DNA of 33,748 nucleotides from Parcubacteria group bacterium Gr01-1014_56 (GTDB taxonomy: Bacteria > Patescibacteriota > Minisyncoccia > Phycocordibacterales > SBAW01), in contig VMFK01000005.1 of assembly GCA_007375995.1 (NCBI GenBank), forward strand, positions 1 to 33,748, read 5' to 3'. Below, piece by piece: positions 1-33,748 of the stretch (position 1 is its first letter; the number at the start of each line of letters is the position of its first letter). Below the pieces are notes generated by a model. It saw nothing but the letters and a program-made list of their open reading frames with translations, was not told the DNA's origin and did no database searches. A program made the position numbers and the translations under genes.

Positions 1-671
1 CTATCGGCTCACAAAAAATAATCGGTGTGTACCAGGGCGTTGTTGGTAACGCTACCTTACTTGCAGGAGACGGGGTCTTTAATTCTGCCACTTTGATACA
101 AGAAGACATGGTGGCTTTTGGCACTCCGCCACAGGACCAAGACTTCTTTGCTGTAGTTTGGGATTATAACTTGTTTGGTGCCTCAACGGGCGAGCTGGGT
201 ACAGCACTCTCAACTGGTACCGCTCTCCCTGCGGGCGCGGTACTCGGACAAAATTACTATGTGCTGACGTGGAAGTGGCAGGCGCCAGCGCCTCCACCAC
301 CAGCCCTTACGTTCGGCGGGTTCCTCCAACCAATCAATAACACCGGGCACGAAATTACAGAAAACACGAGTGTCTTTAAGGCAGGGAGTACCGTGCCGGT
401 AAAGTTTACGCTGCTTGATGCAAGCGGAGCAGTCGTGCAAGTTCCTGACGAGATACCGTGGGTAGTGCCTGTGCAAGGGCCGGCACTCAGTGCCCCCGTG
501 AGTGAGGCCGCCTACAGCGACCAGCCCTCAAGTGGGAGCGCCTACAGCTGGAATGGCGACCATTACCAGTACAATTGGAAGACGAGCAAAACGCAAAGCG
601 GCTATTGGTACTACCTGTATGTGCTCCCTGGAGACGGGAATGTCTACCAAACCATCGTTGGCTTACGATAA
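1..671 (+). CDS. Secreted protein, 5' end cut by window edge: shared N-terminal module, Pro linker, PxKF-like beta-sandwich C-terminus
   Basis: Frame is open from nt 3 (IGSQKIIGVYQG...), so the M at 27 is internal. nt 1-24 are identical to 936-959, and the first ~95 aa align with residues ~71-163 of the next gene. The C-terminal 'GFLQPI..N..KAGSTVPVKFTL' resembles the PxKF-type motif. Confidence 0.6.
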   Translation, partial: IGSQKIIGVYQGVVGNATLLAGDGVFNSATLIQEDMVAFGTPPQDQDFFAVVWDYNLFGASTGELGTALSTGTALPAGAVLGQNYYVLTWKWQAPAPPPPALTFGGFLQPINNTGHEITENTSVFKAGSTVPVKFTLLDASGAVVQVPDEIPWVVPVQGPALSAPVSEAAYSDQPSSGSAYSWNGDHYQYNWKTSKTQSGYWYYLYVLPGDGNVYQTIVGLR

Positions 672-726
672 CCTCGCCCTCTAGTCAATTGCACTGAGTT
701 TTGCTTTGTGGTTGTATGCTCGCATC

Positions 727-2877
727 ATGCGACGCACAGCCACCATACTCTTTTGCGCCCTGTGCTTCCTGCTTTCAGGCTCTGTGGCATCGGCTAACAC
801 TACTGTCCTCTCCAATGACCCCTCATATGCCTTAGCGCCCTTCTCCTTTTATTGCCAGCCATATAAGTACTCTTTTGAGAACAACAAACACTATGTCCCC
901 ACCGACGGCCCCTGTGCATTTTCTATGCCCAGCACTATCGGCTCACAAAAAATAATCGCCGTCTACCAGGGTGCGGTGGGTAACGCCACCCTACTTGCGG
1001 GAGACGGGGTATTTAACACTGCAACTCTGGTACAGGAAGATCTTGTTGCTTTTGGCGCGCCTGTACAGGATCAAGACTACTTTGCTGTGGTGTGGGACTA
1101 TGATTTGTTTGGCGGTTCAACTGGGGCATTGGGTCAGGCACTCGCAACTGGCACGGCTCTCCCCGTAGATGCGGTGCTCGGACAAAATTATTTTATTTTA
1201 CCGTGGAAGTGGGGTACAAAACCCCCGAGTGAGTACGAGCCGGTTGTTATTATCCCCGGCATCTTGGGCTCGTGGGAGAAAAACGGCGAGTGGGTTGTCG
1301 ACCCGATACTCCACACCTACGACAACTTAATAGACACGTTTCTTGCTAATGGATACGTAGAGAATCAAACGCTGTTTAGGTTTGGGTACAACTGGGAGGA
1401 GCCAAACGAGGTCAGTGCACACATGCTCGCAAACAAAATCCAGCAAATCAAACAAACCTGCGCCTGCTCGCATGTAGATATAGTCGCCCATTCGATGGGC
1501 GGTCTGGTTGCGCTCTACTACATAGAGAACAGCGAGTACCAAAACGACGTCGGCCAACTCTTTTTAGTGGCTACTCCCCTCTCCGGCGCACCCAAGGCTT
1601 ACAAAACTTGGGAAGGTGGTGAGGTTGATTTTGGGGAACCAATTCCAAATGCTTTTATGCAAACAAAGTTCTGGCTAGAGGCGCGCGGGAGTGGGTACGC
1701 AAGTGTTTTTGACTACATACGAAACAGACCGATTGAATCAATTCATGAGCTATTGCCTGTCTATAACAACTATCTCTCTACTGCCACCACAACACTCCAG
1801 TATCCAACAGGCTATCCAATTAATGGATTTTTAGAAACTATAATCGCAAAACTTAACCAGGTATATGGAAAGGTGCGTGTTAATACTATCCTTGCGGATA
1901 CTCTACTCAACACTACAATCAGTGGTTTTTTGATTGAACCCTCGACAGAATTACCAAAATGGGAGCATGGGAAGATAGTCGGGACCTTTTTCAGCGCTGG
2001 GGATGGTACAGTGCCACGCACAAGTATCGAAAATATTATTGGAGTTGCAGATAAAGAGTTTGATGGGGTAAATCATTTACAGGTTGTAGCAACGAGTTCC
2101 AGTTATATTTTCGAAAACCTAAACAACAACGGTCCCACAACAATTATTAACAAAACATATAGAGTCGTCACTTCTTTCCTTTATTTTAAACTCTTTTCTC
2201 CGATAGACATGCAAATCGTTGCTCCGGATGGTAAGCGGTTAGGTAAAGATTTCTCAACAAACACAGAGATTAATGAAATCCCAGATGCTTTTTATTCGGG
2301 CTTCAGCACTGGCAACGAATATGCCGTCATCGTTAACCCCATACCTGGAAACTACAGCCTTCAGACCATCGGCACGGGAAGCGGTGGTGCATACACCATC
2401 ATCACAGGCTACGGCGATAGTGCGACAACAACACAAGCAGAAATTACGAGTTCGACAACTCCCGCTCAAGTTATAAATCACACACTCGCTTTTTCTTCAA
2501 CTTCGACCGTTTTAACTCTCACAAAAGAAACTCCCCCACCCCCTCCACCTGTTGCTCTAACTCCCGACAGCTGTATCGGTGATATGACCAAGGCATATAA
2601 AAACAAGTGGATCACTAAAAAGGCTGTATATGAGGGGCTCGTATTTGACTGCAAGGCTCTTAGAGACCTCTTTAAGACAAGGGACAGTATAGAAAAGGTA
2701 CCTTTGGCTAACCGCACCAAAGCTCAAAAAGCTCTCCTCTCTGCTACTTATGAGGGTATCAAACGTGTCCTTGCACATATGGACCTGTTGGCAAAGGACA
2801 AGACTAATACACAAGACGCGGTATTATTAATCCACTCATATACAACATGGTTCAGAGATCACGAACTACATCAATAA
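727..2877 (+). CDS. Secreted alpha/beta-hydrolase (LCAT/PGAP1-like lipase/esterase) with beta-sandwich and helical C-terminal domains
   Basis: ATG at 727 gives signal peptide MRRTATILFCALCFLLSGSVASA; the track start at 706 is a TTG 7 codons upstream. 'PVVIIPGILGSW' and the nucleophile elbow 'VAHSMGG' are present. PPC-like segment 'PIDMQIVAPDGKRLG..GNYSLQ', then a P7 linker. Confidence 0.75.
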   Translation: MRRTATILFCALCFLLSGSVASANTTVLSNDPSYALAPFSFYCQPYKYSFENNKHYVPTDGPCAFSMPSTIGSQKIIAVYQGAVGNATLLAGDGVFNTATLVQEDLVAFGAPVQDQDYFAVVWDYDLFGGSTGALGQALATGTALPVDAVLGQNYFILPWKWGTKPPSEYEPVVIIPGILGSWEKNGEWVVDPILHTYDNLIDTFLANGYVENQTLFRFGYNWEEPNEVSAHMLANKIQQIKQTCACSHVDIVAHSMGGLVALYYIENSEYQNDVGQLFLVATPLSGAPKAYKTWEGGEVDFGEPIPNAFMQTKFWLEARGSGYASVFDYIRNRPIESIHELLPVYNNYLSTATTTLQYPTGYPINGFLETIIAKLNQVYGKVRVNTILADTLLNTTISGFLIEPSTELPKWEHGKIVGTFFSAGDGTVPRTSIENIIGVADKEFDGVNHLQVVATSSSYIFENLNNNGPTTIINKTYRVVTSFLYFKLFSPIDMQIVAPDGKRLGKDFSTNTEINEIPDAFYSGFSTGNEYAVIVNPIPGNYSLQTIGTGSGGAYTIITGYGDSATTTQAEITSSTTPAQVINHTLAFSSTSTVLTLTKETPPPPPPVALTPDSCIGDMTKAYKNKWITKKAVYEGLVFDCKALRDLFKTRDSIEKVPLANRTKAQKALLSATYEGIKRVLAHMDLLAKDKTNTQDAVLLIHSYTTWFRDHELHQ

Positions 2878-3260
2878 TTTTGGAAATTCTTTCTAGAATA
2901 CTCCTACTCGTGGTTGCGATAGGGATTGGGGCATTTTTCTTCCAAATCACCATTCATAATTTTGTGATGGAAACGTTGAAGTACCAATTGCCTTCAGGGT
3001 TTTTTGGATTTACTTTTGCTGATTGGAGTATCTCTTGGTTTATTTCGACGTCTTTCCTTGCTGGGGCTATCTTTGGAACGCTCGGGAAAAGAATAGACTA
3101 CATTTTCGTAATTACACTTTTTGTTCTTGCCTCTCTTGACTTCTTCTACACAGAAAATATGACTCCCCTTGTTTATTCAGGCCTTGTAGGAGCGACACTT
3201 ATAGGCAACGTGATTGGCTTCATTTTAAAACTCCTGCGGGCAAAATATTTTGCAAAGTAA
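2847..3260 (+). CDS. Small integral membrane protein (about 4 TM segments), function unknown
   Basis: Hydrophobic stretches (ILLLVVAIGIGAFFF, ISWFISTSFLAGAIFG, YIFVITLFVLASL, LVGATLIGNVIGFIL). The ATG at 2847 overlaps the previous gene by 31 nt; an in-frame TTG at 2880 just after that stop is an alternative start. Confidence 0.5.
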   Translation: MVQRSRTTSIILEILSRILLLVVAIGIGAFFFQITIHNFVMETLKYQLPSGFFGFTFADWSISWFISTSFLAGAIFGTLGKRIDYIFVITLFVLASLDFFYTENMTPLVYSGLVGATLIGNVIGFILKLLRAKYFAK

Positions 3261-3308
3261 CTTTTCTCATCAAATTCCGCAAGGCTTTCCTGACACTCCT
3301 TGAAGTAA

Positions 3309-4322
3309 TTAAAAAGGTATATTATCATGATCAATCTCGAGATCATCGACTTTCCTTTTTTTAATCACCCACGGGGTAGCTTTGTTTACTTCATATGCAG
3401 AGAGGTAATTTGCTTTTAAGCTTTCCGGGTCTTGCTCAGCAATAAATACCTCAGGCATAGATAATATGATTAACTCCGCAATATTGATATTTTTTGACGC
3501 AATAAGTTTATATATGTTTGGTGTATCAACCGGAATAGTAGTACGGTCAGTGTGTCTTACGTCTGATATCTGATTTGAGAGCTCTTTTGAGTTTTTTACT
3601 GTCTCGCTTAACAGACTAGCTAGTTTTTTAACATTCGCTGAACCTGTCCATCTTTCTGCCACTTTTACACACAGTTTTTCTGCGTAATCTTTTGTTTTCT
3701 CTTTAGATTTAGGGCTGCTAAAAATTAACTGTAAAATTTCAGCTGAAGTTTTTGCTGATACTTCAAAATTTGGTTCTGTGACTCTTTGTTGCTGATAATA
3801 ATGATATATTTTTTGCTTTAACAATTTCTCCTTAACTATAGGAGCAATCGACCGCAGGCCTGAGCTTTCAGTATTAATGATCATAAAACTATGTAATGCA
3901 AATTTACAGTTTTCTTCTTTAAAAATTTTATTAAAACGCTCTACCAAATCTTCACGTTTTTCTTTCTGAGCAAAAATTAATACAAGTTCAATTAGATCAA
4001 ATACTTTGCTATCGCATTTCTTTTCCGTCTTTAGTTCCAAACTTTCAAAGTTTATAAATTCAGTAATGTCATACCCTGCCTCCATTAGGGTTAGTTCCTT
4101 TATTGGTAGTTCGTAAAAATAATACTCCTTTTTAACTTCATCATTGACGAGCAAAAATCTTTCCAGATATTTGTCTGTTTTAGAAATATATTTAATTAAT
4201 TGCAAAAGACGCTTTCTAACAGGGTCAGCTAGAAAAGAATCTTCTTCCCTCTCTGCTTGCCTTAGAAAAACTCCTTGATTTCTATAAAGTCTAACTTCGT
4301 TTCTTTTTGAATAAAGTTCCAT
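3309..4322 (-). CDS. AbiJ-like protein (AbiJ-NTD-like N-terminus, degenerate Abi_C/HEPN-like motif); candidate abortive-infection/defence gene
   Basis: 337-aa AT-rich ORF. N-terminus 'ELYSKRNEV..(30 aa)..DPVRKRLLQLI' resembles the 'FS.R.G ... LRN.LWN' signature of AbiJ N-terminal domains. 'SNQISDVRH' resembles the Abi_C 'RN.LSDAHG' motif but lacks the first Arg. Recognition by memory only. Confidence 0.45.
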   Translation of the reverse strand: MELYSKRNEVRLYRNQGVFLRQAEREEDSFLADPVRKRLLQLIKYISKTDKYLERFLLVNDEVKKEYYFYELPIKELTLMEAGYDITEFINFESLELKTEKKCDSKVFDLIELVLIFAQKEKREDLVERFNKIFKEENCKFALHSFMIINTESSGLRSIAPIVKEKLLKQKIYHYYQQQRVTEPNFEVSAKTSAEILQLIFSSPKSKEKTKDYAEKLCVKVAERWTGSANVKKLASLLSETVKNSKELSNQISDVRHTDRTTIPVDTPNIYKLIASKNINIAELIILSMPEVFIAEQDPESLKANYLSAYEVNKATPWVIKKRKVDDLEIDHDNIPF

Positions 4323-4370
4323 GCTTTACTTTGTGATTTATAAGTTCTTTAGGGACTGGATCTATCTCAA

Positions 4371-4437
4371 ACTGGCTAGGTTCTTTGGATTCGGACTTAC
4401 CTTACATCTATAAAAGACTCTTGTCTATAAAAGAACC
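4371..4437 (-). promoter_or_regulatory. Copy A of a ~65-nt upstream module (putative promoter plus conserved 5'UTR) preceding the AbiJ-like gene
   Basis: About 80% identical to 5956-6023. On the minus strand it reads TAGACA (4427-4422), 17 nt, TAAGGT (4404-4399), followed by the conserved AAGTCCGAATCCAAAGAACC. Confidence 0.45.
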
Positions 4438-4443
4438 AGTAGG

Positions 4444-4467
4444 TAAGCTATTTTGCAAAATAGCTTA
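4444..4467. repeat. Perfect 24-bp palindrome TAAGCTATTTTG/CAAAATAGCTTA
   Basis: Read directly. Lies 10 nt downstream of the HIT stop (4478) and just upstream of module copy A. Could be a terminator hairpin or a dimeric operator. Confidence 0.6.
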
Positions 4468-4477
4468 GTATCTCTTT

Positions 4478-4927
4478 TTATTTCAAACCCTTTTTGATTT
4501 TTTCAATCAATTCTTCTTTCTCCTGTTTTGAGTATTCAATGGTCTGATCTTTTCTTAGGTATTTGAAGTCCCACATCATTTCTTCGTTTGGGATCGGCAC
4601 TACATGAAAGTGTAAGTGCTCTACCGCAAGCCCACTGCTAATAATCGCAATGCGGAACGGGTTAAAAATGTTTCTAAGTACTGTGTCTAATTTTCGAACT
4701 AGGAGTATCAACTCCTTACTTTGTGTCTCGCTCAGTTCAGAAAGGCTTTTGACATGCTTCTTTGGAGCACAAATCAGGTGTCCTGGCACAGCGGAGAAAG
4801 CGTCTAAAACTACAACAAAATCAGAGTCTTCAAACAAAACAGTAGCAGTGGACAAATCACAAAGAAAACACTTCTGTTTTTTCAACCCCTCCACAAAAGT
4901 TCGGTTATTTCTGGTTACTTTCTTCAT
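4478..4927 (-). CDS. HIT-family nucleotide hydrolase/transferase
   Basis: Histidine-triad motif 'HLHFHVVP' near the C-terminus; 'PGHLICAPKKH' upstream; 149 aa; SD-like GAGGAG 9 nt upstream of the ATG. Confidence 0.85.
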   Translation of the reverse strand: MKKVTRNNRTFVEGLKKQKCFLCDLSTATVLFEDSDFVVVLDAFSAVPGHLICAPKKHVKSLSELSETQSKELILLVRKLDTVLRNIFNPFRIAIISSGLAVEHLHFHVVPIPNEEMMWDFKYLRKDQTIEYSKQEKEELIEKIKKGLK

Positions 4928-4951
4928 ACTCTAATACTCCTCTCTGCACGC

Positions 4952-5233
4952 CTAATGTTTTTCGGCCACAATGCACCGACAACCCTTTGAACCTACTTTT
5001 GCTTCGTGAGGTTGATGCCGCGGTATTACTACTTCGCTCCCGCTTTTATAAAGCGTGTTGGATAGAAAGCTATCAACCGCTGTTCTTATTTGGATTTCAC
5101 CAGTAATAATTACGAGTTTAGTATCAAAATCATGCTTGTGCTCTTCATCAAATTCTCCAGGCTCCGCGTCCCATACATATACTTTTTGATACCCTTCGGA
5201 CTTTAATTTTTCTATGATCTCCTGTTCTTTCAT
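4952..5233 (-). CDS. Cupin-fold small protein
   Basis: 'EEHKHDFDTKLVIITGEIQI...GSEVVIPRHQPHEAKVG' matches the two-motif cupin His/Glu pattern. Start moved to ATG 5233 (MKEQEII...) to avoid a 20-nt overlap with the Nudix gene. Confidence 0.7.
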   Translation of the reverse strand: MKEQEIIEKLKSEGYQKVYVWDAEPGEFDEEHKHDFDTKLVIITGEIQIRTAVDSFLSNTLYKSGSEVVIPRHQPHEAKVGSKGCRCIVAEKH

Positions 5234-5240
5234 ATGATGA

Positions 5241-5711
5241 TTATTCTTTCCACTCCTCAATCTTCCATTTGTCGAAGCTGTTCCCCTCTTTATTAAAATA
5301 AAATTCCGCTTTAAACTTCTTTCCTTCTAGTACAAGCGGGAGCCAATATTTGTCGTCTACCCACATTAACTCATAGGGGACATTTTCGAATAAGTACCAC
5401 TCGGGCTTCATCTCCTCTGTCTCCGTGGGCTCCCCCTCCCACTTTTTAGTAAGAAAGATATGACACTCCTGGTCCCACTCAGGTTTATCATAAAAATGGA
5501 AGTCGATGATGCCTACCTTTTCTAAATCTTGTTTTTCTATCTTTACTCCTATTTCCTCTTCTGTTTCCCGAACAATTGCATCTTGGGGTGTCTCAGCGCT
5601 GTGGAGCTTCCCCCCGACACCATTCCATTTGTCCTTACCAAAACCTCTCTTCTTCATTGCAAGTAGTATCTTGTCGCCATCTATTAAAAAGTTGAGCGTG
5701 GTTATAGTCAT
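5241..5711 (-). CDS. Nudix hydrolase, MTH1/NUDT1-like (oxidised purine NTP pyrophosphatase type)
   Basis: Nudix box 'GGKLHSAETPQDAIVRETEEEIGV'. 'WNGVGGK' and the C-terminal 'MWVDDKYWLPLVLEGKKFKAEFYF' closely mirror human MTH1 '[24 protein letters not shown]'. Confidence 0.85.
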   Translation of the reverse strand: MTITTLNFLIDGDKILLAMKKRGFGKDKWNGVGGKLHSAETPQDAIVRETEEEIGVKIEKQDLEKVGIIDFHFYDKPEWDQECHIFLTKKWEGEPTETEEMKPEWYLFENVPYELMWVDDKYWLPLVLEGKKFKAEFYFNKEGNSFDKWKIEEWKE

Positions 5712-5730
5712 AAAATATCTTTGGACTTAT

Positions 5731-5940
5731 TTATCCCAGCATATAGATTAAAAGACTTAGAAAAGCTATGCCCCAGAATAACGTCCAAAATGTCTGGTAC
5801 TTTAGACCGGACCATTCTGGCCAAAAATTAATTTTTCTTTTCAGGAAGAACTGCTCAACTCCAAAAAAGTAAATCAGGTGGATGAGTAGGTCATACCCTA
5901 TCATCCCGAGAACAATGTAAAGAAAAAAATCTTGTCTCAT
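5731..5940 (-). CDS. Small 2-TM membrane protein, function unknown
   Basis: Start set at ATG 5940 (MRQDFFLYIVLGMIGY...). The longer track ORF (to 5991) would run into the conserved upstream module. Confidence 0.5.
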   Translation of the reverse strand: MRQDFFLYIVLGMIGYDLLIHLIYFFGVEQFFLKRKINFWPEWSGLKYQTFWTLFWGIAFLSLLIYMLG

Positions 5941-5955
5941 TTTTATACAGTATAA

Positions 5956-6023
5956 CTTGCTAGCTGGGTTCTTTGGAGTCGCACTTACCATATACCTACA
6001 AAAGGTAGTTGTCTATAAAAAGA
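5956..6023 (-). promoter_or_regulatory. Copy B of the ~65-nt upstream module (putative promoter plus conserved 5'UTR)
   Basis: About 80% identical to 4371-4437. Minus strand reads TAGACA (6015-6010), 17 nt, TATGGT (5992-5987), then AAGTGCGACTCCAAAGAACC. Confidence 0.45.
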
Positions 6024-6026
6024 TGC

Positions 6027-6062
6027 GGGCGGGGGCAGTAGATGCTCCCGCCCTTTTATTTT
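6027..6062. terminator. GC-rich hairpin with flanking T/A runs (intrinsic-terminator-like)
   Basis: GGGCGGGGGC-agtagat-GCTCCCGCCC (10 bp, one G.U). TTTTATTTT follows on the plus side and GCATCTTTTTA on the minus side. Located 25 nt downstream of the 6078 stop. Confidence 0.5.
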
Positions 6063-6077
6063 GCTGTTGTTTGCAGT

Positions 6078-6473
6078 TTAGTTGGAGGTGATCTTCGAAA
6101 CCTCAACACCGCGGGCTTGGTTGGGATCAAGATATTCGCCACTGTACTGCCCATCGCCCAAAGGCCTGAAAGTTATCGCGTAGGGCATGTCATCCGGCCC
6201 AACGTGCTCTCTGCCATCGGCGAGGATAAACTCGCACTCAATAGTCTTGCCGTTGTCGTTGATTATATAGGCTTCGAAGACTGCCCCCGAAAACGTGCCG
6301 AGTCTGCCTTCCTTCTTGTACTTTGCAACACCTTTACAAAGCGGATGTTTGAATTCTATCCGAGCTGCACCGCGGTAAGAGCGCAGATATGCAGCCGCCA
6401 CTTCCTCCAGCACCAGTATTTGATGCCCTGAAATAGTTGGACCTGTTGAGTTAACAATCACGCTGCCCCACAT
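6078..6473 (-). CDS. Hypothetical soluble protein (131 aa)
   Basis: ATG at 6473 is preceded by GGGAGG with 6-nt spacing. Globular-looking sequence and backbone-like GC (~53%). The overlapping plus-strand ORF 6042-6431 looks non-coding. Confidence 0.6.
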   Translation of the reverse strand: MWGSVIVNSTGPTISGHQILVLEEVAAAYLRSYRGAARIEFKHPLCKGVAKYKKEGRLGTFSGAVFEAYIINDNGKTIECEFILADGREHVGPDDMPYAITFRPLGDGQYSGEYLDPNQARGVEVSKITSN

Positions 6474-6557
6474 TTGGAGCCTCCCTTTCTGGCGAATATA
6501 CGCCAATGAGCCAAAGCGCACTATACAATTTCTATACAAAACCGCAATCAATACTTT

Positions 6558-6583
6558 TACCGAGGTTGAACCTCGGTATTTTT
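6558..6583 (+). terminator. Hairpin TACCGAGG-ttgaa-CCTCGGTA followed by T5
   Basis: Read directly. The T-run is on the plus side only, although the neighbouring genes are on the minus strand. The core resembles the AAGGTCGAACCTT hairpin family. Confidence 0.35.
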
Positions 6584-6588
6584 AGATC

Positions 6589-7206
6589 CTACAACCCCTT
6601 AGTCTCCTTTTTAATCATCCTGACGATTTCTGGAAATTTGGATATATTAAAGTGTCCATTTTTACTCTTGTATACAACGATGTGCGCATTTTTTAACTTC
6701 CGTCTGTATTTTTCAGCATGAGCAACCGGCACAACATCGTCATCTTTTGAAAACAGCAGGTGGAGATTCTTGGAGTTTTTCTCAAGTAGAGATAAGTCGG
6801 TTTTAAGCTTAAAACCACCAACTAAGTCCTCTTCAGGTAGGGTATCATCAAAAGGTGCGCAAACTAGATATACCGACAGTGCTTTTTTAGGTAATTTTTT
6901 TTCAGAGAGATATTTTGCGAGAAAAATTCCACCAAGGGAGGAACCAATCAAAATAAAATCATTCTTTAAAAGAGGAGTGTACCTCTCGAAGAAGATTTTC
7001 CAGTCTGCATATTTTGCGTTGTCCTGCAGGGGCATACGAGGCCTGATGATTTCAAAATTTTTACTTAATTTCTCTTCGAGGTCAGCCTCCCAGTATGGCT
7101 TTTTCTTAGTTGTGACCTTTTTAGTTTTCAGATGGTGCAAATAATCCTTCCGGTTCTTGAAGGTCATACCGCCATGGACCATGAATATCTGAACCTTCTT
7201 TTTCAT
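6589..7206 (-). CDS. Alpha/beta hydrolase, RBBP9/YdeN-like serine hydrolase
   Basis: 'ILIGSSLGG' nucleophile elbow, 'FSKDDDVVP' acid region and C-terminal 'NGHF' His. About 200 aa, as in YdeN-type proteins. Confidence 0.7.
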   Translation of the reverse strand: MKKKVQIFMVHGGMTFKNRKDYLHHLKTKKVTTKKKPYWEADLEEKLSKNFEIIRPRMPLQDNAKYADWKIFFERYTPLLKNDFILIGSSLGGIFLAKYLSEKKLPKKALSVYLVCAPFDDTLPEEDLVGGFKLKTDLSLLEKNSKNLHLLFSKDDDVVPVAHAEKYRRKLKNAHIVVYKSKNGHFNISKFPEIVRMIKKETKGL

Positions 7207-7210
7207 ATAT

Positions 7211-7966
7211 TTATTTTTGCTTTAGGGCTTCGGGGTGTTTGGCGCTCCAGGCAAAGAGGGTTATTGCCGCTGCTGCGGCAACATTGAGAGACTCGCACTT
7301 GGGGTTGAGGGGGATCGAGAGCACTGTGTCGCAAAGTGCGCGCAAGTGTCCGGGGATACCTTCGCCCTCGTTCCCTAGGATAAACACGCTCGGCGTATCA
7401 AAAGATTCTCCGGCGATTGACTTCGCTCCCTCCCCCGCCAAACCGTAGATTTTAAAGCCGCGCTTTTTAAGGTCGCTAATTGTTTGCTGCAGCTTGGTGA
7501 CAGAGACAAGCGGGACTCTAAACGCCATCCCCGCCGAGACTTTTATTACTGCCCCGCTCACCGGCGCTTGGTTCTGCTCTGGCATGAGTACGCCCCCCGC
7601 ACCAAACCCGGCCGCAGTGCGGATAATCGCACCAACATTGTGCGGGTCTACAACACCGCTGAGGAGTACGAGCGAGGTGTGCGGCACAACTGAAAGTTGC
7701 TCGATAAACTTTTCATACGGCACGACAAGCTCGCTTAGCAAAATTTGCGCGACCACGCCTTGGTGCGAGGCGCCGCTCTTCATGTCTGCTTTTGCTTGAC
7801 CCTCGGAGAGCTGGCCCACCGCGATACCTGAGCTCAAAATAAGTTTACGCAAAGCAGGGTCGACTGCTTTCGGGTCGAAAAAGATTTTATTTATCGCCTT
7901 GGGCGCAAATTGAAGCGCCTCTTCAAGCGCGTGTTTGCCATATATATAAACTTTATTGAGCTTCAT
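7211..7966 (-). CDS. rlmB: SpoU/TrmH-family RNA 2'-O-methyltransferase (RlmB-like)
   Basis: N-terminal 'IYGKHALEEAL' substrate-binding domain. SPOUT motifs 'DPHNVGAIIRTA', 'FILGNEGEGI' and 'LSIP..ESLNVAAAAAITL'. Confidence 0.8.
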   Translation of the reverse strand: MKLNKVYIYGKHALEEALQFAPKAINKIFFDPKAVDPALRKLILSSGIAVGQLSEGQAKADMKSGASHQGVVAQILLSELVVPYEKFIEQLSVVPHTSLVLLSGVVDPHNVGAIIRTAAGFGAGGVLMPEQNQAPVSGAVIKVSAGMAFRVPLVSVTKLQQTISDLKKRGFKIYGLAGEGAKSIAGESFDTPSVFILGNEGEGIPGHLRALCDTVLSIPLNPKCESLNVAAAAAITLFAWSAKHPEALKQK

Positions 7967-8031
7967 TGAGCTTACCGTACCAGATACAAAGTATTTTAGC
8001 GAAGGGGTGGCTGTATAACCCCACCCGAGGA

Positions 8032-8490
8032 TTAAGGGGTCAGTTTTTTTATATTCGAAATATACCTGACCTCGTTTGACAATATTTCTCCATTCTTAAA
8101 ATCTTCAGCAATTTTTTGTGGGAGGATTCGAATAGTATCCGTTATATCAGCCCAGCATATATCAAATAGTTCATGTGCGTGAGATCTCGTAAGTTTTTCA
8201 AAGTCTATATACTCCTTGGCATTAATTACCTCAAAGAAAAATTCAACTGGTTGAACATTTCCCTTATCAATAAAGGTATTTATGTAGAGCAGCTTCCCTA
8301 TCTTAGGTTCAATTCCAAGTTCTTCAAGAATCTCTCTACGCAAACATTCTTTTACATCTTCCCCGGAGTTCAGATGGCCTCCAGGCAAAGCGTAATAATC
8401 TGCCTCCCTTGTGTGTTTTACGACTAACAATTTACCGTCATTAAGAATGACTCCCCTGCACCGTATAATAAATTTTTCGTGAGCGTTCAT
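8032..8490 (-). CDS. Nudix hydrolase
   Basis: Nudix box 'GGHLNSGEDVKECLRREILEELGI'. Confidence 0.8.
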   Translation of the reverse strand: MNAHEKFIIRCRGVILNDGKLLVVKHTREADYYALPGGHLNSGEDVKECLRREILEELGIEPKIGKLLYINTFIDKGNVQPVEFFFEVINAKEYIDFEKLTRSHAHELFDICWADITDTIRILPQKIAEDFKNGEILSNEVRYISNIKKLTP

Positions 8491-8493
8491 AAT

Positions 8494-8835
8494 TTATTCT
8501 AACTCAAAACCAAGCAACCCAAATTGTGGAATTTCTTTATCATAATTAGGATAAGAGGCATATATTTTCTTCATTTCTTCAACCGACTCAATGCGCGGCA
8601 TTATTTTTTTGAAAGGAATTTCTGCAAGCATTGCGTCAATACTAGGCCAGTAGTATTTCTTCAAGACTTTTTTTGTAAATGTATCATCACCACAAACAAA
8701 CTCTAGATTATCCCCTTCTGTAATAATCTGATATTTCGATTTTGCAGCCCGAGTCTCAATAACCTTCAGTCCACTTCGCACATCCTCAAACCCCTCTCTG
8801 TCTACTTCCCTAAACTCCAATACGCGGGCTTTCAT
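8494..8835 (-). CDS. ASCH-domain-like small protein
   Basis: 113 aa. The 'GLKVIETRAAKSKYQ..GD.L.F' beta-barrel pattern is typical of ASCH/PUA-like proteins. Recognition by eye only. Confidence 0.55.
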   Translation of the reverse strand: MKARVLEFREVDREGFEDVRSGLKVIETRAAKSKYQIITEGDNLEFVCGDDTFTKKVLKKYYWPSIDAMLAEIPFKKIMPRIESVEEMKKIYASYPNYDKEIPQFGLLGFELE

Positions 8836-9563
8836 TTACTATACTTTCGAACAAACGAATAGGTCTCATTAAATAATTCTTTCTCTGTATCTCCTTCGTC
8901 AAAGGTATGATACGCACTCTTAATTACACTGAATTCTTTTGGTACCTCAGCATATTTGTAATACTCCTTCCCAGTTTTTATTAAATGACCTTTACCTGCA
9001 ACAATTACTTTGAAAGGTTTGGTGATTTTTTTGACTGCGTCTTTTGGTCTAGGAAAGTTCATCCATTCGTTATACATTTCTTTACTCATCACATGTTGTA
9101 CTCCCCAGGTAGCGAGATACGCATTAATTCTTTTCTCATATACCAAGTCTGTGCGGTTTCTTCCTTTTAGACTATAAGTACCATCCCAGAGAATTACCCC
9201 GTCTATTACTGACGAATCTGACAGCAAAATAGTTATTCCTCCTAAACTATGCCCAACAACAAAAATCTTTTTATATTTTTTTCTAAAATACTTGATGACT
9301 ATATTGAGATCTTGCGCGTGGGTAGAGATACTGCAATCTTGTAGCATTCTTGCATGTAGAGCGTCCGTATAGAGATCAAAGCGGAATGAAGCAATACCTT
9401 TTTTCTCAAAAAATCTCGCGCCATTGTAGAAAATATGTTCATTAGAATGCCCCGTAAGACCATGTACAAATATCACAAGAGTTGAGCTTGGTTTCTTAGG
9501 CAATTCTAGAGTCCCATATATCAAATGCTTGTCCGGCGTTTTTATCTTTAAAAATTTTTCCAT
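8832..9563 (-). CDS. Alpha/beta hydrolase
   Basis: 'VIFVHGLTGH' oxyanion region and 'VVGHSLGG' nucleophile elbow. 4-nt overlap with the ASCH gene. Confidence 0.75.
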   Translation of the reverse strand: MEKFLKIKTPDKHLIYGTLELPKKPSSTLVIFVHGLTGHSNEHIFYNGARFFEKKGIASFRFDLYTDALHARMLQDCSISTHAQDLNIVIKYFRKKYKKIFVVGHSLGGITILLSDSSVIDGVILWDGTYSLKGRNRTDLVYEKRINAYLATWGVQHVMSKEMYNEWMNFPRPKDAVKKITKPFKVIVAGKGHLIKTGKEYYKYAEVPKEFSVIKSAYHTFDEGDTEKELFNETYSFVRKYSK

Positions 9564-9605
9564 ATCTGCACTCTATAATTAACTCCCCTCCTTGTCTATA
9601 TAACC

Positions 9606-9628
9606 CCAGCAAGGTCGAACCTTGCTGG
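9606..9628. repeat. Hairpin CCAGCAAGG-tcgaa-CCTTGCTGG carrying the AAGGTCGAACCTT core
   Basis: 9-bp stem read directly. Lies in the divergent region between the 9563 (-) and 9715 (+) starts. Confidence 0.6.
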
Positions 9629-9714
9629 AATCACAATTTTTAACATATTTGGTGTGTGTTAGCGTATATACAGACGGCACAAAATTCACTCAAAACAAAC
9701 TGAGGAGGAAAACT

Positions 9715-9990
9715 ATGTCAGATACTACAATGGGCAGTGCTTTTACTGCCGTGTTAGACGACAGCGATAAAAGCAAAGGAAATCTCTCATATGAGCTACA
9801 TGGAGTGTTGAGGGTAATTCCCTTGATAGCCAAACATCTCGACAATCGAGTAAAGCTGATCGTCTCAATCGAAGCCGTATGCAAACGTTTCCAAATAGGT
9901 TTGGAAAGCGGGCTAACCGGCACTTTGGCCGCCAAGGCAATAAACGCACTCAACGAAGCAGAGGCACAGCGATGGGCTGAATCCCAGTGA
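9715..9990 (+). CDS. Hypothetical protein (91 aa)
   Basis: ATG at 9715 is preceded by GAGGAGG with 6-nt spacing. The longer track ORF (9622) lacks any RBS. A strong terminator follows. Confidence 0.55.
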   Translation: MSDTTMGSAFTAVLDDSDKSKGNLSYELHGVLRVIPLIAKHLDNRVKLIVSIEAVCKRFQIGLESGLTGTLAAKAINALNEAEAQRWAESQ

Positions 9991-10004
9991 AATACTTTTA
10001 AACA

Positions 10005-10060
10005 GGCTCTATTTCGAGAGCCGGGCGCACCAAGGGTCAGACCCTTGGTGCGCTACTTTG
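10005..10060 (+). terminator. Tandem hairpins ending in a T-rich tract
   Basis: GGCTCT-atttcg-AGAGCC, then GCGCACCAAGGGT-cag-ACCCTTGGTGCGC (13 bp), followed by TACTTTGTTTG. Confidence 0.65.
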
Positions 10061-10061
10061 T

Positions 10062-10625
10062 TTGTGTAGTAAGCAGATTTCTGGTATAGTGTTCAAAACC
10101 ACTTTGGACCACACTCGAATCAACCATCAGATCCGCGCGGCAGAGGTGCGCGTCATAGGCCCCGAGGGCGAAAACTTCGGTTTACTTGCCCTCTCTGAGG
10201 CGCTCCATCGTGCTGAAGAGGCCGGCTTAGACCTTATAGAGATCTCCCCCAACGCGGTGCCCCCGGTTGCAAAAATCATGGAATATGGTAAATTCCAATA
10301 CGAACAGTCGAAAAAGCGCAAGGATATAAAGGCCAAATCGCATACGACTGAAACCAAGGGGGTCCAGGTCAAAATTGGCACTGGCGAACACGACCTCAAC
10401 TTGAAGGCCAAAAGAGCAGCCGAGTGGCTCTCGGAGGGTCATCGGGTGCGGGTCGACCTGTTTTTGTGGGGTCGCTACAAATACATGGAATTCAATTTCC
10501 TGAAGGGCCGCCTAGAGCAGTTTCTTAAAATGATACCGCATGAGTACAAGCTGGCTGAACCGATAGGCAAAAGCCCAAAAGGCCTCTCAACGACGATCGA
10601 GCGAGTAAGCAAAAAAATAAACTAG
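10062..10625 (+). CDS. infC: Translation initiation factor IF-3
   Basis: 'RINHQIRAAEVRVIGPEGE..G..ALHRAEEAGLDLIEISPNAVPPVAKIMEYGKFQYE' is classic IF-3. The true start is uncertain (in-frame ATT 10077, ATA 10086, GTG 10089, TTG 10104); IF-3 often uses non-AUG starts. Confidence 0.9.
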   Translation: MCSKQISGIVFKTTLDHTRINHQIRAAEVRVIGPEGENFGLLALSEALHRAEEAGLDLIEISPNAVPPVAKIMEYGKFQYEQSKKRKDIKAKSHTTETKGVQVKIGTGEHDLNLKAKRAAEWLSEGHRVRVDLFLWGRYKYMEFNFLKGRLEQFLKMIPHEYKLAEPIGKSPKGLSTTIERVSKKIN

Positions 10626-10629
10626 CAAC

Positions 10630-10830
10630 ATGAAAACGAACAAAGCATTTACAAAAAGACTCAAAATCACCCGTACGGGGAAGATTATTGCGCGCAAACC
10701 TGGGAAGAATCATTTTAATGCCAAGGAGAGCCGCTCAACACAGATGGCTGGTAACCGCTCACAGCAACTAACCTTGACCCCAAAGGTCTCGCAGCGCTAC
10801 ATCGGTACTGCATCTAAATCACGTAACTAA
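10630..10830 (+). CDS. rpmI: 50S ribosomal protein L35
   Basis: 'MKTNKAFTKRLKITRTGKIIARKPGKNH' and its position between infC and rplT. Confidence 0.85.
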   Translation: MKTNKAFTKRLKITRTGKIIARKPGKNHFNAKESRSTQMAGNRSQQLTLTPKVSQRYIGTASKSRN

Positions 10831-10849
10831 ACAAGAGTAATAAAACTGT

Positions 10850-11203
10850 ATGGCACGCGTCAAAGGAGGCAAAACATCAAATAAGCGCCGCAAGAATATC
10901 TTGGCGATGACCAAGGGCTACCGCTTTGGCCGCTCGACCAAAAAGCGCCAGGCGCGCGAGGCGATATTCCACGCAGGTAAGTACGCGTTTGCACACCGCC
11001 GCGACAAGAAGAACGATTTTAAACGTTTGTGGAATGTCCGCATCAACGGCGGGCTTGATACAATGGGTGGCTCTCTCTCCTACAGCAAGCTTAAGGGTGC
11101 CCTAAATAAAAAAGGTATTTTGTTAAACCGCAAAATGCTCGCTACGTTAGCAGAGCAAAATCCTGAGAGTTTCGCGAGGATAATTTCCAAGGTTCGACCT
11201 TAA
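10850..11203 (+). CDS. rplT: 50S ribosomal protein L20
   Basis: 'MARVKGGKTSNKRRKNILAMTKGYRFGRS...FAHRRDKKNDFRRLW' pattern. Confidence 0.95.
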   Translation: MARVKGGKTSNKRRKNILAMTKGYRFGRSTKKRQAREAIFHAGKYAFAHRRDKKNDFKRLWNVRINGGLDTMGGSLSYSKLKGALNKKGILLNRKMLATLAEQNPESFARIISKVRP

Positions 11204-11230
11204 TATCAGGGCTCTCCAAGGTCGAACCTT
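11189..11230. terminator. 13-bp inverted repeat AAGGTTCGACCTT / AAGGTCGAACCTT between convergent genes
   Basis: Arms at 11189-11201 (overlapping the rplT stop) and 11218-11230. Each arm is itself a mini-palindrome. Same core as the hairpin at 9606-9628. Confidence 0.5.
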
Positions 11231-11234
11231 TAGC

Positions 11235-11837
11235 TCATGCCTGGTCGGTTGGGTCGAAGTGGAACGACGCGCGGTTTATTTTGTCTTTGTTGATGAGTTC
11301 AATAACCCGCTCCACGAGTGCTTTTGGGTCGGTATCAAATACGATCCGGTCGTTAGGGCGGTGAGCGTTTTCAACTATATTTTTTATCACTTCGTCGGTC
11401 TCCCAGCCTGCCTCCAAAATACCGATCGGCTTCCTGTCCTCAAAGGCAATAGTAAACTCGTGTATTGTCCCGATGCGTCCGCAGCCAAAAAACACCGCGT
11501 CTGACGCTCTCGTGAGTATGAGGTCGCGGCCCGGGTAGCCAAAGCCAGTATAAATAATCACATCCATGTATTCGATCGGGAGGTTGTAGCTCTCGACGTG
11601 CTCCTTCTCTGTCGATGCGGGAGAAAAGCCAAGTGAGAAGCCCCCCGCCTCTTTAGCGCCCATCGCCGACCACAGCGGGAAACCTGTCGTAGCACCGGTA
11701 ACGATAATCGCACCGTGCTTGGCGATCTCACGGCCAAGCGCTACCCCCTTGTCGTATGCATCAATACCGCAATGGCCAGTTTCGGCCGCGCCAGAGACAC
11801 ACAATTTTACCTGCAAGTGAGCGTGCTTTGGGTCCAT
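11235..11837 (-). CDS. TIGR00725/LOG-like (SLOG superfamily) Rossmann-fold protein
   Basis: 'VSGAAE..C...A..LGREIAKHGAIIVTGATTG....AMGAKEAGG.SLGFSP' and 'SDAVFFGCGRIGTIHEF' match the COG1611/TIGR00725 pattern. Confidence 0.6.
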   Translation of the reverse strand: MDPKHAHLQVKLCVSGAAETGHCGIDAYDKGVALGREIAKHGAIIVTGATTGFPLWSAMGAKEAGGFSLGFSPASTEKEHVESYNLPIEYMDVIIYTGFGYPGRDLILTRASDAVFFGCGRIGTIHEFTIAFEDRKPIGILEAGWETDEVIKNIVENAHRPNDRIVFDTDPKALVERVIELINKDKINRASFHFDPTDQA

Positions 11838-11856
11838 AGCGTAACTCTATTGTAAC

Positions 11857-13224
11857 TTAGAAATCGATCTGTACTTTCTCCCCCGTCTCAGGCGCTGTCG
11901 CTTTAACGCCAAGATAGTCGCGGATGCGCTGCACCAAAAAACTTGCCGAGGAGGGCTCTCCCATCACAACAAACACTTGGCTTAATGAGGGAGTAGTTTT
12001 GTTTACAAATTCAAGCAGCTGCTCGCCGTCCATATGCGCCGAGTAGCCATATATAGCCTCAACTGTGCATTTAACAGGGGTTTTCTCTCCCATCAAAAAT
12101 ACGTTTTTTTCTCCCTCAATAAGACGCCGCCCAAGGCTCCCCGCAGACTGGTATCCAACAATGAGCAAAGTCGATTTTGCATCCGGGAGTATATATTTTT
12201 GATATCCGTGCACGCGACCGCCGTTGCTCATACCACTACCTGCGATCACAATTTTAGGGCCGGGGAGCCCTGCTACTCTTTTTGACTCCTCTATTGTTTC
12301 TACAAACGTAAGTTCAGGGAATTCAAAAATATTTTCTCCGCCCTCAATGCGCGCTTGTATGTCGCTCGAGAAATACGACGGGTGAGCAAGAAAAGCGGCA
12401 GTTATTTTACTTGCAAGTGGTGAGTCGATATATACCGGCACCGAAGGCACTCTTTTTTCTACCATCAGCGTACGGATCTCAAACAAGAGGTCTTGCGTTC
12501 GCTCGGTTGAGAACGCTGGGATAAGCAACGTGCCTCCGCGCGTTACTGAGTTTTCGATAGTGTCTTCGAGTAGTTGCCGCCTGTCTTCGTCCTTGCCGCG
12601 CACCCGGTCGCCGTAGACGCTTTCCATCACCAAATACTGCGCGCCCTCAAGTACCTCGGCGTGCGGAAGCAAGGGTGAGTTTCCTCCACCAAGGTCGCCG
12701 GTAAAAACAAGGTTTTTCCCTCCGCGTTCAAACCGCACGAGTGCAGAGCCCAAGATGTGGCCCGAGTTTATAAACTCCGCAGTGCAATCACTGGGTAAGT
12801 CGACTTTTTGGTGATACCCTACTCCCTCCCACAACTCCATCGCACGCGCGATGTCGTGTTCGTCGTACAGCATCTCGTGGTTATGTTTGCGCGCATCGTG
12901 CGCGAGGAGCTCTTGACTGTCTAAGAGAAGTGGCTCCGCCAAAGCGCGAGTCGCCTCGGTTGAAATAATCCGGCCCTTAAAGCCGTCTTTTACCAGCTTG
13001 GGTATTTTGCCGATATGGTCTATGTGTGCGTGCGTGACAAAAAGAAACGGGATACTCCCCGGCTCGTAGGGAAAGGGCCCCCAGTTTATCTCCTCAGCGT
13101 TATGTCTGCCTTGTGAGAGACCGCAATCGATAAGAATCTTCGTATCCCCTATGTCGACTAAAAAATTAGAGCCAGTGACTGTGCCGGCACCGCCGTAAAA
13201 ATATATGGTAGAAGTCTGCGACAT
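11857..13224 (-). CDS. Metallo-beta-lactamase fold beta-CASP ribonuclease (CPSF/RNase J-like)
   Basis: 'FVTHAHIDHIG' (HxHxDH) and later His/Asp motifs ('NSGHILGSA', 'GYSAHMD'). Start set at ATG 13224 (MSQTSTIYFYGGAG). Confidence 0.85.
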   Translation of the reverse strand: MSQTSTIYFYGGAGTVTGSNFLVDIGDTKILIDCGLSQGRHNAEEINWGPFPYEPGSIPFLFVTHAHIDHIGKIPKLVKDGFKGRIISTEATRALAEPLLLDSQELLAHDARKHNHEMLYDEHDIARAMELWEGVGYHQKVDLPSDCTAEFINSGHILGSALVRFERGGKNLVFTGDLGGGNSPLLPHAEVLEGAQYLVMESVYGDRVRGKDEDRRQLLEDTIENSVTRGGTLLIPAFSTERTQDLLFEIRTLMVEKRVPSVPVYIDSPLASKITAAFLAHPSYFSSDIQARIEGGENIFEFPELTFVETIEESKRVAGLPGPKIVIAGSGMSNGGRVHGYQKYILPDAKSTLLIVGYQSAGSLGRRLIEGEKNVFLMGEKTPVKCTVEAIYGYSAHMDGEQLLEFVNKTTPSLSQVFVVMGEPSSASFLVQRIRDYLGVKATAPETGEKVQIDF

Positions 13225-13228
13225 GTGT

Positions 13229-13612
13229 TTATGATTTTTTGCTTCGACTCGCAAACCAATATACTCCAAATGCAACGAAAGCCCCAAAAAGATCATCGCC
13301 CAGGTCCTTTAGTGTATCAAACCAATAGCCGTCCTCACCCTCCGTAAGCCCGCTCACATACTCAAACAGCTCCCAGACTGAGCCCACTGCAATAGCAAGC
13401 AAAAGTACACACACAAACGTTCGACGAAATGAGAATTGTCTGCGAGTAGCGAGCGCGAGACCCCAAAAACCGATCGTGAGGCCTCCGACCATATGGATCG
13501 GTATATCAAACCACGGGTAGTACCAAAAATAAAATCTATCAAGTCCAACCCAATATAAAAATGCAGTGAGCAAAGCGCTCAGGACAGTGAGTATATTAAA
13601 AATAATTGACAT
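13229..13612 (-). CDS. Integral membrane protein (4 TM), function unknown; possible paralog of 26814-27212
   Basis: Hydrophobic segments. Shared motif skeleton with 26814-27212: I.H...GL..G..GL, (W/Y)E.FE, L.D(L/V). Confidence 0.6.
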   Translation of the reverse strand: MSIIFNILTVLSALLTAFLYWVGLDRFYFWYYPWFDIPIHMVGGLTIGFWGLALATRRQFSFRRTFVCVLLLAIAVGSVWELFEYVSGLTEGEDGYWFDTLKDLGDDLFGAFVAFGVYWFASRSKKS

Positions 13613-13816
13613 GTAAGTTCAGATACACAAAATCCCGCCCATGGCTCATGAACCAGTGCGGGGTCCTGTAGCGGACTTCGAAAGCAAGTGTCTACCTTTA
13701 GCAACGTGGGTGCTCTATGGCAGTACCAAGATACTACACACCTCGAGCTCCCTGTAGATTCACTTAAGGACATTTGCCTTCGCCGTCCTCTTTTAGTATA
13801 GCACCGCCTAAAAAAA
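13613..13816 (-). other. Long non-coding, hairpin-rich intergenic region: candidate 5' leader of the membrane-protein gene or a small RNA
   Basis: No convincing ORF. Several 5-6 bp hairpins (GTCC-tgtagc-GGAC at 13663-13676, CTACA..TGTAG at 13734-13757, AGGAC..GTCCT at 13767-13789). Long-range GGTGCT (13709-13714) / AGCACC (13800-13805) pairing is possible. Confidence 0.3.
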
Positions 13817-13858
13817 GCAAGGTACTGTGCGAACAGTGCAAGGTGCTGTGCGAACAGT
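13817..13858. repeat. Tandem 21-nt direct repeat (2 copies, 20/21 identical), each containing an ACTGT-GCGA-ACAGT hairpin
   Basis: GCAAGGTACTGTGCGAACAGT / GCAAGGTGCTGTGCGAACAGT read directly. Starts 12 nt downstream of the ndk stop. An A7 run (13810-13816) gives U7 on the minus strand. Confidence 0.85.
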
Positions 13859-13869
13859 ATAAAATACTT

Positions 13870-14454
13870 TTACTCATCTACCCCAAAACGCTTGTATTTA
13901 AAGACCGATTTCTTGCCAAACCAATGCCCTATCTCGTGCCTTGCTTCCTGAGCGGTTTCGCTGGCGTGCACCAAATTAAACACCGCTCTGCGCTCGGCAT
14001 TAGCGTTGACTGGAGAATCTGCTGAGAAATCTCCACGGATAGTACCCATGTCAGCCAAGTAGGGCATGGTCGGCCCCGTGATCTTGCGGACCATGTCAAC
14101 CGCATGTACTCCTTGCACTACTATTTTGACCATGGGAGCCGAGGACATAAAATCGAGGAGCCATCCGCGCACGGTCTTCCCTACTCGGTTGAGGTCGCTG
14201 GTGCCGAAATCTTTTTTGATGTCGTAGCCGTACTTTGCATAGGTCGCCATTGTTTTCTCTCCCAGGCGGCGTACCCATGCCTCGTCTTTAGGATAATGAC
14301 GATCCATCTCCTTGCGCGATGCGTGGAACATCTCAAGCGCGACGATTTTCATGTCGCGTTGTTCAAAGCGCTTAATGATCTCGCCGACAAGACCTTTGCG
14401 CACGCCGTCAGGCTTGATAAGGACAAAAGTCTTTTCCTCCTTCGGATTTAACAT
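13870..14454 (-). CDS. ndk: Nucleoside diphosphate kinase with internal insertions
   Basis: 'TFVLIKPDGVRKGLVGEIIKRFE', 'GTIRGDF' and the catalytic-His context 'NLVHAS'. About 50 aa longer than canonical NDK. Confidence 0.8.
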   Translation of the reverse strand: MLNPKEEKTFVLIKPDGVRKGLVGEIIKRFEQRDMKIVALEMFHASRKEMDRHYPKDEAWVRRLGEKTMATYAKYGYDIKKDFGTSDLNRVGKTVRGWLLDFMSSAPMVKIVVQGVHAVDMVRKITGPTMPYLADMGTIRGDFSADSPVNANAERRAVFNLVHASETAQEARHEIGHWFGKKSVFKYKRFGVDE

Positions 14455-14518
14455 GCCCGCACTTTAGCGCAGGTAAGACATTTTTACAAGCTATCTCAAA
14501 GCGAGGACCTTTCTTAAT

Positions 14519-15280
14519 TTATTTTGTTAAAATTTCAGGTCCGTCTTTAGTAACCAAAATAGTGTGCTCAAAATGCGCTGCACGGGAGTCGTCGCGCATG
14601 CTGTAAGTCCAGTCATCGCCGAGGAGTGTGACAGCTCCGTTTCCTTCTGCAAGCATAGGTTCGAGCGCGAGTACCATACCTTCTACAATTTTTTCTCCCT
14701 CGCCAGCGTTGCCAAAATTGGCGATAAAAGGTTTTTCATGTACCGCCTTCCCTACCGCATGTCCCCCCAGGTCCTCAACAATAGAGAGTTTGGTGCGTTT
14801 TGACACAGTCTCCACTGCAGCGCCAATGTCGCCCACGTGGTTGCCTACTTTTGCAGCAGCAATTGCGACATTCAGTGCCTCGCGGGTGGTTTCGATCAGT
14901 TTTTTTGCATCAGCATCACACTCTCCCGCGCACACGGTCACCGCTGAGTCGACATAATACCCTTGGTAGGAAAGCCCCAGATCAAGCGACACAATGTCGC
15001 CATTTTCCAACACTCTGTCTTGGGAGGGGATACCGTGCACCACCTCCTCGTTTATTGAAACACAGAGCACCGCAGGGAACGGGCGCTTCATGCCTTCGGG
15101 TTTGTAGCCTAAAAACGCCGGCTTACATCCGCGTCTACGGATCCCCTCCTCGGCTAAGAGGTCGAGTGCCGCAGTCGTAATGCCTGGTCGTACTTGTTTG
15201 GAGAGTTCTTGTAAAACCTCTGCAAGTGCTCGGCCAGCGGTACGCAAATGCTCTATCTGGTCTTGGGTGTTTGCTATCAC
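14519..15280 (-). CDS. map: Methionine aminopeptidase, type I
   Basis: 'VVHGIP', 'GDIVSLDLG', 'GGHAVG', 'LALEPM' and 'HFEHT' metal-ligand motifs. GTG start overlaps the adk stop (GTGA). Confidence 0.95.
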   Translation of the reverse strand: MIANTQDQIEHLRTAGRALAEVLQELSKQVRPGITTAALDLLAEEGIRRRGCKPAFLGYKPEGMKRPFPAVLCVSINEEVVHGIPSQDRVLENGDIVSLDLGLSYQGYYVDSAVTVCAGECDADAKKLIETTREALNVAIAAAKVGNHVGDIGAAVETVSKRTKLSIVEDLGGHAVGKAVHEKPFIANFGNAGEGEKIVEGMVLALEPMLAEGNGAVTLLGDDWTYSMRDDSRAAHFEHTILVTKDGPEILTK

Positions 15281-15852
15281 GAAAGTTTGAGGGCCTTCAA
15301 TATGCTTTGATGTACATTTTCTATCGTATCTTCTCCGCTCACCGTTACTAATGTTCCTTGGCCGCGGAAAAAATCTATTGCCGGTTTGGTGTCGTTGCGA
15401 TAATTTGTGAATCTGCTTTTAATGACATCAGCCGCATCGTCAGCCCTGTGCTCTATTGCATGTCGCTGTGTGAGTCGCTTGTAGAGAGGCTCCTCTTGTA
15501 CATCAATAAAAATAGCCTGGTAGGAGCGTCCGAGCCACGCTGCTACTTCTTCAAACCGCTCTGCTTCCAAAAGCGTTCGGCAGGCACCCTCAAATACTAT
15601 CCCGTCGCCTGGCTCAAGCGAAAAAAGTGTTTGCTCGTAGAGAAACGAGGCGAGCCAGTGTGGGAGGAGCCCGCCCATATCGATTTCTGATTTTACTTTT
15701 TTACCCAAAAAAGACGCTTCTGCTGAGAGCTCGCGAAACCGCGCGCCGGAGGAGTAGAGCTGTGCACCGATTTTGTCGGCAAGCAACTTGCCTTGAGTGC
15801 CTTTTCCCGAGCCGGGTGGCCCCATCATTAAAAATGTCCGGATATCTGACAT
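15277..15852 (-). CDS. adk: Adenylate kinase (short form, no Zn lid)
   Basis: P-loop 'GPPGSGKGTQ'. Start at ATG 15852 (MSDIRTFLMMGPPGSGKG), 4 nt after the secY stop. Confidence 0.9.
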   Translation of the reverse strand: MSDIRTFLMMGPPGSGKGTQGKLLADKIGAQLYSSGARFRELSAEASFLGKKVKSEIDMGGLLPHWLASFLYEQTLFSLEPGDGIVFEGACRTLLEAERFEEVAAWLGRSYQAIFIDVQEEPLYKRLTQRHAIEHRADDAADVIKSRFTNYRNDTKPAIDFFRGQGTLVTVSGEDTIENVHQSILKALKLS

Positions 15853-15856
15853 TCTT

Positions 15857-17128
15857 TTAATACTCGCGTATAGAAATCTGCGCGTCAATGCGACGCGCGA
15901 GGTCAAGAATAACCGAAACAACAATGAGGAGCGCGGTGCCGCCGAGCGCGAGTGTTGTAATGCCGGTTATCGACTGCATAATGATCGGCAACACCGCAAT
16001 GATCGCCAAGAAAAGCGCCCCCACAAAGGTGATCCGAGTGATGATTTTGGCCAGATACTCCGAAGTTGAGCCTCCTGGCCTAACACCGGGGATAAAGGCG
16101 CCGTTCTTTTGGAGATTCTCTGAGATCTGCTTGGGGTCGAACGTCACCGCTGTATAGAAGTAGGTGAAGAAAAACACAAAAAGGAAATAGAGCGCCCCGT
16201 AAAGGGCAAGATTTTGGAAGGCACCGAGCATCGAAGCTGAAATAGCCGAGAGGACAGCATTGCTTGAGGTCGCAAAGAAGCTTGCAAACATCTGAGGGAT
16301 AAGAAGCAGAGAAAGCGCGAAGATGATCGGGATCACCCCTGCCTGGTTGAGCCGCAGCGGCAGGTAAGTCGACCCGCCGCCAAAAAATTTCATACCACGA
16401 ACACGTTTGGCGTAGGTCACTGGCACTGGTCGCTCAGCTTCGCTTATAAACACCACAGCCGCAACAACCGCAACAGTAGCTGCAAGAAACGCCGCGTAGA
16501 GCGGCACCTGTGTCGTGTCGAACGAGAAGACCGCTTGACTGATTTGCTGCGGGAGGCCGGCGACGATGCCCGCAAAAATAATGAGCGAGACACCATTGCC
16601 AAGACCAAACTCCGAGATAAGTTCGCCGATCCACATGAGGAGTATCGAACCCGCTACGACCACAAGAAGGTTAACGCCAAACTGAAACGGGGTGAGGTTC
16701 GTGAGCACGCCCTGCCGCTCGAGTATAAGAAGAAAGCTGATAGCCTGAGTTACCGCGATTGGTAAGGAGAGCATACGAGTATACTGGCTAAATTTTTGCC
16801 GGCCTAGCTCCCCCTCCTCCTGGTACAAGTTCTTAAGCATGGGGACCATCATCATAAGGAGCTGCATGATGATTGAGGCGGTAATATACGGAGCCACACC
16901 GAGCATCATGATCGAGAGGCTGGAGAGGCCGCCGCCGGAGAAGAGGTTGAGGAGGCCAAAAAATTGATTGTTACTAAAGAAAAGCTCCAGTTGCGAGGCG
17001 TTAACGCCAGGGATCGGTATCGCCGCAAGCACGCGGAAAATCGCCAAAGCCCCAAGGACAAAAAGCAGCCTACTGCGCAGAGATTTATCCGAGATGAGGA
17101 GTGTGAGTCGTTGAAGAAAAGAGTTCAT
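15857..17128 (-). CDS. secY: Preprotein translocase subunit SecY
   Basis: 10-TM protein with 'GVNASQL..F', 'SLSIMMLGVAPYITASIIMQLL' and 'GGSTYLPLRLNQAGVIPIIFA'. Position after rplO. Confidence 0.95.
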   Translation of the reverse strand: MNSFLQRLTLLISDKSLRSRLLFVLGALAIFRVLAAIPIPGVNASQLELFFSNNQFFGLLNLFSGGGLSSLSIMMLGVAPYITASIIMQLLMMMVPMLKNLYQEEGELGRQKFSQYTRMLSLPIAVTQAISFLLILERQGVLTNLTPFQFGVNLLVVVAGSILLMWIGELISEFGLGNGVSLIIFAGIVAGLPQQISQAVFSFDTTQVPLYAAFLAATVAVVAAVVFISEAERPVPVTYAKRVRGMKFFGGGSTYLPLRLNQAGVIPIIFALSLLLIPQMFASFFATSSNAVLSAISASMLGAFQNLALYGALYFLFVFFFTYFYTAVTFDPKQISENLQKNGAFIPGVRPGGSTSEYLAKIITRITFVGALFLAIIAVLPIIMQSITGITTLALGGTALLIVVSVILDLARRIDAQISIREY

Positions 17129-17136
17129 AGGGGTGA

Positions 17137-17559
17137 TTAAGCCACAATGGAGCCGCCAGCTTTTTCAATCTTAGCGCGAGCCGAGCCTGATACCAAACAT
17201 CCTGAAAGTATGAGCTTTTTGGTGACCTCGCCATCGCCGAGGATCTTGATCTTCATCCCCGGCTTTACTGCACCGCGCTCCACAAGGATTTTTGGGTTAA
17301 CCGCATCTCCTGGCGAGAAAAACTTTTCAAGATGTGCAATATTGATAACCGCAGGTTTGTCTTGGATGCTCTTAAAGTTATATCCACGGCGCTTGGGGAG
17401 CTTTTTGAGCTGCTCGCGAATCGCTGGCATGATGCGATGTCCTGCGCGAGCCTTCTGCCCTTTGGTACCGCGGCCAGCAGTCTTGCCACGTCCGCCGCCA
17501 CGGCCGACGCGCTTCACTTTTTTCTGGGGGGTTGCCCGCTTTAGTTCGTGGAGTTGCAT
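17137..17559 (-). CDS. rplO: 50S ribosomal protein L15
   Basis: 'RVGRGGGRGKTAGRGTKGQKARAG' motif and operon position. Confidence 0.95.
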   Translation of the reverse strand: MQLHELKRATPQKKVKRVGRGGGRGKTAGRGTKGQKARAGHRIMPAIREQLKKLPKRRGYNFKSIQDKPAVINIAHLEKFFSPGDAVNPKILVERGAVKPGMKIKILGDGEVTKKLILSGCLVSGSARAKIEKAGGSIVA

Positions 17560-17602
17560 AATAGTTTTATGATTGCTTTTTTATTTTGAAATCTTCAAAA
17601 TG

Positions 17603-18241
17603 CTACGCTTTTAAAGATTTCAGGGCCTCAATAGTTGCGCGAGCATTGTTAAGGCCGTTTTTGCTACCAGAATGTATTTTGGCGACAATATTTGTGATGC
17701 CAGCAAGCTCAAGCACGAGGCGCGCTGAGGAGCCTGCGACAAGACCGCGCCCTTTGGCCGGTATAAGCAGCACCCTTGAGGCACAATATTTTGCCGACAC
17801 TTCGTGAGCGATCGAAGAATCTTTATTGAGATTAACCGTGATCATGTGCTTCTTAGCCTCGCGGGTCGCCTTGTCTATCGCGAGCGTTGTGTCGCCCGCC
17901 TTCCCTACCCCTACCCCTACCTTTCCTTTTTTGTTGCCGATAATGAGCGCAACACTAAAGGAGAAGCGGCGACCGCCGGCGATCACGCGCGCCACGCGGC
18001 GGATATTAATCATACGTGTATCAAATTCGCTTTTACGCTCGGTTCTGCCGCCGCTTCTGCCACCTGGCCTACCACCACGCTTGTCTCCGCCGCGACCGCG
18101 GCGCTCACGACGTGGGCCACGGGCATCTGCTCCTGGTGCGGCAGGGGCGGCCGCTTCGGGTGCGTCAGCGATAACCTCCTCTGCTACCTCAAGAGCAGGT
18201 TCTTCGATCTTTATTTCTTTTTCAGTGTTTGTTTCAGTCAT
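17603..18241 (-). CDS. rpsE: 30S ribosomal protein S5 with ~65-aa acidic/RGG-rich N-terminal extension
   Basis: Core 'INIRRVARVIAGGRRFSFSVALIIGNKKGKVGVGVGKAGD...AI.KA'. The extension is 'EEPALEVAEEV...RRERRGRGGDKRGGRPGGRSGGR'. Confidence 0.95.
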   Translation of the reverse strand: MTETNTEKEIKIEEPALEVAEEVIADAPEAAAPAAPGADARGPRRERRGRGGDKRGGRPGGRSGGRTERKSEFDTRMINIRRVARVIAGGRRFSFSVALIIGNKKGKVGVGVGKAGDTTLAIDKATREAKKHMITVNLNKDSSIAHEVSAKYCASRVLLIPAKGRGLVAGSSARLVLELAGITNIVAKIHSGSKNGLNNARATIEALKSLKA

Positions 18242-18269
18242 ACAATTACTTGTGGTGAGTCATATCGAA
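18242..18269 (-). repeat. Conserved intercistronic spacer (rplR-rpsE), copy 1
   Basis: Minus strand: TAG-TTCGATATGACTCACCACAAGTAATTGT-ATG. 24/27 identical to 19154-19180. Confidence 0.8.
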
Positions 18270-18614
18270 CTACATAGTGAGTCCTGCCTCGCGCGCAGCA
18301 TCTGCGAGTATCGCAACGCGGCCAGTATAGCGGAAACCGCCACGGTCAAACACTACCGCCTTTATCCCCGCTGCCTGAGCACGTTTTGCTAAATCTTTTC
18401 CGAGTTCTTTGGCTGCAGCAGTTTTCTTAGCCTTCATACCCTTTGTGCTGCCGGCAATGAGTGTCTTACCTGCTTCGTCGTCGATGACCTGCGCATGAAT
18501 ATAACGATTAGACTTGTACACTGCAAGACGTGGGCGCAGAGCGCTCCCGATCACGCGCGAGCGGATACGTGCATGACGACGCTGACGGCTTTGAGTTTTA
18601 GTAATCGATTTCAT
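18270..18614 (-). CDS. rplR: 50S ribosomal protein L18
   Basis: 'RRHARIRSRV.G...PRLAVYKSNRYIHAQVIDD' and 'FDRGGFRYTGRV'. Confidence 0.95.
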   Translation of the reverse strand: MKSITKTQSRQRRHARIRSRVIGSALRPRLAVYKSNRYIHAQVIDDEAGKTLIAGSTKGMKAKKTAAAKELGKDLAKRAQAAGIKAVVFDRGGFRYTGRVAILADAAREAGLTM

Positions 18615-18619
18615 ATTGT

Positions 18620-19153
18620 CTATGCAGCCTTTTTGCCCTGCTTGCGGCGAACTACCTCCTTGTCATAACGGATGCCCTTGCCCTTGTATGGCTCTGGTTT
18701 CTTGAGCTCGCGCACATTTGCGGCGAACTGTCCGACCAACTCTTTATCAAAACCTGCTATAGAGAGAGCGCCTTTATCGATCGTGACAGCGAGGCCCTCG
18801 GGGATCGTCATTTTGACCGGGTGAGAAAAACCAAGAGAGAGGTTGAGATTCTTACCTGCGACATCCCACTTGTAGCCGACACCTTCGATCAAAAGTTTTT
18901 TTACAAATCCGCTGTTTACTCCCTCGATCATGTTGCGAACATGAGACGCGTAGCTCCCGAGTGCAGCGCGTGCCTCAATCGACTCAGATTTTGTGGCTAC
19001 TTGCACACCCCCCTCGCCTACCGCAACAGAGACAAGGGTGTGGCCCGCGCGCGTGAGCGTGCCCTTGGGGCCCTTGACCTTGATCTCGCCGTTTTGGACG
19101 GAGACCTCGGTCTTGGCCGGAATCATGATAGGTTGTTTTGCAAGTCGTGACAT
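18620..19153 (-). CDS. rplF: 50S ribosomal protein L6
   Basis: 'MSRLAKQPI.IP..TEV......I.VKGPKG' and 'EGVGYK...G..L.L.LGFSHPV'. Confidence 0.95.
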   Translation of the reverse strand: MSRLAKQPIMIPAKTEVSVQNGEIKVKGPKGTLTRAGHTLVSVAVGEGGVQVATKSESIEARAALGSYASHVRNMIEGVNSGFVKKLLIEGVGYKWDVAGKNLNLSLGFSHPVKMTIPEGLAVTIDKGALSIAGFDKELVGQFAANVRELKKPEPYKGKGIRYDKEVVRRKQGKKAA

Positions 19154-19180
19154 AAATTACTTGTGGTGAATCATATTGAA
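19154..19180 (-). repeat. Conserved intercistronic spacer (rpsH-rplF), copy 2
   Basis: Minus strand: TAG-TTCAATATGATTCACCACAAGTAATTT-ATG. Confidence 0.8.
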
Positions 19181-19564
19181 CTACCAAATTTCGAACAGGG
19201 CTTCGCCGCCGACTCTCTTCAGCTTAGCTTCTTTGCCAGTCAAAATGCCTTCTGGAGTTGAGAGTACAAGGAGACCGTGTCCACGCTTCACCGGTTTAAT
19301 ATCATGGATGCTCATGTACATGCGACGCGAAGGCTTTGAAATGCGCTTCGCTCCGGTTATAGCCGGGCGGCCGTTCTTGTAGAGGAGCGAGACTGAAAGC
19401 GAGGCGCCCTTCTTTTGGTCGACAGTACTCACATACCCTTCCTTCTCAAGGATTTGTGCGATCGAAAATTTCATCCGTGAGTACGGCATAGAGACACCCT
19501 CCTTTTTAACTTTGGAAGCGTTTTGCAAACGTATAAGAAAATCTGCGATTGGGTCAGTTACCAT
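19181..19564 (-). CDS. rpsH: 30S ribosomal protein S8
   Basis: 'DPIADFLIRLQNA' and 'GLLVLSTPEGILT..EA...VGGEALFEIW'. Confidence 0.95.
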   Translation of the reverse strand: MVTDPIADFLIRLQNASKVKKEGVSMPYSRMKFSIAQILEKEGYVSTVDQKKGASLSVSLLYKNGRPAITGAKRISKPSRRMYMSIHDIKPVKRGHGLLVLSTPEGILTGKEAKLKRVGGEALFEIW

Positions 19565-19590
19565 ACAATTAATTTAAGACGGGCACAGCA

Positions 19591-19776
19591 TTACCAAGAT
19601 GATTTTCGAACGCCAGGAATAAGCCCCTCGTTTGCTGCCTCTCTAAAGCAGGCTCGGCACATGCCGAAGTCCCGCATAAAGGCGCGTTTGCGCCCGCAGC
19701 GAAAGCAACGACGAACAACCCGAGAAGCGAACTTCGGCGGGCGGTTTGAGCGCGCAACTGTGGACTTTTTTGCCAT
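19591..19776 (-). CDS. rpsN: 30S ribosomal protein S14, zinc-binding type Z (61 aa)
   Basis: '[22 protein letters not shown]' with CxxC..CxxC. Position between rplE and rpsH. Confidence 0.95.
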
Positions 19777-19864
19777 ATGAATGGTTTACCCCTCTTTTGT
19801 CCTTTGGGGGTTATGATCCTGCTGGTATCCCTCGCCTTTCGACTAAACGAGACCTAACAGAAAA

Positions 19865-19887
19865 AAGGAGCCCCTGATGGGCTCCTT
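19865..19887 (-). terminator. Hairpin AAGGAGCCC-aucag-GGGCUCCUU followed by a U-run, inside the spc operon
   Basis: 9-bp stem read directly. The plus-strand A-run at 19861-19866 gives the U-tract on the minus strand. Located in the 178-nt rplE-rpsN gap. Confidence 0.5.
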
Positions 19888-19954
19888 AAAATATACGCGA
19901 AGGGGGCTATAAAGTCAAATTCGACTTACTTTTGCTTTTTTATTTGTTCAAAAA

Positions 19955-20494
19955 TTATTTTTTGAAAGGAAAGCCGAGGTGGGTAAGATAGGCTTTTGCT
20001 TCTACTTTATTTTTTGCAGTGGTGACAACCGTAACCGCCATGCCGAAGACATCTTTAATATCCTCGTCTGTAGTCTCGGGGAACACGACATGCTCTTTGA
20101 CCCCTAAGGTAAAGTTACCCATCTCGTCAATTGCGCTCTCCTCAAGACCTTTAAAGTCCTTGGTGCGTGGGAGTGCCACATGGATAAGACGGTTAAGAAA
20201 ATCCTCTGCGCGCTTGCCACGCAGTGTTATCTGGTAGCCGACCGTGTCGCCCACCCGAGTCTTAAAGGTAGCGATCGCTTTTTTAGCACCGCGAGTAACT
20301 GCCTTCTGCCCGGTAATTTTAGCAAGGCGGTCTTGCACGAGCTCGAGCTTGCCCTTCTCTTTAACCATTTTGCCGACGCCAACTGAGATCACTACCTTTT
20401 CGATCTTGATGGTTTGCATGACATTGCTCCACCCGAAATTTCCTTTCAGTCCGTCAAATGCTGTCTTCTGTTGTGCTTGAAGTAGGTTTGCCAT
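19955..20494 (-). CDS. rplE: 50S ribosomal protein L5
   Basis: 'I.KVVISVGVG' and 'GQKAV.T.AKK.IA.FK.R.G...G..ITLRG..AEDFL.RLI...LPR..DF.G' pattern. Confidence 0.95.
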   Translation of the reverse strand: MANLLQAQQKTAFDGLKGNFGWSNVMQTIKIEKVVISVGVGKMVKEKGKLELVQDRLAKITGQKAVTRGAKKAIATFKTRVGDTVGYQITLRGKRAEDFLNRLIHVALPRTKDFKGLEESAIDEMGNFTLGVKEHVVFPETTDEDIKDVFGMAVTVVTTAKNKVEAKAYLTHLGFPFKK

Positions 20495-20497
20495 ATA

Positions 20498-20938
20498 TTA
20501 TTTTTTTAAACTCACGTTGCTTGCGTGTATAGGAAATTGTTTATCAATTATTTGTCCCTTCTGGCCTTCGCGCCTTGGCTTTGCATGTTTTTTACGCATG
20601 CCAGTGCCCTCCACGAGCACCATGTTGGTCTTAGGGAAGACTTGCGTAACTTTGCCGCTCTTGCCGCGGTCAACGCCAGCAAGAACTACTACGGTATCGC
20701 CTTTTTTTATATATGAGCCGTCTTTGCGACGAAATGCTTTGCGCTGACGCACTACGACACCACGAAGTATGTCCTTCTTTTTAACTCCTTTGCGCGGCTC
20801 AGCCACCTGGACCGAGAGCGTGACCAGTTCGCCTATCTCAGCATAGCGCTTTGCGGCGCTCCCAAGCACTTTGAAAACGCGGCCGATTTTGGCACCTGAG
20901 TTGTCTGCTATGACGACGAGTGAGCGATCTTGAATCAT
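20498..20938 (-). CDS. rplN/rplX: In-frame chimera: N-terminal ~77 aa of L14 fused to L24 (KOW domain onward)
   Basis: 'MIQDRSLVVIADNSGAKIGRVFKVLGSAAKRYAEIGE...RRKDGSYI' is L14 up to the conserved DGS.I. It continues directly as 'KKGDTVVVLAGVDRGKSGKV...VEG....KKH.KP...IHASNV', which is L24. 441 nt total versus ~600-690 nt expected for two genes. Confidence 0.8.
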   Translation of the reverse strand: MIQDRSLVVIADNSGAKIGRVFKVLGSAAKRYAEIGELVTLSVQVAEPRKGVKKKDILRGVVVRQRKAFRRKDGSYIKKGDTVVVLAGVDRGKSGKVTQVFPKTNMVLVEGTGMRKKHAKPRREGQKGQIIDKQFPIHASNVSLKK

Positions 20939-20943
20939 AAATG

Positions 20944-21210
20944 TTAATTCTCCTTTGCGAAGACTATTTCAAAAGACTTCGTCTTCGAGAGCGGCCGGCA
21001 CGAGCGGATAGTTACTGTCTCCCCTTCTTTTGCACGGTTGCCAGGGTTGTGTGCGTGATATTTCTTACTCGTCTTCATGTACTTTTTGTACTTTGGATGC
21101 TTGACGTAGCGAGACACCAGCACCACGGCTGTGTCCGTCATTTTGTCGGATACTACGGTGCCGCGAAGTGTCTTCTTATGCTTTTTTATTTCTTGGATTT
21201 TTGTTTCCAT
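20944..21210 (-). CDS. rpsQ: 30S ribosomal protein S17
   Basis: 'LRGTVVSDKMTDTAVVLVSRYVKHPKYKKY.K.SKKYHAH'. Confidence 0.95.
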   Translation of the reverse strand: METKIQEIKKHKKTLRGTVVSDKMTDTAVVLVSRYVKHPKYKKYMKTSKKYHAHNPGNRAKEGETVTIRSCRPLSKTKSFEIVFAKEN

Positions 21211-21215
21211 ATAAT

Positions 21216-21422
21216 TTATTTGTTGCTTGTTCCGAGTTTTATCGAGGAAAGCTGAGTTAAGGCGCGAGCGATCTCTTTGCGCAGGCTCCGGCCGAGCTTT
21301 ACATTGCGATTTTTACTCCCTGCGAGCGAAAAACGCAAGGCGCGAAGCTCCTCACGTTTGGTCCCCGCCAACTTTGTGAGTTCCTCCTGGCTATGATTGA
21401 TGAGTGATGTTTTCTTTGCCAT
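21216..21422 (-). CDS. rpmC: 50S ribosomal protein L29
   Basis: 'EEL......EL.ALRF....S.N.NV..GRSLRKEIAR'. ATG at 21422 is preferred over the upstream TTG at 21440. Confidence 0.9.
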   Translation of the reverse strand: MAKKTSLINHSQEELTKLAGTKREELRALRFSLAGSKNRNVKLGRSLRKEIARALTQLSSIKLGTSNK

Positions 21423-21455
21423 ATCTTTTTGATTTATCAAAATAAATTTTGATGT

Positions 21456-21875
21456 TTAGTGTCGTGCAACAACCTTGGTTTTAAGCGGGAGTTTCTTGCC
21501 GGCCTTTACGAGCGTCTGAATTGCGATAGCGTCCCCTACTCCGTCTACCTCAAAGAGTACACGGCCAGGCCACACCTCTATCTCGTAGCCGACCGGGTCG
21601 CCCTTGCCCTTGCCAAGCTTCACCTCCGGCGGCTTCTGCGTAAACGGCTTGTCAGGAAATACGCGTAGCCACATTTTGCCGGTCTTGCCCAAGCTCCTCA
21701 CTATCACCTTGCGCGAGCTTTCAAGTTGGTTGCTGCGCACGCGCGCGTGGCTTGTGGCTTTAAGGCCGTGGGAGCCAAAGGCAACCGTTATGCCGCGGGT
21801 CTCTACCTTACCCTTTTTTGCATTGCGGCGCATGGTGTGCCACTTTCTATATTTAACTTTTTTAGGAAACAACAT
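21456..21875 (-). CDS. rplP: 50S ribosomal protein L16
   Basis: 'MLFPKKVKYRKWH..R' and 'RVFPDKP.T.KP.EV.LGKGKG.P..Y'. Confidence 0.95.
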   Translation of the reverse strand: MLFPKKVKYRKWHTMRRNAKKGKVETRGITVAFGSHGLKATSHARVRSNQLESSRKVIVRSLGKTGKMWLRVFPDKPFTQKPPEVKLGKGKGDPVGYEIEVWPGRVLFEVDGVGDAIAIQTLVKAGKKLPLKTKVVARH

Positions 21876-21880
21876 ACAAT

Positions 21881-22558
21881 TTATTTACTTTTCTCTTTAC
21901 CGGCGGCATCGGCAAACACTTCGCCACGGTAGATCCAAACTTTGACGCCGATAACGCCGAGTGGCAGGTTTGCGCGCTCTTTGGCAAAGTCGATGTCGGA
22001 GCGGAAGGTTTGGAGCGGGATGCGACCTTTCTTGAGCTCCTCAGTGCGCGACATAGAGCCGCCGCCGAGCATGCCGGCTACACCGATGCGTACGCCCTTG
22101 ACGTCGCGGTTGGCCATCACCTTTTCGATCGTCTGTTTGAGTACACGACGAAACGGCATGCGCTTCTCCAAGCTCTCGGCCACCATGTAGGCAACAATTG
22201 CCGCATTGCTCTCTGGAGAGCGGATCTCCTCAATGTCGAGTTTTACTTCTGGCACTCGGAGCTTTTTATGCTGCAAAAATGCAACGATTTTATTGCGCAG
22301 TTTAAGCGAGCCCTCACCAGAGCGGCCGATAATGAGCCCCGGGCGCGAAGTTTTTAGAATCACGCGGAGCGTCTTGTCGTTGCGCTCGATCTCGATGCCG
22401 CCAATATACATACCGCGCAGCTCTCTCAGGAGATATTCGCGCAGGAGTATGTCCGCCTTGAGATACTCTTGGTACTTAGTACCTGAAGCAAACCAACGAT
22501 GACGCCAGTCACGCAGTATCCCGAGTCGGTGTGCAAATGGATTAACTACTTTAGACAT
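21881..22558 (-). CDS. rpsC: 30S ribosomal protein S3
   Basis: Start at ATG 22558 (MSKVVNPFAHRLGI..DW...WFA). KH domain 'IIGRSGEG'; 'GRI.GA.MSRTE' region. Confidence 0.95.
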   Translation of the reverse strand: MSKVVNPFAHRLGILRDWRHRWFASGTKYQEYLKADILLREYLLRELRGMYIGGIEIERNDKTLRVILKTSRPGLIIGRSGEGSLKLRNKIVAFLQHKKLRVPEVKLDIEEIRSPESNAAIVAYMVAESLEKRMPFRRVLKQTIEKVMANRDVKGVRIGVAGMLGGGSMSRTEELKKGRIPLQTFRSDIDFAKERANLPLGVIGVKVWIYRGEVFADAAGKEKSK

Positions 22559-22562
22559 ACAA

Positions 22563-22952
22563 TTATTTATCCTGAGCGGAGTCGAAGGATTTGGCGACGG
22601 CCTTCTTAGCCTTTTTTGCCGACTTTGGCAGAGCAGCAGAAAGTGCAAGTGTGATCACACTGGTCTTTTTGCGGATCATGCTTGCCCGGCCGCGCGCGCG
22701 CGGCATCTGACGTTTAAAAACTACACCGCCGTTTACCTCGATCTTAGAAATGTAGAGCGTGGAGGCATCTGTCTTTGCATTTGAAACTGCAGAGAGGAGG
22801 AGTTTTGCCATTGGGTCGCTGCCGCGCTTAGGGAGTGTTGAGAGGAGCGCGAGAGCATTAGCAACGTTTCTACCGCGGATAAGGTCAGCGATAAGACGCA
22901 CCTTGCGAGGAGATTGTCGGTAGTTACTAAGTTGTGCGGTAGATGCTGTCAT
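22563..22952 (-). CDS. rplV: 50S ribosomal protein L22 (Lys-rich C-terminal tail)
   Basis: 'RQSPRKVRLIADLIRGRNV..AL..L' and 'I.V..G...KR..PRARGRA..I.KKTS.IT'. Confidence 0.95.
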   Translation of the reverse strand: MTASTAQLSNYRQSPRKVRLIADLIRGRNVANALALLSTLPKRGSDPMAKLLLSAVSNAKTDASTLYISKIEVNGGVVFKRQMPRARGRASMIRKKTSVITLALSAALPKSAKKAKKAVAKSFDSAQDK

Positions 22953-22982
22953 ACAATTATTATTTATAGTGAGCCTGTCGAA
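22953..22982 (-). repeat. Intercistronic spacer (rpsS-rplV), diverged copy 3 of the conserved spacer
   Basis: Minus strand: TAG-TTCGACAGGCTCACTATAAATAATAATTGT-ATG. Shares TAG-TTCGA..TCAC..AATTGT-ATG with copies 1 and 2. Confidence 0.55.
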
Positions 22983-23354
22983 CTATTTCTTTGCTGCTGG
23001 CGCACCTGCTTTGCCGCCACTTGCCTCTGCCGCGGCCTTGGCTGCACCTGCTGCCGCTATCTCAGACTCCTTAGCTTTGATCTCGAGCTCCTTCTGCATT
23101 TTACCGCCGTGGCGAGTAAACTTTTTGGTGGGAGAGAATTCGCCCAGGCGATGCCCGACCATATCCTCGCTCACCAATACCTCTATATGCTTCATGCCGT
23201 TGTAGACGCCGAACTTGAAACCGACCATCTCAGGAGCGATTTGCGAGCGGCGCGCCCACGTCTTTATAGGCTCAGCAGTCTGAGGTTTCTTGCCCTCAAT
23301 TTTCTTGAGGAGTTTAGCGTCCACGTAGGGACCTTTGCTGATTGATCGTGCCAT
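22983..23354 (-). CDS. rpsS: 30S ribosomal protein S19 with ~35-aa Ala/Lys-rich C-terminal extension
   Basis: '[18 protein letters not shown]', 'V.NG......V.V.EDMVGH.LGEF.PT', then '[31 protein letters not shown]'. Confidence 0.95.
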
Positions 23355-23401
23355 AATTTGTGTTCTTTTCTAAACAAAAACCCGCCGTGCGGGAGTAAAA
23401 A

Positions 23402-23430
23402 CATCCTACAGGATAAGCCCCGAAGAGTCA
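23402..23430 (-). promoter_or_regulatory. Sigma70-like promoter candidate for rpsS and downstream genes
   Basis: Minus strand: TTGACT (23430-23425), 17 nt, TAGGAT (23407-23402). Followed by the small hairpin CCCGC-acg-GCGGG plus U5 (23393-23376) in the leader. Confidence 0.35.
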
Positions 23431-23502
23431 AATAGAGCCTTGCCGGAGGCGGTTTATAGATATAGAGTGTGGGAAGAAGTTCACTGCAATGGGAGTAAAA
23501 TC

Positions 23503-24063
23503 ATGCTCAACCTTAAGACACTACCTGTCCACATACGGAGGGCTGCTAAGCAGATCGATCTTGTGGCTGATGCGCTCGCACGCGCAAACCGCGGTCGGGA
23601 ATGGTTAGACAAACACGCCCCGCCTGACTGGCGGCTCCAGATGATGTCTATAACCGGCGGAAAAATTTCTTCGCGGGTAAGGCTTCCTTATGGTGATCAA
23701 AACCCTCTAGCACTGGCGTTTCGCAGGGATAAAAGCCTCAAGAACGGAGACGGCCGAGTGATATGGGCTTCAGTCTCGGATCGATTTGGATTTACCCAGA
23801 ATCGCAAAATACCACAAGAGTTGGGTTTTTTGGAAAAAAGACACCAAGTAGAGAATGCGCTCATCGACGAAAATATCGACGGATATTTTCTCGATGATGC
23901 GTGGGAAACTATACTGAAGAACTTACGCTGGTACCCCCAACCGGTTGCTCCCTACCCAAAAAAAGAAGAACCGAAAAAATCTTTCAGTTTCTTCAGTAGT
24001 CCCGACAGGAATTCTTTGCTAACTAAAATGGCTGGCGAAACTCATCGGGATCAAGATACCTAA
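23503..24063 (+). CDS. Hypothetical protein (186 aa) on the opposite strand, inserted between rplB and rpsS
   Basis: ATG at 23503 is preceded by GGGAG with 7-nt spacing. No family recognised. Convergent with rplB, sharing a bidirectional terminator. Confidence 0.6.
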   Translation: MLNLKTLPVHIRRAAKQIDLVADALARANRGREWLDKHAPPDWRLQMMSITGGKISSRVRLPYGDQNPLALAFRRDKSLKNGDGRVIWASVSDRFGFTQNRKIPQELGFLEKRHQVENALIDENIDGYFLDDAWETILKNLRWYPQPVAPYPKKEEPKKSFSFFSSPDRNSLLTKMAGETHRDQDT

Positions 24064-24083
24064 GAAAACTAGACATCACGAAA

Positions 24084-24114
24084 AACCCCGCTACTCTGGC
24101 GGGGTTCTCTTTTT
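24084..24114. terminator. Bidirectional intrinsic terminator between rplB (-) and the inserted gene (+)
   Basis: AACCCCGC-tactctg-GCGGGGTT, with CTCTTTTT on the plus side and TTTTTCG on the minus side. Confidence 0.65.
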
Positions 24115-24115
24115 A

Positions 24116-24967
24116 TTATTTATTGTCCTTACTGCGCTTGCCGACTTTGCGGCGAGAGACAATCAAGTAGTTTGAATACTTTTTAGGTGTACGAGACTTC
24201 TGCCCCTTGCCTGTCGGCTTGCCCCAGGCAGATTTAGCGCGGCGCGTACCACGGCCTTGGCGCCCTTCGCCGCCGCCGTATGGGTGGTCTACCGGGTTCA
24301 TAGCGCTGCCGCGCACTGTTGGGCGAATACCAAGCCAGCGGCTGCGACCCGCTTTGCCGATGTTCATCAATTTATTTTCAGGGTTAGAAACCTCGCCAAG
24401 TGTTGCCCAGCAGTCCTCAAGCACCCGGCGTACCTCGCTTGAAGGCATCTTGAGGTCGACATAGCCTTGGTCACGTGCGACTACCTCGATATGTGTACCT
24501 GCAGCACGGCCGAGTTTGCCGCCGTTCCCTGGTTTGATCTCAACGTTATAGACAAATGCACCGATCGGCATGTTTTTAAGAGGCATACGGTTACCGGGAG
24601 TTGCCGGAGCGTTTTGTGCCGTCGTGATTGTGTCGCCCACTTTTACCGACTGTGGCAGGAGTGCGTAGCGACGTGCGCCGTCTTTGTAGAGAAGCACGCC
24701 GATAAAGCCAGAGCGGTTCGGGTCATACTCGATAGTCTCAACAACCGCCGGAACCTGTTTGTCGTAATAAAAATCGACATCGCGGAAGAGGCGTTTATGT
24801 CCGCCGCCCTTGTGGCGCACCGTGATGCGGCCGTCTTTGTTCCGACCCATGTCACGCTTGCCGCCCGAGACAAGCGCTTTGTGCGGCTCGTTAGTCGTGA
24901 GCTTGCCACGGAACGTGACCGTGGTCATGTGACGGCGTGATTTTGTATAAGGGTTATAGTGTTTCAT
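24116..24967 (-). CDS. rplB: 50S ribosomal protein L2
   Basis: 'GR...GRITVRHKGGGHKR..R.VDF', 'GN..PL..IP.G..V.N.E..PG.GG.L.R.AG' and 'MNPVDHP.GGGEG'. Confidence 0.97.
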   Translation of the reverse strand: MKHYNPYTKSRRHMTTVTFRGKLTTNEPHKALVSGGKRDMGRNKDGRITVRHKGGGHKRLFRDVDFYYDKQVPAVVETIEYDPNRSGFIGVLLYKDGARRYALLPQSVKVGDTITTAQNAPATPGNRMPLKNMPIGAFVYNVEIKPGNGGKLGRAAGTHIEVVARDQGYVDLKMPSSEVRRVLEDCWATLGEVSNPENKLMNIGKAGRSRWLGIRPTVRGSAMNPVDHPYGGGEGRQGRGTRRAKSAWGKPTGKGQKSRTPKKYSNYLIVSRRKVGKRSKDNK

Positions 24968-24996
24968 AAATTTTTTATAAAATTTCTTTACATTTT

Positions 24997-25281
24997 TTAC
25001 ATCAGCTCTATGGTCTCCCCCTTTTTAAGGTATACGTAAGCCTTTTTGCCTCCCGCTGTTTTGCCAGAGCGGTTAGTGCCACGCGTAACTACCTGCTTTG
25101 TGGGGATAGTAACGACGCGCACCTTGCGTGGAGTTACTTTAAAAATCTCCTTGATTGCTTCGGCAATCTCTTTTTTATTTGCTGTCGGAGCTACATTAAA
25201 AACGTATACACCAAGCTCAGAGAGGTACGCACCCTTTTCGGTAACGCGTGGGTTAAGAAGTATGTGAGAAGCGTGTTTCAT
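24997..25281 (-). CDS. rplW: 50S ribosomal protein L23
   Basis: 'L..P.VTEK.......VYVF.V...ANK.EI..AI...F.V....V......K' pattern and position between rplD and rplB. Confidence 0.95.
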   Translation of the reverse strand: MKHASHILLNPRVTEKGAYLSELGVYVFNVAPTANKKEIAEAIKEIFKVTPRKVRVVTIPTKQVVTRGTNRSGKTAGGKKAYVYLKKGETIELM

Positions 25282-25282
25282 A

Positions 25283-25999
25283 TTATTTATTCTTAACTAC
25301 GCGCTTAGCGCCAAGCGTTTTTATTGCTGCTTCTGGGTCAGCAATCACGAGGTATTTGCTCGAGAGTACTGATACTGGGTTTAAGTTGCGCACCTCTACC
25401 GTAGCAACGTTGCCGATATTTGCGAAGCTCTTTTGTGTTGGCGTATGCGCGGTCGGGAGTGCGATAAGCGCTACGTTGTTCTTTTTAGTAAAGCCGCCAA
25501 GGTGTTGAGAGAGTGCTGTCAAAATAGCTTTTGCCTCTTTGGTTTTAGGAGCTTTCATCTCGAGCGAGTCTATAAAAATGATCTCATTGTCTTTAAATTT
25601 GCGTGAGAGCGCGACAAGAAGCGCCTTTTGGCGTGCCTGGCGGTTGATTTTTTGCGCATAGGACTTGTCCTTGCGGGGGCCGTGGGTAACACCGCCGCCC
25701 TTCCAGATCGGAGAGCGAGAGGAGCCGTGGCGCGCGCGGCCAGTACCCTTTTGGGCCCATGGTTTCTTGCCGCCACCGCGCACCTCGCCGCGGTCTTTGG
25801 TGTGCGCAATAGGTGTGCGGTTGTTTGCACGCATAGCAACAACTACCTGGTGTACCAAGTCGCCGTTCCAAGGCAGGCCAAAAATATTTTCAGGGAGGTT
25901 AAATGTCCCCATTTCTTTGCCTTGTTTGTTGTAAATCTTTGTTTCCATCCCGTTAGAAGGCTTAGAAATTTTTTCTTTTATTTTAGTTTGAGTTTCCAT
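25283..25999 (-). CDS. rplD: 50S ribosomal protein L4
   Basis: 'LVHQVVVAMRAN.RT..AHTK.R.EVRGGG.KPW.QKGTGRAR.GS.RSP.W.GGG..HGP'. Start ambiguous: ATG 25999, ATG 25948 (best match to the canonical L4 N-terminus METKIYNKQGKE..) or TTG 26011. Confidence 0.9.
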   Translation of the reverse strand: METQTKIKEKISKPSNGMETKIYNKQGKEMGTFNLPENIFGLPWNGDLVHQVVVAMRANNRTPIAHTKDRGEVRGGGKKPWAQKGTGRARHGSSRSPIWKGGGVTHGPRKDKSYAQKINRQARQKALLVALSRKFKDNEIIFIDSLEMKAPKTKEAKAILTALSQHLGGFTKKNNVALIALPTAHTPTQKSFANIGNVATVEVRNLNPVSVLSSKYLVIADPEAAIKTLGAKRVVKNK

Positions 26000-26027
26000 A
26001 TTTATATTCAAGACCTTCTAACGGGAT
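25947..26027 (-). promoter_or_regulatory. 14-bp perfect inverted repeat spanning the rplC stop and the rplD start region (candidate translational-coupling hairpin)
   Basis: Plus strand ATCCCGTTAGAAGG (25947-25960) and CCTTCTAACGGGAT (26014-26027). In the mRNA the 5' arm contains the rplC UAG, the 3' arm ends in the AU of AUG 25948, and AUG 25999 lies in the loop. Confidence 0.5.
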
Positions 26028-26650
26028 TCCGTTCCTTTAATCTCAACAAGCGTACCTTTGCGCCCTGGGATTGCGCCCGCGATCACGAGCTCGTTTGTCT
26101 CTGGGATTATTTGGAGGATCGGGAGGTTGCGAACCGTCACGCGGTCAGAGCCCAAGCGGCCTGCCATGCGCATGCCCTTTGCAACGCGGCCACCCGCGCG
26201 CCCGCCCCCACCACCGATAGAACCTGGAGAACGCTCGGAGTGCTTTTGGCCGTGTGAGCGTGGGCCGCCGTGGAAACCGTGCCGCTTAACAACGCCTGCA
26301 AACCCTTTACCTTTTGAAATTGCTGAGACCTCTACCTTCTCCCCTACTGTAAATACTGAGAGGTCTACTATTGCGCCGACTTCAACATCGGGGACAGCGC
26401 CGTTTTTGAGACGAAGCTCTTTAAAATTTTTAAGTGCCTTACCTTTAGCGTGCCCGATCTGTGCGTTGTTGATGTGTTTTTCTTTACCCTCAAAGCTCCC
26501 TATCTGCACTGCGGAGTAACCCTCTTTCTCTTCCGTTTTTATCTGCGTAACAGTTGCTGGGGAAGTGTTGATGATAGTAGCGGCAAAAGCCCGACCGTCT
26601 TCGGTATATACAGTAAGCATTTTGCCCTTTGTTCCAAGGATGAATTTCAT
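26018..26650 (-). CDS. rplC: 50S ribosomal protein L3
   Basis: 'G.KG.M...........ATII......VTQIKT.EK.GY.AVQ', 'GKGF.G.VKRHGF.GGP.SHG.....R..GSIG' and 'V.KG.RMAG..G....TV.NL'. Confidence 0.95.
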   Translation of the reverse strand: MKFILGTKGKMLTVYTEDGRAFAATIINTSPATVTQIKTEEKEGYSAVQIGSFEGKEKHINNAQIGHAKGKALKNFKELRLKNGAVPDVEVGAIVDLSVFTVGEKVEVSAISKGKGFAGVVKRHGFHGGPRSHGQKHSERSPGSIGGGGGRAGGRVAKGMRMAGRLGSDRVTVRNLPILQIIPETNELVIAGAIPGRKGTLVEIKGTESR

Positions 26651-26780
26651 AACTTAGCGAAGTGAGAGAAAAGAATTTATTCTTTTCCGAGCGAGCGACA
26701 GTTATATCGGGGTATTCCCCGCTATGTTGTCTATTGGTCCCCGAGGGGACGTGGCCAACCCTATTTCGAGAGTCCCAAAG

Positions 26781-26809
26781 AATATACCCTAGAGTCGAAA
26801 ATTATGCAA
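26781..26809 (-). promoter_or_regulatory. Sigma70-like promoter candidate for the rplC operon segment
   Basis: Minus strand: TTGCAT (26809-26804), 17 nt, TATATT (26786-26781). The ~130-nt leader contains three hairpins (26737-26750, 26708-26721, 26668-26687). Confidence 0.4.
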
Positions 26810-26813
26810 ACAC

Positions 26814-27212
26814 CTATTGCATTCGATGACGGAGATAATATCGCCAACCTGCATAGAGGAGTGTGAGGGCTAAAATTCCTACCGCCATAAAAGTAATAAA
26901 TTGTGTCGAGAATTCGGCAGTGTTAAGTAGCGTATAAGCAGCCCATACTCCAATCGCGGCAATAAGTACGTCGAGGAGTGAGTTTTGCCAATCTTCAACA
27001 ATACCGAGTAGCATTTCAAACCCTTCATACAAAGAAGTGAGCGCCACGGTAATGATAACTGTTGACCACAAAGAGAGCCCAAGCCACAGGCCTACTATGC
27101 CCAACAAGAGGCCGGTCAAAAGATGCACAATACTCCACGGGTCGAGATACCGGCCGTGGCCCCAAGTAAGTTTGATTGCCTGCTGTGCCTGACGCTCAAA
27201 ACGTAACTTCAT
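26814..27212 (-). CDS. Integral membrane protein (4 TM), function unknown; possible paralog of 13229-13612
   Basis: Hydrophobic segments. 'SIVHLLTGLLLGIVGL', 'LYEGFEMLLG' and 'LLDVLIAAIG' mirror 'IPIHMVGGLTIGFWGL', 'VWELFEYVSG' and 'LKDLGDDLFG' of the other gene. Confidence 0.6.
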   Translation of the reverse strand: MKLRFERQAQQAIKLTWGHGRYLDPWSIVHLLTGLLLGIVGLWLGLSLWSTVIITVALTSLYEGFEMLLGIVEDWQNSLLDVLIAAIGVWAAYTLLNTAEFSTQFITFMAVGILALTLLYAGWRYYLRHRMQ

Positions 27213-27284
27213 TCCACAATCGTATCACCGAAAATCCCCCCATGAAGGGACTTTCATTACGATTATTTTTAGTACGATTCCAAG

Positions 27285-27318
27285 TATGAATAACTATGCT
27301 ATAGCTGAGTTGTTCATA
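27285..27318. repeat. 34-bp near-palindromic repeat, copy A (immediately 3' of the PaaX-like gene, upstream of the membrane gene)
   Basis: TATGAATAACTATGCTATAGCTGAGTTGTTCATA. 31/34 identical to 27901-27934. 9-bp arms TATGAATAA / TTGTTCATA. Confidence 0.85.
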
Positions 27319-27320
27319 TA

Positions 27321-27890
27321 TCATTTCATTAGTCTAAATTTTTCTTTGAGAAAGTAGTCGCCTTCAATCTTATCTGCAATGATATACAAGAGATCTTTTC
27401 CAATACGAAAATCAATTTTTAGAAACGTAATGAGATCCTCGCAATCATATGGGTACACCCATACACTATCTTGTAAACGGCTAAAGCCCAGACTAATCAG
27501 TGTTACACGTAGTCGTTCGCGGATGCGTTTGTGTTTTTCAGGAATATCAAAAATAAGAATACGCCATTTACTATCCCATCGTTTTGGTTTTTTTAGAGCT
27601 AATCGCCCCTCGTTGAGTAGAGCTGCAAACTGTTCTCCTCGTAAAGTAAGACGTGCCTGGTTATTTTCGATTTTGATATATCCCTTTCCAATAAGTCTAG
27701 AAAAAGACTTTTTGATAGTTTGCCTCTTCTGACTTTGATTACGTCGGGCAAGATTTCCCATTGCTGCAAGTACATTCGGAGCGACAACCGCGACCGCAAG
27801 TGTACCTCCAATAGCAAGAGTACCAATAATGGCCTTATTGATTTTTGTGCGCCGTACGTGTGCGCGAACTTCTCGCTCCAATGTACCCAT
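27321..27890 (-). CDS. PaaX-C/Cas2-like-domain protein with N-terminal hydrophobic segment and a probable winged-helix region
   Basis: '[52 protein letters not shown]' matches the PaaX C-terminal/Cas2-like ferredoxin-fold pattern. The N-terminus has '[25 protein letters not shown]'. No cas1 or array nearby. Confidence 0.65.
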
Positions 27891-27900
27891 ATCTTCAAAA

Positions 27901-27934
27901 TATGAATAACTATGCTATAGCAGAATTATTCATA
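27901..27934. repeat. 34-bp palindromic repeat, copy B (10 nt upstream of the PaaX-like start codon)
   Basis: TATGAATAACTATGCTATAGCAGAATTATTCATA, with perfect 9-bp arms TATGAATAA / TTATTCATA. Confidence 0.85.
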
Positions 27935-27942
27935 GTGCGGGT

Positions 27943-27970
27943 ACTGTATACATATTCAAAAAATATGCAA
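27943..27970 (-). promoter_or_regulatory. Sigma70-like promoter candidate directly upstream of repeat copy B
   Basis: Minus strand: TTGCAT (27970-27965), 16 nt, TACAGT (27948-27943). The palindrome would sit at about +1 to +40, an operator-like position. Confidence 0.35.
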
Positions 27971-27984
27971 CTGATACGAAAAAT

Positions 27985-28012
27985 CCCCTGGCTTTTCGGC
28001 CGGGGGTTTTCA
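27985..28012. terminator. Bidirectional terminator-like hairpin downstream of rpsJ
   Basis: CCCCTGGC-ttttcg-GCCGGGGG (8 bp, one G.U), flanked by GAAAAAT and TTTTCAAAAA. Confidence 0.55.
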
Positions 28013-28095
28013 AAAACGCCATTCTTTTTTATTTGTAAAAATGTCCTTGCTACAAGAAGCCATTCCTCTTTATCGGTGAAGATGACGCTGCTTCG

Positions 28096-28500
28096 CTACG
28101 CCATCTTCACGTCTATCGTGACACCTGAAGGTAAGGAGAGGTTGGTGAGTGCCTCGATGACCTTTGGAGAAGGGTCGAGGATGTCGATAACGCGCTTGTG
28201 GATCCGCATCTCAAACTGCTCGCGCGCATCTTTGTAGACGAACGTCGAGCGGTTAACGGTATATTTTTTGATCTCGGTTGGGAGCGGTATCGGGCCGGCA
28301 ACCTTAGCATCGTAGCGAAGCGCCGTGTCGAGTATCTGTTTTATCGACGCGTCGAGCACCTTGTGCTCGTAGGCTTTCACCTTGATGCGCAGCCGCTGGA
28401 CAGCAACTGGTGCAGCCGCCTTGCGCACACGCGGCGCACTCTTTGCGCCTGCGGGCTTTGCGGCTGCCTTCTTTTTTGTTTCTGTTGCTTCAGCTGGCAT
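28096..28500 (-). CDS. rpsJ: 30S ribosomal protein S10 with ~32-aa Lys/Ala-rich N-terminal extension
   Basis: Core '[15 protein letters not shown]...I..TA.R..A.V.GPIPLPT....[22 protein letters not shown]'. Extension '[32 protein letters not shown]'. Confidence 0.95.
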
Positions 28501-28538
28501 TTTGATTACTTTTTATTTGCAGACAATTAGTTGTCTGC

Positions 28539-29732
28539 TTACGCAGTTATTTTCGTTACAACACCTGCGCCCACAGTCTTGCCTCCCTCGCGAACTGCGA
28601 AGCGGGTCTTCTCCTCGAGCGCAACCGGCGCTACGAGTTTAACCTTAAAGGTCACCGTGTCGCCTGGCATAACCATCTCAGTTCCTGCTGCAAGCGTTAC
28701 CTCGCCTGTAACGTCTGTAGTGCGGACATAGAACTGCGGTTTGTAACCAGTGAAGAACGGTGTGTGACGACCGCCCTCGTCCTTGGTGAGGACATATACT
28801 TCTGCGTCAAATTCAGTGTGTGGAGTTACCGAGCCGGTCTTAGCAAGCACTTGGCCACGGTGTACGTCCTCTTTGCGCGTACCGCGAAGCAAGATACCTG
28901 CGTTGTCGCCTGCCAAACCTTGATCGAGTTGCTTATTGAACATCTCGATACCAGTGATAGTGGTTTTTGCTGTCGGGATAAGACCGACGATTTCGATTTC
29001 CTCGCCTACCTTAACTGAACCGCGCTCAATACGACCGGTAACGACAGTGCCGCGACCTTCGATCGAGAAGATGTCCTCAACTGGCATAAGAAATGGCTTG
29101 TCTGTCTCGCGAACTGGAGTCGGGAGGTAGGAGTCCATTGTGTTAACGAGCTCGAGTACCTTTTGTGACCACTCATTAGTGAGGTCATTGCTCTCAAGTG
29201 CCTTAAGCCCTGAGCCGCGGATTACCGGAGCGTCGGTGTAGCCGTGCTTTTTGAGGAGGTCCTTCACTTCCTCTTCGACGAGGTCAACGAGATCCTGATC
29301 GTCAACCATGTCTACTTTGTTAAGAAAGACGATAACCTTCGGTACGCCAACTTGTTTTGCAAGGAGAATGTGCTCGCGGGTCTGTGGCATCACGCCGTCG
29401 GTTGCTGCAACCACAAGTACTGCGCCGTCCATTTGAGCGGCTCCAGTGATCATGTTCTTGATGTAGTCGGCGTGGCCCGGAGCGTCGATGTGCGCATAGT
29501 GGCGGTTTGGTGTCTCGTACTCAGAGTGGTGGAGCGCAATCGTAATACCGCGCGCCTTTTCCTCAGGAGCGTTGTCGATACCATCTACCCCTTCAACACG
29601 AGCGCTGTAACCCTGGCCTTTTGCCATGTCGAGCGTGTGGAGGATCGATGCGGTGAGTGTCGTCTTGCCGTGGTCAACGTGGCCGATAGTGCCTACGTTC
29701 ATGTGCGGCTTAGACCTGTCAAAATTTGCCAT
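28539..29732 (-). CDS. tuf: Elongation factor Tu
   Basis: '[21 protein letters not shown]', 'DAPGHADY' and 'NKVD'. Start at ATG 29732 ([10 protein letters not shown]). Confidence 0.97.
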
Positions 29733-29824
29733 AAATAAAATACCTAACAATTAATAATTACTTTTATAAGCCCCGTTACACTACCTTTTTAGCATAGGAA
29801 AGCCCGCCCTATTGCATTAAGGCC

Positions 29825-29852
29825 ATAGTAACAAACCGTACAAAAGATGCAA
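29825..29852 (-). promoter_or_regulatory. Sigma70-like promoter candidate for tuf-rpsJ
   Basis: Minus strand: TTGCAT (29852-29847), 16 nt, TACTAT (29830-29825). Same TTGCAT -35 as the candidates at 26809 and 27970. Confidence 0.35.
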
Positions 29853-29863
29853 CTTTTATTTTT

Positions 29864-30901
29864 TTAGAGCGAGAGGCCAAAGAGCGAGAGGTAGCCGTCC
29901 ATGACTGAGGCCATCCCCGAACCCATGAGCGAGAAGATCCGCCCGAGGTCGATGATAGTCGGCACAATAACCACCTTTTGTGTTGCGGCAGGAGTCGTAG
30001 AGCCCACTTCGACAGTTGTTGTGCAGGCACTTTGCGTGCCAGTCGCGTTATAGACGAGCTTGAGGTAGGTTGTTGTCTCTGTCGGCGTCAGGGTGATCGA
30101 ACCGTTAGGCTCGCCCTTCTCCCCGCTCATCGTGCTTGCCCACGTTGCTCCTTTGCTCTCCCACTTGAGCGTAACGCTCTCGCCCAGAGCAATGTGCTGC
30201 TTGCTTGCCATAAGTGTGCACACTGGTTTATTAGACGGGTTATAAGTATCTTTTGGTCGTGTTGATGATGCATTGGGGCCGAGATCGAGAGCGCCTTTGC
30301 AACGAGCCATCAATATTTGACGAGTTTTTGGGCCCAGCGCGCCGAACCCGGTGGTTGACGGGTCGCCGCCGGAGGCAACCCCCTCGCGTGCTTGCAATCG
30401 CTTGAGAGCCATCTCGGTTTTCTCGCCGAAGTAGCCGGTCGAGGTTGCGTGGTCAAAGTCGCCAGTTTGTTTGAGATGCTCTTGGAGGCGCTTTACTTCT
30501 TCGCCTTGATCGCCCCTGTTTAAATTGCGCATTAACTGGCCACACGCCGAAGCGCCAGGAAATTGAGGCTTTTCAAACCCCCCGCTACCACCACTATTAG
30601 TATCCTGCTGGGGCTTACGAGGAGCGCCTGCCTCGGTAGTACGGTTTTTCACAGTGGCGGACTCTACCACAACAACTCCTTGCAGTTGTGCTTCAATAGC
30701 GCCGACAGTCTCGCTGTCAACATTAAAAGATTTGAGTAAGCCTGTTACCGCATGTATTTGAGAGTCAGTTAAGGCCGCTGCATGAGCGGGGGCAGGCATA
30801 ACGGCATACACTAGTAAAAGAGCAAACACGACCGCAAACATACGTAGGGTCATAAAAATTTTTGTAGGGAGCGTGCGAGCTGCTGTGTTTTGCGCTGACA
30901 T
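29864..30901 (-). CDS. Secreted protein with peptidoglycan-binding (PG_binding_1-like) domain and C-terminal Ig-like domain
   Basis: Signal/anchor 'MFAVVFALLLVYAVMPAPAHA'. 'GDQGEEVKRLQEHLK......TGYFGEKTEMALKRLQ' is the PGB repeat pattern. Start at ATG 30901 (alternative 30853). Confidence 0.7.
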   Translation of the reverse strand: MSAQNTAARTLPTKIFMTLRMFAVVFALLLVYAVMPAPAHAAALTDSQIHAVTGLLKSFNVDSETVGAIEAQLQGVVVVESATVKNRTTEAGAPRKPQQDTNSGGSGGFEKPQFPGASACGQLMRNLNRGDQGEEVKRLQEHLKQTGDFDHATSTGYFGEKTEMALKRLQAREGVASGGDPSTTGFGALGPKTRQILMARCKGALDLGPNASSTRPKDTYNPSNKPVCTLMASKQHIALGESVTLKWESKGATWASTMSGEKGEPNGSITLTPTETTTYLKLVYNATGTQSACTTTVEVGSTTPAATQKVVIVPTIIDLGRIFSLMGSGMASVMDGYLSLFGLSL

Positions 30902-31069
30902 GATAGTTACAAATAATTTAATAAACGAGAGAGGACACCGAGCTTTCGCTCGGTGCCCTGTTACCCTCAAATCTATCACTCCCCCTACCCTAGGCAAGGG
31001 GCTGGTGTGGATATCTCCCCGTGGCTCTAATTAACCTTCTGAATATACTACTCCTGTCACTTAATACTC

Positions 31070-31759
31070 CTACTTATCGAAGACAAAATAATATAAGACT
31101 GTTGGAGGTATGCCGGTGCGAACCACCATATTATTACCTGCATCAAGGCGCGCACAGACCACAGCAATACCACTGTTCAACAAGCATTGCTCGGTTGTGG
31201 TGAGATCAAATGAAGCATATCGAATTGATGCGCTTAAGTACGCTTTCCATATCCCTCCCTGCTTCACAATAAAACCGCCAGTCTGCGCCATATCGCCAGC
31301 AGAAAACGGACCAAAGAACTGTACAATGAGTGAATCGGAAGTAAGAGTGATCGTCTGCGTTGTGCCTGCTGGTATGCCACCACTGGTGCTAATCGAGCCA
31401 CCGCTCCCCCCGCTGCTCCCCCCAACACCCGCCCAACTACCACCAGAGTTCTTGTACTCCACTGTGCCGCTGTTGTTGCGCAGGCCGTAGCCGGAGCTTC
31501 CAGCAACAGTGCCGAAGTTGAGGTAGTTAGTAGTACCCGAGAGGATGAGGTCACCAAAGACGGCGAGGGCATTCACTCCTAGTATGCCGTTCTTTGTCTG
31601 CGACGTAGTTCCCTCGTTGATAGGGGCAGCAACGTTGTTGTTGGGTGGGTTTGCTGGAGGTGATGTCCAGGCATGGAGGTAATTGACGGAGAGGGCAAAG
31701 GCAAAAGCCACTGTGAGTACCAAAAACTGTGTGAGAGTGCGTTTGGTGGTGGTCGTCAT
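31070..31759 (-). CDS. Secreted protein, paralog 1 of tandem array (conserved N-module, unique Gly/Ser-rich C-terminal domain)
   Basis: N-terminal ~105 aa are nearly identical to the two upstream genes (signal peptide ...SVNYLHA|WTSPPANPPNNNVAAPINEGTTSQTKNGILGV...). The ATG overlaps the stop of paralog 2 (ATGA). Confidence 0.8.
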   Translation of the reverse strand: MTTTTKRTLTQFLVLTVAFAFALSVNYLHAWTSPPANPPNNNVAAPINEGTTSQTKNGILGVNALAVFGDLILSGTTNYLNFGTVAGSSGYGLRNNSGTVEYKNSGGSWAGVGGSSGGSGGSISTSGGIPAGTTQTITLTSDSLIVQFFGPFSAGDMAQTGGFIVKQGGIWKAYLSASIRYASFDLTTTEQCLLNSGIAVVCARLDAGNNMVVRTGIPPTVLYYFVFDK

Positions 31760-32358
31760 GGATAATTTACGAAAAGATTTAGGGGGATGCAGGATGCGCT
31801 AACAGAATATACTCCTCCGTTTTTTGTTACGTACTGACTAGAGCATTGGCTCCTAGGTGTAAGATTACCGTCGCAAGAAGAAGAAGTAAGCGTATCGTAT
31901 CCTGGGCTTCTGGGAGGAGTAGCACCAGAACATACATATACTTGCTGGCTTCCTATTCTCACTGTACCTGCAGTTAGAGTATTGGTTACCTCAAGTGAAG
32001 ATACTGTGCTTGGGAAAGACGCAGACGATGCACCCCACGAGCCACCACTGTTCTTGTACTCTAGCGTGCCGCTGTTGTTGCGGATGCCATAGCCAGCACT
32101 GCCTGCAACAGTCCCAAAGTTTAAGTAGTTGGTGCTGCCCGAGAGGATAAGGTCGCCAAAGACGGCAAGTGCGTTGACTCCCAAGATGCCGTTCTTGGTT
32201 TGTGAAGTGGTGCCTTCGTTGATAGGGGCAGCAACGTTGTTGTTGGGTGGGTTTGCGGGAGGAGAGGTCCAGGCATGGAGGTAGTTGACAGAGAGAGCAA
32301 ACGCAAAAGCCACTGTGAGTATTAAGAACTGGGCGGTTAGTCTTTTGGTGGTGGTCAT
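31756..32358 (-). CDS. Secreted protein, paralog 2 of tandem array (conserved N-module, 4-Cys C-terminal domain)
   Basis: Same N-module. C-terminus 'TAGTVRIGSQQVYVC...SSCDGNLT..SQCS...SASCIPLNLFVN' is homologous to, but strongly diverged from, paralog 3. Confidence 0.8.
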   Translation of the reverse strand: MTTTKRLTAQFLILTVAFAFALSVNYLHAWTSPPANPPNNNVAAPINEGTTSQTKNGILGVNALAVFGDLILSGSTNYLNFGTVAGSAGYGIRNNSGTLEYKNSGGSWGASSASFPSTVSSLEVTNTLTAGTVRIGSQQVYVCSGATPPRSPGYDTLTSSSCDGNLTPRSQCSSQYVTKNGGVYSVSASCIPLNLFVNYP

Positions 32359-32360
32359 GG

Positions 32361-32948
32361 TTAATTTATATAGAGATTTACTGCGGTGCAGGGAGAATTA
32401 GTGCGAACTATTCTCACATTTCCTTGATTGCTGTTGAAGGTCTCTTCGGAATCATACGAACAACTGCTCATAGTAGTAAGCTGGCCAGCGCAAGAAGAGC
32501 CCGAGCCGACGGTTGAGGGATTATTAGGGCACAAATATACTTGTCTGCTTCCTACCTTTACTGCGCCGGCGGTGACGGTCCCAGTAAACGTCACATCCCC
32601 ACTCCCACTCCCTCCAACCCCTGCCCACGCCCCACCAGAGTTCTTAAACTCAATGGTGCCGCTGTTGTTACGGATCCCGTAGCCGGAGCTACCTGCAACC
32701 GTGCCAAAGTTTAAGTAGTTGGTAGTACCTGAGAGGATGAGGTCGCCAAAAACGGCAAGTGCATTCACTCCTAGTATGCCGTTCTTGGTTTGTGAGGTAG
32801 TGCCTTCATTGATAGGTGCGGCAACGTTACTGTTGGGTGGGTTTGCTGGGGGAGAAGTCCAGGCGTGGAGGTAGTTGACGGAGAGGGCAAGCACAAAGGC
32901 TACCGTGAGTACGAGAAACTGTGCGGTTAGGCGTTTGGTGGTGGTCAT
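32361..32948 (-). CDS. Secreted protein, paralog 3 of tandem array (conserved N-module, 4-Cys C-terminal domain)
   Basis: Same N-module. C-terminus 'TAGAVKVGSRQVYLC...SSCAGQLTTMSSCS...NSPCTAVNLYIN'. 2-nt gap to paralog 2. Confidence 0.8.
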   Translation of the reverse strand: MTTTKRLTAQFLVLTVAFVLALSVNYLHAWTSPPANPPNSNVAAPINEGTTSQTKNGILGVNALAVFGDLILSGTTNYLNFGTVAGSSGYGIRNNSGTIEFKNSGGAWAGVGGSGSGDVTFTGTVTAGAVKVGSRQVYLCPNNPSTVGSGSSCAGQLTTMSSCSYDSEETFNSNQGNVRIVRTNSPCTAVNLYIN

Positions 32949-32957
32949 ATATATAAA

Positions 32958-33748
32958 TTATATCTCTTGAAAGACTGGGATCAGACTAACCGTTACCGTA
33001 TCTATAAATGTTGAGGCGTCGTTACCGATGCAGGTGAGTGTATAAACAGTTTTCTGCTGGATAGCAGAGGTGACAACGCCTGTTGTTTGCGAGGTAGCGT
33101 TCCACGAGGCCCCCGCACCTGAGCCACCCTCGCCGTTGCTACCCGAGACCGTACATGAAGCTACGTCTGCTATGTTCCAGTAGAGAGTGGTGGTAGTCCC
33201 CTTTCGTATAGTAGCGGTTTTTTTGCCGGGGCAAGCGACACCAACACTAAAGCACCCGCTCGGTGGAGGAGCGGTAATGCAGGCACCTGTCGTATCGGTA
33301 CAGAGATATGGTGCGCATTGGGTGGTGATTAAGTTGCACGCACTGTTGGTGTAGCTGCTCGACTGGTGGTCGACCGAGCATACGGGGGCGGTCGAGGTGC
33401 AAGAGCTGCTATTGCTGTTAAAATTTATCCAGCCGACGACGTCGCTCCCCCACGCGTAGGAAGAAGCGCCCCCTAACATAGAGACGGCATACCCAGTGCC
33501 CGCGAGCGAAATCCACCCGTCCCAGCCGTCAGTTCTGGTGGCTCCGGTGCAGTCGCCGTTTACAGTTCCCGAACACGCCCTGGCCCATCCCGATACTTGC
33601 CCGCTTGTTAAGTTAAGCCGCGCCTCACACGTCCCGGACGGACATCCCGCAAGTTGAGAATTGTTAAAACTAACCCAACCGATATTTTCCGACCATGTCC
33701 AACCAAATATATCTTGAGTACTTACGGCAGATGCCTCTTGATGAGAAA
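32958..33748 (-). CDS. Large secreted/surface protein, 5' end beyond window; GW..SENIGW.SFN-type repeats, Cys-rich region, C-terminal Ig-like domain
   Basis: My translation of 33480-33746 in the same frame has no stop (..FGWTWSENIGWVSFNNSQLAGCPSGTCEARL..DGWDGWISLAGTGYAVS-M..), so the M at 33479 is internal. 'YAWGSDVVGWINFN' is another repeat. Confidence 0.8.
   Translation of the reverse strand, partial: SHQEASAVSTQDIFGWTWSENIGWVSFNNSQLAGCPSGTCEARLNLTSGQVSGWARACSGTVNGDCTGATRTDGWDGWISLAGTGYAVSMLGGASSYAWGSDVVGWINFNSNSSSCTSTAPVCSVDHQSSSYTNSACNLITTQCAPYLCTDTTGACITAPPPSGCFSVGVACPGKKTATIRKGTTTTLYWNIADVASCTVSGSNGEGGSGAGASWNATSQTTGVVTSAIQQKTVYTLTCIGNDASTFIDTVTVSLIPVFQEI

Follow-up and report, generated by a model that had tools for sequence, protein, structure and literature searches.

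The window (the whole stretch of 33,748 nt analysed here) carries, at 20498..20938 on the minus strand, a single 146-aa ORF in which residues 1-77 of ribosomal protein uL14 are followed directly by residues 7-75 of uL24. We consider this fused ORF to be a local error of the window contig, with a probability of roughly 0.87, and the organism to have normal, separate rplN and rplX genes. The initial annotation had left open whether the ORF reflects natural fusion or reduction, variation within the population, or a deletion introduced by assembly or sequencing at a homopolymer. Among these, the comparisons of contigs and relatives described below favour a local assembly error, and a fixed natural fusion is not supported.

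The reading of the ORF as L14 up to residue 77 and the L24 KOW domain from there on, as first described, was borne out by Pfam, NCBIfam and PDB alignments alike. For the uL14 part, the Pfam Ribosomal_L14 profile (PF00238) matched ORF residues 1-91 with profile positions 1-91 of 122 (84.4 against a cutoff of 23.6), and NCBIfam rplN_bact (TIGR01067) covered profile positions 1-94 of 122 at 84.0 bits, below its equivalog cutoff of 111.1 bits, such that the fused ORF has no full-length uL14 match above the equivalog cutoff. The conserved C-terminal segment of uL14 (RFDENAVV...R.FGPIPRE...APEVV) is absent from the ORF. For the uL24 part, Pfam KOW (PF00467) was found on residues 79-110 and ribosomal_L24 (PF17136) on residues 114-144, and NCBIfam rplX_bact (TIGR01079) matched residues 77-144 with profile positions 4-72 of 104 at 77.1 bits, above its cutoff of 53.7, so the KOW and C-terminal domains together qualify as uL24. 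Alignments of PDB chains to the ORF start at residue 1 for uL14 and at residue 76 or 77 for uL24. Relative to the native 75-aa uL24, the ORF lacks only codons 1-6, and with them the start codon. The match to the rplX model ends at position 72 of 104; we rejected a C-terminal truncation of the uL24 part, since 75 aa is the native length in this lineage, whose uL24 stops ~30 positions short of the end of the 104-position bacterial model (L001, L003, L085 and L086). AlphaFold2 gave low-confidence models both for full-length uL14 (25-sequence alignment, pLDDT 51.8) and for the chimera (single sequence, pLDDT 37.5).

The two parts are joined at a codon boundary between 20708 and 20707, with I77 at 20710..20708 and K78 at 20707..20705, in agreement with the earlier placement of the junction at codons 77/78. 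The protein sequence runs ...DGSYI77 from uL14 and then KKGDTVVV... from uL24. The fused ORF is embedded in an ordinary S10/spc ribosomal-protein cluster, which on the minus strand reads L2, S19, L22, S3, L16, L29, S17, [L14/L24], L5, S14, S8, L6, L18, S5, L15 and SecY. The upstream neighbour is rpsQ (S17, 20944..21210, minus strand) and the downstream neighbour is rplE (L5, 19955..20494, minus strand), both part of the ribosomal protein operon. Scans of the window with Rfam and for tRNAs returned no matches.

The same locus is intact in other assemblies of the same organism. The window sequence was found in only one indexed public run (93% of sampled words), a 2019 groundwater metagenome (Logan record SRR8863434, here X1), which was examined as assembled contigs, a form in which rare variants are lost. 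The Logan contigs of X1 span the whole 33.7-kb window at a word depth of ~7.5x with essentially no differences, indicating that the window represents the same population; a T>G difference from a Logan contig was seen at 3328, 39 nt from the end of that contig. One of these contigs (L002; 4,770 nt, depth 7.5) crosses the locus and has 174 additional letters exactly between 20707 and 20708, and an independent ENA MEGAHIT contig (L001; 22,775 nt) carries an identical 174 nt at the junction. By BLASTN and direct comparison, the ENA contig and the window agree at 3,781 of 3,781 nt upstream of the junction and 5,973 of 5,976 nt downstream, and over this overlap of ~9.7 kb they differ only by the 174-nt insert and three synonymous bases. 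Within the fused ORF, codons 1-77 of rplN (20708..20938, minus strand) are 100% identical to the rplN of the intact allele in both contigs, and codons 7-75 of rplX with the stop codon (20498..20707, minus strand) equal the intact allele except for those three bases.

The 174 nt comprise rplN codons 78-126 (147 nt), a TAA stop (3 nt), the spacer ATTTGT (6 nt) and rplX codons 1-6, encoding MNTLHV (18 nt). The insert thus encodes exactly the C-terminus of uL14, the stop, the spacer and the start of uL24, and given the conservation of that C-terminus it is genuine sequence. The loss had been estimated from the window at ~45 aa of L14, ~3 codons of L24 and 150-250 nt overall, close to the actual 49 codons, six codons and 174 nt. 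In the ENA and the Logan contig alike, rplN (126 aa) and rplX (75 aa) are distinct genes 6 nt apart, and both contigs encode the full-length uL14 of 126 aa (P0004) that is the nearest uL14 in the protein collection and is identical to the fused protein over residues 1-77. The organism is a groundwater Patescibacteria/Paceibacterota bacterium with an ordinary rplN, a TAA stop, a 6-nt spacer and an ordinary rplX. The intact allele is certainly real and is the sole form recovered by two different assemblers. The Logan and ENA loci being unfused, the idea of a natural fusion, raised when the window was first read, is contradicted by separate, full-length genes in two independent assemblies. Identical flanks together with a junction region that other assemblies of the same data do not reproduce are what is expected of a local assembly error.

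The relatives of this organism likewise have uL14 and uL24 as separate proteins. Its nearest named relatives belong to the Patescibacteria (Paceibacterota and Zambryskiibacteriota), with ~75% uL14 identity. All 80 of 80 GTDB relatives match P0004 to residue 122-126, and rplN encodes 121-126 aa in 70 of the 70 loci located by script, with termini of the APEV/EIV type. Within the segment that the fused ORF lacks (uL14 residues 78-126), ~27 positions are invariant among 25 close relatives, pointing to strong constraint in the lineage. For uL24, 73 of the 120 closest relatives listed have a length of 74-75 aa.

Two features of the junction bear on its origin. The join leaves a run of seven A residues, which the initial annotation had noted at the junction, with a deletion at a homopolymer as one option. 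The run was not there beforehand but is formed by the join itself, from ...TATATA of rplN and AAAAAAGG... of rplX (that is, TATATA+AAAAAA), and the intact rplX has only six A residues at this position. We therefore rejected homopolymer slippage, given that 174 nt were lost, that the A7 run was made by the join and that there is 0 nt of microhomology between the joined ends. An error in the contig, as allowed for in that earlier proposal, is upheld by the two intact assemblies, while the homopolymer mechanism attached to it is not. We also rejected recombination at CAGTGGTG, an 8-nt motif common to rplN and rplX, because the window retains rplX sequence upstream of the motif.

The second feature is the cluster of three synonymous third-position differences from the ENA and Logan contigs (20693, 20690 and 20687; 20687..20693, minus strand), located 15-21 nt from the join and spaced 3 nt apart. 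Codons T82, V83 and V84 of the fusion read ACC GTA GTA in the window versus ACA GTG GTG in both intact contigs. The same three codons vary among relatives, being ACA GTA TTA in L003 and ACG GTA GTC in L085, and none of the most similar rplX alleles of other samples (L003, L085 and L086) has ACC GTA GTA. That the changes are synonymous, spaced by 3 nt and located at codons that vary among relatives argues for a real variant or a chimeric template, and on these grounds a real divergent allele describes them better than sequencing noise does. The junction may therefore have been present in one or more real DNA molecules, whether of a variant or of a library chimera. One relative has CAT ATT (H-I) at rplX codons 5-6, and one can speculate that, if an allele with CAT ATA existed, it would have ATATA (5 nt) in common with rplN codons 76-77, and that this would permit a microhomology-mediated deletion or polymerase template switching.

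Searches for the fused form elsewhere recovered only the window itself. In a collection of 5.8 billion proteins, with scoring limited to the 8,000 candidates that had the most words in common, the fused protein (P0001) is a singleton with one member on one contig, and its exact sequence is on no other recorded contig. Neither the indexed public runs nor the GTDB genomes or JGI metagenomes contained the junction words. When five 31-mers sampled from 20660-20755 were looked up, one of the five was present in X1 and none in X2 or X3, which come from the same study and were the only further runs listed. A pattern scan of 185,579 GTDB species genomes did not find the junction-proximal sequence, nor did JGI metagenomes contain it or a codon-degenerate pattern for the DGSYI-KKGDT junction. 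A search for a second co-occurring strain with ACC GTA GTA yielded no further contigs of X1, X2 or X3 at ≥80% likeness, and within the 33.7-kb window there is neither another rplN or rplX nor a copy of the 174 nt at a different position. A literature search on uL14/uL24 fusions returned only papers on herpesvirus UL14/UL24. The same architecture in relatives or in independent samples, as would be expected of a natural fusion, was thus not seen; the protein is a singleton and the genes of relatives are separate and full-length.

Based on these observations, we propose that the 174 nt separating rplN codon 77 from rplX codon 7 were lost when the contig was built and that a short non-consensus patch with the three synonymous changes would have been taken up beside the join. 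The deleted form may have come from an assembler error as such, or the assembler may have followed a rare read path that was chimeric or variant. Because 174 is divisible by three and the break lies between two codons, gene callers interpret the locus as a single chimeric protein of 146 aa. A deletion that stays in frame has a one-in-three chance, which counts against a contig error and is equally a point for a genuine minority allele, that is, a subpopulation or a related low-abundance strain that carries the 174-nt in-frame deletion and the three synonymous changes. The origin of such an allele might lie in recombination, illegitimate or short-patch, with an rplX allele that had diverged, and the assembler would have taken the minor path. 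The linkage of three synonymous changes 3 nt apart at codons that vary among relatives would suit a natural allele, a de Bruijn assembler should make no zero-overlap join without a read that carries the junction, and the CAT ATT of a relative hints that a CAT ATA version could have provided ATATA microhomology. Against this, neither the Logan nor the MEGAHIT assembly has a branch or an alternative contig at the site at ~7.5x depth, no indexed run contains the junction words, and outside 20687-20708 the window equals the dominant strain, with no second strain visible. As both assemblers pass the site unbranched, a junction-bearing path could only be a minor variant. Moreover, the allele would lack the conserved uL14 C-terminus with no second rplN in the window, which should be lethal in a single-copy genome, and most likely it would encode a protein without function and would not persist. 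We thus regard a genuine minority allele as unlikely, and slightly more so the specific version in which an in-frame 174-nt deletion allele with a divergent rplX patch circulates at low frequency in the groundwater Paceibacterota population.

Far less probable still is a fixed, functional fusion, in which the ribosome would use the uL14(1-77)-uL24 chimera in place of the two proteins. The reading frame is open with the junction on a codon boundary, HMMER alignments to some full-length uL14 chains pass the junction to residue ~115, and the strands of the KOW domain are superficially like the uL14 strands that were lost; a direct BLASTP comparison of uL14 with uL24 gave only E = 0.01 over 23 aa. 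However, both genes are intact in other assemblies of the same organism, the architecture was not found among the 8,000 top candidates scored from the 5.8-billion-protein collection or in JGI metagenomes, and every relative in which rplN was located has a full-length uL14 with a highly conserved C-terminus. uL14 is an essential, universal, single-domain beta-barrel whose fold is completed by its C-terminal strands and helices. In addition, the binding sites of the two proteins on the 50S subunit are far apart, uL14 being at the subunit interface and uL24 at the tunnel-exit side, and to our knowledge a linker-less uL14-uL24 chimera could not occupy both. uL24 is also a protein of early ribosome assembly (PMC10931766).

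The fused ORF can be compared with several known systems. Apart from the fused ORF, the order of genes in the window (S17, L14, L24, L5, S14, S8, L6, L18, S5, L15, SecY) is that of the canonical spc operon, which starts with rplN-rplX-rplE (uL14, uL24, uL5; PMC10931766). It differs from the canonical operon in lacking 174 nt across the rplN-rplX boundary, which turns the two genes into one chimeric ORF. Four other listed proteins, of 200 aa (P0002), 218 aa (P0022), 167 aa (P0003) and 172 aa (P0051), also have L14 together with L24/KOW domains, each being an adjacent rplN and rplX called as one protein on a Patescibacteria-like contig. In contrast to the window ORF, P0002 and P0022 retain L14 to its C-terminus and look like stop-codon read-through, and P0003 and P0051 retain L14 to approximately residue 95, followed by an apparent frameshift. 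None of the four lacks the C-terminal third of uL14 from residue 78 and none has the I77/K78 junction, so that they represent another type of artefact or fusion. The tightly spaced rplN and rplX genes seem prone to mis-calls. Local errors are frequent in metagenome assemblies, with 13 found in one curated CPR genome of 1.13 Mb (Chen et al., 2020, Genome Res., PMC7111523). The fused ORF resembles these in that other assemblies built from the same data do not recover a short consensus stretch and in that wrong protein-coding sequence is spread in public databases. Such errors are reported at approximately ten per Mb-scale CPR genome. Errors of this type are defined by the absence of perfect read support, whereas the present case was judged from contigs and its synonymous patch hints at a variant or chimeric molecule.

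The main value of the result is one of data hygiene, as a 146-aa chimeric protein is present as a singleton in public protein collections. Since uL14 and uL24 are standard markers for concatenated ribosomal-protein phylogenies and for completeness estimates, the chimera can distort alignments or score as a missing or duplicated marker. CPR bacteria truly lack some ribosomal proteins, and an unverified "reduced L14" could therefore be over-read as further ribosome reduction. L30, whose absence is known in the Candidate Phyla Radiation, is lacking here too; the gap between rpsE (S5) and rplO (L15) at 17560..17602 is only 43 nt and hence leaves no rpmD. Comparing several independent assemblies of the same run offers a quick test of such fusion claims. 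If a minority allele did exist, the locus would offer a momentary view of recombination damaging an essential ribosomal operon in an ultra-small episymbiont or, conceivably, of heterogeneity that is tolerated in such an operon.

We also noted other features of the ribosomal cluster. On the plus strand at 23440..24063, opposite to the surrounding genes, an ORF of 186-207 aa lies between rplB and rpsS, without a Pfam or PHROG match. It is identical in the ENA contig and absent from the ~86%-identical relative (L003/L004), in which the gap between rplB and rpsS is 88 nt, and it is an unexplained strain-specific insertion within the ribosomal operon. Two non-ribosomal ORFs (27321..27890 and 26814..27212, both minus strand) were found between rpsJ (28096..28500) and the presumed rplC; one has a PaaX_M (Cas2-like) domain (E = 1.3e-19) and the other, of 132 aa, is without matches. 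In the relative L003, the interval from rpsJ to rplC likewise contains an unannotated gene of 114 aa. At 29264..29825, in tuf (28539..29750, minus strand), the depth of the X1 contigs rises to ~44x from ~7x elsewhere, with a 260-nt "joint" at 29399-29660; this jump likely reflects contigs of the conserved EF-Tu GTPase domain from other organisms and is probably no feature of the genome. In the relative L003/L004, an insertion of ~1.8 kb between rplE and rpsH (L003 7190..8980) contains an RHH_1 protein and small ORFs. Finally, rplX was skipped by the gene caller in L004 (6381..6721), where the DNA around the rplX start (~110 nt) is identical to that of L003.
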